From: Podarcis pityusensis
Taxonomy: Eukaryota
Reading direction: 5' to 3' (one strand)
Assembly: GCA_964106645.2 (NCBI GenBank)
Contig: OZ067046.1
DNA length: 64,000 nucleotides
Shown: positions 1 to 64,000 of the stretch, piece after piece
Layout: the number at the start of each line of letters is the position of its first letter
Position numbering within the stretch: position 1 is the stretch's first letter
The notes under the pieces: generated by a model
Databases searched by the model: none
Told to the model about the DNA's origin: nothing
The model's input: only the letters and a program-made list of their open reading frames with translations
Made by a program: the position numbers and the translations under genes

Positions 1-698
1 CCTCAACAAATGTACCAAATTAAAGTTATTTCCACCTGTGCCTTTTGCTGCATTTTTGCCCCTCACAGGCTGCTTCTTGCCCTGAGCTTTCCAGGCCCAT
101 TTTATTTATGAATGAATGAATAAATGAATGAATGAAACTTACATACCGCTTGTTGTCAATTGGCCACACAGTGGTTTACAACATAGTAACAAAGGTGGAT
201 CCAATGAGTAATATGCTAGTTTCTACACCACCTCTCACACCCGTTTCTGTCCTCCATCTTGGCAAGCAGGGACACAATTCTGGCCATGCAAAAACACTTA
301 AGGAGGATATGAAGTAGATCTGGGAAATGATGTGGCTTGGGAAAAGAGGGTGAGTGTTGAGGAATGAATGTGGCCTGGGAAGAGTCCAAAGGACCAGACA
401 CAGAAGTCTAGAGGACTGCATTTGGCCACATCCTTGTCTCTTGAGTGTTGTCCAGATCCTTCTCAGTTTTCACCCCACACTCATTAAGGAGAGGTTTTGG
501 CTGACCTGATGAAAATTGAAGGCTCCATGTGGTTGAAATTAAGGACAATTTCCTGGTTTCTTGAGTTTAAAGTGGCTGCCACACATCTGCTTGCTCTAAA
601 ACTAGCCCCCCCTTTTTTTAAATAAAGAAGATACTACTATTTTGATACCTGTTGGTAATTATGTTGGTTTGGCCCACAAATTCAATAGATTTGTACTA

Positions 699-924
699 CA
701 GTGGTACCTCAGCTTAAGTACTTAATTCGTTCCAGAGGTCCGTACTTAACCTGAAACTGTTCTTAACCCGAAGCACCACCTTAGCTAATGGCGCCTCCCG
801 CTGCTGCCGCGCCGCCGTAGCCCAATTTCTGTTCTCATCCTGAAGCAAAGTTCTTAACCTGAAGCACTATTTCTGGGTTAACGGAGTCTGTAACCTGAAG
901 CGTATGTAACCTGAGGTACCACTG
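699..924. mobile_element. Tc1/mariner (Tigger/pogo-like) MITE, family A
   Basis: TA-CAGTGGTACCTC...GAGGTACCACTG-TA. Confidence 0.9.
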
Positions 925-1281
925 TATAGTCATTTTTTAAAAAAAAGTTGCAGGCCCATTGCTGACAAGAAAATACAATGTTTCTTTTCATGACGTCAAA
1001 TGCAGTTCAGAAATTTGGTTGAAATTAAGTCCAATGAAGCAGTCAGTTGGAATACTTAAAATTCTACACCAGAGTGTCATGTAGTTATTCCTCCAAGAAC
1101 TCTGAACCCATTTTGATTTTGCAGTATACTGTGTGTGGGGGTTTTTTTCTTCCATCGAGGCTTTCTAGTAATCTGGAGCGGTGACCCAAATAAAGACTCA
1201 GCCACATTTGTGCAAGTCTTACTGATCTTGCCAAGCATAAAAGGCAGCAGGAGGACCATCTCTACTTTTTAATGAAGTGGG

Positions 1282-1316
1282 TTTTGTTTTTGTTTTGTTT
1301 TGTTTTGTTTTGTTTT
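1282..1316. repeat. (TTTTG)n microsatellite
   Basis: Direct reading. Confidence 0.95.
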
Positions 1317-1544
1317 AAAAAAACACACATTCCATTCCAGCATCACTCCTTGAACTGTATTAATGGATCTGTAAAATGTAACTGGGATAGTTTAATTAAC
1401 ACTCAGTGTCTGCCCACTTAAAAGACTTAGGAAAACAAAGCCATTTTAACAGTAACCTGCTACTTTCGAGAGAGCCAGCTCAGAATGTGACGCAGGCAGG
1501 ATATTATAATTGTGCCAAGGAAGTCTCTTGTAATGATTGCTTTA

Positions 1545-1785
1545 CAGTGGTACCTCGGTTTATGAACTTAATCTGCTCCAGAAGTCCGTTCTTAAACCAA
1601 AACCGTTCTTAAACCGAGGTGAGCTTTCCCTAATGAGGCCTCCTGCCGCTAGTGCCCTTCCATCGTTTTGATTCTGTTCTTAGACCGAGGTAAAGGTCTC
1701 AAACCGGGACACTATTTCTGGTTTTGCGGAGTTTGTAAACTGAATTGTTCTTAAACCGGACTGTTCTTAAACCGAGGTACCACTG
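1545..1785. mobile_element. Tc1/mariner MITE, family A-related subfamily
   Basis: CAGTGGTACCTCGGTTTA...TAAACCGAGGTACCACTG; TA on left, TG on right. Confidence 0.88.
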
Positions 1786-2047
1786 TGTTTGGTTATTCCT
1801 TGCTCACGATGCATGCTTTGTCATTCTCATTCACCTCGAGCAGAATATGTGGTTCTTTCCCCCTCACACATCTTAAGCAACATGGGCTAAGCCTTGGCAA
1901 GCAATATGGGCTAAGCTTTGGCACCTTTGAGACAGCCCATTTTCCATGAGCACAGGGAAGGGAGCTTCAGTAAGAAAAGGGTTACCATGGGTTGGGTCAT
2001 CCTAGGTATGGAATATTAATAGTGCAATCCTATGCAAGTCTTCCCAG

Positions 2048-2400
2048 ATGGTGGCCCAGAGACTGATACTGATGGATTGGGGTAATAAAGATATGATACC
2101 CTTTAATCATTGGATTGACAGTATGACAACACTCAAAATTTATGAATGGACTGCTTACAGATGCAGACTTTGTTTGGATAAATATGATAACATTTGGAAT
2201 GAGTGTATACAGAATATACGGAATGTTTAAACTACAGAATGTAGCAGGCTACTAAGATCTACATAAGTATTAGGAAAATAAAACTATCAATTTATATGAG
2301 AATATATTGCATTTTTGTGTATATATTTTTATTATAAACATTTTTGTTTTTTCTCCCTCTCACATTTCCTTCTTTTTTTCTGTATCACTTTATTTCTTTA
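2048..2400 (+). mobile_element. L1/Tx1-clade LINE 3' remnant
   Basis: Peptide AQRLILMDW...W...M...E...Y...KYDNIW resembles the C-terminus of non-mammalian L1 ORF2. Confidence 0.55.
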
Positions 2401-2410
2401 TAATTGTATT

Positions 2411-2412
<2 letters not shown>

Positions 2413-2442
<30 letters not shown>
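2413..2442. repeat. (CAT)n microsatellite
   Basis: Direct reading. Confidence 0.95.
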
Positions 2443-3071
2443 AATATATTCCCATAAGTAAATTGCTGCCGAGTTCAGTGGGACTTACTCTCAAAGAAGT
2501 CATATAGCATTACAGTCTAATCTTACAAAGAAGCATATTGCTGCATTCTTTGTGTGTTGAGAGTGGATGTGTCTTAAGGCAAAGGGAAGAAAGTCACCTT
2601 TCAGTTTCATGTCTCCTGGGAATTAGTTAAAGATCCACTTCCTTTTACACTTACACACCCTGACCAGGCCACAGGGATTATGCTCTTCCAGGCATCATCC
2701 CACTGTGCTGCAGTATGGATCAGAATACTATAGACATTGGAATAGGGCTGATCTTATGTGATTTCTTCAGAGAATGCTACCCAACCTGCCTGCTTGCTGC
2801 ATAGGATAATATGGATGGTTGGGTGTAAAGTTAACAAGGGACATTGCTTGAGATGTGTCAAGTTCCCACGCAATATCCCTCTGGCACAGGTAGCTCTGGG
2901 TGGGAGCGAACCATATCACTAGTAATGTCATAGGCGTTGTTGTATGTCGATACCTCTGGCACTTGTGTAAGAAGCACAACACACACAGCAGTCAGGCTCT
3001 CAGTTGATGAGCCATCAAGAAGACCATCTCTTTTCCCAGTGGTAAAATGTTAGTTTCTCCACCTTCTAAGA

Positions 3072-3380
3072 CAGGGGTCAGCAAGGTTTACCTCACTTGG
3101 GCCAGTTCACACCAGCAGAGATCCCTTCGTAGGCCAGATCGTGTGCATGCCTGCGATTTTTGGCATCTGCGTTTGCACAGATGTGATTTTCGACATCTGT
3201 GCATGCGCAGACACAATTTTCGGTGCCGTGGAAGTGGGTCCCTGCTCCGCGCCTTGCAGGTTTAGCACAGTGCGCGGGGACGTGCTGAGCGGGCAGCTTG
3301 GTTTGGGGGCGGTTTGCGGGCCAGTTAAATGACCCCCTTGGGCTGCTTGTGGCCCATGGGCCTTAGGTTGCCGACCCCTG
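3072..3380. mobile_element. hAT (Charlie-like) MITE
   Basis: TIR CAGGGGTC(A/G)GCAA; perfect 8-bp TSD TTCTAAGA. Confidence 0.92.
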
Positions 3381-5337
3381 TTCTAAGACACCTATAGCCC
3401 CTGCAGAAAATGAGTTACAATTGCGCATTGCTTGAGTGGATTGTCTTGAAAGGTTCTGCGACTCAAAAGAAACAGAAGCAGAAGAGCCCAAGTGTTCATC
3501 TTCTTCCGGTCTACTGAATGACCCAGCTGTAATGTAGTTCTTTGACATTCCTTAAGACAAGCCTGCTGGCTTCTCTTGGTTCCTGCAAACTCTTGTTCTT
3601 TTTACAAGTGATTATTGTGGGTTTTCTACACTTAGCATTAAAAGCAGAAATAAAACCTGGCAGCCTAATGTTATATCAATGATGCAATAATGGTGTGTGA
3701 TTGTTATGTGTGCATAAAGAAAATTGCAGCTGAATAATGTGCAGCTAATAAGAGGTTTGGAAGTCTAAAAAGGCAACTGGTTTCAAATTTACTAAGGTGG
3801 CTTTGCTGTGCTTTACTGGCATTAGCAGATTTCTCTGAAACACTACAGCATCATTTTTGTTTGAAGGAGAAGATGATGTACCCAGGTGACAATGTGTGCA
3901 GGATACGAATTTCTGCTTTATAAATTTGATATTTGCTTGCCTTTCATATTGTCTCAGCTTGGCTAAATTTACAATTTAGCTTCTACAGTGACATCTGGTG
4001 GTAGTTCAGAAATTCCTTAAATAGCAGTTCTTTAAGGATTGTTTAAACTAGACATTGAGACAGGGGAATTGAATTTGCGTGGGTCAGGACTGGAAACGAA
4101 CATGGCCAATTTATATAAGGCTCCCCAATTATGAAGTAGATAAAATTCCACTCTGGAGTTTAACTTGGCTCATAATGAGCTCACCTTAATGCCAGCTGTC
4201 TCTAGCCTTGCTTGCTATTGGTTTCCCTGCATTTCCAAACTAGCTTTGTGGTAGTATGAAACTGATGTCAAAGAACAGCTCTCAGAGGAGCCATCTTAGT
4301 GACTACAACTCCCAGCATTACTGGCGGTATTGAAGGCTTCTGTGTAGGTAGTGCAAGTGTTCATTTTGTCACTGAAAACTCTACACATTTAAACATAGGT
4401 CGTCTGCTGACCTCAGCAGTTCTTGCTACCAGTTTTCCTTCTCCCTTCCTCACAAGGCAAAGTTTGGAAAGGAAGAGAAACTTAGTATAGTGGAGGGCTG
4501 ATGTGAAGCATTCAGTACTGGACTATTTGTTTTTTCCTCGTTACATGCTTTGGGAATTTTATGCAAATTGAAAAGTGGGCATTAATGTCCTAAATTTGAC
4601 AAATACTGTACTTTCAGATAACTACCTTCCACCCATCCAAAATAGTTTGGAGAGTTCCATAGCTGCAGATCTCTCTGTCCTGTTATCGTTCTGTCCACAT
4701 TGTGGTTCCCTACCTAAGCCACAACGGTGATGAAATCATGCCATATTGCCAGGTTTCTTTAAAAATGGGCATGCCAAAGGCTAGTTTAATTTTTTAAGCC
4801 TCTCCATGACAAACCAGCAGGCCCCAACTACTTCATGTAACACATTTATGTCATGGTGCAGGCAGGGCCTGATACAAAAAATAAGTAGTTTAGGGCCTTT
4901 ACAGCCATTGCTTTTAGCACTGGGATGCTACAAGGGGGAAAGGACCAGAACTCAAGTTTGTGTGTGCTCCCATCTTTTCCTTCAGGGAAAAGGTGACAAG
5001 TGCATTGAGTGACAGGTAACATCTGAACAGGCCTTGTACCTAATACTGATTCTTACCTTTCATGCTTCTATACTTTATGGTCTACAATCATTGGCTAACT
5101 TTCCCCTTACAATTCATTTGTAATCACTAACTGCCTTTTCTTGAGTTTTGTGCCATATATAAAAGTAGAATGCTTCATTTTGGTCTATACAAAATAGCAA
5201 GGCTGTGGAAACCATTATGCTTTTTGTTTGTGACTTGTGGCAAATACTTTTTTTTAAAAAAAGATGCCACATTCGATAAAATCAATCATGTAGATATGAT
5301 ACTCAACGCTGTTTCTTTTCCTCCCTTTCCTATCCAG

Positions 5338-5652
5338 GTACAATAGCCACTGCTGATTTCCTTGACCGTGAGACTACTTCCCATTACTGGCTTACTGTTT
5401 ATGCAACAGACAGGGGTGTTGTGCCTCTGTCTTCCTTCATTGAAATCTATATAGAAGTTGGGGATGTCAACGACAATGCTCCGCAGACGACTCAGCCTGT
5501 TTATTACCCAGAAGTCATGGAAAATTCACCTAAGGATATGTCGGTCATTCAGATTGAGGCATTTGATGCAGACTCAGGGTCCAATGACAAGCTGACCTAC
5601 AAGATTACCAGTGGAAATCCACAGGGATTCTTCTTCATTAATCCAAAAACTG
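5338..5652 (+). CDS. FAT1: FAT1 coding exon (exon 3 equivalent, 315 nt), cadherin repeats
   Basis: Polypyrimidine tract + ccag|GT acceptor, ACTG|gtaagt donor; translates [27 protein letters not shown]...DVNDNAP...[14 protein letters not shown] with cadherin LDRE and DxNDNxP motifs. Confidence 0.96.
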
Positions 5653-7104
5653 GTAAGTGAATACCATTCTTGACATTTGCAGCTATGAATTGATTCTACA
5701 TCTTAAAAATAGAAGAGGAAAGACATGATTGGGGAAAAGAGATGAACATCTCTGATTCTGAATTCTGATTTGTACTTGTGCAGGAAGTCCATGAATAGGA
5801 TTGTTGATTCAGAGGTGATCTACACACTAATCTGAATTGCCGTCATTTCAGAATGCAATGGAGAATCCCATTTGAATGCTTTGTGCACAAAATCTTTCTG
5901 CAGATTAGAAATTAAGGTTTAGGCTTTTCTCCCTGGTATCCTGATGTTCCATGGGTTAGGAAGTCCTCTTTTTTAATGTGGTGCACAAACATGTGATCCT
6001 TCAGTTGTATGAATTAGTAATTCCAGGAAGTTTGTACTGCATAGCTTTGCTGAACTACTAGCCTTCAGTGGTAGAGGGAAAACACTTGGGATTTTCCTAC
6101 CTGATGAATTGTATCTGAAAATATAACAGGTTAGAAGTAGGAAAGGGGATGCAACGAAGTAACAGGAACTGTGCAAATATTTATTGGACTTTTTGATAAA
6201 TATAGGAAGATGAGTATTTTGATACATAAGCAATACATGTACTAGGCACCTGGAGTGTCAGCTAAAGATAATCATTTGAGAGAAGGGGGATGTTTTGGAG
6301 AACCAAATTGGATACTGGTTAGACTGTCAATATTATACTGTATGTGGAAATCAATGGTATAAGTGGGGGTGAAGGTTTAAGCTTTGTGTAGCTTCTTGAC
6401 CTAGTTTTTGTAGGATTAGTCCTGTGTTGAGTTATCCTCTGGGATGATCTCATGGGTCACTTTTACCAAAAGAATGCCGTATCTTTGGAGGCATGAGAAA
6501 CTTTTACTTTGCATTCTCTTTATTTGTTGGGTATACTTTTGACATGTTTTAGTTAAATTTTAACTCCGTTGTCTTGACTCCACCAATGTGAGCTCAGTGG
6601 ACGAATAAATTCCCAGCCACCAGAGAAAATAAAGTGGCGAGGAGCTTAGAGGATCCCTCCACTCTAGTCCTGGAATTAATTTAAAAATCAAATCACATAA
6701 AATCAAAATTCTACCTCTTGCAGGGCTTGGCTAAGATTGAGCATGTTTGCTCTCTCGGTTAAAGCAACAGGAACTATTGGGGAAATCCACCCAAGTAAGA
6801 GACATTCACAAGAGTCTCCTTAATATCTTGGTGGAATAAACTTTGGCCCAAACATAACCCAGAGGTTATGGGGACAAACTCCATTTTGAATCTAGCACAG
6901 AGACAGAGCCAAGAGTGGTTGGGACATATTTCCTCCCCCTCCCTCCCTTTCCCCCTCTCTCTGTTGTCCCCCTTCCCCATTTTTTCTTTCCAACATCATG
7001 AAAATAGCCTGAGGGCTGCAGGTTCCCCACTCTTTATTTTGTGAGTAGTTTACAAATAAGAAATGCAACATTCCGTTATTGTTCTACCTATCTTAGCATT
7101 GTAT

Positions 7105-7452
7105 GAGACGCGGGTGGTGTTGTGGGTTAAACCACAGAGCCTAGGACTTGCCGATCAGAAGGTCGGCGGCTCAAATCCCCGCAACGGGATGAGCTCCCGT
7201 TGCTCGGTCCCTGCTCCTGCCAACCTAGCAGTTCGAAAGCATGAAGTGCTAGTAGATAATTAGGTACTGCTCTGGTGGGAAGGTAAATGGCGTTTCCGTG
7301 CACTGCTCTGGTTTGCCAGAAGCGGCTTAGTCATGCTGGCCACATGACCCGGAAGCTGTACGCTGGCTCCCTCAGCCAATAAAGCGAGATGAGCGCCGCA
7401 ACTCCAGAGTTGGCCATGACTGGACCTAATGGTCAGGGGTCCCTTTACTTTT
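7105..7452 (+). mobile_element. Sauria-type SINE, full length
   Basis: tRNA-like head, shared body, (CCTTTA)-type tail; ~12-bp TSD TATCTTA(G/A)CATT; three other copies in the window. Confidence 0.9.
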
Positions 7453-10400
7453 TATCTTAACATTTGGGTTAATCTTTTGGAATAATATTGAAATGGATTG
7501 CAAAGAAATCTTGGATATTTCATCATCTTAACTGTGTGTTTCTGCTCTTACTTGTTCTGCAAGCTTCCATCAAGAACTGCTGAAGTGCCTTGCATGTGAA
7601 GTTTGCATTGAAATGAAAATTACGCAGGGCCAGAGACTGGCAATCCATGTTGAAATTTCCAACCAGCAACTTGCAGTTCTATCACTAGTCTATACCTACT
7701 TCAAGATGTACAATTTCATTAATAGAGACCTACATTTTTCCTTTCCTGGATCTAATACTGTCAGTGGGAATACGACCATGGGAGTAGAGGATGAGGAGAA
7801 AATCAAGCCGAGATTAACTGAAAAACTGGTGGTCATTCAATCTTGAGAGTAGCTAGCTTTTTGACTATTTCATAGTTTTGATCCTTGTATCCATCTGTCT
7901 AAAGGGGTGATTTATTCCATTCATTAGCTTTTCAGACAGTTTCCTTCACCTCTCCGCCCTTCTTCATTTGAGCAATGGATTAAGGCTAAATATGCTACGA
8001 ATGTTGTGTCTTAGATCTTTCTGTGTATATAATTTTTTCTGTTTCCTTTTGTTGATACGTATCTGAAAGCCCCCCCCCCCGGCACCTATACGCCATTTTC
8101 TTTCAGATCAATGGCATTTTCTCCAAAATTCTTGAGCCATGAATACCTTAAATGTTTGCTAGTTTTCTGCACTAAATTATTTGGGTCACCTCCTACCTTT
8201 AGATGTTGCTTAGCAAGAGTAACAAGAATATAAGCATTTCATTCAAAAAAAACCCCAAACCCAGCAAGTGTTCATCAATGTTCCTTTGTAACTCTGATAT
8301 TTCAGTTACTGCTTTGATGAAAAAACAATTCAAAGCCAAATACAGATATAAAGTAAAATAACAGATGAACAAAACCACAAGATCCCCTGCTTTCATATGC
8401 ACATAAAAGTAGACTTCAATGAGTTGTAAACAGGAATCATGTGGTATATATAGAGCACAGCGTTTCAGAATTCAAATATTGATCAACATCCATTGCCCAC
8501 CCAAGAAGACTGAGTGCTGATTGGGCTGTTTTTGTGGTTCTCTCTATGTAGGCCCCCCCCCCATAAAAAAATTGTACTTCTGCAAACATTAGGGTGGATC
8601 ATGCTATTTTTGCTACAGAAACAATGGTGTTCACTGCCTGAACATGGGAAATAGAGGGGAAGACAAAATTCAGACTGATTTTAAGGGTTGGGAGGAAGCT
8701 TAAGTAAGCTTTACTTAAGTAAGCTTAAGTAAAATGTTGCATTTTAAATATTTCTTGCTCAGTATTTCAGAAAAACCTCTGTTGTTTCAGTTCTTTCTGA
8801 ATATGTTCTATTTCCCAGTAGCTGTCGGTATTCATAAAGTTGTGTGTGCAGGTCTCTCTCTCTCTCTCTCTCTCGGGGGGGGGGGGGGGAGAGTTCATTT
8901 TATTTTGAACCAATTCCATCTTTCTGTCTCCTTGCACTTTGAAGAAGGAAAGCATTCAACTTTTATTTAATTGTTAAGCATGAAAGCACCACATGAAATT
9001 GGAAGACAATGGCTGCGATTTAAGCCGCCCCAGTGCTAATGGCTCAGCCATGTGAGGCACTTGAATTCAAGTAGAGTGAAGGAGAGGCTTGTTAATTACC
9101 TGGGGACTTACAACCATTAAATTGCAACTCCCAAACAAAAAGGGGTTGATTGATTCTCCATGGATCTGTTTTAAATGCAGATATGTTAGCCCAGCACTAC
9201 TGAAAGGTTCCTGGTTTGAAGCTTGAGGTCCTGGTGTTAAAAGATGCTGAGAGAGGATATTTTGAAGTGAAACATGTGCTACCCTGCCTTGCTGGTAGCA
9301 GCTGTATAGCAGCTAGATGCTCTGTGAAAGGTGACAGCACACATGCATTAGTTAACATCTGTTAAACAGGCACATGGACAGAAAACATCTACTCACGTCC
9401 AGGCTTGCTATTATTAACATGTTAGCCTATGTTTACTACATAGTGATGATTTCTATGTGCCATGTTAGTGTGAATGGGGTACTGGTTACTGACAATGGCT
9501 TCCTTCATGGACTATTGGTTATAAGACTATTCATCAGTATGGTTTCTCCCAGGGCTGTTTTTCTAGATAGAGGTGCTGGAACTCACCACGATCACTTCAG
9601 TTGTTCTCTAATAATAGAAATGGCTCCCATCTGAGAGATGCCAGAACTGAGTTCCATCGGGTTCCAGCTGAAAAAAAGCCTTGCTCTCCAGGCTACTCAG
9701 GACTTTATTTTATCTGAAAAATTGAAAGGTGTATTTGCTAGATTAGTGTGCCTCATTTCTTATGTTTACAAACTTTTAAAGAATTCTTTTGACTAGGCTT
9801 CATTTACAGATATAAAAACGGGGGCAACAAAGTCTTTGTGGATACATTTCTGCTTGACTCATGCAGGGATCTGAATTTTGAGACCTATTATACTTTTTGT
9901 GTCTGCTCTGTTTCAAAAACATAGTTTCATAGTTACTATTTGTGTTTATTAGTCACTTTATTCATTAAAAAATGACTCACAAAATAAAGTCCTATTTGTA
10001 TCTTGTCCCATTTATCTGTCTCTCCTTAATAAAAAATAGCTTTCCTGTTCTCTTTATTATTTGAGCAATGCTATCAAAAGCATGCTCAGTATCCTAGTGA
10101 ACTCAGCATATTGATGGAGACTTCCATAAAGTTTAAACAAAGGAATTAATTTGTTGTTAACAAGGGCAGAGGAATCTCACTACAAGGTTTACTGGTGTCT
10201 ATTAATCCTCAAAGCACTGTGAACTCATAAAATGCGGAGAGCCAACGCCAGATAGTCTGCCTTACTTCTCCTGTCATCTTACAACTTTCCTGACCCTTCA
10301 AGGGAACTGTGGTGGAAGATCTGAAGATTGAGTAAAATGAAATCGGAAATGGGTGCAGCTGTAAACAACATCCAAAGACTTCCTATAACATTGGGAAACC

Positions 10401-11058
10401 ACTTTGTGCTGAAATAAATGACCTGTAGTTGCACAATAGCCTGTCATGGAGGATGCCTCCCTTATTTAACTGCTTGAGGTTTTATATTTCCTGCATCAGG
10501 TTTAAGTCACATACTACATTAGCAGGAAAACACAAATTTCCATTCATTTGCTATGTTCAGTTCCTTTTGTGTTAGAAATAAATAAAAATTCTCCTCCAGG
10601 AGAAAATCATTTCTATAATTGTGTAATAAGTGTTGTTTTCCAGTTCAGTAAAGACGATTATCCAACCATACAGATTATGGATCCCAGTTGTTACGTATCA
10701 GTTTATGTCTAGAGACGGTAATGAAAATGTTGTGAACTGTTAGGTAGTGATCATATGTCCTTAAGCAATATTTGATAGCAGAGTTGTAAAGAGATGGTAG
10801 TGTCATTGTAAACACAGATGAAAGGTGATTTTTTTAAAAAGAAAAAAATTCGCTAATACTGGAACAAGAATAAAAAACATCTTCCAGACTTCCAAAATGC
10901 ATAATTCTGTCCCATATATATTCTTGTGCATAATGATGACTTTTATTAAGAGCTCAACATGTTTTTGAACTGTTGGATAGGCAGCATAATTTGTGCAAGC
11001 TGCATTAGCTTGTTTATGGAATTTGAAAGTTTTAGACTTCGCCTGATGAAGGAACCTA

Positions 11059-11873
11059 CTGTATTTTTCGCCCTATAAGGCGCACCGGCCCATAGGACGC
11101 ACCTAGTTTTCAGGGGGGAAAATCAAGGGGGAAAAATATGATTCCCCCCCCCCCCAGCTCTGGGAGCAGCAGACAGGCTGCATGCAGCCTGTGCGCTACT
11201 CCAAGACCTCCTCCCTGCTTTTGTGGGAGGTGGAGGAATTCCCCCCACCTCCCGCAAAAGCCCACAGGAGCCACGCGCGACTCCTGCGGGCTTTTCGACC
11301 AGGAGGGAGAAGGGAGTCAGTCCCTTGTCCCTCCTCGGGGAAAATCCCACAAGAGCGGCGCGCTCTTTAAAGGGTGTGTGGCTCCTGCGGGCTATTCTAC
11401 GAGGGGGGGGATTCCCCCCCTCATAGAAAAGCCAGCAGAAGCCGTGCACCCTTTAAAGAGCGCACGGCTTCTGCATGCTTTTGCGGGAGGTGGGGGAATT
11501 CCCCCATCTCCTGCAAAAGCCCACAGGAGGGAGAAAGGACTGACTCAGCCAGTCAGTCCCTTCTCCCTCCTTGGGGAAACGCCCCCAAGAGCGGCGCGCT
11601 CTTTAAAGAGCGCGCGGCTCCTGTGGGCTTTTCAACCCAGCTTGTGGGGCTGGCGATGGGGGGGAAGTGCTGCTTTCCCCCACCCCCAGCCTCAAAGAGC
11701 AGACTCTCCTGGCTTCTGCAAAAGCAACGCGAAGCCTCCGGAGCGCAGGCTTTGGAGGCTTCGCGTTGCTGTCGCTGAAGCCAAGGAGCCTGCATTCGCC
11801 CCATAGGACACACACACATTTCCCCTTCATTTTTGGAGGGGAAAAAGTGCATCCTATAGGGCGAAAAATACGG
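11059..11873. mobile_element. Non-autonomous Tc2/pogo-like DNA transposon (815 bp) with GC-rich palindromic interior
   Basis: TA TSD; ~27-bp TIR C(T/C)GTATTTTTCGCCCTATA.G..GCAC; no transposase. Confidence 0.88.
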
Positions 11874-12574
11874 TATACTAAAAGCAAGTTCCGCTTTCGT
11901 TTGGTTCTCTGCATACGCAGAAAGAACAGAACTAAATGCAGGGTATACTTTTGAGTTCAAAGTGACTCAAGGCATGCAAAGTTTGTACTTTCCCCTGAAC
12001 ATGATTTAACCTTAAGTTCAGTGGAGCAGTTATACCAAGGCACAAAATAATTCCCGCAAGGCCTACATGGGTCACAAATTTATCCTTTTTTATGTAGTTG
12101 GGATTGGGGGTTTTGTTGGAGAAGCTTCAGACAAGTATGAAAAGTGGGCACCTGATATCTCTACTAAACAGTAAGTTCAGAACTTAGATCTGAAGGTGAA
12201 GAATGCCTTGCTGAAGCTTTGCAGGGTCTTCGTCTAGTTATTTGTGAGATGGAAGACTACCTAGGTATCACTGCCTTGAGTTCTGCTGTGGAAGAAAGGT
12301 GGAGTATATGTGTAATACATAATCATAATTTTTTGTTTAGGCTGTAATAAGCTAATTCTTAACATTAGCTCCATGTTCTGTACATATGGGGACAGCAGGT
12401 GATGCAGTCATTGTCTCAGTTCCATCACTGCTCCTCTAGCTCCCAATGTGTGGGGAGTTGTAAGCTGTGATGACAGTGACCAGGGAGTGCAGGAAGAATG
12501 CCCACTTAGGAGTGAAGCAGCTGACCCCTGAGCAAAGAGTAGGCCTCAACAGAGGGTGGGACTCTTGCCAATGG

Positions 12575-12796
12575 TTTCAAGTCACAAGAAAGGAGAGTCC
12601 AGCTAAGCATCAGGAAGAACTTTCTGACAATAAAAGCTGTTTGACCGTGGAACAGACTCCCTCAGAAGATGGTGAACTCTCCTTCATTGGAGGTTTTTAA
12701 GCAGAGGTTGGATGGCCATCTGTCATGGATGCTTTAGTTGAGATTCCTGCATTTCTAGATGACCATGGAGATCCCTTCCAACTCTTACAATTCTGT
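12575..12796 (+). mobile_element. CR1 LINE 3' fragment
   Basis: Typical CR1 end: aggaagaactttctgac...ggaggtttttaagcagaggttggatggccatctgtc...cccttccaactc; other short CR1-like ends near 13099-13230 (-), 31640-31800 and 45500-45630 (+). Confidence 0.8.
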
Positions 12797-14650
12797 CACT
12801 ACAGACGTCTTTTACAAACATGCACATGTAGTTGTCTCTGATTAGAAGAGCATAGGTTTGCTGTGCCAGTCTGAACAGAGGTCCAGTGGCAGACTGTGAA
12901 GAGGCATGGAGTTTACTCTTCAATATTTTGTTAATGTTCCTTGGATTAGGAGTAGCGATTTCAAGAGACAACCAGGGATGTATCTACTTGTAGGGACTGG
13001 TAGCGTTCAGGCATCATGGTAAGCAGTAGTTGATGGTTTACCAGGGTCATGCCTGTTTTGCTGCTTCTGGTCTCACTGGGGAGAAACCAACCTTGGTGCA
13101 TAAGAAAAGCCCTGCTGGATCAGACTAAAGACCGATGTAGTTTGGTGTCTTAAAGCAGCCAACATTATGGCCATGGGAAGCCCTCAGGCAGCATATGAGC
13201 CCAGCAGCACTCTCCTCCCTTGTGCCTCTCACTATTTTAAAACCTTGCAGCATAAACAGAGTTCTCTCTGTCCACAATATCCTGCTTTCAATGGAACAAA
13301 CACTGATAGGCATTCAAATACACCTGTATTGGAGATGTGCATTTTAGGTATGTATGCGAATGTGTATTCCACCAAAAGGAAGATCGTGTGAATAGATGAC
13401 ATTCTGTACTTGAATGCACATTTGATTTTGGCTGATTGTTCCCAGTCCAGCTAATGATATTTGCAGAAAGCTACTTCTGCATATGGATCTCCTTCAGTGG
13501 ATAAGTCAAGGAAGTGTAAGAGTGTGATCAGAGAAGAGAGCTGGAAACAAATTCCGTCTTCGCCCCTTACCGTCATCTGTTTCGTCCATGTCATTTTGTT
13601 ATTTGCAGAAGGGCAGCACAATTTCCCCACTTTAATCTTGCACTCTGCCGCCATGCTTCAAATTTGAAGAAATACTACTTTTTCACTTTTATGGGTTTTC
13701 AGTCTTCTTACATGTTCCCTTTTGCCCCGCTGAGAAGTAAACAAGGGAGTCCTGTACAGTATCGTTTTTCAAACCCACTGCCATCCTAAGCCATTTGAGA
13801 CCAGTTTTTCAAACAAACAGTACAAAAGCTTCTAAAGTCAATGAAAGAAAGCCATCTAGAAAAGCTTTCTCACTCAGCCCTCTAGAAGCATTTTGTTCAA
13901 ATATTAGCCTTTCCAATCATTCAAACTTGTAGTCTGGTGAATCTAATGTCAAACAATGAAACCATCAAAACAGGTAAAAAAAGCTGTACTACTACATGGT
14001 GATATATATATCTTTCTGCTTTCCTGCTGCTATCTCATGTTTACTTTAAACAAAATGGAGTAATAGAATAGAACACTGCATTTAAAATACAAGGTTGTAC
14101 TTTTTAAAAACAACAACACCCCCACATTATACAGTCCTGAAACAGTCATACCAATACTGTTCTGTTCAGTTTTGAAGGCAGCGCTCAAATGGGATAATTA
14201 GAGATATGGGTTGAATTATCTCTTTTGTGATGTAATTAACTGCAAAGATTCATATTGTGCCTTTTTAATTAGGTCTGCCCGGCCACTTTAGCCAATCCAC
14301 ACCCTTCTGCACTACAGGTGCAGGGCAGGTGGGGATAGCTGAGGGTGGGTCTTAGTTGAAATATTATTTGCAGACACAGCTGACCAGCTCTTCAGTGGTG
14401 CCAACAAAGCCTCTTTCAAAGGGCATGATGAGATAGTGCTTTGAGAGGGGGCTCTTTAATACATTTTCAGAAGCCCTTCTCAAAGTTTTCTGCACCACTT
14501 TGAATGGAGCTTCGGAAGATCCAATGGTCAGGCAATTGTCATATCTTCAGAGGTCCACTTCAAAGCGCTGTGCTTATTGACCGGCAGGGGGCTCTGCCCA
14601 TCTTGTCAGATTTGACCCATAGGGGGTTCTTCTTGTTGTTATTAATATAA

Positions 14651-14899
14651 GCAGAGGGCCTTCTCGGTAGTGGCACCCGCCTTGTGGAATGCCCTCCCAC
14701 CAGATGTCAAAGAGAACTAGATGTCAAAGAGAACAACAAGATGTTTTAGAAGACATCTGAAGGCAGCCCTGTTTAGGGAAGCTTTTAATGTTTGATGGAC
14801 TACTGTATTTTAATATTTTGTTGGAAGTCGCCCAGAGTGGCTGGGGAAACCCAGCCAGATGGAGGGGGTATTGTTGTTGTTGTTGTTGTTGTTGTTGTT
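14651..14899 (+). mobile_element. L2 3'-end fragment (same family as 58665-60854)
   Basis: Closely matches ~60595-60800; ends in (TTG)n. Confidence 0.9.
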
Positions 14900-15132
14900 A
14901 ATTTGCCACCCCTCTGACTGGGTTGCCCCAGCCCCTCTGGGGTGGCTCCCAACAAAAATAGTAAAAGCCCAATACAACATCACATGCTAAAAACTTCCCT
15001 GAACAGGGCTGCCTTCAGATGTCTTTTAAAAATCACGTCTGTTTGACATCTGCTGGGAGGGCATTCACAGGATGGGCACAACTACCGAAAGGGCCCTCTG
15101 CCTCAATTCCTGTAACCTCACCTCTCGCAGTG
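14900..15132 (-). mobile_element. L2 3'-end fragment, inverted and more diverged
   Basis: Reverse complement matches ~60565-60800 (e.g. cttccctgaacagggctgccttcagatgtc). Confidence 0.88.
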
Positions 15133-15379
15133 GCTAAAAGTTTCCCGACCTCTCTGCTTTAATAAATATAAAGGTGCTTAATTCTCCTCTACCAGAAGAG
15201 GACTTGATTTCTTTGTCAATTATGTCACAAGAATGGTTCTCTGAAAAGCAGGGTCCAAGCTTACACACCAAAATGATAATTTAAGGCACTTGTATTATTT
15301 GGCAGCCTGACTGTACAAGCCAAATGCGCCAGTAAATAGGTGTTACACTAGTTAGAAATGCTGTGCTGGCAAGATATTA

Positions 15380-15588
15380 CAGTGGTACCTCAGGTTACAT
15401 ACGCTTCAGGTTACATACTCCGCTAACCCAGAAATAGTGCTTTAGGTTAAAAACTTTGCTTCAGGTTCAGAACAGAAATCGTGTTCCGGTGGCGCGGCAG
15501 CAGCAGGAGGCCCCATTAGCTAAAGTGGTGCTTCAGGTTAAGTACGGACCTCCGGAACGAATTAAGTACTTAACCCGAGGTACCACTG
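15380..15588. mobile_element. Tc1/mariner MITE family A (orientation opposite to 699)
   Basis: Same TIRs and TA TSD. Confidence 0.9.
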
Positions 15589-15919
15589 TACAGCTCGAGG
15601 CATTGGACCAGTGCTCAAATAGCTGATGGAGGACATTGCACTGAAACATCAATATTTTGAAACTATTGGAGTGCAGTCACCATGTGCAGCAAATCTTGCA
15701 GCAAAACTGGGTCAAGGAGTGCCCCAGAACTGCAGACCTGATATTTTTTATTTCTTTAGCAATAATGCCATCCCATCCAAAACAAACAACAACTCTATTC
15801 TTTGATTTGCATTCTTCCTGACCAGTGGCAACTCTAATGTCCTGGTTAGGTTCAGGTCTGTTGACCCATATCCAGTCCATTGATCTTAGTACCAACAGCC
15901 TCCATGGACTCAGATGAAA

Positions 15920-15921
<2 letters not shown>

Positions 15922-15968
<47 letters not shown>
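15922..15968. repeat. (GA)n microsatellite
   Basis: Direct reading. Confidence 0.97.
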
Positions 15969-15970
<2 letters not shown>

Positions 15971-16634
15971 GGGTGTCATCAGCATACTGATGGCACCAAG
16001 CCCCTAATCCCCAGATGATCCTGTTATTTTTAGTAGTTGTTAAAATGTATGGTTGCAGCTTGGAATTATATTGTAGGGCAGCAGAAGATTATGATCAGAA
16101 ATGTGCATATTTGATGCTGAAAAGCTAAGAATTGGGACATATTTAAACAGACTTAAATGGATTGTTTCCTTGTGGTTGATCTCTGAATGGCTTTTGCCTG
16201 TTACTTGGTTGCTGGCGTGTTCTGGAAAGCATAGAACTGTGGTGTATGCTGGCAGGAGAAAGAGTAGAGGCTTAATAAGGAGTTTAATGAGTCTTTACAG
16301 GAGATAATGGGATTTACATGCTCAAAAGTTTGGGATTACTTCTGAATTTAATCCCTGCCAGTCTCTAAGCGGACACGTTTATCTTGGTTTATATTGCTTG
16401 GATGCAAGTAAATCTGAAGGTAGCAATCCATAAACAAACAAATAAATAAAAACCAGGCCAATCTAGTATGTATAAAAATAAGAGTGTGTTTGATTGTTTT
16501 GCAGTTTGAAACAATGGTTCAAAACATAATGCACCCCTTTATGTTAAATTTTTTTTATGGTGCTGCCACCACATGTAACAGATTCCTTGTGGCAGATGTA
16601 TTGTATGGCCCTGAGGCATACCTTGGAAGCAGGC

Positions 16635-16678
<44 letters not shown>
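16635..16678. repeat. (AGAT)n microsatellite
   Basis: Direct reading. Confidence 0.97.
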
Positions 16679-18380
16679 TCTGAATGAGTGAGGTTTGCTT
16701 GAGGAAACATGTGCTGAGAGCAGTATATTTTACTGCTTGCAAATGATTGTAAGATGGAGGCAGATTTAGCACAGAATTTTTCTTCCGCAGTGCTGCAAAC
16801 CTCCTTTCACGACAGAACAATCAGGCAAGCGTACCGATAAATCAAATGCTACTTCCAGCCCATCTGTCTGAACCCTCCCTGTCTGATCGCTCCATACTGC
16901 TGCTTCTCCCACGTCCAGGTGAGGGAACTTAATAAAGTGCCCTGCAGCTCAGTTCCTGAGATGGAATAGCACAACCTGATCACAACTCAGGCACCTGGCA
17001 GTGGTCCACTATATTAACTCTCCCCAGCTGGAGGATGAGGAGGAAGCAATAGTGAGGTGAAAAGGGAGGCTGTCTGGTGAGCAGGAAGCTGTAGGAATGA
17101 TGAGCTTATAGGGGGATAAAAGGATCTTTCAGCATGCTCACCTGATAATACAACTGGGAAGGTTTGCCATGTTGTGAATGGGTGTGAGCCTTCTTTTTAT
17201 ATTTTTATTATACCTGTCTTCAGCTGCAATCAAATCTGTGTGTGATTTAAGAGTGCTACTTCAGCATTCCAGTAAACTATAAGGATACATGGCTTTTGGA
17301 CTGAAATATAAAGATATGAGAGGCCAATTCATCTTACCGCCTTAGAATGCCTACATTTACCTTCCTAGACTCTGTACTGTTGTTCTCTGGCCATCAAGCC
17401 CATATCTTAAGGACCTGTTTCCTTTCCCTGCATTCTGCCACTTAAGAGACTATTGCCTGCAAAATCAGCAGATTCCTTATCTTGGCATCTGCATGCTGCT
17501 TAAAGAGACTGAGGAAGTAGTTTGGCGCGCAGGCACACGTGCTCACAGTAGTTTTGCCGAAACTTGTTCCTACATTTCCTGACTGCTGATAACATAGTGA
17601 GTGTTTCTGTGAAATATCAGGTATGAGATAAAATATTAACCTTTGATCCATTGCAAGAAGTCCTACCTTCTTCCTTGGCAACAGGCACACACAAATACTC
17701 AAACAATGATGCAATTGTTGCTTTATTGATTTGAGATAGCTAGGCAAGTGCCGTATTTTACTTACATTAACATTATTGCTTATTATCACTCCCATTTATT
17801 TCAGTTACACTCTTTTAAAGAGTAATGGAGAAAGAGGACCGCTGCTAAAGTGATACACACGCCCAATCCCAAGAATGTTTCCTTGCCTTCTCGACTGCTG
17901 AAATTGTATTTAGGGCCGCAGAGTAAGAGCCTGTTTCTAAATTACCAAGTAACATTGCTAAAGTACTTAAATAAAGGAACTTATTTAAGCTCCAGTTAAG
18001 CCAAATAGTCCAATAGAACCACTCATGCTTAAAATGAAAAACATTCTAAAACGTCTTGCCAAATGACTACATCCAGGAATGCATCTCTGGCTTTGAGGCA
18101 TAATGGATGGATTTGAGACTTAATGGATGCAATCGTCAAGATGCGTTTGGAGTACAAATGTGAATTTTAGAAGAAGACTTTACCATTAAGTAGCTGTCTA
18201 TGAAGGTATTTTGGAGAACTATATTATGGTTTTCCAAAACAACCACAATCAGGTTGCTGTTGCTGTGTTTTGTAAAATACTCTCATCGCTTCTGTCTGCC
18301 ATGTTGCTTTTCAGTGCAAGCCACTAAAATGTGCAGGTGAAAAAAATGTACCGGAAGATAGGAACACCCATGCTCTAGAC

Positions 18381-18516
18381 CAGGCATAGGCAAACTCAGC
18401 CCTCCAGATATTTTGGGACTACAACTCCTATCATCCCTGACCACTGGTCCTGTTAGCTAGGGATGATGGGAGTTGCAGTCCCAAAACATCTGGAGGGCCG
18501 AGTTTGCCTATGCCTG
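18381..18516. mobile_element. Palindromic hAT MITE (URR1-like)
   Basis: Whole element is an imperfect hairpin CAGGCATAGGCAAACTC...GAGTTTGCCTATGCCTG; TSD CTCTAGAC/CTCTAGAG; decayed relatives near 20890-21010, 25420-25555, 38250-38585 and 47690-47790. Confidence 0.9.
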
Positions 18517-18689
18517 CTCTAGAGAGTCTTGTCAGATGGACAGCCTGGAAGGATAAGTGTTCACCATCATTCTGTCAGATGGTGGAACACATTAAGGATG
18601 TATAATCTTTTGAAATCTAGAGGGTGCCCTTCCAGAAGATTAGAGGTCAACAAAGTCCGACTGAAAGTGTATCTAAGTACTGTTCAGTA

Positions 18690-18920
18690 CAGTGGGACAC
18701 TTTAAGAACAGCTTAGTTTATGAACAACTTGGATTAAGAACACTGCAAACCTGGAAGTAGGTGTTTTGGTTTGTGAACTTTGCCTTGGAAGCAGAATGTG
18801 TTGAGTGTGTTCCATTTGTAAATTGGGTCCCCTGCTGCTATGGGAAAGCACACCTTGGTTTAAGAACACTTTGGTTTAAGAACGGACTTCCAGAACGGAT
18901 TAAGTTCATAAACCAAGGTA
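18690..18920. mobile_element. Degenerate Tc1/mariner MITE (related to 47110-47360, inverted)
   Basis: TACAGTGG start; internal ttaagaac repeats; right TIR truncated. Confidence 0.65.
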
Positions 18921-19110
18921 AAAATCCCAGCATTGACTCTTACCGCAAACTAGAAATTAGTATTTAAATGTAATGCAACTGTGAATAAATCTTGGCATAT
19001 AGTATTGTTTGTTGACTCGTATTTGGACCACTTTCCATGTTCTTCCCCTCTCTGTCTCTTCTCCTGTATTCTGCCCCAAGGATTAACAAATTGCTTGTTT
19101 ATATTTGCAG

Positions 19111-19172
19111 GTCTAATTACAACAACATCAAGGAAACTTGATCGGGAGCAGCAAGCAGAACACATATTAGAG
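19111..19172 (+). CDS. FAT1: FAT1 exon 4 equivalent (62 nt)
   Basis: ttgcag|GT...GAG|gtaaat; GLITTTSRKLDREQQAEHILE; phase matches both neighbouring exons. Confidence 0.95.
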
Positions 19173-19942
19173 GTAAATTATGATGCTTAATTTCTTCATT
19201 TTAGCAGTTGTCTTGTATATCTTCATTACAAATTGGCTTCCCTGTGTGTCATTGGTTGTCTCCGGAGTTGGTGAAGCTCATCTGGCAGCAACAAGAAACT
19301 GAACCTTTAGTGTCATCAGCCTAGTCCTGTGGAATTCACTTTCTGTTTTAATCTTTAAAGTCTGCTGGAAACTTTTATTTGCTGTCAATTAATTAACAAC
19401 AACAACAACAAAAATAATACCTGCAATGGTTACTCAAAATTATGCTGGCAGGGCAGGAAATCAGGTTAGAATAAGGAGTCAGCCCAAGGTAGATAGAAGT
19501 AGCTTATCCTAATAAATCTCCTCTTCACTTTATATGGGTTAGGCACTCAATGGTTTGTTTGTTTTTATCTCAGTGATTTTCATTCTTGCGAGCTACCCTG
19601 GTGCCTTGTTAATGTGAAGTACGGCAAATAAAATGCTTTAAAAGAAATAAGCATCCTTGCACCAAAGGATTGGGGGTTGTTAAAACCCTACCCCAACTCC
19701 CCAAACCGGCTCTAGTTGTGGGTGACACACCTTGTCTTCCTGTGTTAAGATACAAGAGACTGCAAATCTCTTTCCCAAACAGCCGAGCTCTCCTTTCCTC
19801 GGAAGTGTGAAATGGGGCTCAGAGATAGTTCTTACTCCAGGTTTCCACACAACCCTATTTCCTTGGAAGGGGTGGGTTTAGCTTCTCTCCATCCCTATTG
19901 TGATTATATACTTATCTCCTTGGCTCGGGGGTTGCATTACTC

Positions 19943-20075
19943 CATACCCTCCCAACATTTCTCTGATGCAAATAGGGATGTCTTAAAGAAAAGTGGAATA
20001 TTTTGGGATCAAACCAGAATGGCTTCTGTAAATACAGTACTGTCCTTGGAAAATAGGGGCACTTGGGAGGGTCTG
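19943..20075. mobile_element. Old hAT-like MITE
   Basis: 13-bp TIR CA(T/G)ACCCTCCCAA; no TSD recognisable. Confidence 0.6.
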
Positions 20076-22169
20076 GAGCCAGCTGCTGTGGTGATACTCT
20101 ATATATTTGCCAATGGAAACACATGTAAATCCACTTACCATTGTGAACAAGCAGTCCAACATGTTGCTGATCCCTTATATTGGAAACAAAAACAAAACTA
20201 TTGCACCCTATAGCATTGGATTCTGTGGCGGCTTCAGCAGCCTTGAAGACTCCCGCTCAGTAGGCCACGTGTACCTCCTGCTCAGTGGCAGGTTAAGGTT
20301 CCAATTTATCAAATACCACTGGCTGAGTTCTTGAAGGCTATTTTATTTTCACAGTATTTCTGTTTACCGTGTGTTTATATCCGCCCTTGGTGATAGCTGT
20401 GCTGCCTTCAGAAACAAGAGGGAAATCTTTTGATATTCATAGAATGCATATCCTTGGCTATGCAGTTTTATAAGTATATAGAAGAGGGAGTGTAACGTCA
20501 GTGGGAGAGTCTGAAAGGGAAAATTGTGCAAACAAGCCAGAGGTATGCCACTATTTGCAAAACTGCCAGGATTCTATAATGTAAAGCTACTACTACGAAA
20601 TACAATTTAGATGATTGCTTTTTTTTCTTTATAGCCCAGTAAGTGGCTTTCAGCAGCTCTTGAGTCTGGCAGAAATGTTTTCCCAGTCCTTCTACCTGAG
20701 TTTTTTTATGAAATGTACAATTCTTAGGTCTCTTTGCAAGACAATCTGCCTTGTTTTAACTAACTGTAGTTAGGCTTCATTGATGTGCATTCTGGTAGAT
20801 TCTCCTGTTTCAGAAGATTGTGCTTCCTGGTGGGTGACTGAACTTCTTTGTTGATGATCACTGGTGTAGATCAGGAGTGATGAAATCGTATGTGGCCCTT
20901 CACATGTTTTTGAAATACAACTCTGACCATCTCTGACCTGTGGCCGTGCCGGCTGGGGCTGATGGGAGTTGGTATCTAATGATATCTGGAGATCCACAAA
21001 TTTCCATCTTTGGAATAGATGGTCATCTGAGCTGGTCCTTAAGGTAGTGCCTCAAAAGAGCAATGTGGTGTTTATTTTTGTGGGTTTTTTACAGACACCA
21101 CATACTACGGCTACATGTGCATGGCATACTTTTGAGAGCACCCTTGTGGTGTTGGGAGGGGAAGACACATAAAAGAGCAATGTTTTCCATTAACAAAGAA
21201 TATCTACCATGGTAGATTTAGATTAGGAATTGCACAAGGCTTTGCTTCCATATCTTTTCTAATACTAATTTTAATTTCTTTAAACAAATGGTAAAATAAA
21301 TTGAACTGATTAAATTTCATCGGTGCCAAGTGCTGGTCCCTGTCTCCCGCTCTGCCTCCCTCTCACTTCGTTTTCCTTTGTTGACTTGCGGAAGAGCATG
21401 TTGCCCAAATCAATAAAACCTTAATTTGGGCACTGCAATGTTTGAAAAAAGAAAAGTTATGGGTTTTTTGTTTTTACATTTAAATGAAGTATTTCGAACA
21501 GCTTCCCTCAGTTCTTTTATGTTTATATCTTTACAAAAAGCGGTTTGGGATGGAGTCCAAGATATTTGCAGAATGGTGGCAATATTATCAGCAGCTTGTG
21601 CCAAATGCTGTGCATCTGGCTAATTAATTGAGCATTAAAGTGTTGACCAGATGGACTGGCAAGTTTATCCTTGTTTGCTATTAAAATTTATCTCACATTT
21701 CCCTCTTGTTTGCATAGTAACAACTATAAATATGGTGCATTCCATTTCATGAAAACATTTTACTGGATTTTATAGGAAACAATTAAATGGAGTCTTGCTT
21801 TTAAATACGGCATGCTTTTGTGTGTTTCATCAGACTCTCCTGTCTCGGAATATAGTTCTTTCCATTTTATTTTTCTCCTCTGTGACAAAGGACAGTTTCA
21901 GATTGAAATTTTAAAGAGCGGTTTCACAAGGACTTACTACTTCTTCACTCAGAAGCTTAACAGTACATTCCTAAACATATTGACTCAGAAATTAAGCCTA
22001 CTTTGTTCAATGGAACTTACTCTCAGTTAAGTCTGCATAGCACTGCAATGTTGGGTGGCTTTTTAATCACTGTGTCTGCTGAATTCACATTGCTACACTA
22101 CCAGTATATATGTATTTTTGTTGGGACCTGAACATCAAATGCTGTATGAATCAGAGGCTGGTGATAGAT

Positions 22170-22402
22170 AAGGGGTCAGCAAACTTTTTCAGCAGGGGGC
22201 CGGTCCACTGTCCCTCAGACCTTGTGGGGGGCCAGACTATATTTTGAGGGGGAAAAGTGAACTAATTCCTATGCCCCACAAATTACCCAGAGATTCATTT
22301 TCAATAAAAGGACACATTCTACTCATGTAAAAACATGCTGATTCCCGGACCGTCCACGGGCCAGATTTAGAAGGCGATTGGGCCTTAGTTTGCCTAACCA
22401 TG
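22170..22402. mobile_element. hAT (MER30/Charlie-like) MITE
   Basis: Imperfect TIR (aaggggtcagcaaact / agtttgcctaaccatg); perfect 8-bp TSD TGATAGAT. Confidence 0.88.
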
Positions 22403-23270
22403 TGATAGATGGTCGAACCAATCAACATACTCTATCCAGAACTGTGTAGGAAATACAGATGCAGCTTCTGGCTTGGCCATGAAACTCTTTGGGTGGTCTT
22501 GGACAAGTCAAGTTCTCCCAGCCTACTATTCCTCATAGGATCATTTTGTGGCTAAAATCCTTCTCTGAGAAGGGTGTGGTAAAAATACAATAAAAGCTGA
22601 TTGACTGTTCTAAACTGGCAATACAGTAGATGAATAAACCAGATGTTCTTTATTTCAAGACATCTCCATTCACTTTTATACTAATACTGTACATGTATGC
22701 AGTTCTTTTCTCTTTTTAAGAAAAATAGCTCTTCTCAAGCAATTTCATTTTACGGTATTTTATTTGGTCTGCTTAGAAGGCCAAGTTTTATTTATACTGG
22801 GGTGGTGAAGCTCTTCCCGTGAGCCACATCTGGTCCACCAGAATTTCCCATTTGGACAGCCTGGTCGTTTAGGGCAAGCCATGTATACAACTAATTTTGC
22901 TTCGGAAACCTCCTTACATGTGCAGAAGGGTTGAAAAAGTGCAAGAGGCTTGCAAGTGCAGTTACTCAGTTACCAAAACATTATTATTTTTTCAGCAGCT
23001 TGCAGTGAAGGTTTGTGTCAGGTGCTGTTGCGGTTGCTTGAGAGTATTTACAGTGAAGAGCCCCAAAGCTCATGTCTGGCTCAATCACTAGCAGAATCCA
23101 GGAGTGGTCTTTTTTTGTACCTCCCCCAGCATAAAAGTTTCGTTACCCCAAACCGTTTCCGCCCCTCTCTGCACCCCAGACTACTGCGCAGGATGGGAGA
23201 CGGCAAGGGCGTGCTTCCCTCCTCTCTGGCTTGGTCAGGAGCAGTGTTTAGGCTCTCACTAGCATCCTCT

Positions 23271-23613
23271 AGCGATGCGGGTGGGTTAAACCACAGAGCC
23301 TAGGACTTGCCGATCAGAAGGTCGGTGGTTCGAATCCCTGCAACGGGGTGAGCTCCCGTTGCTCGGTCCCTGCTCCTGCCAACCTAGCAGTTTGAAAGCA
23401 CGTCAAAGTACAAGTGGATAAATAGGTACCACTCCAGTGGGAAGGTAAATGGCGTTTCCGTGCGCTGCTCTGGTTCGCCAGAAGTGGCTTAGTCATGCTG
23501 GCCACATGGGAGCTGTACACTGGCTCCCTCGGCCAATAAAGCGAGATGAGAGCCGCAACCCCAGAGTCAGCCACGACTGGACCTGATGGTCAGGGGTCCC
23601 TTTGCCTGTATCT
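23271..23613 (+). mobile_element. Sauria-type SINE
   Basis: Pol III B box GGTTCGAATCC at 23327-23337; 11-bp TSD TAGCATCCTCT. Confidence 0.9.
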
Positions 23614-24204
23614 TAGCATCCTCTGGTCCTTGCACCTCTTCCCCACTGGGGGTGGGGCTTTCCACCTCCCCGGAAGAGGAACTGCTGCGCAAGAATTTTC
23701 GTAGGCTCCCTGTAACACAACTGTCCTTCTATTTCTCTCCTCTGTGCCGATGGCAGTTCCCTAACAGTTTGCAAAATAACAAGGTTTGGCTCACAGGGGT
23801 GAACAACATTTGCATTACTCTCCCCCCCCTTTAAATGCCACATTTTTTTCTTTTTACAGCCTGACCTTTGTACAAGCAGTTTTATTTTGTCTGTGTGACA
23901 TAACGGCATGTTTAAAGTGTGTTTTCTTGCCGTTTCTTCCAGTCTGATGAATTTGCATTTTTGGAGCAACAAAAATGGACTTGAGATAAGCAAGGTTTAA
24001 AAAGAATATTTAAGTATTGCCAATGAACTTGCACCGAAATGTCTTGAAGATATAAATTCTTCCAACTTTTTAAGGAACCAGAGTTCTGTTTCACTACCTG
24101 TTGCTTTAAGCTATGTCAGTCCTACTAGTGGCCAGACACATGCTAGAATCCCCCCTCTTATTTTTTTCTGTTTATGCAAATGGGATTTTTTTTGTCGTCA
24201 ATAG

Positions 24205-24534
24205 GTAACAGTTGCAGACAGCGGTATACCAGCAAAGTCGACTCTCGCCCGCGTCATTGTGAAGATCTTAGATGAAAATGATAGCAGGCCTCAGTTCTTA
24301 CAAAAGTTCTATCAGATCAAATTGCCTGAGCGTGAGAAACCAGAGAGAGAGAGGATTACCAGGAGGGAGCCTATCTATCGTGTAGTAGCTGCAGATAAAG
24401 ATGAAGGTCCCAATGCAGAAATATCTTACAGCATTGAAGATGGTGATGAGCAAGGCAAATTTTTTATCGACCCAATAACTGGAGTGGTCTCCTCTAAGAA
24501 GTATTCTGGAGCTGGGGAATATGACATTCTTACA
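24205..24534 (+). CDS. FAT1: FAT1 exon 5 equivalent (330 nt)
   Basis: atag|GTA...ACA|gtaagt; [31 protein letters not shown]...[18 protein letters not shown]...GEYDILT; the EREKP..RREP stretch matches FAT1 as I recall it. Confidence 0.96.
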
Positions 24535-25060
24535 GTAAGTAATATTTCAGTTTTGACATTCTATCAGTATCTTAAAGCGCTTACTATGCAGTCAGAGGAC
24601 TTGGGAAATCTGATACCGAATTAGACGAGATTTCTTTAAAAGAGTGCAACGCAGGTGTGTTTCTTTTCCAGTTGAAATACAAAATACGAAAATACGACGC
24701 TTAATTTATTTTCAGGAATTAAAAGAAGTTAATTGCATTGGCATTCTACCTGCTCATCAGAGATTATAAAAGAGTTTCCTATGCTGCGTGGATTTGTTAA
24801 ATTACAAAAAAAAGTCTGAGGTTGCAATTCTGTGGTATCTACATTGGAGAAAGCTCCATTGGACTCAATGGGATTTTTGAGCAGACATGTATAGCATTGT
24901 TTTGTAATGCTCCCTCAGGTTTACAGAACTTAATTTCATGGTTCTTGGCCTCTTGTCACTGAGAGTGCTGTCATCTTTAATTTCTGCATGTCTTTGTTTT
25001 GTATGTGATCTGTCCTGGTTTACATGATTTTTTTTTCCAATCTTGTGCTATATTTATTAG

Positions 25061-25271
25061 ATTAAAGCAGTGGATAATGGTCGCCCCCAAAAGTCTTCAA
25101 CAGCTCGGCTTCATATAGAATGGATCCCAAAACCCAGTCCGGCCCCTGAACCGATTTCTTTTGAAGAATCCTTTTTTTCTTTTACTGTCATGGAAAGTGA
25201 TCCAGTGGCTCACATGATTGGAGTAATAGCTGTGGAGCCTCTTGGCACTCCACTCTGGTTTGATATTACAG
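25061..25271 (+). CDS. FAT1: FAT1 exon 6 equivalent (211 nt)
   Basis: ttag|ATT...ACAG|gtaaga; [21 protein letters not shown]...PLWFDITG. Confidence 0.96.
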
Positions 25272-25568
25272 GTAAGACTATTTGATGACGAATGTTCATC
25301 GGGAATTATGCGGTGATTATCTAGGCTGTTGTTCATAGATTTGATATGTTCTAATCCCAAAATGAAAATGGCTTCTAAGAAGAAATTAAGCAGGAGTTAT
25401 TCCTGCGTGTATAAGCTAGCAGTAGCCAAAGTGGTGCTCTCCTGAAGTTGCCCAACTCCAAATACCATCAGCACTAGCCAGAGTGGCCTGTGGTCAGGGA
25501 TGATGAGATTTGTAGTCCAGCAACTTTTAGGGCGCACCATGTTGAATATACTTGCTATAAAGAATATA

Positions 25569-25847
25569 CAGTGGTGCCTCGCAAGATGAAATTAATCCGT
25601 TCCATGAGTCTCTTCGTCTTGCGGTTTTTTCGTCTTGCGAAGCACGGCTATTAGCGGCTTAGCGGCTATTAACGGCTTAGCGACTTTAAGAAAAAGGAAA
25701 CAAACTCGCAAGAAATCGCAAGACGTTTCGTCTTGCGAAGCAAGCCCATAGGGAAATTCGTCTTGCGGAACGACTCAAAAAACGGAAAACTCTTTCGTCT
25801 AGCGAGTTTTTCGTCTTGCGAGGCATTCGTCTTGCGGGGCACCACTG
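25569..25847. mobile_element. Tc1/mariner MITE family B (GCAAGACGAA-repeat type)
   Basis: TA-CAGTGGTGCCTCGCAAGA...TCTTGCGGGGCACCACTG-TA. Confidence 0.9.
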
Positions 25848-25901
25848 TATTGTTAACCAGAGGTTTCATTGCAATCAAGTGGCGTATAAATTTTATGCTA
25901 T

Positions 25902-25910
25902 CTCTGTCTG

Positions 25911-25952
<42 letters not shown>

Positions 25953-25965
25953 ATCTATCTATCTA
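25902..25965. repeat. (TCTA)n microsatellite
   Basis: Direct reading. Confidence 0.96.
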
Positions 25966-28073
25966 ATGAAAGGATTGTTTTGCTGCTTAGATTTTTTAAA
26001 CAGACTTACCTCTTTCACTGACCAATTGGAGTGGAACTTCAGCATCACACTCAAGTGATGTTTATGTTCATTTAGTGCTTGATGGAAAGATCTCTACTCT
26101 CCTCTTCCCAGCAAGCTGTCCTGGGGGATCTCCCAACCACCCTCCAGCAGGTTTTGGGATGGGGAGCATTTTGTTGTGCTAGTGGGACTGGTTGCACTGG
26201 CCTCCACTAGCACAGCAACTTAATCTGTCCCATGTATGTATGTATGTATGTGTGTGTGTATATAAACCCCACACAATCTGTCCTATTACTGCCCTGATCT
26301 ACCCACGAAATTTCATTCATGGTGCAAAGGAACCTCCTTCCCAGTAACATGGTTGACTCTGCCATGCCTTCAGAGGGGAATGCAGGGCAAGTGTGCATCT
26401 GGGGCTGCAGCCACCCCAGCACTACTTCCTTGGGGGTTCAAGTCCTTCTGAATAAGGCAGAGTCTGTGGATGGTGTAATATGTCAGGAGTGCACTTCTCC
26501 GAGTGGATTATAGCCCAAAGCAGGTGGGAAAGTCTGTCCAAGGTGAAATACTAGTACAAGGTGTAAGTGGTGGGGAGTGGGGGAAGTAATGCAATTTTCA
26601 AGAGTGGATATTAGTTTTTCTTGGGGTGGGGGTGTAGAGAGTGGATAACATGTTGGTGGTACTACCTCACATTAATCAAGATCTCGCGGTTTCTGTTTTA
26701 AAATACCTTACTGCACCTTTTTTTAACTATTACTAATCGCATGAATCAGTTTGATTGACATATTTTCTTTCTTCTGTGCTTGCTTTCCATGCTTTCTTTC
26801 TTTTTGGCTGTGCCAGGAGACAAGCTTGCTAGTGAAGTTTTTTACATCTTTCAGATGGCTTGTGACCTGAACTGTACAGCAGAAGGTATCTGCTGAGATC
26901 ACATAATTGATTATCAGATTATGAGATCTAAAGTGAAATCGCACTAATTTATAATAATATCTAATAAATCTTGAGCAGTTTGTGTTTCCTTCTTCTTTCC
27001 AGATTCTCTCTGCTCCCCCCCCCCTTTACTGTAGTTCTTGTTTGTGTTTTATTGCGTGTTTTGGTTTTGTTAGTGTTGCTTGTCACCACATTCCAGCCAA
27101 AGCACCACTTTGAAATGCTAGTATAGATACTTTTGATCTTTCAAGAGCACCCAGACTGATGAGAGTGGTGGATGCAAAATAGCTTGATAGAACAACATCG
27201 TTAGGGCATTTCTAGACGTGGCTAGATTTGCATGCTAAACAGGCCAAATTGGTTTAAAGCAGGTAAATGAAAAGGTCTTTGCCATCCCTGAAAAGGCAGG
27301 ATCTGGGCTGGGGATGCCTCTCTGGTGAGAGAGTTCCAGTGCAGATGTTGGCAATCATCTATACTGCTCCCCATAGGATACCAAGCCAAATTCAAGGTTC
27401 TTATGTTGATATTCAAAGCCCTGAGTGCTGATAATGGTTTTCCATCTTACTTCAGCTGAAAGTCAGTTAATAGTGTTGTCAGTTCCTTACTGCAGAACCC
27501 TTTTCCAGCAGATATTTGGCAAGCATCTTCACCTTTGACTTTCACGCATCTCTTGAAGCCTTTTTTCCTGCTGACAGGCACATTCAGTTGCTTAATGATT
27601 ATTTTAACAATCATTTAAATGATTGTTTGGTGTTGTTTTTAAATGCTTTTTTTTACTTTGCTGTACACTGCCCTGATATTTTGTTAGAGGGCATTATGAA
27701 AATAAATTAATAATAATAAATCATCCCTGGGAGCTGCTGGTCCATATTATTTAAAAGGATTTTAGCAGGTGGCACGAGGACTGTAGAAACACACCTTTGT
27801 GGTAGTTCTGTGCTTTAGAAACTAATTTTTGTACCACTTTCTTTGAGGTATCACTGCATCAGTTGTGGGGGAAGCGGCCGTTTTCATGCAGCATAAGGCT
27901 TTCTGTCCCAAGGCAGAGAAGATGTCCATGGCTGGTATTCTCCCTTCCAGCATCACCTCCAGTAAAATATATTGCACCAGCAGCTCACATAAAATTTGTG
28001 GCGTTCTGCCCTACTCCATTTTAATGTTATCAAAGATTCTTTTGAGGCAGTTAGAGGCTCTAGCCTGCCTTTA

Positions 28074-28320
28074 AGGTAAAGGTAAAGGGACCCCTGACCA
28101 TTAGGTCCAGTCGGGACCGACTCTGGGGTTGCGGCACTCATCTCGCTTTATTGGCCGAGGGAGCCGGCATACAGCTTCCGGGTCATGTGGCCAGCATGAC
28201 TAAGCCGCTTCTGGCGAACCAGAGCAGCGCACGCAAACACCGTTTACCTTCCCGACAGAGCGGTACCTATTTATCTACTTGCACTTTGACGTGCTTTTGA
28301 ACTGCTAGGTTGGCAGGAGG
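28074..28320 (-). mobile_element. Sauria-type SINE, 5'-truncated
   Basis: Reverse complement of the 7105 copy body; 11-bp TSD GCCTGCCTTTA. Confidence 0.9.
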
Positions 28321-29661
28321 GCCTGCCTTTAGATACCCACAATAATTGTCAGAAATAAAGCAGTGTTTATGGGGTGCTGCCCAGCCCATCAGTCTGGGTG
28401 ATTTGTCTGAAAGGCAGAACCAATCTCCGAAATTCTGCTGTTTTCTAATTTGTTGGAATAAAGATGTAATTGTAAACATGCTGACTTGGAGTGAGTGCCA
28501 TTTAAATCTATGGGGCTTATTTCCAAGTAAGTATACCGATGATTGGATGGCGTTTACAGTGGTGCTGTGCAGAAATGTTCCTTGAGTCCAAAAATAATTG
28601 GAATTCATAATTACAGAAGGCAAAACGGTTTTTATCTTTAAAAACAAAAACAAAAAACCACTGTGGTTTTATAACCTTGCTTTTCAAAAAGAACAGGAAA
28701 GAACACTTGCACCACATAATTAGGACAAATGTTTTTGCCATGGAGAGTGTTGGGGCTGACAAACAATGGGAAGTAATTTATACTTTTCAAATTGTTTGTC
28801 TAAAACTTGAATCCGGTAGAAGTTAATGACTGGCATTTATCATGGCTAACTCCATTTGGTTTTAAAGGGTCATTGTGTTGCAGAGAGGCAGTCTGCTCAC
28901 AAATAATAGTATTACTATTATTACTGTAATCACTTAAATGTTTGGGCGATTGGCTGTATTTATTGAGCTATATTTCAGTTTCGTTTTTCAAAGGGCATTT
29001 AGAAGTTTTATAAAGGAATAAAATAAATCCATCACTGGAAAAGGGGTTAGGGTGTTTTGTTTTGTTTTAAAGCCATTGTGCTATTTTCACTTTTTCAGCC
29101 TTTAATTCAGTGTTTTCCTAAAGCTTTTCTTCCAGTGCCCCAGAACAGGCTGGTCTATTGGGGCACAATCCACCGAGCACTGCTCTTGTGTAAATTCAAT
29201 AGCACACTGTGGTAGTAGTGCTGAGTGGATTGCACCCATGGTAAGCATGCCTGAGATTCTGATACACACCCCAAGTTTTTGGTTTAAACAATAAAACACA
29301 GTTTTAAAATACCATATCATATATTATTCAGTGACTAGTTCCTTCAAGTGAAATAATATTTGCTCTTTCTGGGCACGTATTGTAAATCCCCATGTGGCTA
29401 GTCACCTTTGACAAGTAAGAATCACCTTCAGGCTATCAGGGAAGAAAGATTTGCAAAACTTGGTTCTTTTTCTTTTACAAATACCTTTTCTTTCACAAAT
29501 ACGCAGGCTAGTAAGCTTTCTTGCGGGATAGTAACATTTGTGGGCTAATTTGCATGGCTGTTTTAGGAGAACATTCATCTATTTAAAGCAAAGATATCAG
29601 GATTTGAAAGATATACCTCTGGAAACAGAGTCTTTGCCATGAGTCAAATAAATAGGGAGTA

Positions 29662-29900
29662 CAGTGGTACCTCGGGTTAAGTACTTAATTCGTTCCGGAG
29701 GTCTGTTCTTAACCTGAAACTGTTCTTAACCTGAAGAACCAATTTAGCTAATGGGGCCTGCTGCTGCCACGCCACCGGAGCACAATTTCTGTTTTCATCC
29801 TGAAGCAAAGTTCTTAAACTGAGGTACTATTTCTGGGTTAGCGGAGTCTGTAACCTGTAGCGTATGTAACCTGAAGCGTATGTAACCCGAGGTACCACTG
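29662..29900. mobile_element. Tc1/mariner MITE family A
   Basis: TA-CAGTGGTACCTCGGGTTA...TAACCCGAGGTACCACTG-TA. Confidence 0.92.
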
Positions 29901-30095
29901 TACTGTAGCAAGCATCAAGCTTTTTGGCCCTAGTGGCCGACTGCTGTATTACAACTAGGTTACAAATACAACACGCAGCCTCCGCTATTTCAGAACTGAT
30001 TTTGTTTTAAGCATCATAGCAAAGTAAGTTTTCGTGAAGCGATACATCAAAGCAGCGTTTTATGAACTTCTGTCTCATGCAATTTCTTGGAGCAG

Positions 30096-30235
30096 GTGGC
30101 AACTATGACAGCCGCTTTGATGTGGACAAGGGCACTGGAACCATCGTTGTCGCTAAACCTCTTGATGCAGAACAAAAATCAAATTACAATCTGACAGTAG
30201 AAGCAACAGATGGAACTAGGACTATTGGCACTCAG
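30096..30235 (+). CDS. FAT1: FAT1 exon 7 equivalent (140 nt)
   Basis: gcag|GT...CAG|gtaatg; [40 protein letters not shown]. Confidence 0.95.
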
Positions 30236-30719
30236 GTAATGGAATTTCTAATGAAGTGTTTATTGAAAGAAGAATTTGTAACCATTTCTTGCCGCGGCTT
30301 CTCTCCCTCCCTCCCTCCACTCCCTTGGGCAGAATTACCTCTTGCATAAATAAGGAGGACTTTGTGTTGAAAAAGAAGTTTCTAGTACTAAGAGAACACA
30401 ATAGCCCAATGTTGGACAGCCAAAGGGGAAAAGTTATGTGTAAGCAGATAAGTGTGCCTCGAATTAACAGCTTTTAAGTCATAGAATGTTCTGGTATTCG
30501 AAGAAAAAATGAGAAACAGAAGCCAGGCATTCACAAAAAAAGAAAAGGATTGACAGTTGAAAACATCACGGTCATCTTCATCACTCAGAAACAAATCCAA
30601 AACCAGCCGAAATCGGAGAAGGTGTAAAGTGAAATTGGTTTATGTTGGAGCTATTGTTAACAGTGAAACAATCTCACAAAAGTAGGCAGAAGTGTCATTT
30701 TTTTATGTAATTATCTTCC

Positions 30720-31260
30720 CCCCATATAGAGAGTTACATTTTTACTCAACAATTATATTCCAGTTCAGCAAAACTAGTGACTTCTCTCTCACCCAGCACC
30801 AATGTTTATAACCCAAATTGCACAAAATTGTGTTTTAAGGTTCCGCCTTATCTAATTTCATCTTCTCTAACAGATTTCTTAATATATCCTGTTGTTTTCT
30901 TACACTTCAAACCAGGCTGTGGTCTTCACATATGGGAAATAACTTTTTATATAGACTAGAAAAGGTTTTCAGTCGTCTTTAAAAGATACTAATTTTGTAT
31001 GTTTCATCAGTGCCATCAATTTTGCCATCTCTGCATATTCCAATATTTTCATCAACCATTCTTCCATTGAGGGTGTCCTCTCCCTCCTTCCATTTCTGTG
31101 CATTTAGAATCCTTGCCCCTGTAGTCACATACATAAGTAGCATTAAGGCTTTCTTTGGGATTTTGCTGTCTAGTATCCCCAGTAGGATATTTTCATTCTT
31201 GAAAATAAAAATGTCACTATATAGTAGCATTGCTTGGTTTGCTACCAAGTGTTTACCCAA
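30720..31260 (-). mobile_element. L1/Tx1-clade LINE 3' remnant
   Basis: Peptide ILLGI...LLMYVTTGARILNAQKWK resembles the L1 ORF2 C-terminus; boundaries approximate. Confidence 0.6.
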
Positions 31261-31408
31261 TGGTTAGGTGTTGCCAGTCAAATTTCCCGGATGACTGTAC
31301 CAGTATAATGTATGTGCTTACAAATGAGTTTTCCACAATGGCACAGTGTGTTTTAGGTGTATCGTCAAACTTTTAACACCTCTAGTGATATCAACTTCAG
31401 GCCAACTT

Positions 31409-31526
31409 CAGCTCTGTTTAGGGAAGCTTTTAATGTTTTAAAGTTTAATAGATTATTGTATTTTAATATTCTATTGGAAGCCACCCAGAGTGGCCGGGGA
31501 AACCCAGCCAGATGGGCGGGGTATAA

Positions 31527-31571
<45 letters not shown>

Positions 31572-31572
31572 T
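31409..31572 (+). mobile_element. L2 3'-end fragment with (ATT)n tail
   Basis: Matches 60700-60850 (tttagggaagcttttaatgttt...cagatgggcggggtataaa). Confidence 0.9.
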
Positions 31573-34462
31573 ATTTTCTTTCTTAATTGATAAAAATACC
31601 TTCTGAAAGTGCCTTTTTTCTTTGAAAGGATGGCTCTGCATATTACATCTCCTGAATGGAACTATAGATGTGATGATGCTCAGTTTAGATGGCTTTAAAA
31701 GGGAGTAGACAAATTGATGGATGGTAAGACTAGAGTCCTGATGACCACAGAGTCCACAAACAGAGGCAGCATATATACCAGTTGCTGTTAAACAATAGCG
31801 GTAGACTTTCTTCCTTAATTAGAATTTAACCTGACTGTGGATAGATTTGACTTCTTATTCCAAACAGCTGCTTTAGACATATTGTTTCTACTGCTGAAGT
31901 TAAAAATCATTCAGCATATCATCTGGGAAATGACAGAAGAATAGTTTGCTAATACTGGAAATGGTAAACGTGCTGCATTTTCTTTTTAATGTGAATTAGC
32001 GCTCCTGCTTTTTGTTTGTTTTCTGCCTTTCAAAATGCACAGAATATTTTTCAGCTGTTTCCTATTATCTCTCTTCTCATCTTTTAGCAGACAAAGTGAG
32101 AGGTGGTGGTTGTAGCTTTTGCGGGACCAGTACAGAAGCTCATTTTTATCAGAATTTCCCTGTTCCATACTTGAGGGGATTAGCTTGAACTATGGCTGCT
32201 AGAATTTCACATTTCTGTGCTCCTCTAACAGAAGGACAAGCAACAATGCTTCTGAAATGAACGGGGGTTGCTTGGGGGTTTAGTCTAGACACGTCTCCTC
32301 TTGAAGCTTAGCTTCCCTGACTTTCACACTACTTCTCTTAATAAAAGTCCATTAAAAAAAACAAACTAATAAAAGTAGAATTAGTCTTTGTGTTGTAATC
32401 TCATGTGTTTCAAACTATTATTTTACCATATTAGTGCACTATTCGTTTGTCATTTTAATTCCTTGATGAGAGGTGTGCTATTTCTTTTAACAGTACCAAG
32501 GTGTAAATTTCAACCATACCCGTGCTGAAATTCAATATAATAATAGTAGTTTAAATAAATACTTACAACTCACTCTTCTATTTAAAGTACCCAGAACAGC
32601 TTACTTAAATAAGAATGTTTTAACAGTTGATCCACTGAATTTTGTAAGAACAGATAATTGTTAGAAAACAGCATTGAGATGAATTACAAAGTTTTATGCA
32701 GAGAACGTGCTAAAATGCATTTAAATGCACCACACTGCCTTGGATTGTTCAGGTTATAAAATATTTGGCTTGGTATTTGAAATACTGTACAATAAACAGT
32801 TTAACGAGTCCTTGATTAACAGCCATTTATTCCCACATGCTATTTCAGTTTTACTAGTGAAAGTGAATGTTATCATATTGTCTGTGTAAAAATAGTAAAC
32901 TAACTATATTGGCCTCCTTATGGGAAAAGGAACCTATTGAGTATGCCTTCTAAATGGGAAGGCTGTGATTGGCTTTGGGCCATAAGCATCTGTGAAACAT
33001 TTGACTCAGTGAAATTATTTAGATACCTTTTTTTGGAAAAATTACTGAGGCTGTAAGCAAGGTTGCTGTTGTGTCTAATATGCAGCTAAATGCATGATGT
33101 ACAGATAAAATTCAGAGTGTTCAGTTATACTCTTGTTGGTGTAAAAGTTGACAGAGGAAGAAAAGAGAGATTGGGGGCAAGGCATCATGTGCCTTCAAAA
33201 CATGAATGCTTTTTAACCTGATTTTAAATGAAAAGTATTATTCATTAGAAATGGGACATAATATTCTTAATTAATTCATATTAATTAAAAGGTTTTGTGG
33301 CTCTGTCTACCAGCTATAGTTATTGGCTTTTCAGTACTATAACAGATACTTGTTGCTGCCATCTATGCCCTTCCTCTCCCTTCATACTTAAGTTCTGCAT
33401 TCTGCAAAATGAATGCTTTTATTATGCATTAGCACTGAAGATAGGCTGTTGTTGCACCTTCTGCCTTACACGTTCTGCTTTCAGTTTTCAAATTGCAGCT
33501 TTATTGAAAACAATAAGATTTTATTCTTGACCTCTGGATCTTAAATTGCAGTTTTAATTATCAGCACACGAATGTATGTAAGTGCAGCTGAAACATGAGT
33601 GGACAAGCATTTTTCAGAAAAGAGACTGACAAGGGCTCAAATACATAATGGATACCCACTTTTATATCATACCTTTATGCATCCCATACTGGAGCATCTG
33701 CTTGTTCTAATTCAGTAGCCTCTGTGGAGGAAATTTCGCTCTGACGCCTTATGCAAGATTTGGTAGTTACATGAAGGATTTCTGAGGAGGCAGCTTTTGA
33801 AGGGCCACTTCTGCCCATATAATTCTTCCCACCCAGCAAAAAGGGACTTTGTCTTGTCCCACCACTGTCTGAGATACAGTTGGGTGGTGGTTGTGGGGAT
33901 TGTCATTCCTAGCCTTCTGCTTATTGGTTTTTCAACCTTTGTTGAAAACGTGCTTTCCCCCCCAGCAAGCTTCTAGCTTGCCTTTTGTTTTGACTTTTCT
34001 TTGTTCCCTCCAGAATATGGTCTCTTCACTTTTCTGCTGTTCTTAAAAAAAATGAGTTGGACTTGTACAGTACAACTGCAATGAAAATAGAAATAATAAT
34101 GACAGGATGAAGTCCCTTCTCATTGCACTTGTCTACATTTCTATGACAGCCGTGAAAACCAAATGCCATTGTTCTCTGATCTTTGGGCACTCCCACCCTA
34201 TGTGTGTGAGTGAACCACACATCCAGCACTTCCTCCAGCATGACAGTGACAGCAATTCTGCAAGAATTGATCAAGGTCTGCTAAAACGAAAATCCTTTTC
34301 AGGTGTCCTGGGGAATTGAGTTCCTCAATTTGGGTGTGACAACTGAGATGACTCTTCCATCCCTCCACTCACCCAAGAGCACGCAAATGGACCTTTTTTC
34401 AATGGATTGGCGGGGGGGGGGGAGCAACATACAGGAGGTGCTCCCAGCTGCTCCCTCTAAGA

Positions 34463-34736
34463 CAGTGGTCGGCAACCTAAGGCCCATGGGCCACAAGCAG
34501 CCCACATGGGTCGTTTAACCTGCCTGTGAGCCGCCCCCGGACTGAGCCGGCCACTCGGCGAGTCCCCGCGCATTGTGCTAAACCTGCGCAGTGTGGGGAC
34601 TCACTTCCACAGTGCCAGAAATCGCGTCTGCGCAGACACAGACGCCAGAAATCGTGGGTGCACGCATGATCTGGCCCACAGAGGGATTTCCACTGGAGTG
34701 AACCAGCCCAGGCGAGGTAAACCTTGCCGACCCCTG
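34463..34736. mobile_element. hAT (Charlie-like) MITE, same family as 3072, inverted
   Basis: TIR CAG(T/G)GGTCGGCAA; perfect 8-bp TSD CTCTAAGA. Confidence 0.92.
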
Positions 34737-36317
34737 CTCTAAGATTTACAAAACTGCTATTAGAGGAAGGCACTGGGTCTTCTAATGCAAACACACTGGT
34801 TCTCCTTAATGGCTCACAGGACAGTATGAACTTGAATTCATCTGATTTTGCTCAGCTTGTATACTTTGGCTTTAAGTGTTCATTTATGTGCATGGGGTTC
34901 ATAACTTTAAACCATGTTGTAAATTGCTGGTGTCTAGATTGACATTGTTATTCTCTTACTTACATTGCCCCATTTTATGCCATTCTTTTCTGGAATTCCT
35001 GGCCAAGATTAGTTTTAGGGTCCACATTTCTTTTATTGTACTTGTGTGATGAAAAACTGAAGCAAAAATCCGATACATTCTCTTAGCGTTGTCATTGTTG
35101 CGCTTGGCTGCTCCTTTTATTATTCATTAATAGCTCGGAGTGCTCTGTCAGTTCAGATGTATTTAGAATATGTCATTTTGCTTCTTAGTTGGTTGTGTTT
35201 GTGTTGCTAAATGACAACTGCCTATTTCTACTTTTGGAGTTGTTTTTTTAAATACAGTATGCTTTGTTCAAGCAGCAGAGAGCCTCGTGGCACCTTAAAG
35301 TTTAAACAAATTTATCTTGGCAAGATTATGAAATTTTCTGTTTCTGTTTGGAAAGTTTCTGTTTGGAACATTCTGTTTTCCTAATTGATTTAGCTTTTCA
35401 TTTTCTTAACAAAATCTTTTTGTGTTAAAAAAAATTACTTAGGTGATTTGTTGTTGATTCCAATTGCAACTAAATAGTTTTATTTTAACTAGTTTCTTAA
35501 TAATTTTAACAATGTACTTAAAGTTGTAAAGCAAAGGCACTTGTAGCCCAAATATGTTTTTATTATGTGCCTTCAAATTGTTCTGCTATACTTGTATTGA
35601 AATAAATTTAAAAGGTTATTATGTTAGTGTTTTCAAAATATTTTTGTGTGTTTGGATTCTTATGTTTTGAAAAGAATTTGTATTAGACTGTTTATTGTGA
35701 TAGTGTATTGCTGGGTATTTTGACTGTTGTATTGCTGTTGGCTTGTGTGCTGCTTTGGGCATATTTATGTGGAAAAGCAGCATACAAATTGAAATAATAA
35801 TAATAATTTCAATTCCATGTATTAGAGCTCTGGGTTGAAAAAACCAACCAACTAGTTTTGTCTATTGACAGATAATTAAGCTTGTTTAGGGAGGAATCAC
35901 TACCCCAGTGCTACATAGCAAAACTCTTTTTTAAGTGATTGGCATTTCTGAAGCAGTGTGTGATGTGGAATGAGGGTCTTCTGTTGAAAGAGGAGAAGGC
36001 AAGCAATGTGCTAGGCTTTATAAGGCTCTGATCCCAGCTAATATTTTGTTCTAAACAACTTCTGCTTTGTATTTCATTTCTGCTTTGTATTTCGTTTCTA
36101 CATGATTATGTATTTGACATAGTCAACCCCAACTCACAAAAGCTGCAGTGAATTGACACAGCTATTCTTCTCTAAATTATGTGTGATGGCCCCTAATCTT
36201 CACATCGTGTTTTGGTTTTGTATTTTAGGAGAACTGTTGCGTTTCCTTGAAGCTTATCTACATGGCGTTCTGATCACACACCCTTTTCATCCTTAATTTA
36301 CCTTTGTGCCATTACAG

Positions 36318-36593
36318 GTGTACATTCAGGTAATAGACACGAATGATCACAGGCCTGAGTTTTCTACATTAGAATACCAAGTCATTATTCCAGAGGACAC
36401 AGTGCCAGAGACGGAAATTTTGCAAGTCAGTGCTTCAGACAGGGACGAAAAGAATAAGCTAATTTTTACTATGCAAAATAGTGTTGACCCCATCAGCCTT
36501 AAGAAATTTCGCCTGGATCCTGCAACTGGCTCTCTCTACACTTCTGAAAGATTGGATCATGAGGTCATTCATCAACACATTCTCACAGTGATG
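36318..36593 (+). CDS. FAT1: FAT1 exon 8 equivalent (276 nt)
   Basis: acag|GTG...ATG|gtaagg; VYIQVIDTNDHRPEF...RLDHEVIHQHILTVM. Confidence 0.96.
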
Positions 36594-37326
36594 GTAAGGA
36601 ACCATTCCACTTATTCTTTAGCAGATACAGGATCTTCTTTTTCACTGTAATGGAGTAGCATAAGCAGATACTTTTCAGAGCTGCTAGAGTGGTGGAAAGA
36701 CTGAATTGTATCTTACTCTCACCGACATAGCTTACAGGGTCCTTGTACAGATTACTGAGATGAAACATTAAGTGATTTGCTGTGTAAATGCAAAGTGTTG
36801 GTATTATTACAGATGAGCTCAAGCCCATCTGTACTTCACCTTCACAATTCATTGGGAATTTTTGGATGGGTTTCTTCTGTTAACATTTCCATCCCCAAGG
36901 AAGAGGAGAGACACAGCAAAGAGGAAGAAATATTTCTTCCTTTAGCTCTGCTTCCACACCTCCTCCTTCACCCCCAGCCACATTTTTTGTCCAGTCCAAC
37001 TGAGAAGATCAACAGAAAGAAGTACAAGTATGACTTGCTGGATCAGAAATTGTAGGTCAGTGCTAGATGCACCTCTAGGTGCAGATTCCCACTCCCGTTT
37101 TGGCCTAATTGAATAGGCTACATGGTACACTGTTATTTCCTGCTCATGTTGATTGGCAGCAGGCATGTACATCCTCAGTCCCTGCTGAGTATTGGGTGGC
37201 TGAAGTACCTCCCTGCCTTAAAATGCAGGATTTTCCTGTATATTTGAGGACCCGCTTTCTGTAGCATTGGCCCTCACTTCATCTGGTGCCCTGTATACAC
37301 ATATATGAACGTCCACTTAACAAATA

Positions 37327-37568
37327 CAGTGGTACCTCGGGTTACATACGCTTCAGGTTACATACACTTCAGGTTACAGACTCTGCTAACCCAGAAATAG
37401 TACCTTGGGTTAAGAACTTTGCTTCAGGATGAGAACAGAAATCATGCTCCGGTGGCACGGCAGCAGCAGCAGGCCCCATTAGTTAAAGCAGTGCTTCAGG
37501 TTAAGAACAGATTCAGGTTAAGAACGGGCCTCCGAAACAAATTAAGTACTTAACCCGAGGTACCACTG
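37327..37568. mobile_element. Tc1/mariner MITE family A (orientation opposite to 29662)
   Basis: Same TIRs and TA TSD. Confidence 0.92.
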
Positions 37569-37813
37569 TAAGTGAAATGGTAATATTTAATTCCAAGTTC
37601 TGAGATTATTTGTGCCGAACCAAAATCATATTGTAGGATTTTTGCACAATGGCATAAAATATAAACATTTGCTCCATTATGATGCCATGTACTTCTACAG
37701 AACAGAACAGAATGGTGCCCTTAAGTGATTGATAGTTCTCATCAATTGTAACAAGTGTCATATAACTGAATAAACTTATGCACGAGCTGCTAGTAACGCT
37801 GTAATTATTTTAG

Positions 37814-38024
37814 GTGCGGGACCAAGACGTTCCTGTCAAGCGCAACTTTGCTAGAATCATCATCAACGTTAGTGACACAAACGACCATGCGCCATGGTTC
37901 ACCAGTTCTTCCTATGAAGGGAGAGTGTATGAATCAGCAGCTGTTGGATCTGTAATTCTCCATGTAACAGCACTGGACAAGGATAAAGGGGAAAATGCAG
38001 AAATTGTGTACTCCATAGAATCAG
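37814..38024 (+). CDS. FAT1: FAT1 exon 9 equivalent (211 nt)
   Basis: ttag|GTG...TCAG|gtatgc; [29 protein letters not shown]...YSIESG. Confidence 0.96.
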
Positions 38025-39916
38025 GTATGCTGCAATACGTTCAATAACTTGCTACGATGAAAAGATTTTAGATTTAAAGCTGCAAAGTAGAGGTTTATTC
38101 CCACTTCTTTTCCAACACTGTTTGATCTAAACTTAATCCAGCAGCAAGTTAGCCATATTAAAGGATGTATTTCAGCCAGTCACTACTGGTATATATTGAT
38201 GCACTATATTCCCTTTATCAGCATGGAATATGTCCACTGTATCCTCCCTCAGAGGTGCAGTCTAATCCCTGACCATTGACAAACTGCCTGGGACTTCTGG
38301 AAGTTGGAGTTCCAAAACACCTGGAAGGCCACAGGTTTCTGACTGCTGTTTTAAAGGAATGTGTGTGGTGGACCACTCTGAAGAGAAAGTTCCAGATTTC
38401 AAGCACCACCTCTGGAAAAAACAAACCCATTTCTACGGTCTGATTGTATTCTTGAGTTGGTGGAATTTGCCTCTCCAGATATTGTAGGACACCATATCTC
38501 ATCAGCCCCAGTCAGCATGGCTAAAGAAAAGGGATGATAGGAGTTGTAGTTCAAGATATCTGGAAAACACCATGTTGGCGCTATCTGCGCTGAGGTATCC
38601 CAAATCCTGTATGGCATTAAAGATTAAAACCACTGTCTGGAAACAAAGTGACAAGTAGAAAAACCCATGAAAAATTAGTAGCATTGGCTCCATCATAACA
38701 AAAGTTGGTCTTCCAGTGAATCCCCTCCCCTCCCCCCGGCATATACATGGGTTCTCATTTTTCTCTCTGTCTTTCTCACACACATGCCCCCGCTCCTTCT
38801 TTATTCAAAAAAAAAAAAAAAACATTGTGGGAGGAAATGTTAAAACTTTCCCAGCTTTGTTTTTCTAGTATTCTGCACTGTACAGCTAAAATGTTAGGGA
38901 AGAAATTCGAAGCATATGAAATGAACATTCCTTAAATACTTGCAATAGCTTATAGGATTAGTAATGGGATATTATAAGAATGGTGCTCTGTTTACGACCT
39001 TCAATAAGAAAAAAGATAATATCAACTGCCTACCCAAATACATAATTTAAATGTTTTAAATAAAATCTGTTCATGATGAGGTCATGGTTTTAGCAATAAC
39101 TATTTTTGCTGTGCTTTGTGATTGAAGTGTTAAGAAACAGCAGCCCCTGTTAATTTGTTTTCTTAATTTCTTTGAATTCTTGTGAAGTGTAAAACCCCAG
39201 TGTACTTCAGCCTTCATTTTGAAAGGCTTGTTCGTGGTGATTTTCTTAAGCAGTCAAATTTGCAGTTTGTATTTCTCAAATGGAAGTTTTTTTATACAGC
39301 ACATAAACTCCCATTTTAAGTGGAAGTAATTTGAAAGAGAAAATTCACTGAAGTATCTCTGATTTAGAAATAATCTCATAAAGTGACATTCATGTAATTA
39401 AGAGTCACTTGAGACTCATTTAAAGCAGTGTTTTCCATGATTTTAAAGTCTTTTAAAAGTTTAATTGTAGTTCCACATTGCGTATAGTGTTTGTCTTTTT
39501 CTTTACTTGAATTGTTTAAAGAAATGCCATAAAATTAAAAAGAAGCTCTGTATTAATAGCATTCAGAATCTGAAGTGATAGCATACTTTGGTATAAAATA
39601 GGTTGTCAGATTTTCTAAATAAAACTAACCTACTATAGGATATTTATTACAGCAGAACAGTTGTGGAAAAGCTGGGTATCCATGTTAGAGTAGACCCACT
39701 GAACATAATAGACTTAAGACTAACTTAAGAGGTCCCTTGATTTCAAGGGTCTGTTCTGAGTAGTATTCTGTGTCATTAGTTGAATGCAATTTTATTTTTC
39801 ATTTAAAATATTTCAGCACCTAATATTTTCTATCACTTGAATGTGTGTGTAGCTGCTTGCAAATGTACTTCCAATTTTTTTCTGATTGTCAATTTTTTGT
39901 CTTCCTTTTTTAACAG

Positions 39917-42900
39917 GGAATATCGGAAACGCTTTAAATATACATCCAATCTTAGGCAGTATTACCACTGCAAAAGAATTGGACCGCAGCAGTCAGAATG
40001 AGTACACTCTGATGGTGAAGGCCACGGACAAAGGGAACCCTCCGAAGAGTGAAGTAACATCTGTGCACATTTCAGTCACGATCTCTGATAACGCATCGCC
40101 AAAATTCACAATGCGAGAATATTCCACGGAAATAAGTGAAGGCAGCAGCATTGGCAGTTTCATTGGAATGGTCACCGCATTCAGCCAGTCATCTGTAGTT
40201 TATGAGATAAAAGATGGTAATATAGGTGATGTCTTCACTATCAACCCAAATTCCGGTGTCATCACCTCTCAGAAGACACTCGATTATGAAATGTTGCCTT
40301 TTTATAGTCTGACTGTACAGGCAACCAACATGGCTGGCCAGTCCACAAACACTACTGTATTGGTGCATCTTCAAGACGAGAACGATAATGCACCAGCTTT
40401 TACGCAAGCAGAATACACAGGACTCATCAGCGAATCGGCTTCCGTTAACAGCGTGGTTCTGACAGACAGGAACGTTCCATTAGTAATACGTGCTACAGAT
40501 GCTGACAAAGAAACAAACGCTTTGCTCGTCTATCAGATTGTTGAGCCATCTGCCCACAAGTACTTTGCCATCGATTCTAGTACAGGAGCCATTCGTACAG
40601 TAATGAGTTTGGACTATGAAGAGACAAGTATATTTCGCTTTTCAGTGAACGTGTACGACATGGGGACGCCCCGCTTATTTGCAGAATACGCAGCCAATGT
40701 TACCATTTACGTCATCGACATCAACGATTGCCCTCCTATGTTCTCTAAAGATCTGTATGAAGCAACTGTTTTGGTACCAACCTATAAAGGAGTGAAAGTT
40801 GTTACGGTCAATGCCACAGATGCTGATTCAGAGGTCTTTTCACAACTAATGTACTCTATCACTGAAGGAAACATTGGAGAAAAATTTTCGATCGATTCCA
40901 AGACTGGGCAGATAACCGTACAAAACACGAGTCAGTTAAGAAGCAGATATGAATTGACGGTCAGAGCCTCTGATGGCCGGTTTTCAAGCACCACCTCTGT
41001 AAAAATTAATGTGAAAGAGAGCAAGGCAAGTCCGCTAAAGTTCACGCAGAGTTCCTACAATGCTGTGGTCCAAGAGAATTCCACAGAGGCGAAAACAATA
41101 GCTGTTATCACTGCTATAGGGAGTCAAATAAATGAGCCTTTGTTTTATCATATTCTAAACCCAGACATTAGGTTTAAAATTAGCTACACTTCAGGAGTCC
41201 TTTCAACTACCGGAATACCGTTTGATCGTGAGCTGCAGGAATCTTTTGATATTGTTGTGGAAGTGACTGCAGAGCATAAGCCATCCCTAATTGCACATGT
41301 TGTGGTAAAGGTCACTGTAGAAGACACGAATGATAATGCCCCTGTTTTTGTCAATCTTCCTTATTATGCCACCGTTAAAATAGATACTGAAGTGGGCCAA
41401 GTTATTCGGTGTGTCACTGCTGTGGATAAAGACATTGGCAGAAATGGACAAGTGCACTATTACCTCAAGGAACACTATGGCCACTTCCAGATAGGAGATG
41501 CTGGTGAAATCTCTCTCAAGAAACAGTTTGACCCAGACACACTAAATAAAGAATATCTCCTCACTGTGGTCGCAAAGGATGGCGGAGAGCCGAGTTTTTC
41601 TGCTGAAGTGACAGTCCCTATCACGGTTGTGAATAAAGCCATGCCAGTATTTGAAAGAGCTTTCTACAGTGCAGAGATACCGGAAAACATCCAAATCCAT
41701 AGTCCTGTTGTACATGTGCAAGCAAACAGCCCAGAAGGGCTCAAAGTGTTTTATAGCATCACAGATGGAGACCCTTTCAGTCAGTTTTCTATAAACTTTA
41801 ACACAGGAGTTATCAATACTTTTGCCCCTCTAGATTTTGAGTCCCACCCTGCCTACAAACTGAGCGTGCGTGCGACTGATTCCTTGACTGGAGCCCATGC
41901 CGAGGTGTTTGTTGACATAATAGTCGAAGACATCAACGATAATCCTCCCGTCTTTACAGAGCAGTTTTATGTCACCACCCTTTCTGAGGCTTCGGTAATT
42001 GGAACATCTGTTGTACAAGTCAGGGCTACAGACGCTGATTCTGGAGCAAACAGAGGGATTTCTTATCACTTGGTACAAAACAACAGCGAGGGCTATGATT
42101 ATTTTCACATAGATAGTAGCACTGGGCTCATTCTGACAGCAAGGGGTTTGGATTATGAACAGATTCAGCATCACACATTGCTAGTAAGAGCAATAGACAG
42201 TGGAATGCCTCCACTGAGCACGGACATTATTGTAAGTGTTGATGTAACAGACCTGAATGATAACCCACCAGTCTTTAACCAGCTGCTTTATGAAGCTAAC
42301 ATCAGTGAATTGGCTCCCCGCGGGCACTTTGTAACTTGTGTAAAGGCCTCCGATGCGGACAGTTCAGATACAGAGAAGCTGGAGTATTCCATATTAACAG
42401 GCAATGATCATATGAATTTTGCAATCAACAGCAAAACAGGGGTCATCACCCTTTCAAACTTGCACAAACAGTCTCTGAAGCCCATTTACCGTCTTAATGT
42501 CTCTGTTTCTGATGGGGTCTTCAGAAGTTCCGCTCAGGTTCTCATAAATGTTATTGCAGCCAATTTGCACAGCCCTGTTTTTGGTCAGAATGAATATGAA
42601 GTGGAACTAGCCGAGAATGCTCCATTGCATACCCTGGTGACAGAAGTCAAAGCAACAGACAAAGATACTGGCAGCTATGGATACATCACTTACCATATTG
42701 TGAATGATTTTGCAAAAGATAGGTTTTATACTAATGAAAGGGGGCAGATATTTACTCTGGAAAAGCTCGATCGCGAAACTCAAGCTGAAAAAGTAATCTT
42801 CATTAGGTTAATGGCCAAGGATTCTGGCGGGAAAGTGGCTTTTTGCAGCATCAACGTAATACTTACTGACGTTAATGATAATTCCCCTTTGTTCCGAGCA

Positions 42901-43984
42901 ACGGAATATGAAGTAAACATTGGGTCTAATGTTCCAAAAGGCACATCTGTCATCAAGGTTTTAGCTTCGGATGCTGACGAAGGCACCAATGCAGACATCA
43001 CCTATACAATCGAAGCCGATTCTGAAAATGTTCAAGAGAATTTAGAAATCGATCACTTGACAGGCGTAATAACCACAAAAGAAAGTTTAATTGGTTTAGA
43101 AAATGAGTTTCTCACTTTCTTTGTCAGAGCGCAGGATGGTGGATCCCCCAAAAAGGATTCCAGGGTTCCTCTCTATGTTAGAATACTCCCCCCTGAAGTA
43201 TCTCTGCCAAAATTTTCAGAACCATTTTATTCTTACACACTTTCTGAAGATACTCCGATTGGAACGGAGATTGACATTGTACGAGCAGAGCACACACAGC
43301 CGTTGCTGTACACCCTTGTTAAGGGGAATGCTCCTGAAAGTAACCGAGATGATTTTTTTGTCATAGACAAGCAGAACGGAAGGCTGAAACTTGAAAAGAG
43401 TCTTGATCACGAGACAACTAAGTGGTACCAGTTTTCAGTGCTAGCATACTATTTAAATGAAGAATACAGAGTTGTTTCCTCTGTTGACATAAGCATTCAA
43501 ATAAAAGACGCAAATGACCACAAACCAATCTTAGAATCCGATCCGTATGAAGCGTACATTGTGGAAAACATGCCAGTAGGAACAAAAGTCATACAAGTGA
43601 AAGCACTTGACCAGGATTCGGGGATGAATGGGCAGGTAACGTACAGGCTAGAGACAGCCCAAGATACTGACATCACTGAGTCTTTTGCCATAAACATGGA
43701 AACAGGTTGGATTACTACACTGAGAGAGCTTGACCACGAAAAGCAGAACAAGTACAGAATTACTGTGGTGGCATCTGATCGTGCAGAGAAAATGCAGTTG
43801 TCATCCACTGCGATTGTTGAAGTTTCCGTGACTGACGTGAATGACAACCCTCCTCGCTTCACTGCAGAGATCTATAAAGGGACAGTCAGTGAAGATGACC
43901 CAACTGGAGGAGTCGTTGCTATTTTAAGCACCACAGACACTGATTCAGAAGATGCTAACAGACAGGTCAACTATTTTATTACAG
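39917..43984 (+). CDS. FAT1: FAT1 large exon 10 equivalent (4068 nt, about 13 cadherin repeats)
   Basis: acag|GG...ACAG|gtaaac; lies inside ORF 39886-44028 with repeated LDYE/LDRE, AxDxG and DxNDNxP motifs. Confidence 0.98.
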
Positions 43985-44374
43985 GTAAACCTTTAGAAAT
44001 GGTGACAAAATTATTTGGCTCTAGATAATTTTAAATATATATAATGTTTCTACAATTTTAAGTCTATAGTTTCCCTTCTCCATTTATTTATGAGATTCAC
44101 TGTCATATTCCCCATACATGTATTGTTCCTTAAGGTGTCTCCGTAAGAGCTGAGACAAATTGATGAACCACAGCACAGAAGCATTGCTTTAGTGTAGAAT
44201 CACCTGCTGCAAGAAACACAGGGCTGTCACTGAAAATGGCAGCCCTATATCAAGTTTTGTCCTGTTTTGTCTTCATGCTGTGCTTTTGCCCACACTCACA
44301 TCACTGGCAATCAAACAGAAATGCACAGTGTGTTGACATAAGGACTTTGGGGATGCAGAAAACGTAACATTTTA

Positions 44375-44671
44375 CAGTCGTGCCCTGCAAGACGAATGCC
44401 TCGCAAGACGAAAAACTCGCTAGACGAAAGAGTTTTCCGTTTTTTGAGTCGTTCCACAAGACGAATTTCCCTATGGGCTTGCTTCGCAAGATGAAACGTC
44501 TTGCGAGTTCTTGCGAGTTTGTTTCCTTTTTCTTAAAGCCGCTAAGCCGTTAATAGCCGCTAAGCCGCTAATAGCCGCTAAGCCGCTAATAGCCGTGCTT
44601 CGCAAGACGAAAAAACCGCAAGACGAAGAGACTCACGGAATGGATTAATTTCGTCTTGTGAGGCACCACTG
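44375..44671. mobile_element. Tc1/mariner MITE family B, inverted relative to 25569
   Basis: Near-identical reverse complement of 25569-25847; TA TSD. Confidence 0.9.
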
Positions 44672-45705
44672 TACAAGAAGTTACAGAAAGGGGAGACTTG
44701 AAATAGCGCCGTCATTTTGGGTGACACTGTCATGTATCTTACAATGTGGCAACCTGAATTTCTCCAATATGTGTTGTCTGCTTGGTTGATAGCCTTAGCC
44801 ATTTGCACACATCGAGCACTGTTATTCGCATACGTATTTGCATTGTTTTATTCGCATGCTGCCTTTCCAAAGTTAAAACCATGCTCAAAGCTTCTTGCAA
44901 CATGAAAAACAACATACAATTACAAGTATAACAAAAGCAGTTGCAAACTACAAATAAAACACATCAAAAAGCACACAACCAAATTGAAACAATTTCCACG
45001 TAAACAATAAGATCTAAACACAGAGATATAACAAATTAGCATCGGTAACTGCAACAACCCCCCCTCCCAACAACAACAACAAACCTATATAATAATCCAA
45101 GCCAATATAAAGTTATAATTTCTTGGGCACAGTTGTATAATTGCTACATGAATTGTATACCCAAAAAAGTAGGAAGCATGAAAAAAATATAGTTCTTTTT
45201 ATGTATGTTATGTATTTTGCAATGCTGTTTTTATTTGCAAAATTGCTAGTAATTGACTGCAAGTTCAGGGTGTGTGTGTTTGGGGGGGGGGACACAACAA
45301 CTCTCCAAAATATGGCTTTTGTGTAGCAACAAGCTGTATACCTGCTGTTGCATATCTCATCCCCTTCCCACAAAACATGTCAGAGCTGAGGGCATTGGTT
45401 ATGAGTTTCCCACAAGTAACAGTGGCAACCAGTTATGAGGGCTGTTTGCTACTTACAGGATGAATCAGAAGCAGTGTTGCTGTGAATACCAGTAATTGGC
45501 AAACATAGTGGGAAGACAGTGTTGTGTTCAGGTCTGGCTTGTGTGCTTTCCATGGAAGCATCTGGTTGTTGTGAAAACAAGATGCTAGGCTGGAGGGGCA
45601 GTTTGGTCTGATCCAGCACAGCTCTTTGTATGCAAAGATTGGAATTCTGGAATGCAGTCTTTGCTCTCCTGAGGTTTTTGTTACCAAAGGAGCAGTAATA
45701 CTTTC

Positions 45706-45808
45706 TAAATATTATGAAATTTATTGCATTTATTGCTAAATAAATTTATTGCATTTATTGCTAAATAAATTTATTGCATTTATTGTAAATATTATGAATT
45801 TTATTGCA
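45706..45808. repeat. 25-bp AT-rich minisatellite (AAATTTATTGCATTTATTGCTAAAT, about 3 copies)
   Basis: Direct reading. Confidence 0.9.
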
Positions 45809-45880
45809 GGTCTTTTCCCTTCACCCCTATAATGACGTTTCCCCGTTTCTGATTTGAATTGCCTTCTATCGTTTGTCTAG

Positions 45881-46077
45881 GAGGCGATCCATTGGGACAG
45901 TTTGCTGTAGAAAATATCGAGAATGATTGGAAAGTATATGTCCGAAAACCTCTGGACAGAGAAGTAAAGGATAATTATCTTCTGAATATCACCGCTACTG
46001 ATGGGATGTTCACAACAAAAGCTGTGGTGGAAGTGAAGGTCCTTGATTCGAATGACAACAGCCCTGTTTGTGAAAAG
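45881..46077 (+). CDS. FAT1: FAT1 exon 11 equivalent (197 nt)
   Basis: ctag|GA...AAG|gtacta; [28 protein letters not shown]...[11 protein letters not shown]. Confidence 0.95.
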
Positions 46078-46289
46078 GTACTAGCATGGGGTTTTCATGC
46101 ACACATTTGCTTTCAGACTCAAATAAATACATTCTACATTTGGAAAATAATTTATTAAATAATTACTTTGGAAAAGGGAAGTTGGGAAAAATTCCACTGC
46201 TCATCCTTGAAAGCTTTTAGTAACCTCTGCCTGTCAGTACATACCGGTGTTAATTATTTGCGGTTATGTGGAATATCTAGAAAACAGAA

Positions 46290-46895
46290 ACAATATTTTG
46301 CTATTAATTATATATTAATTAGATTTCAACATTACCAAAGATCGCAGGGAGGTTTGCAATATAAAAACACAATAATATATATAGCATAAATAACAAACAA
46401 AAACAATACCTTTTCGCCAGCTTAAAAGGCCATAGATGGTTTAATCATAGCTGTCAACTTTCAGATTTGAAAATAAGGGATCAGCAGCCTCACCTGTCCC
46501 GGGGACAGTCTATGGGATATCTAACAATCCGGGGTAGCAGCAGGAAGCAGCGGGAAACGGCGCTGGAATAAGAGGATTTCCCCCCCAAAAAGGGAAGATT
46601 GACAGCTATGGGTTTAATTAGCCAAAGGTCTGGGAGTAGAGGAATGTTTTTGCCTGGTGCCTAAAGATATATAACAAAGGGGCCAGGTAAGCCTCTCTAG
46701 GGAAAGCATTCCACAAGTGGGGAGCCACCAACAAAAGACCTGTTCTCGTGTCCCCCTCCCCCGGACTTCACATGAAGGAGGCATACAAAGAAGGGCCTCT
46801 GATTATGAATGCAGGGTCCAGGTTAGTTCAGATGGGGAGAGGCAGTTCTTGAAGTATGCCAGTCCTGAGCTGTTTAAGGCTTTGTAGTTCAAAAC
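46290..46895 (-). mobile_element. Older L2-type 3' fragment interrupted by a hAT MITE
   Basis: Reverse complement resembles the L2 ORF2 end (aaagccttaaacagctcagg..., gtggctccccacttgtggaatgc); boundaries approximate. Confidence 0.6.
46446..46610. mobile_element. hAT MITE (165 bp)
   Basis: Perfect 12-bp TIR CATAGCTGTCAA and perfect 8-bp TSD GGTTTAAT. Confidence 0.92.
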
Positions 46896-47109
46896 TTTGA
46901 GTCAAGCTGCCTTCTAGTTAACGGAAGCTTCCATGGCCTAGTCCCTATCACAGGGTGCTACGTAAAAGCCACACTTTCCTTGTGTCACTTCATAAACTTT
47001 TTGGACTTAATGTTATAAACAGGCCCAAGGAAATTTATTTAATCCTCCACTAAAAAACCCAGTGAAAAACTTGACAGTGAAATACAGTGAAGTGAGAGAA
47101 TCAGAAGTA

Positions 47110-47360
47110 CAATGGTACTTTGGTTTAAGAACTTAATCTGTTGCGGAAGTCAGTTCTTAAACCAAAACGTTCTTAAACCAAGGTGTGCTTTCCCATAGCA
47201 GTGGGGGACTCAATTTACAAATGGAACACACTCAACAGGAAGCAGAACATGTTCTTATTCCAAGGCAAAGTTCACAAACCCAAACAGCTACTTCCGGGTT
47301 TGCAGCATTCTTAATCCAAATTGTTCATAACTAAGCTGTTCTTACACCAAGGTACCACTG
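47110..47360. mobile_element. Tc1/mariner MITE, family A-related subfamily
   Basis: TA-CAATGGTACTTTGG...CCAAGGTACCACTG-TA. Confidence 0.82.
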
Positions 47361-47494
47361 TACAATATATTTTCATGTTTTGTGTTGCATGTTTCAAAAA
47401 CTTTTAATATCTAATCTTAATGATGCAATCTCTGTAGTGTCCAGATCTAGTTCCCTTAATGCACTTTTTCAATGCTGTTCTTAAAAACTTTTAG

Positions 47495-47648
47495 GCATTG
47501 TACACAGAGTCTGTCCCAGAAGATTCCCTGCCTGGCAAACTCATCATGCAGGTCTCAGCCACAGATGCAGATATTCGTTCCAACGCAGAAATAACTTACA
47601 CATTACACGGTCCTGGAGCAGAAGATTTCATGCTCAGTCCAGAAACAG
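47495..47648 (+). CDS. FAT1: FAT1 exon 12 equivalent (154 nt; absent from the ORF track)
   Basis: ttag|GCA...ACAG|gtaata; hand translation ALYTESVPEDSLPGKLIMQVSATDADIRSNAEITYTLHGPGAEDFMLSPETG. Confidence 0.95.
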
Positions 47649-48023
47649 GTAATATTCAGAAGATATTATAAGCTGTGCCATTATTTCTTCTGAAAGTTTG
47701 ATTGATCAGTGCCCTATCCTCCCTGACCAAACGAGCTGGTGAAAGTTGTAGCTGGAAACATCGGGAAGGCAGCGGATTGCGGAAAACTGGTTTACAAAAC
47801 CATAATCTTCTTACGTGCTGAAAAGATTGACATTTTGTTCAAGACAGGTTAGCAGTGTGCAGCCATCTTTAAATGTCAGATATCACTGCTGAATTATGCC
47901 ACATGGGGAATTTTGTTCTTTAAAAGATTGCTCGACTCAAAACGTTTCCAGATCTTTGTGGGATGCTCAGTTCTTGTTTTTAAAGCCCTTTATTTGCTTT
48001 GTTTTTATTACTTCCATGCATAG

Positions 48024-48257
48024 GTGAGTTGAAAACACTAGGGGCACTTGACCGTGAGCAGAAAGCAGTATATACTCTTATCGTCAAGGCATCAGATGGA
48101 GGAGGAAGGTTTTGCCAGGCTAAAATTATTCTGAATATAGAAGATATGAATGATAACACCCCAGAGTTCACAGCAGACCCATACTCCATCACAGTATTTG
48201 AGAACACGGAGGTGAAAACTCTCTTGACAAGAGTGCAAGCTACAGATGCCGATGCAG
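48024..48257 (+). CDS. FAT1: FAT1 exon 13 equivalent (234 nt)
   Basis: atag|GT...GCAG|gtagga; [17 protein letters not shown]...DMNDNTPEF...ATDADAG. Confidence 0.96.
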
Positions 48258-48326
48258 GTAGGATTTATTGAGATGCATTTTTAATGCAACACTAATGCTG
48301 AAATCTAAATGATATTTGTTAGTTTG

Positions 48327-49082
48327 TGTCAGAGTTGCTTCCAGATCCTAGCTCACAGAGGATCACGCTAGCCAGCGATCATTAAATAAAAGTCTTTATT
48401 GAGTTACAGTTTCCATTCTCAAGCTGCTGCGTGCAACCCTACGTCTAATGGTTAGATCGGCGAAGCTCCATCTGAGTCTCCGCCCCTTGTACACCAACTT
48501 AATATCCTAGCCTTGCTCCACCTTTTCCGCCTGACTGTTCTTCTCTGGGTCCCTCTGCCCCCCGGGGTCTCTTCCTTCCGGGATTCCGCTGACGCTGACC
48601 CCCCTGACTCTTCTCCCTCCTTTCGGCAGGCTTTAGGACCTGGCTCCCTTTCCGGGCTGCCTACTGCGCCACCTTCCTGTGCATTTGAACTTGTCGCGCG
48701 CGCCCAACCTTCCACCTTCCGTCTGACCGTTTCTTCGCTCCCCGATGGAGGTGTGGCCACTCCTGACTCGTGCCCTCCCCCCTGTTGTGAGCTGCCAGCG
48801 CTTGATCCCTGGCGCCCTTCCTCTTCCCTGCTCTCTGGCGGTGACGCTGGTCCCGATTTCCAACTGCTCCCCTCTGAGTCCCCTCTGGCTCTATCTTCCT
48901 GGGGTGTCCCCCTAGGCTCCCCCCTTGCCCTGGCCACTGGTGCTCCTTTCTGTGAATCTTCTGATTCACTGGAAAGACTCGGAGATCTCGGGTCGTCGTC
49001 ATCACTCATCTTTTCTTCTGCCTCCTCCCCCTCGCTCTCTGTTTCCTCCCTTGCCCTTGCCTCTGCTCCTGAACCCCTGACA
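48327..49082 (-). repeat. 3' LTR (756 bp)
   Basis: Direct repeat of 54133-54894; by eye differs only by one A/G substitution and a 6-bp indel. Confidence 0.97.
48395..48400 (-). terminator. LTR polyadenylation signal AATAAA (copy in 5' LTR at 54201-54206)
   Basis: Minus-strand AATAAA about 50 nt downstream of the pol stop, near the LTR end. Confidence 0.75.
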
Positions 49083-52000
49083 TCCATCCCCCCCTCGAAG
49101 CCCCCTCTTCCCCCCTCCCCTCCTTCCGGTGCGGGATCTGGGTGCTGCTGTGTCAGGGGGACGAATGTCGGATACAGTTCGCTTCCCGTGGCGGGCCGCC
49201 ATCCGAAGTCTTCCGGTTCTTCCTCCCTGCTCTCGTTGACGACGGTCACCTCCGCTTCCATCTCTGTGCCGCCGTGCTCGAAACCCGGGTCGTCCCCGAA
49301 AACGTCCATGTCCGTCTCTCCCTCGTTGCCTTCTGGAGACGTTGCTCGTCCTGGACCCTCCAGCCACCTTCTGCGGAACTGCTCCTCTGGTCGATCATCC
49401 CACCAATACGAGGGTTCTGAAGCAGATCCCGAGGGTGACCCCTCCGGGGAACGGGCGTCTCGTGTCGGTTCCTCGTCCGAGTCGAACCCCCGGAACGTGC
49501 TGGCTGAAAGCGTGGGCGTGAAAAGCCAGTCGTCGAAAAAGTCTGCTGGCATTGGCCTATGTGGGAAGAGGGCATGAAACTCTTCTTTGAGCAGAGGTTC
49601 GTCTAAAGCGTAGCCCGGCACCCAGCTGTTGGCACTGGCCGGGGTGCCCTCCTTGGCGAGAAGGTATTCTACCCCCTCTTCCCCCCATCTGGAGTCCAAA
49701 ATCTCCGTGACTTCGTTGATGCGCTCCTCCTGTGCCACTCCCCCTTGCCCGGTTCTCTCTCGGAGCGGACCCGGTGCCGTTCCTGGTTCCTGAAACCTGT
49801 GAGGTGCCTTGTAGGGAGTGAGCACCGATCTGTGGAACACCGGATGCATTCTGGAACCCTCCGGAAGAGCCAGCCTGAAAGCCACCGGGTTGACCTGTTC
49901 TTCGACTTGGTAGGGCCCCAGTTGTTTATGCCCTAGTTTCTTCTTCGCCAACGACCTGGCCGGCACTGCGTGGGCTGCTAACCAGACCCAGTCTCCCACA
50001 TGGATCTCTTCGCCAACCCTTCTGTGTTTGTCCGCATGTATCTTGTATGCGTGTTTAGCCAGCTCCAGGTGCCGCCGCAGCTGATCGTGGACCTCCTGCA
50101 ACTCCGACGCGAACGCATCTGCTGTCTGCGGCTCCCCCTCCCCCATTCTTTCCAGTCCCGGGAAGGTTCTGGGGTACCTCCCGTTGTTGGCGAAGAACGG
50201 CGTGACCCCCGTGGACACGTGCTTCGTGTTGTTGTAGGCGAACTCGGCGAGAGGCAGGTAATCCACCCACGTCGCAGGCTGTTGATTCGCATAACATCTC
50301 AGGTACTGCTGCATGATGGCATTGACCCGCTCCGCTTGCCCGTTGGTCTGCGGGTGTCTAGCCGACGCCAGGTTGATCTTGACGTTCAGGAAGCCCATCA
50401 GCCTCTGCCAGAAGTTCGAGATGAACTGTCGCCCTCGGTCGGACAGAATAGACCGCGGCAGACCGTGAACCTTGAACACGTGGTCTATGAACAGTTTGGC
50501 GGTTTGTTCCGCCGTGGCCACCTTCGCACACGGAATGAAATGTGCCATCTTGGAGAACAAGTCCACCACCACCAGCACAGCCGTCTTGCCCCTCGAGCTG
50601 GGCAGATCCGTGACAAAGTCCAGGGCCACTCTCTCCCATGGTTCGAACGGAGTTTGCAGCGGTTCCAGCAGTCCGGCCGGCGGTCTGTGCACTGGTTTGG
50701 CCCTCTGGCAGGTGTCACACCTCGCCACGTAGTCCGCGACTTCCCCTCTCATTCCGGGCCACCAGAAGTCTCTGGCTACTAATTCCACCGTCTTCTCCTT
50801 GCCAAAGTGCCCGGCAGTGGGCGCGTCGTGCAGCTGCTGCAGTACCTTGGCGCGAAGTTCGTCTCCCGGCACGTAGATGGCCCCTTTACGGATGAGCAAA
50901 CCATCTCGCAGCTGGAACTCGTCGGTCGCTGCCGTGCCCCTGTGCACCTCTGCCATCTTTGCTTGCGCGAAGGAGTCATCCTGCAACGCTCGTCGCACCG
51001 CATCCAGGTCAACTGTTGCCGCCGCGCACGCCCACACTGTCGGTGCAAAGATGTGCATGGCGGCCGCTGGCGTTGCCTCCTCCAGATACTGTGGCTTACG
51101 GGAGAGAGCATCCGCCATGATGTTGGTGTCCCCCGGGACATATTCTATTCGGAAGTCGAAATTCGCAAAGAACTCAGCCCAACGTATCTGCCTCTGGTTC
51201 AGGAACTGTGCCGTGCGCCAGTGCTCTAGATTCTTGTGGTCCGTGCAGACCTGCACCGTGTGCTTGGCGCCGATCAGGAAGTGCCTCCACGCTTTGAACG
51301 CTGCATGAATGGCCAGCAACTCCCTGTCCCAGATGGTGTAGTTCTGTTCGGACTTGCTGAGCTTCCTTGAATAAAACGCTCCCGGCCTCCAAACCCCCTG
51401 CGGGTCTTTCTGCAGCAGGACTGCTCCCACGGCTCTGTCCGAAGCGTCTGTCTCCACCCTCATCGGCCTGCTGGGGTTGACATGAAGCAGCTGCTCTTCC
51501 GATGCGAAGAGACGCTTGAGTGCCTGAAAGGACTGCTCCGCCTGCTCTGTCCAGATGAACTTCTTTTTCTTGGAGCTGAGCGTGTCCGTGATGGCCGCTG
51601 TCTGCATCGCAAAGCCTTTGATAAACTTGCGATAGAAGTTCGCGAAGCCGACAAACCGTTGGACCTCCTTCCGGTTGCGTGGGCTTTTCCAATCCAACAC
51701 TGCTCGGACCTTGGCGCTGTCCATGGCGAGCCCTTTATCAGACAACTTGTAGCCCAGGAAATCCACCTCCGTCACGTCGAATTGGCACTTCTCCAGCTTG
51801 GCGTAAAGCCTATGTTGCTGTAGCCTGCTCAGCACTTCCTTGACGTGTCTGTCATGCTCCTGCTGCGATTCCGAAAAGATCAGGATGTCATCCAAGAAAC
51901 AGACGCACGTCTTGTAGAGGAGCCCCGCCAACACGTGATGCATGAAAGCTTGAAAAACGTGGGAGCCATTTTGCAATCCAAAAGGCATAACTCTATATTC

Positions 52001-53023
52001 GTAGGTGCCCAGGGGCGTGAACATGGCTGTCTTCCACTCATCTCCTTCCCGCATGCGAATGAGGTTGTATGCCCCTCGCAGGTCCAACTTGGTGAACACT
52101 CTGCCCTTCCGTACCTTTGCGAGGAGGTCGTCGATTCGGGGCATGGGGAAGTCCGATGGCTTGGTCACACTGTTCAAGATGCGAAAGTCCACTACAAGTC
52201 TTTTTTGGGGCGTGTCCCGCTTCTTAACAAAGAATACCGGACTGCCCCCCGCTGCCTTGGACTCTCGGATGAAACCGCGCTCCAAATTATGATCTATGAA
52301 CTCTTTGAGTTCCTGCAGTTCGTCCTCAGACATGGAATACAGCTTCCCTTTGGGCAGCGCCGCCCCCGGCAGCAGGTCAATTTTGCAGTCATATGGTCTG
52401 TGGGGGGGTAGCCTGTCTGCCTCCTTCTCGCAGAAAACCTCCAAAAATTCCGCGTACTTGTGGGGAACCGCTTGCAGCGTGCCTAGCTGCAGCTGTGACT
52501 CCTCTTCCCCTCCTTCCTGCCTGGGCACGATGCAGTGTTCAGCGCAAAAGGAAGAGCCGAAGGTCAGCTGCCTCTGGTACCAAGCCAGCGTCAGGCTGTG
52601 CTTGTCCAGCCAACTCATGCCCAATACAATGGGCGTGTCCGATAGTTGAGTGACATTGAAGCTGATGATTTCCCTGTGATTCCCAAGTCGCATCACCATT
52701 GGTGGCGTCTGCTTCACCACTTGCCCCCCTAGCAGCTCCCTGCCATCCACCGTGACAACCTGCAGGGGCAGCGTGGCAGGCAGCAACTGTATAGCGTGCC
52801 GGTCGACAAAGTCCTGCCCTATAAAGTCCGCATTGCTTCCGGAGTCAATGGTGATTGGCACGTCCATGGTGATTCCATTGGGCAGCTGGAGCGACGCGGT
52901 GAGCCTCACTACCGGTTTGGGCGGGAGGGGGTCCATGGGCTGTAAAATCTCTGGGGACTGCTTCACTGACACGTCTGGCTGGGCCCCAGTGCCTCTTCCT
53001 CCAACCAGACTCCGTCGTTTCCC
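48452..53023 (-). CDS. pol: Pol (-1 frame relative to gag): aspartic protease, RT, RNase H, integrase, GPY/F, degenerate chromodomain, long acidic tail extending into the 3' LTR
   Basis: IDSGS (52838-52846); KLDLRGAY, MPFGL, FLDD (51887-51898); VETDASD and DHKNL; H..H..CDTC zinc finger; DFVTDLP/SDRG/QAERVN DDE core; LGPYQV; no internal stop. Confidence 0.96.
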   Translation of the reverse strand, partial: GKRRSLVGGRGTGAQPDVSVKQSPEILQPMDPLPPKPVVRLTASLQLPNGITMDVPITIDSGSNADFIGQDFVDRHAIQLLPATLPLQVVTVDGRELLGGQVVKQTPPMVMRLGNHREIISFNVTQLSDTPIVLGMSWLDKHSLTLAWYQRQLTFGSSFCAEHCIVPRQEGGEEESQLQLGTLQAVPHKYAEFLEVFCEKEADRLPPHRPYDCKIDLLPGAALPKGKLYSMSEDELQELKEFIDHNLERGFIRESKAAGGSPVFFVKKRDTPQKRLVVDFRILNSVTKPSDFPMPRIDDLLAKVRKGRVFTKLDLRGAYNLIRMREGDEWKTAMFTPLGTYEYRVMPFGLQNGSHVFQAFMHHVLAGLLYKTCVCFLDDILIFSESQQEHDRHVKEVLSRLQQHRLYAKLEKCQFDVTEVDFLGYKLSDKGLAMDSAKVRAVLDWKSPRNRKEVQRFVGFANFYRKFIKGFAMQTAAITDTLSSKKKKFIWTEQAEQSFQALKRLFASEEQLLHVNPSRPMRVETDASDRAVGAVLLQKDPQGVWRPGAFYSRKLSKSEQNYTIWDRELLAIHAAFKAWRHFLIGAKHTVQVCTDHKNLEHWRTAQFLNQRQIRWAEFFANFDFRIEYVPGDTNIMADALSRKPQYLEEATPAAAMHIFAPTVWACAAATVDLDAVRRALQDDSFAQAKMAEVHRGTAATDEFQLRDGLLIRKGAIYVPGDELRAKVLQQLHDAPTAGHFGKEKTVELVARDFWWPGMRGEVADYVARCDTCQRAKPVHRPPAGLLEPLQTPFEPWERVALDFVTDLPSSRGKTAVLVVVDLFSKMAHFIPCAKVATAEQTAKLFIDHVFKVHGLPRSILSDRGRQFISNFWQRLMGFLNVKINLASARHPQTNGQAERVNAIMQQYLRCYANQQPATWVDYLPLAEFAYNNTKHVSTGVTPFFANNGRYPRTFPGLERMGEGEPQTADAFASELQEVHDQLRRHLELAKHAYKIHADKHRRVGEEIHVGDWVWLAAHAVPARSLAKKKLGHKQLGPYQVEEQVNPVAFRLALPEGSRMHPVFHRSVLTPYKAPHRFQEPGTAPGPLRERTGQGGVAQEERINEVTEILDSRWGEEGVEYLLAKEGTPASANSWVPGYALDEPLLKEEFHALFPHRPMPADFFDDWLFTPTLSASTFRGFDSDEEPTRDARSPEGSPSGSASEPSYWWDDRPEEQFRRRWLEGPGRATSPEGNEGETDMDVFGDDPGFEHGGTEMEAEVTVVNESREEEPEDFGWRPATGSELYPTFVPLTQQHPDPAPEGGEGGRGGFEGGMDVRGSGAEARAREETESEGEEAEEKMSDDDDPRSPSLSSESEDSQKGAPVARARGEPRGTPQEDRARGDSEGSSWKSGPASPPESREEEGRQGSSAGSSQQGGGHESGVATPPSGSEETVRRKVEGWARATSSNAQEGGAVGSPEREPGPKACRKEGEESGGSASAESRKEETPGGRGTQRRTVRRKRWSKARILSWCTRGGDSDGASPI
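49083..49096 (-). promoter_or_regulatory. Polypurine tract
   Basis: Minus strand GAGGGGGGGATGGA directly abuts TGTCAG of the 3' LTR. Confidence 0.9.
52951..53023 (-). promoter_or_regulatory. -1 programmed ribosomal frameshift signal (G GGA AAC + predicted H-type pseudoknot)
   Basis: Slippery heptamer at 53017-53023 in gag frame; 6-nt spacer; stem 1 GUCUGGUUGG/CCAGCCAGAC; stem 2 CUGGGG/CCCCAG; the -1 frame is the pol frame. Confidence 0.88.
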
Positions 53024-54039
53024 TGCTGTGGTTGTCCTTGCTGCGTTGCTGCAGTTACCATTGCTGAGGCTGCAGTGTGCTTGTGGAGCCTCTGGGGACA
53101 CTCTTTCGCCATATGCTGTGGATCATCGCAGATGTAACACTTCCTGTTCCCTCTAGGAGGCTTCGCTTTCACTGCTGCCGGTGCTAGGGCTCTGGCTGCT
53201 GACTGAGCCCTTGCACCTCCAACCTCCATAGGTTCCGCTCCTCCTCCTGGCGGAGGCGTGGATTGCGCACGCGCTGCTTCTCTGGGAAGGAAGGAGGAGC
53301 CCCTGGCTGGTTCGCGCCCTCCACGCCCTTCGCCACTGCTCCACGGACGTCCTTCCAGCCGCACCCCCACCGCCAGCGCCCTCTGAACGATCTCCTGCGT
53401 GGTCCGGGGTCTCTCCCCCCTCGCAATTTCATCTTTAACCGAGCCGTGCAATCCCTCCCAAAACAGGTCTCTTACAGGAGCCGAATCTCTGTCCCATTCC
53501 AGAGCACTGACCAAAGCGAAAAAGCGGGCATGGTACTGCCTTACGCTGGCCCTCCCTTGCTTCAGTCCATGTATCTGCTGCCGAGCAAGATCCACGTCAA
53601 TGCTTGACAAAAAGCACCCATCCATCGCTTTAATAAAGGCATCCGCATTTTGGAGCGCCGGATCCTTATCTCTCCACAAATTGCGCAGCCATGCTTTAGC
53701 ATCTCCATGCAAATGGGACATGATGAATCCCACCTTCTCTTGCTCATCTCTAAAGTCTTTGTTCAGCAGTTGCAGTGCACACATTACATCTGCTCTAAAG
53801 TTGGGGTACTGTTGCAAATTCCCATCGAAGTGAGAGACCAAACCGCCTGTTCGTCTCCCCAACCCAATCCCCTCCGGTTTGGGTGTCAGTTGCCCTTGCT
53901 TCGTAAGCACTTCCAACCTGACCTGGAGATCCCTGTAGGCGGCAGCTGCGTCCTCCTCTCTCTTCCTGGATGCAAGAGCCTCGGCATTCAGGCGCGACAC
54001 TGCTTCTCTGAGTTCCACTATCTGCTGTTCGGCCGTCAT
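52963..54039 (-). CDS. gag: Gag (358 aa from ATG 54039): coiled-coil-like N-terminus, retrotransposon capsid, EPMEVG motif, CCHC zinc knuckle
   Basis: First ATG in the ORF has context ACAACATGA; zinc knuckle CYICDDPQHMAKEC (53098-53139); EPMEVG resembles the EPMQ/E motif of PEG10/sushi-type Gags. Confidence 0.93.
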   Translation of the reverse strand: MTAEQQIVELREAVSRLNAEALASRKREEDAAAAYRDLQVRLEVLTKQGQLTPKPEGIGLGRRTGGLVSHFDGNLQQYPNFRADVMCALQLLNKDFRDEQEKVGFIMSHLHGDAKAWLRNLWRDKDPALQNADAFIKAMDGCFLSSIDVDLARQQIHGLKQGRASVRQYHARFFALVSALEWDRDSAPVRDLFWEGLHGSVKDEIARGERPRTTQEIVQRALAVGVRLEGRPWSSGEGRGGREPARGSSFLPREAARAQSTPPPGGGAEPMEVGGARAQSAARALAPAAVKAKPPRGNRKCYICDDPQHMAKECPQRLHKHTAASAMVTAATQQGQPQQGNDGVWLEEEALGPSQTCQ

Positions 54040-54118
54040 GTTGTCTGCCGTTCGTGAGCTCGCTAGTAGGCACCCGCTTTCTCTCCTCTCCGCGAGGCTG
54101 TAGATGCCCACAATTTAA

Positions 54119-54130
54119 CAGATGGAGCTT
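54119..54130 (-). promoter_or_regulatory. Primer-binding site, self-priming type (AAGCTCCATCTG)
   Basis: Starts 2 nt inside the 5' LTR end; no TGG; exact reverse complement of LTR segment 54269-54280. Confidence 0.88.
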
Positions 54131-54132
54131 AC

Positions 54133-54894
54133 TGTCAGAGTTGCTTCCAGATCCTAGCTCACAGAGGATCACGCTAGCCAGCGATCATTAAATAAAAGTC
54201 TTTATTGAGTTACAGTTTCCATTCTCAAGCTGCTGCGTGCAACCCTACGTCTAATGGTTAGATCGGCGAAGCTCCATCTGAGTCTCCGCCCCTTGTACAC
54301 CAACTTAATATCCTAGCCTTGCTCCACCTTTTCCGCCTGACTGTTCTTCTCTGGGTCCCTCTGCCCCCCGGGGTCTCTTCCTTCCGGGATTCCTCTGACG
54401 CTGACGCTGACCCCCCTGACTCTTCTCCCTCCTTTCGGCGGGCTTTAGGACCTGGCTCCCTTTCCGGGCTGCCTACTGCGCCACCTTCCTGTGCATTTGA
54501 ACTTGTCGCGCGCGCCCAACCTTCCACCTTCCGTCTGACCGTTTCTTCGCTCCCCGATGGAGGTGTGGCCACTCCTGACTCGTGCCCTCCCCCCTGTTGT
54601 GAGCTGCCAGCGCTTGATCCCTGGCGCCCTTCCTCTTCCCTGCTCTCTGGCGGTGACGCTGGTCCCGATTTCCAACTGCTCCCCTCTGAGTCCCCTCTGG
54701 CTCTATCTTCCTGGGGTGTCCCCCTAGGCTCCCCCCTTGCCCTGGCCACTGGTGCTCCTTTCTGTGAATCTTCTGATTCACTGGAAAGACTCGGAGATCT
54801 CGGGTCGTCGTCATCACTCATCTTTTCTTCTGCCTCCTCCCCCTCGCTCTCTGTTTCCTCCCTTGCCCTTGCCTCTGCTCCTGAACCCCTGACA
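54133..54894 (-). repeat. 5' LTR (762 bp)
   Basis: Direct repeat of 48327-49082; TG...CA ends with a 6-bp terminal inverted repeat. Confidence 0.97.
54280..54310 (-). promoter_or_regulatory. Predicted LTR core promoter: TATTAA box, GGGGCGG GC box, TSS near 54280
   Basis: TATTAA (54305-54310) lies 25-30 nt upstream of the first base of the self-primer; GC box at 54286-54292. Confidence 0.7.
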
Positions 54895-56100
54895 GTTTGC
54901 TTTTTATATTTTCAGTCCAACCCTTTTCTCAGATTGTGCTTCATAAAACACACACACATGCCAAACATTCTAAATTTTAATTGCTTAATCCTGGTTGTAA
55001 ATGCGCAAAACAAATTCTGCAGTTGTGGTGCAGCTACTGTTTCTCTTTCTCTCTCTCTCCCCCCCCCCCATTCTCCCTCCTTGCTATTCGACCATGTTGC
55101 TTACCCAGTGTTCAGAAGTCACTGCTATGGGTTGTGTGCTTTTCAACTCTGGGGTTCCTTGATGTGACTGCTGCAAGGGAGTGGTAGATGTGCTGTTGAT
55201 CATGCGCCAAGTTCCATAAGGCAAAAGTTAGACTCTGCACTTGCCTGTTGGGCTTCTTGTGCAAATAGTGTACCCTAAACTGCACCCCAGAGTCCTCTGT
55301 AGCAGGGATGGAGAATTGCACACCCCCAGCACCTGTGGATTCAGCCTGTGGCCTCTTCCTCATTAGCTCTGTCTGTCTCCTCAATCTCACAGATACTTTC
55401 ATTCTAGCACTTAAGCTGCTGATTTGCATTTGGCCCTGTCCCCCTCCTCTCTGCCCCAGGCAACACCAAATCAGTTTGGTGAGGCTCATTTGTTAAGCAG
55501 AGCTGACAACATCAGAAAGGAAGGAAGGTGGAAAAGGGAAGTGCCAGCCAAAGAAAGCTCCACTAGAAAGGTTAGGGAGCGGGGGAAGTGTGTTCTCTAT
55601 AAAGGGCTTGCCCCAATTGTATTGAATCAGCAGCTCTCAAAGCTTCATTTATTTACCTTTCCTAGCAGGTTCTGTTCTTCAGTTGGCATTTCTGTTCTTC
55701 AGTAATCTGTTGTCTCATATCTTTATCCCGTTTCATTTTGACGCCCACCTCTGTATTGGATCAGGGTATACAATTCATAATACAGTCATCTTTTCCCCTG
55801 GGAAATGACATATTTGCTGTTAGCAAGATGACGAGTGCTTTTGTGGATACCTGGTACTCAGGGTGGGGGCGCTCATTAGGACGTCTTGGTCACAAATCAA
55901 ACTTTAGTGCAAGTCTTTGTATGGTGTGTAATCACTATTGAGCAGGAACATATGCATGATTGCATGTTCCTCGTCTTTTCCCATCTTACACAGTTCATTT
56001 TCCACCTTACGCAGTTTGTTTGTTCAGGGTTGTTGCTGAAGAAATGTGTTTTAGAATGCTACTAAGAACTGTTATGTTCTCTGTTTCCTTTTAATCATAG

Positions 56101-56490
56101 GATTAAATCGAAAGATTCACTACTCCCTGATAAATTCCGCAGATGGGCAGTTTTCTATTGATGAATTCTCTGGAATTGTTCGGTTGGAAAGGCCTTTGGA
56201 TCGAGAGTTACACGCTGTCTATTCTCTGACTTTGAAAGCTGAGGATGAAGGTTCCCCAAGAAGGCTGTCTTCTGTTGGCACCCTTGTTATTTCTGTTCTG
56301 GATATAAATGATAACCCACCTGTCTTTGAGTACAAAGAGTACAGTGCCACTGTATCAGAAGACACAGTGGTTGGAATGGAGGTTCTTCAGGTCTACGCTG
56401 CTAGCCGGGACATCGAAGCTAATGCCGAAATCACCTATTCTATCATCAGTGGAAATGAACATGGGAAATTCAGTATTGATTCAAAAACAG
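56101..56490 (+). CDS. FAT1: FAT1 exon 14 equivalent (390 nt)
   Basis: atag|GA...ACAG|gtaaac; GLNRKIHYSLINSADGQFSIDEFSGIVRLERPLDRE...GKFSIDSKTG. Confidence 0.96.
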
Positions 56491-56867
56491 GTAAACATTT
56501 GCAACAGGGGAAATAATCAGATTTGGTAACCCAAACTTAGTATTCCCCTCACCAATTAATGTGTCTTCTTAAAACATCTGATTCAATGAGCTTAACTTAC
56601 ACATTGCTCAGATTCTATTTATTTAAAGAACCTGTAGAAGATAGAAAATAAGTAAAATAGTGAAAAGTTTTGGAAAATGGTTATTACACTGTAACACTAT
56701 AGTTTTCAGTTGAGTTTTCATTTATATATTTATTTGCATGCTCCCCGAGGTAAGGGTGTTTTTCTTTTCTTTGTGGAAAAAGATGCAAGTCCAAAATGCA
56801 ATAAGCTTCATGTTTATGAAAGATATTTATGTGCTCAATTTATTTGCTTGCATAAACCCTGAATTGT

Positions 56868-56915
56868 GGTAGGTAGGTAGGTAGGTAGGTAGGTAGATAG
56901 ATATAGATGATAGAT
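56868..56915. repeat. (GGTA)n/(GATA)n compound microsatellite
   Basis: Direct reading. Confidence 0.93.
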
Positions 56916-57531
56916 ATTAAGGCAGTAATGGTGGGTGTTTTGTTCATGAGTAAATACTCTGTATCATTGTTGGAATCTGTCTGTCTTGGGAGACCTTGGG
57001 GGGGGGGGTAAAGCCAAACCACTGAAGAGTTACAGCGCCTGCTGTGGCTGTAGAGACTGGTATGGCAGAGACATGTTTTATTGCAGGTGGGGCAGATGAA
57101 GGTGTCCAGTTTTGCTGCTGCAGGTCCACAGGGTGTTTCTTCCCTCTGCGCTCTTCCTAGCAGTTATTCCTCCAATGTTCACTAAGTCATCATATATCCA
57201 GACTTCCAAGGACAAACACCATGAACAAGGAATGCAGCCAGTTATGGGCATTGCTGTGCTACTTCCATAGAGGATATATGCAAACTGATCTAACTTTTAA
57301 AGCTTGCCTTCGTTTCCATGAGTCAAATTTTCAGCTATTTTGCTTGCTCCGCAAAGCAGAGAGATGCAGCAGTACATTATGATAGGCACAAAAGACATTT
57401 GAAAGCGCAGAAGCAGCCGCTGAGCCTGAAATTACTTACTGAGTAATTTTGAAAGTTCCCTTTGTTGCCATATTTCCCTTAATAGAAAAGTGTCCTGACT
57501 TGTGGTTTGTTTGTTTGTTTTTCCCTTGTAG

Positions 57532-57746
57532 GTGCTATTTTTATTATTGGAAGCCTCGATTATGAGAGCTCCCCGGAGTATTATCTGACAGTGGAAGCCA
57601 CAGATGGAGGGACACCTTCCTTGAGTGATGTTGTGACAGTAAATATAAATGTAACAGATATCAATGACAACACTCCGGCATTCAGTCAAGACACTTACAC
57701 AGCAGTAATCAGTGAAGACGCTGAAGTTGAACAATCGGTTATTACA
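57532..57746 (+). CDS. FAT1: FAT1 exon 15 equivalent (215 nt)
   Basis: gtag|GT...ACA|gtatgt; [27 protein letters not shown]...EQSVIT. Confidence 0.96.
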
Positions 57747-58071
57747 GTATGTAATTCAGTTTCCCTCATCCCCTGCCATTTTTGTGTGTGAGAGATAGAG
57801 ATAGAGAGTGCATACACATGTGTAGAGTTATGGAATAAAAATCTATATGGAAAGCCTAAAATTCTTTAGTGAAAATTGTAAAACGTTCTGTATCGCAAAT
57901 GCATTTTCCATGAGATGAAAGGGAAAATAATTCAGCTGACAGTTGTGCATTTTGAACATTGCATTTTTCATTGAGTCTGTAGTATGCTAAACCAAAATTG
58001 TGAGATTTTGAATGTGCACCCCTTGTCTATTACCTTGACTTGTTTTTAAATGGGAACCTGATTCCCTCTAG

Positions 58072-58209
58072 GTTATGGCAGCAGATCCTGATGGGCCTTC
58101 GAACAACCACATTCGCTACACAATTATAGATGGCAACCAAGGGAGCCCTTTCACAATTGACCCCACCTTGGGTGAAGTTAAGGTGGCAAAACCTCTTGAC
58201 AGAGAGAAG
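58072..58209 (+). CDS. FAT1: FAT1 exon 16 equivalent (138 nt)
   Basis: ctag|GTT...AAG|gtaagc; VMAADPDGPSNNHIRYTIIDGNQGSPFTIDP...LDREK. Confidence 0.96.
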
Positions 58210-58664
58210 GTAAGCTGCTACGTTTTGAGATTCAAGGCATGGCTTTCCAGGTGTAAGAGAGCGGCATAATCTCCATTTGTTCCATGGGGTTTTTAAATGG
58301 ATAAACTTTAGAAAAGATTGGGGAAAAGCCCTGAGTGTGCCAGAGAGAGGAAAGATCTGGTTATTGCTGGTTATTCTCTCAAAGCAGTTCTTAAGTTGGG
58401 GGAAGGGATTGCGCAAGTCAAGCCTATCTGGAAATCAGAACCTCTGATTTTGGAGCCCTTCTTATCAATTCTGCTGTTTCTAGATGTCATCCATAATTGT
58501 TGCTGATAATGCCAACAGCAGTTAAGTATTATTGGTTTTGCATTTGGCAGTTTTGTAACGACAGTAAATAAAAGTGTATATGAGGCAGCAGATGCGAACA
58601 GGGCATTTCACTACAGAAGATTATAGCAGGAGGTGCAGTACTTATGAAAGTAACTTGGCTCAGA

Positions 58665-60811
58665 TACCATGCCTTTCAGCTGATTCCCTGGTGGCCCGCT
58701 GGAATGTGGAGTTAACCAGGGCTATTGACTGTTTGGCTCCGAAGTGCCCTCTCCAATTGCATGGAGCCCGGACAACCCCGTGGTTTTCCACAGATCTGAG
58801 GGCAATGAAACTATCGTTGAGGCGGCTAGAGCACCGGTGGCGGATAACTCATTCTGAAGCTGACCGGACACGGGTTAGAGCTCAATGTCGAGCCTACCAA
58901 GTGGCGGTAGCGACGGTGAAGAAGACTTTCTTCACCGCCTCTATTGCATCTGCAGAAAACAGCAGCAGGAGACATATTCAGGTGGTTCGCAATTTAGCAG
59001 AACCACCTGTTACATCGGGGCCCAGTACGGGCCACATGATCTCCTACAATGATTTTGCAAAGTTTTTTTGCAGATAAAGTCGCTCAGATTCGGGAAGAGG
59101 TAGACTCCACCTTGGGAGCAGGGCCGGGGTGGGAGAGTGCTAGAGTCCTGTGTAGTCAAATTGCGTGGGATCAATTCCAATCTGTTACCTCCGAGGATGT
59201 GTACAGGCAGCTTGGACAAGTGAAACCAACCACCTGTCTCCTTGATCCTTGCCCATCCTGGCTTATAAAAGCTAGTCGGGAAGGGCTGGGCGATGGGCTT
59301 TGTGGGGTGGTGAATGCTTCCCTCCGTGAGGGAGCCTTCCCAGACCCACTGAAAGAGGCGGTTATTAAACTTCTTCTTAAAAAACCATCTTTAGATGCGG
59401 CCACGATGGCCAACTATCGCCCAGTCTCAAATCTTCCATTCTTGGGCAAGGTGATTGAGCGAGTGGTTGCTGAACAACTCCAGGCACGCCTGGAAGAAGC
59501 GGACCATTTGGATCCCTTCCAATCGGGATTCAGGCCTCATCATGGGACTGAAACTGCCTTGGTCACACTCGTTGATCTCCGGCGGGCTAGGGACAAAGGT
59601 GAGAGCTGTTTCCTAGTTCTGCTGGATCTCTCAGCGGCGTTTGATACCATCGACCATAACATCCTTCTGGACCGTCTTGAGGAGCTGGGGGCACTGTCAT
59701 ACAGTGGTTCCGCTCCTTCCTCCTGGGCCATGTTCAGAAAGTGGGGGGGTGAGTGTTCAGACCCCTGGGCTCTCACTTGTGGGGTGCCTCAGGGTTCTGT
59801 CCTCTCCCCCATGCTTTTCAACATCTACATGCAGCCACCGGGAGAGATCATCAGGGGGTTTGGGCTGGGTGTTCGTCAGTATGCGGATGATACCCAGCTC
59901 TACCTCTCTTTTAAATCAGAACCAGTGAAGGCTGTGAAGGTCCTGTGTGAGTGTCTGGAGGCGGTTGGAGGATGGATGGCGGCTAACAGATTGAGGTTGA
60001 ATCCTGACAAGACAGAAGTACTGTTTTTGGGGGACAGGAGGCGGGCAGGTGTGGAGGATTCCCTGGTCCTGAATAGGGTAACTGTGCCCCTGAAGGACCA
60101 GGTGCACAGCCTGGGAGTCATTTTGGACTCACAGCTGTCCATGGAGGCGCAGGTCAATTCTGTATCCAGGGCAGCTGTCTACCAACTCCACCTGGTACAC
60201 AGCTGAGACCCTACCTGCCCACGGACTGTCTCGCCAGAGTGGTGCATGCTCTGGTTATCTCCCGCTTGGACTACTGCAATGCGCTCTACGTGGGGCTACC
60301 TTTGAAGGTGACTCGGAAACTACAACTAATCCAGAATGCGGCAGCTAGACTGGTGACTGGGAGCAGCCGCCGAGACCATATAACACCAGTCTTGAAAGAC
60401 CTACATTGGCGCCCAATACGTTTCCGAGCACAATTCAAAGTGTTGGTGCTGACCTTTAAAGCCCTAAACGGCCTCGGTCCAGTATACCTGAAGGAGCGTC
60501 TCCACCCCCATCGTTCTACGCGGACACTGAGGTCCAGCACCGAGAGCCTTCTGGCGGTTCCCTCACTGCGAGAAGCCAAGTTACAGGGAACCAGGCAGAG
60601 GGGCTTCTCGGTAGTGGTGCCCTCCCTGTGGAATGCCCTCCCACCAGATGTCAAAGAGAACAACAACTACCAGACTTTTAGAAGACATCTGAAGGCGGCC
60701 CTGTTCAGGGAGGCTTTTAATGTTTGATGTAGTACAGTATTTTAATCTTTGCTGGAAGCCGCCCAGAGTAGCTGGGGAAGCCAAGCCAGATGGGCGGGGT
60801 ATAAATAATAA

Positions 60812-60844
<33 letters not shown>

Positions 60845-60854
60845 GTTATTATTA
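58665..60854 (+). mobile_element. 5'-truncated L2-clade LINE with frameshifted ORF2 (RT) and (ATT)n tail
   Basis: ORF pieces with NYRPVSNLPFLGK, QSGFRPHHGTETAL, LDLSAAFDTIDH, GVPQGSVLSP, QYADDTQLY, SRLDYCNAL, HITPVLKDLHW; split across several frames; stop at 60727 then short 3' UTR and ATT repeat; 5' boundary approximate. Confidence 0.93.
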
Positions 60855-61392
60855 GAGTCCATGTCTCCTAAACTGTGGTTCGTAGGGTTAGGATTGTGTT
60901 TTGTCTTCCACGCTCCTTCCTCCCCTCCCTCTTTTCCTCACATGTGGGTTTCCTTCTCCACATCCTAGCTGTCTCTTACCATATTGTGTTGTGATACCAG
61001 AATTGACAAATTGCAATTAGGAGCTTACCTCTAACCCAAGGTTTGTAATCTTGCTTCAAATCATAGTTTGGAAGCAAAGTGGTAACTATGGTTTTCTGAC
61101 TTAGACGTCTTTAGGAAATGATGAAGGGAAACTCTGTGTAATAAGAGCAAAGGAGACTGTATCATGTTTTTTTTAGTCTGGTTTAGAGAATTGGGTTCAT
61201 GACAGGATAGCAGAGATGATGCGCAGATAATGTCTAAACAGTGAATGTGTGAAGACAACAAGCACTCTCACTGTATAAGATCCCAGATAGACCATACAAA
61301 ATGCCATAATGCAACATTCTAATATTGTTTAATTTCTTTTCTTTTTTTAATTGCCTATTTTTCTTAATATCTCCATGTGCTTCACTCTTAAG

Positions 61393-61536
61393 GTTTCTGG
61401 TTACACTCTGACAGTTCAAGCATCTGACAATGGAAACCCACCTAGAGTCAACACAACTACAGTTAATATTGATGTATCTGATGTAAATGACAACCCACCA
61501 GTGTTTTCCAAGGAGAACTACAGCATTATTATCCAG
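61393..61536 (+). CDS. FAT1: FAT1 exon 17 equivalent (144 nt)
   Basis: taag|GTT...CAG|gtaatt; [38 protein letters not shown]. Confidence 0.95.
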
Positions 61537-61664
61537 GTAATTTATATATCACATACACACTAATGGGAAACTCATATATATCACAGACACGCTAATGGGA
61601 AACTCAGTTGTGTGGATTGTCAGGGAGAGGACCACACCTTGGTCATTGCCACCAAGGTCCTGGG

Positions 61665-61735
61665 CAGTGCTTTTTTCTCTGGGGGTACTTAAGGGTATGC
61701 AGTGCCGTGACCTTTTTTCTAGAAGAAAAGCACTG
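61665..61735. mobile_element. Tiny hAT-like MITE (71 bp)
   Basis: TIR CAGTGCTTTT; TSD GTCCTGGG/GTCCTGTA (6 of 8 match). Confidence 0.65.
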
Positions 61736-63786
61736 GTCCTGTAGTATATTAAAATGTTAATATTTTTATTTCAGTTTGAAGTTTTGGAGTTGATAATACT
61801 GGTAATGGTAAGCAAAATTTGGCTTGGCTTACTAGCCAGACCACTTGCATCATCACTGAACCGTTTATGCCTTGGTTCCCACAGCTGGTACAGGTAATTC
61901 AGGGAAGGAATAAGTGTTTGTCCTTTTGGTGGGGTTTTGAAGACAGGGCAAACAGCACCTCTCTGTTGCTGTGTCCTACAAAAGTCCAGTGAGAAGGGGA
62001 AGAAACCACCCCTCTGCTCCCCAGGAGGAGTATTTTTTGATTTCCTTTCTGTGGGGGTTAGGCAGGAAGCAAAAGAGGTAAGTCGAAGCTGGTGCCTTTT
62101 GTCAAAGCACATTTTCTGGGGATGGAAGCTATCTCCCACCCCTACCGCTGCCACCATTTTCTACAGAGGAAAGAAGATATCATATTGTTCTTACTAGTTG
62201 AGCAGGAAAGTGCCGGCCATGCCTTCCAGCTTCCTCCTGCAAGAAAAGCTAATGGGAGGAGGGAAAGAAATTGCTGCTGCTGCTGCTTTTCTCCATGGGG
62301 AATGGGCAGTGGCCTTCTTCTCTTCCCATTAGGTTTTTGCAAGAGGCAGCAACAAGGCACAGCTGCTGTTTTCTGCAAAAGCCCGTGCTTTTGAGCAAAA
62401 TTGTTTTTCATTTCCTTCCCATTCTTTCCCCCCATGCTACGCACTGGACTTTGGGAGCATGGACTTGTAAAATGCCTCCTGAAAAGAAAAAGAAAAACAA
62501 AAAACACGAAGGGAAATAAATTACCCCATGTTGCAGCCTCAGAGAAGAAAGAGGGTATTTTTTCCCTCCCTGTTCCTTACAGTTTTGTGCAGGATATTAC
62601 AGCATGGCACTGCTGGTACTTTTTACAAAAGCCCAACTTTTGGGAGAGAAAATGCCTTTGCTTTCCTCCCTGAGCAACGGGAGGGCAAGAAAGTTGTGTT
62701 TCCAAAAGCAGGGCATAGGCGCACACCACATCGTGGAGGGTTACTGTCTTACAGTAAGCAGCTTTATTGAATCCTCCATATTACGAAAAGCACATCATTG
62801 ATTCCGTAATGTTGATTTGCTGGAAAGCAGTAGTTAGCGAGTAATCAAGAGTGGCAATTGTTAACAATTTGCAGGGGCCTTGTACGGTGATCAAAATAGG
62901 CACCCTTCGATTAGTTTGTTAACAGCCTTGTGTTTACTCCCAAATCTAAACTGATGCACCAAGAAGCAAGTTTGTACAGTCTCATCTGAAGGCTGGAATT
63001 GGAATGGGAAGGAATCTTGGATTTTCCATTACTCACTGACCAACAATGATGTGTGGATGCACTTTGAAAGAAGATAGCTGGTAGTGTTGATTGAGCTGAA
63101 GAACAGCAGAGAGATGTTGGCGAATGTGCTCTTATAAATGGTTTGGGGGTGTTTTTTTAACGGTACACAGAGAGTTTATTGTGCAGTAGGCTAGGAAAGA
63201 AACAGCTTGGTGGAGTTGAATCCAGTTTGCCCAATGTATCCATTCCTCTTATAATAATGCAACACAGTACAATGCTGAATCTTTGATTTCAGTATGGCAA
63301 AAATAAGTCACAGAAGCAGAGGTTCTAATTGTGCCAACATGACCGAGTCTATTGCCTCGGACACGATAGGGTTACCGCATAAATGTATGAACCAGACAAA
63401 GAATGGGAGACAGTGAGCTTTGTCCTCCTTTTAACCAGATAGGAAGTGGAATGACAGAGAGATTAAGAGATTTACTTCACAAGAAGGTTACAACACAGGC
63501 AGGAAGTAATCCTGGATCTTTTAGCTCTCAGCTGTTTTACACATAAGAATTTTCCTAATAGGTCAGCTCAGTATCTCATTCTGCTCTCCAGCCTACCTCA
63601 GCAGTGGCCGTTTTAGAGAAATTGCTGCAGTTACGTCCCAGCTGTGGAGTGAATCAACTATTCCCATGCATTTCGCCCCCTTTCATTTTCTCTTTATGTG
63701 CCTGCCATGACCTCTCATAGGTTCTAGGCACAGAGATTGAGATTAGTCATAGAGTCTCATAGAATTATAGAGTTTGAAGGGACCAT

Positions 63787-64000
63787 AGGTAAAGGGACCC
63801 CTGACCATTAGGACCAGTCGTGGCCAACTCTGGGGTTGCAGCACTCATCTCGCTTTATTGGCCAAGGAAGCTGGCGTACAGCTTCCGGGTCATGTGGCCA
63901 GCATGACTAAGCCGCTTCTGGCAAACCAGAGCAGCGCACGGAAACGCCGTTTACCTTCCCACTGGAGTGGTACCTATTTATCTACTTGCACTTTGATGTG
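63787..64000 (-). mobile_element. Sauria-type SINE (runs off the window), abutting a short CR1 3' tail
   Basis: Matches the 28074 copy; preceded by catagaattatagagtttgaagggacc (CR1 end, minus strand). Confidence 0.88.

Follow-up and report, generated by a model that had tools for sequence, protein, structure and literature searches.

Short motifs in integrase tails are known to recruit host chromatin proteins, as in the Ty5-Sir4 and MLV-BET interactions. In the available text of a recent review, the TND-interacting motif (TIM) is described as a helix followed by an acidic or phosphorylatable linker of 8-16 residues and an FxGF core (PMC9987994). According to the same text, FxGF is both carried and needed by all known LEDGF/HRP2 partners, several TIMs may occur in one protein (IWS1 and JPO2) and, among viral mimics of TND partners, only lentiviral integrase is named (PMC9987994). 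Group I (MAGGY) and group II chromoviruses have an SH3 domain and a chromodomain at the integrase C-terminus, as does the element described here. The aromatic cage positions of these chromodomains are given, in the part of the source available, as Y24, W45 and Y48 (PMC3350952).

The window (the whole stretch of DNA analysed, 64,000 nucleotides) contains, on the minus strand, a full-length LTR retrotransposon of the Ty3/Gypsy group, chromovirus type (48327..54894), with TG...CA ends and a 5-bp target-site duplication (GTTTG). All of the features that define Ty3/Gypsy elements (LTRs, target-site duplication, gag and the PR-RT-RH-IN order) are present. The 5' LTR (54133..54894, minus strand; 762 bp) and the 3' LTR (48327..49082, minus strand; 756 bp, mostly read through by the pol tail) are identical at 755 of 756 aligned bases and differ further by one 6-nt indel. 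The gag frame (52963..54114, minus strand; Retrotrans_gag, Ty3_capsid and a zinc knuckle) overlaps pol in a different frame. The open pol frame (48452..53122, minus strand; 1556 aa) encodes protease, RT, RNase H, integrase, a Tf2-type SH3 domain, the chromodomain and a 364-aa tail that extends into the 3' LTR. Approximately 630 nt of the 3' LTR are read through by the pol frame (48452-49082; also listed: 54258-54894), and the strand opposite the pol tail is itself open for 373 codons (48456-49577). The element is antisense within an intron of a Fat-type cadherin gene on the opposite strand, named FAT1 in an earlier note on this DNA. A short interspersed repeat with internal GCAAGACGAA units is found in an upstream intron (44381-44627). 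The element family is very young and large and is still amplifying; the 60 nt encoding the motif discussed below have 1,114 exact matches in the genome. The family, motif bin included, is covered on both strands by raw reads (three runs; similarity mostly 88-95%), and this coverage represents transcripts of the family, not protein.

The minus strand at 49469-49540 encodes FFDDWLF-TPTLSAST-FRGF-DSDEE. The earlier note had claimed a motif at 49469..49540, just after the integrase chromodomain, and the motif is present at exactly these coordinates, starting two residues past HRPMP, the closing residues of the chromodomain. FFDDWLF is encoded by 49520-49540 and FRGF by 49484-49495, the latter at residue 1210 of the 1556-aa Pol. 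A structure model predicts a short helix over ADFFDDWL (49520..49546, minus strand; helix 62-69 of the model), ending at the anchor Phe in the position of the TIM helix, with moderate confidence (block pLDDT 72); the linker and FRGF are modelled as disordered. The 8-residue linker TPTLSAST (49496..49519, minus strand) has no D/E (0/8) and five S/T (5/8), which agrees with the Ser/Thr-rich, non-acidic linker claimed earlier. The FRGF core and the DSDEE that follows it (49469..49495, minus strand) complete the motif, with x being R, H, Q, V, E or K across families. The predicted helix with its Phe anchor, the FRGF core and the 8-residue predicted disordered linker correspond to a TIM; this family has every TIM sequence feature except linker acidity, and sister families, in which the linkers are acidic, have all of them. 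Two other conserved stretches are found in the tail: a second aromatic block, Trp-rich SYWWDDRPEEQFRRRWLEGP (49352..49411, minus strand), is common to the subclade of this element only, and the block DMDVFGDDPGFEH (49274-49312), also conserved in the subclade, resembles a weak further TIM. When the 364-aa tail was shuffled, F-x7-10-FxGF arose in 0.45% of sequences and bare FxGF in 4.3%; shuffling the whole Pol gave 4.7% and 24%, respectively. With this modest chance probability, the motif in one sequence alone is only suggestive.

All five Podarcis muralis relatives (70-91% identity; proteins found among 347 candidates) keep DDWLFTPTLSASTF[RHQ]GF. With its nearest relatives and an identical PSIP1 exon both in P. 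muralis, the host is a lacertid lizard and probably a Podarcis. In a sister family the motif is found at the same offset despite a local identity of approximately 30%, with the helix Phe and F-x-G-F invariant; across 13 aligned rows, the helix Phe and the F, G and F of the core are invariant and x is variable. Sister families (approximately 50% identity) carry one or two motif copies with acidic linkers. In P0009, the first copy (WEEQF-ATTDEEEED-FVGF) has the same offset as the motif of this element and the second (WEAVF-ESTDDDSSS-FRGF) lies 46 residues further on; P0008 keeps the second-site copy only, and the subclade of this element has no second copy. A broader search covered 149 representatives, 146 of which were anchored on the chromodomain and 91 of which had a tail of at least 25 aa. 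FxGF was found within the first 100 tail residues in 4 of these 91: P0008, P0009 and P0010, which are the closest relatives, and one apparent chimera. The FxGF of P0130 falls in a part of a chimeric prediction that appears to derive from the host, and it was excluded from the motif counts. The distant chromoviruses among the same 91 have no FxGF motif after the chromodomain.

Within the host genome, the motif pattern is present in 30/30 young loci, 25/25 loci of an older subfamily (in which the linker is mostly TPTLSDST) and 56/60 sister loci; of the 59 sister loci that could be anchored, 58 have FxGF at the first site and 58 at the second. These within-family counts lean high because the loci were fetched with motif-containing queries. 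The between-family comparison (approximately 30% local identity, synonymous codons) is independent of such queries. Between families, synonymous differences are seen in the codons for F, G and F, and a constraint acting on the DNA was rejected on this ground. The check proposed in the earlier note, whether FxGF is conserved while its flanks vary, came out in favour of the motif (5/5 relatives, and the sister family at the same offset). The accompanying caution that FxGF may arise by chance is modestly borne out by the shuffles for a single sequence and fails for the clade: the motif is kept, with free x and synonymous codons, across families approximately 50% identical and is therefore not a chance occurrence.

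A quick IQ-TREE tree was built from 49 rows comprising the integrase end, SH3 domain and chromodomain, with the motif excluded from the alignment. All motif carriers fall in one 18-row lacertid clade (SH-aLRT 100, quick search), where an intact F-x8/9-FxGF occurs once or more in 16 of the 18 rows; of the other two, one stops short of the tail and the other has decayed. No F-x8/9-FxGF was seen in the 31 outgroup rows, many of which have short tails; these rows also include squamate elements with long acidic tails, one of them from the host genome (L173). This chromovirus (L173:4985-9680; G000 C6:25.07 Mb) adjoins a young insertion and serves as a control; its chromodomain is canonical (Y/W/Y) and its acidic tail has no FxGF.

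The chromodomain of the window element (49547..49720, minus strand) is predicted to have an intact fold, and comparison with L173 indicates that its three cage aromatics are replaced. Here, at the integrase C-terminus, the modelled fold exceeds a pLDDT of 90, and its structural matches are HP1/CBX chromodomains (rmsd about 1.3 A, E-values about 5e-3, none under 1e-3); the Pfam Chromo model gave no match in this Pol. The cage positions are Y, W and Y in L173 and N, K and T in this element, which thus lacks the group I cage Y24/W45/Y48. In the sisters (loci L034-L093) the positions are mostly non-aromatic/W/E, with two residues lost and the W45 equivalent kept. Group II chromodomains likewise keep the W45 equivalent alone (PMC3350952, in the part available); they are described there as plant-only, whereas the sister families are from lizards. 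Unlike the chromoviruses of groups I and II, this subclade retains none of the three cage aromatics, and it has gained a 364-aa tail with the motif. The earlier guess that gain of the motif accompanies chromodomain decay is in line with the degenerate cage of the carrier clade; the gain and the decay amount to one evolutionary event and therefore provide no statistical correlation.

The young copies were mapped by collecting, across the whole genome, every junction of one LTR-end variant that has an AT flank; of these 97 junctions, 92 are on the 20 large contigs. Thirty-nine of the 92 young junctions lie within 1 Mb of a chromosome end (2.7% expected; a 16-fold excess), 45 lie within 2 Mb and 47 are dispersed; without C2, 29 of 75 lie within 1 Mb of an end. 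The AT flank could favour AT-rich repeats, but in an independent G-flank sample 36 junctions within 1 Mb of an end were counted by hand among the first 100 of 159 matches. The older subfamily is also end-enriched (18/53), and the sister family, which is older, is much less so (8 within 1 Mb among the first 75 of 150 matches). Among the same first 75 of 150, 28 sister-family matches are on C19 (2.5% of the genome), which is possibly the W chromosome.

The dense clusters consist of copies nested in one another and in a 502-bp AT-rich satellite. This satellite is heavily invaded at G000 C1:138.88-139.03 Mb, C1:139.6-139.66 Mb and C2:0.1-0.53 Mb, with further sites at the ends of C5, C6, C10, C11 and C13 and at C19:10.4-10.6 Mb. 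With 40 of 1,515 candidates scored, two satellite blocks of about 0.2 Mb hold 15 of the 58 C1 copies, and a junction on C19 adjoins an interstitial satellite block. On each of seven chromosomes, one end bears the satellite, and most Lacertini are reported to have 36 acrocentric chromosomes (PMC10654178, in the part available). The satellite is therefore likely to be pericentromeric, and we infer its centromeric nature from this arrangement; the main text of a centromere atlas preprint does not mention lizards. Among 40 terminal or unplaced 2-kb flanks, the satellite is present in 8 and the element itself in 13. Two near-identical pairs were found among 40 terminal junction flanks, 36 of which have no near-identical partner, and L096-L097 contain a tandem repeat of element plus flank. 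The near-identical pairs indicate that some of the terminal clustering is duplication rather than insertion.

A model that starts from the observed motif, its conservation, the loss of the cage and the pile-up of copies at chromosome ends would run as follows. The helix-linker-FxGF motif would stay on the mature integrase and dock on the TND (integrase-binding domain) of host LEDGF or HDGFL2, where phosphorylated Ser/Thr in the linker, or SDEE, would stand in for acidic residues. The PWWP domain of LEDGF/HDGFL2 would hold the complex on chromatin, replacing the cage-less chromodomain. HDGFL2 would be the reader that sets the destination, which in the young family would be silent, satellite-rich chromatin rather than gene bodies. 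Exons of two LEDGF-family genes are present in the host genome: the PSIP1 exon is identical to that of P. muralis, and the gene on C18 was read as HDGFL2. Human HDGFRP2 showed a preference for peptides with H3K9me3 or H3K27me3 and was found associated with both CBX1 and POGZ (PMC4797281, in the part available), which would reconcile a TIM with insertion into satellite. In conflict with this heterochromatin route, HRP2 is placed at active genes, as a reader of H3K36me, in the available text of the review on TIMs (PMC9987994).

The motif of this clade, judged by its sequence, probably binds a TND. The full chain from the motif, through the TND of LEDGF or HDGFL2, to an integration complex tethered to silent, satellite-rich chromatin is given a probability of about 0.4. 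It is tentatively proposed that the clade swapped its histone reader for a mimic of a host TIM, hijacking by an unrelated route the LEDGF/HDGFL2 domain used by HIV, and that a phospho-switchable motif homes the young family on pericentromeric satellite. Several observations tell against this chain. Enrichment at chromosome ends is far weaker in the sister family despite its better acidic motifs, although that family is also older. Roughly half of the young junctions are dispersed, only 8/40 terminal flanks touch satellite and some terminal copies are duplicates. A common phosphorylation consensus is S/T-x-x-D/E. The linker of this family has neither an acidic residue nor any such site, and the affinity of the unphosphorylated motif may consequently be low.

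A somewhat unlikely alternative is that the motif binds LEDGF/HDGFL2 for chromatin capture, nuclear retention or integration efficiency without any choice of site, the end pile-up resulting from the cage-less chromodomain, weak selection in repeats or local duplication. All of the motif evidence fits this explanation, as do the mostly dispersed copies of the sister family with its two acidic motifs and the existence of duplicated terminal copies. Plant group II chromodomains retain an association with heterochromatin despite the absence of Y24 and, in most cases, of Y48 (PMC3350952, in the part available); this element, unlike group II, also lacks the W45 equivalent. Selection alone would hardly produce a 16-fold excess among copies whose LTRs are nearly identical, and the 36/40 terminal flanks that have no near-identical partner argue against duplication as its source.

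It is distinctly unlikely that the acidic-aromatic motif instead binds another partner (a histone dimer, another short-motif reader or a different TND) or packs onto its own chromodomain. FxGF is short, and the modelled helix begins right at the end of the chromodomain. A PDB search with the motif profile returned two sequences at E-values of 10 or less, neither of them significant: the best is an unrelated citrate synthase (E-value: 0.1) and the other, which accords with a TIM, is the KMT2A peptide of the LEDGF complex 2MSR (E-value: 1.8). In the latter, EDEQFLGFGSDEE aligns with ASTFRGFDSDEE of the motif. A PDB sequence search with the two-motif stretch of the sister family gave a single unrelated match only. 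However, the full pattern (helix Phe, 8-9 residue spacer, F-x-G-F with free x) recurs approximately 46 residues away among different flanks, P0008 keeps the second site alone, and FRGF is modelled as disordered rather than packed; these points count against such a partner or packing.

The destination proposed in the earlier note, integration by way of LEDGF into H3K36me3-marked transcribed gene bodies as for HIV, is improbable. It accounts for the motif evidence, LEDGF prefers active marks (in the literature as available) and the copy in the window is intronic. A single 10-kb flank was taken for each of 40 of the 47 dispersed junctions (4 on C19, 2 on C20 and 1 on C13 were dropped) and compared with 40 sites drawn at random from the same chromosomes; in each region, the top three exon candidates were scanned against Pfam (120 insertion and 114 control candidates, with one control having none). 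Host-gene domains (E-value < 1e-3) were found in 5/40 insertion flanks and 9/40 controls (Fisher p 0.38, at low power), or in 6 and 10 when borderline matches are included; exons are within 10 kb of dispersed insertions no more often than of random sites. This test is insensitive, gauges nearness to exons rather than transcription and cannot undo purifying selection, by which a genic bias could be hidden. No difference in GC, CpG ratio, strand skew or exon-candidate scores was seen between the 40 insertion flanks and the controls (38/40 usable for composition); strand skew is a weak proxy, since introns of the window's own gene gave mixed signs. Furthermore, approximately 40% of junctions are at repeat-rich chromosome ends. 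The intron of FAT1, which the earlier note considered consistent with targeting, is one among many dispersed sites and was rejected as evidence on targeting. Of the earlier model, then, the conserved motif, the acidic versions in the sisters and the cage-degenerate clade stand, and the gene-body destination is not supported. Two of the dispersed insertions have an endogenous retrovirus piece no more than 10 kb away (L161 and L180; an MLV-type integrase C-terminus and Gag p24).

A chance match or a functionless relic in this family, to which the pattern's occurrence in about 5% of shuffled Pol sequences, the loss of acidic linker residues and the absence of a second copy in the subclade might point, is largely refuted by the conservation of the motif, with free x and synonymous codon changes, across families approximately 50% identical and in a family that is still amplifying.

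If tethering to silent chromatin through LEDGF or HDGFL2 is correct, a linear TIM mimic in a retrotransposon would represent convergent capture of the host hub of lentiviruses (LEDGF/HRP2), and a highly amplified squamate element would have its first concrete hypothesis of targeting. The elements form a natural series, which runs from an intact cage without a motif, through a partial cage with two acidic motifs, to a lost cage with a single Ser/Thr motif. This series could help to settle whether HDGFL2 reads active or silent chromatin and to explain the invasion of lizard centromeric satellite. In the literature searched (subscription papers and supplements, including motif screens, were outside its coverage), there is no report of a TIM or FxGF motif in a retrotransposon integrase.

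The TIMs/IBMs of KMT2A, IWS1, JPO2, POGZ, MED1 and CDC7-ASK share with this motif a helix, a hydrophobic anchor, an 8-9 residue linker and FxGF, and FRGFDSDEE of this element resembles FLGFGSDEE of KMT2A. Acidic linkers and tandem copies are further shared between known TIMs and the sister families. Unlike known TIMs, the motif of this element is on the tail of a retroelement integrase and has a linker that is Ser/Thr-rich rather than acidic. The same host domain would be employed as in lentiviral integrase-LEDGF/HRP2 tethering. HIV integrase, however, binds LEDGF by a pre-folded surface (PMC6382798, in the part available) and not by a disordered IBM as proposed here, and HIV goes to active gene bodies, whereas no genic excess was seen for this element. 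In the Ty1-AC40 system, as far as the available source describes it, a short integrase-tail motif recruits a host protein, as proposed here, with a partner of a different class. Integrase-tail motifs that recruit host proteins are therefore already known; compared with the Ty1, Ty5 and MLV cases, the partner here is a putative TND and the element is a vertebrate Ty3/Gypsy element, and the TIM-type version of such a motif in a retrotransposon appears to be new.

What the first reader, a model, noticed from the sequence alone, without database searches (positions are those of the whole stretch)
54119..54310. tRNA-independent self-priming signature in an intact lizard LTR element
Seen: after the 5' LTR end (CTGACA) the minus strand reads GT-AAGCTCCATCTG rather than a TGG-starting tRNA site. 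That 12-mer is the exact complement of CAGATGGAGCTT inside the LTR (54280-54269), which begins 25-30 nt downstream of a TATTAA box, where transcription should start. The geometry is right: the 3' end of the 12-mer points toward U5. Established: fission yeast Tf1 primes reverse transcription with the first 11 nt of its own mRNA after RNase H cleavage, and this has been proposed for vertebrate sushi-group elements. Inference: this young, intact copy is a tractable amniote example, and its primer sequence is also protein-coding in the 3' LTR.
Basis: partly seen in the sequence, partly recalled or inferred. Interest (0 to 1): 0.85.

Follow-up and report, generated by a model that had tools for sequence, protein, structure and literature searches.

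The report
Self-priming lizard LTR retrotransposon, Tf1/sushi type
A young, apparently intact Ty3/gypsy chromovirus in a lacertid lizard carries an 11-base site just after its 5' LTR that pairs with the predicted first 11 bases of its own RNA. Sister families keep this pairing through matched changes on both sides, so it very probably primes its own reverse transcription, as is already described for the Tf1/sushi group.

Summary
On the minus strand the 5' LTR ends CTGACA at 54133. A GT spacer follows, then AAGCTCCATCTG (54130-54119), the exact complement of CAGATGGAGCTT in the LTR (54280-54269), 30 nt after a TATTAA.

The conserved unit is 11 nt, not 12. Six related loci from Podarcis-type lizards hold four different primer/PBS pairs: AGATGGAGCTT, AGATGGGACTT, AGACGGGTCTT and AGAGGGGACTT, each with its exact complement. 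The pairing is always 11 nt, sits 149-150 nt downstream and follows a GT spacer. The 12th pair occurs only in this copy.

Three distant relatives show the same layout with unrelated sequences: a gecko element at 44% Pol identity and two others at about 44%. No TGG-type tRNA site is present or conserved. A second stem, between the U5 end and R, also covaries.

This is strong sequence-level support for Tf1-type self-priming. The transcription start could not be tested: the RNA reads showed no pile-up of read starts and almost no depth over the PBS.

Self-priming is already regarded as a common feature of Tf1/sushi elements, vertebrate ones included, so this is a new member of a known kind. First readers of this scan flagged the same signature about 40 times elsewhere in this genome.

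Side result: U3 encodes a conserved C-terminal tail of Pol (dN/dS about 0.22-0.28) that ends just after the primer.

The parts
54895..54899 (-). Target-site duplication CAAAC, upstream copy
   Evidence: the same 5 nt flank both LTRs.
54133..54894 (-). 5' LTR, 762 nt, TG...CA ends. U3 is 54894-54280. R starts at about 54279. AATAAA lies at 54206-54201. U5 runs to 54133.
54305..54310 (-). TATA-like TATTAA, 31 nt before A 54279. Degenerate in sister families.
54269..54279 (-). Predicted self-primer AGATGGAGCTT, taken to be the first 11 nt of the RNA. It is preceded by the conserved TC of an Inr-like TCAGA.
54131..54132 (-). GT spacer between the LTR end (CA) and the PBS
   Evidence: The offset is 2 nt in every locus examined.
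54120..54130 (-). Primer-binding site AAGCTCCATCT, the exact complement of 54279-54269. G 54119 adds a 12th pair in this copy only.
54134..54147 (-). U5 end, which pairs with R nt about 33-42 (a second duplex next to the PBS duplex)
   Evidence: (columns 34-45 with 140-149, three pairs with changes on both sides).
52963..54039 (-). gag, 358 aa, with capsid and CCHC zinc-knuckle domains
   Evidence: Retrotrans_gag, Ty3_capsid, DUF4939/RTL1-8_LDOC, zf-CCHC.
48452..53101 (-). pol, 1549 codons in the -1 frame relative to gag. It holds PR, RT, RNase H, integrase, a Tf2-1-type SH3 domain, a weak chromodomain and a long tail. It runs 631 nt into the 3' LTR (49082 to the stop at 48454-48452).
49083..49096 (-). 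Polypurine tract GAGGGGGGGATGGA, directly before the 3' LTR
48327..49082 (-). 3' LTR, 756 nt. It holds the second copy of the primer sequence at 48473-48463 and the pol stop TAA at 48454-48452.
48322..48326 (-). Target-site duplication CAAAC, downstream copy

Best explanation
This is a recently inserted, apparently intact Ty3/gypsy chromovirus of the Tf1/sushi type that starts reverse transcription without a tRNA.

Transcription is predicted to begin at A 54279 (minus strand), inside an Inr-like TCAGA and 31 nt after a TATA-like box. The first 11 nt of the RNA (AGAUGGAGCUU) fold back onto the 11-nt site that lies 2 nt after the 5' LTR. A neighbouring stem between the U5 end and R helps to hold this fold.

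By analogy with Tf1, RNase H would cut after nt 11, and the freed 3' end would prime minus-strand DNA through U5 and R. The PBS of the new copy is then copied back from the primer.

Shown here: the complementarity, its position, its covariation across families, the absence of a tRNA-type site, and the second covarying stem. Inferred: the start site, the cut, and the priming itself.
For: - Exact complement at 54280-54269 and 54130-54119. Only 2 of 2000 LTR shuffles matched it.
- Seven loci of related lizard families hold four different 11-mers, each with its exact complement 149-150 nt downstream after a GT spacer.
- RNAalifold keeps 11 of 11 pairs in 7 of 7 sequences. Pairs 4, 7 and 8 are changed on both sides, and none is broken.
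- The 12th position is unpaired in 6 of 7 loci, which gives the same 11-nt length as Tf1.
- The gecko element L001 (10 nt, 32 nt after TATATAT, 13 of 2000 shuffles), L002 (10 nt) and L004 (9 nt) show the same layout with unrelated sequences, always at offset 2.
- A second stem, U5 end with R nt 33-42, recurs at the same place and covaries.
- Pol carries the Tf2-1-type SH3 domain and gag carries the RTL1-8/LDOC-type domain.
- The literature calls self-priming a common feature of Tf1/sushi elements, from fungi to vertebrates.
Against: - There is no direct evidence for the RNA 5' end. The reads from three RNA runs showed no pile-up of starts and almost no depth over 54005-54127.
- The TATA-like box is not conserved in sister families.
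- The third duplex of the Tf1 'pretzel', between the sequence after the PBS and the LTR, was not detected.
- The minimum-energy fold of 2 of 7 leaders does not contain the primer/PBS duplex.
- The fold of the window leader is not clearly more stable than shuffles (z = -1.6).
- No host tRNA set could be compared.
Confidence: 0.85

Rival explanations
1. The duplex between the 5' end and the PBS is a structural element of the leader, for example for packaging, dimerisation or translation control. Priming would then be done by something else, such as a tRNA fragment that anneals nearby.
For: The leader forms an extended conserved structure with other covarying stems. Priming itself was not observed. 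The third Tf1-type duplex is missing.
Against: - The site lies exactly where a PBS must lie, 2 nt after the LTR's CA, in all 11 loci examined.
- No other candidate PBS is conserved: the sequence after the 11-mer differs between families.
- Perfect complementarity with no one-sided intermediates in 7 of 7 loci is what copying the PBS from the primer predicts. Slow compensatory evolution of a stem would leave some intermediates.
Confidence: 0.08
2. A conventional host tRNA, or an internal tRNA fragment, primes at or near 54130-54100, and the match to the LTR is incidental.
For: The host tRNA repertoire could not be searched. No tRNA gene lies in the window or in any fetched locus. A TGG occurs 21 nt after the LTR (54112-54110, in TTGTGGGCATC).
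Against: - No TGG lies at offset 0-6.
- The downstream TGGGCATC is absent from L007, L010, L012 and L013.
- Four different PBS sequences in close families would need four different tRNAs, each also matched by the family's own LTR.
- The chance of the LTR match is about 0.001 per locus and it is repeated in independent families.
Confidence: 0.04
3. The complementarity is a chance match in a purine-rich LTR.
For: U3 is compositionally skewed (40% G, 30% A, 9.6% T), which raises the rate of chance matches somewhat.
Against: Shuffles that keep composition give 2 of 2000. The same position, length and spacer recur with compensating changes in other families.
Confidence: 0.01

Closest known systems
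Tf1 / Tf2 of Schizosaccharomyces pombe (self-primed reverse transcription; Levin 1995, Lin and Levin 1997, as cited)
   Same: An 11-nt self-primer lies at the predicted RNA 5' end and is complementary to a PBS just after the 5' LTR's CA. There is no tRNA-type PBS. A neighbouring duplex forms between PBS-adjacent U5 and the LTR sequence after the primer. Pol has the order PR-RT-RH-IN plus a Tf2-1-type SH3 domain.
   Different: - The host is an amniote.
- gag and pol are separate frames joined by a -1 shift, not a single ORF.
- The third 'pretzel' duplex was not found.
- pol continues through U3 into R.
- Nothing here has been tested biochemically.
Vertebrate Tf1/sushi-group chromoviruses (sushi-ichi, Amn-san and others; Butler et al. 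2001, J Mol Evol 52:260, cited)
   Same: They are vertebrate chromoviruses for which self-priming and the 'pretzel' leader were proposed from sequence. [quoted passage not shown]
   Different: I could not read Butler et al., so I cannot say whether lacertid or any squamate elements were analysed there. The natural series of four compensating primer/PBS pairs among sister families, and the coding U3, are not mentioned in the papers I could read.
Tj1 of S. japonicus; Tosmo and Tcry elements; plant Tcn1-clade chromoviruses
   Same: Self-priming was predicted from the same kind of complementarity between LTR and PBS.
   Different: The hosts are fungi and plants, with unrelated LTR sequences.
Group A CRM centromeric chromoviruses of plants
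   Same: [quoted passage not shown]
   Different: They use tRNA-type priming, are plant elements, and have an unrelated tail sequence. Here the coding part spans all of U3 and ends inside R, over the self-primer.

Membership tests
Tf1/sushi-type self-priming LTR retrotransposons | PBS immediately after the 5' LTR is complementary to a sequence of the element's own LTR, not to a tRNA 3' end | tested here: met
   The exact 11-nt (here 12-nt) complement starts 2 nt after the LTR. No TGG lies at offset 0-6.
Tf1/sushi-type self-priming LTR retrotransposons | The complementary sequence is the very 5' end of the element's mRNA | tested here: inconclusive
   Position fits the prediction: 31 nt after a TATA-like box, within the conserved Inr-like TCAGA, and about 75 nt before AATAAA. 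RNA reads showed no pile-up of starts.
Tf1/sushi-type self-priming LTR retrotransposons | Primer and PBS change together among relatives, because the PBS is copied from the primer | tested here: met
   Four distinct pairs in 7 loci, 0 broken pairs, 3 positions changed on both sides. Distant relatives have unrelated but self-complementary pairs.
Tf1/sushi-type self-priming LTR retrotransposons | Three-duplex 'pretzel' leader structure | tested here: inconclusive
   The central duplex and the U5-end/R duplex are present and covary. The duplex that would involve the sequence after the PBS is no better than shuffles.
Tf1/sushi-type self-priming LTR retrotransposons | RNase H cut after nt 11 releases the primer, and minus-strand DNA starts from it | not testable with these tools
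   This needs biochemistry on replication intermediates.
Tf1/sushi-type self-priming LTR retrotransposons | No host tRNA matches the PBS | not testable with these tools
   No tRNA gene lies in the window or in the fetched loci, and no host tRNA set was at hand.
Chromoviruses (Ty3/gypsy with a chromodomain integrase), Tf1/sushi clade | Pol order PR-RT-RH-IN, with an SH3-like and a chromodomain C-terminus | tested here: met
   Pfam finds RVP_2, RVT_1, RT_RNaseH, Integrase_H2C2, rve and SH3_Tf2-1. The chromodomain hit is only weak in this copy (E = 0.012, 16 bits, below the cut-off). Relatives at 49-60% identity carry PF00385.
Chromoviruses (Ty3/gypsy with a chromodomain integrase), Tf1/sushi clade | Phylogenetic placement with Tf1 and sushi-ichi reference sequences | not tested
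   No reference Tf1 or sushi-ichi sequence was available from the tools. There is only indirect support: the SH3_Tf2-1 and RTL1-8_LDOC/DUF4939 domains, and best non-lizard hits in amphibian and fungal chromoviruses.

The most novel reading that the evidence does not exclude
This lacertid family cluster is a currently or very recently active amniote self-priming lineage. One short stretch of the LTR serves at once as core promoter and start site, as self-primer, and as the coding end of a conserved Pol tail encoded by U3. The four natural primer/PBS variants then record how a primer change is passed to the PBS through replication. That would give a natural test of the rule that the PBS is copied from the primer, outside yeast.
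Probability: 0.45. Interest if true: 0.5.

Novelty: new member of a known kind. Interest (0 to 1): 0.35.

Why it matters
Self-primed reverse transcription has been shown experimentally only in fission-yeast elements. For vertebrates it rests on sequence inference.

This lizard family cluster adds unusually clean comparative evidence: four compensating primer/PBS pairs, a fixed 11-nt length, and a covarying neighbouring stem. The copies are young and have open frames.

For annotation, LTR finders that require a tRNA-type PBS will misjudge these abundant squamate elements.

The coding U3 is an extra constraint on LTR evolution that is worth recording.

None of this changes the accepted picture of the Tf1/sushi group.

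Tried and rejected
- RNA evidence for the start site. One search for runs and one lay of reads (two bulk RNA-seq runs, one single-cell run, one contig set) gave no pile-up of starts or ends. Depth was near zero over the leader and PBS. Both strands were covered, and the junctions at the LTR edges were heterogeneous. This looks like LTR copies carried inside host transcripts, so it says nothing for or against a start at 54279.
- Host tRNA comparison. ARAGORN found no tRNA gene in the window or in five loci, so the test could not be run.
- TGGGCATC 21 nt after the LTR as a displaced tRNA PBS. Rejected, because it is absent from sister families.
- The 12-nt reading. Rejected in favour of 11 nt.
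- TATA conservation. Not met in sister families.
- Third 'pretzel' duplex. Not detected.
- Original papers. Lin and Levin 1997 and Atwood-Moore 2006 are not held. Butler 2001 was not available.
- Literature searches. A search for lizard plus self-priming found nothing. Two searches failed on term format and one found nothing.
- Atlas search with the Pol tail. No usable hit.
- The count of structure pairs. Not used, because it needs a long typed dot-bracket string.

The consensus line that DNA alignment prints for the 165-nt leader was ignored.

Full report
**Anatomy**

The finding lies in a complete LTR retrotransposon on the minus strand.
- The 5' LTR is 54894-54133 (762 nt) and the 3' LTR is 49082-48327 (756 nt). 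Both have TG...CA ends and are flanked by the 5-nt duplication CAAAC.
- The two LTRs differ by one substitution and one 6-nt indel, so the insertion is young. At commonly assumed squamate rates this is of the order of a million years or less, a rough inference from my own knowledge.
- gag (54039-52963, 358 aa) and pol (53101-48452, 1549 codons, -1 frame) are open.
- In pol, Pfam finds protease, RT, RNase H, integrase and the Tf2-1-type SH3 domain. In gag it finds the Ty3 capsid, RTL1-8/LDOC-type and zinc-knuckle domains. A chromodomain is only weakly recognisable.
- The nearest proteins are from Podarcis muralis (95%), then Anolis (49%), gecko (48% by blastp; 44% by tblastn on its locus), amphibians and fungi. 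The host is therefore a lacertid lizard, and the element is a vertebrate chromovirus.

**The observation**

After the LTR's CTGACA come GT and then AAGCTCCATCTG (54130-54119). Its exact complement CAGATGGAGCTT lies at 54280-54269, 30 nt after the first T of TATTAA (54310-54305) and about 75 nt before AATAAA (54206-54201). Only 2 of 2000 composition-preserving shuffles of the LTR gave a complement that long within 6 nt of the LTR end.

**Relatives and covariation**

I fetched DNA of relatives through their gag, pol and LTR-encoded proteins. Seven loci, the window included, carry both the LTR and the PBS of families whose gag is 62-99% identical to this one.
- The window, L005, L010 and L011 carry AGATGGAGCTT with AAGCTCCATCT. 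L010 and L011 are from Podarcis lilfordi.
- L007 carries AGATGGGACTT with AAGTCCCATCT.
- L012 carries AGACGGGTCTT with AAGACCCGTCT.
- L013 carries AGAGGGGACTT with AAGTCCCCTCT.

In every case the match is exactly 11 nt. It lies 149-150 nt downstream, after a GT spacer, and the LTR copy is preceded by TC. The base that would make a 12th pair is C in six loci and G only in the window.

RNAalifold on the seven leaders keeps all 11 pairs in all sequences, with changes on both sides at three positions and no broken pair.

Three distant relatives repeat the layout with unrelated sequences, always at offset 2.
- The gecko element L001 has a 10-nt match 32 nt after TATATAT (13 of 2000 shuffles).
- L002 has a 10-nt match 34 nt after TATATC.
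- L004 has a 9-nt match 29 nt after TAAATAG.

**What the covariation means**

In Tf1-type replication the PBS of a new copy is copied from the primer. The cited work reports that the self-primer is not removed (reference 61). A change at the R start is then handed to the PBS within a couple of replication rounds. This step is my inference from the established mechanism.

That predicts what is seen: perfect concordance without one-sided intermediates. A tRNA primer would instead reset every family's PBS to the same tRNA sequence. The sequence after the 11-mer is not conserved among families, and no TGG-type site is shared. The host tRNA set could not be searched.

**Leader structure**

Next to the central duplex, the last bases of U5 pair with R nt about 33-42. 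This occurs at the same place in most loci and covaries at three pairs. It corresponds to one of the two flanking duplexes of the Tf1 'pretzel'. A U5 hairpin also covaries. The duplex expected for the sequence after the PBS was not found. Two of seven leaders have a different minimum-energy fold.

**Transcription start**

This remains untested. Reads from two bulk RNA runs, one single-cell RNA run and one contig set were laid on 53800-55000.
- There was no pile-up of starts and almost no depth over 54005-54127.
- Both strands were covered, and many different sequences joined the LTR edges. This looks like LTR copies inside other transcripts.
- In the single-cell run, 31 reads joined the PPT region to U3, so internal parts of the family are transcribed to some extent.
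- TATTAA is replaced by TCTTAA or TCTTGA in sister families.

**Coding U3**

The pol frame continues through the whole of U3 and stops 7 codons after the start of the primer: TAA at 48454-48452, or at 54260-54258 in the 5' LTR copy.
- U3 has only 9.6% T, so open frames are favoured by composition alone.
- Even so, the frame stays open for 195-211 codons in four families. Substitutions between families pile up at third positions (for example 33/30/73), and dN/dS is 0.22-0.28. The frame is therefore really coding.
- The two P. lilfordi copies have lost the frame.
- A precedent for coding sequence that extends into the 3' LTR exists in plant CRM chromoviruses.

**Comparison with what is known**

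[quoted passage not shown] All cite Butler et al. 2001, which I could not read. A full-text search for lizard with self-priming found nothing.

The scan's own index lists about 40 first-reader notes of the same signature elsewhere in this genome. They are unchecked notes, not evidence, but they suggest the feature is common in this genome.

**Verdict**

This is a new member of a known kind and of moderate interest. A functional test with a cloned copy is left to a person's decision.

Noticed in passing
window 49082-48452 (minus strand); same frame in the 5' LTR 54894-54258: All of U3 plus the first 7 codons of R encode a conserved C-terminal tail of Pol. The tail is acidic and serine-rich and ends in a basic stretch. 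Between sister families dN/dS is 0.22-0.28 with an excess of third-position changes. The stop always falls 4-7 codons after the start of the self-primer. The tail has no Pfam or Atlas match.
   Followed up: partly
window 54821-54258 (minus strand): In the 5' LTR the same frame begins with an ATG and gives a 187-aa ORF. Gene callers have annotated the equivalents as 'hypothetical proteins' in Podarcis lilfordi (P0132, P0133). These are LTR-encoded Pol tails, not host genes.
   Followed up: partly
window 54276 (plus-strand A>G), from reads and contigs: Other copies in the sampled lizards read AGACGGAGCTT at the primer. Their PBS could not be seen, because no read covered it. The self-priming model predicts AAGCTCCGTCT.
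   Followed up: no
L006:30-40 and L008:31-41: Two contigs have a PBS that ends in CC instead of CT (AAGCTCCATCC and AAGTCCCCTCC). This implies a G rather than an A as the first RNA base, or else a terminal mismatch. Their LTRs are not on the contigs.
   Followed up: no
L007:1-24: This Logan contig begins with an Illumina-adapter-like stretch directly before the LTR. Its upstream 'flank' is therefore an artefact, not genome sequence.
   Followed up: no
L001:4170-4215 (gecko element): Just before the predicted primer GTGCTGGCAA lies GTTGCCAGCAG, a near-copy of the PBS. It could form a local hairpin with the primer. Its meaning is unknown.
   Followed up: no
L010:4419-10982 and L011:4203-10760: Two full-length Podarcis lilfordi copies of a sister family (LTRs 79-82% identical to the window's) keep the primer/PBS pair. 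They have lost the U3 reading frame through a frameshift about 55 codons into the LTR. L011 also holds a third, inverted LTR at about 15581-14861.
   Followed up: partly
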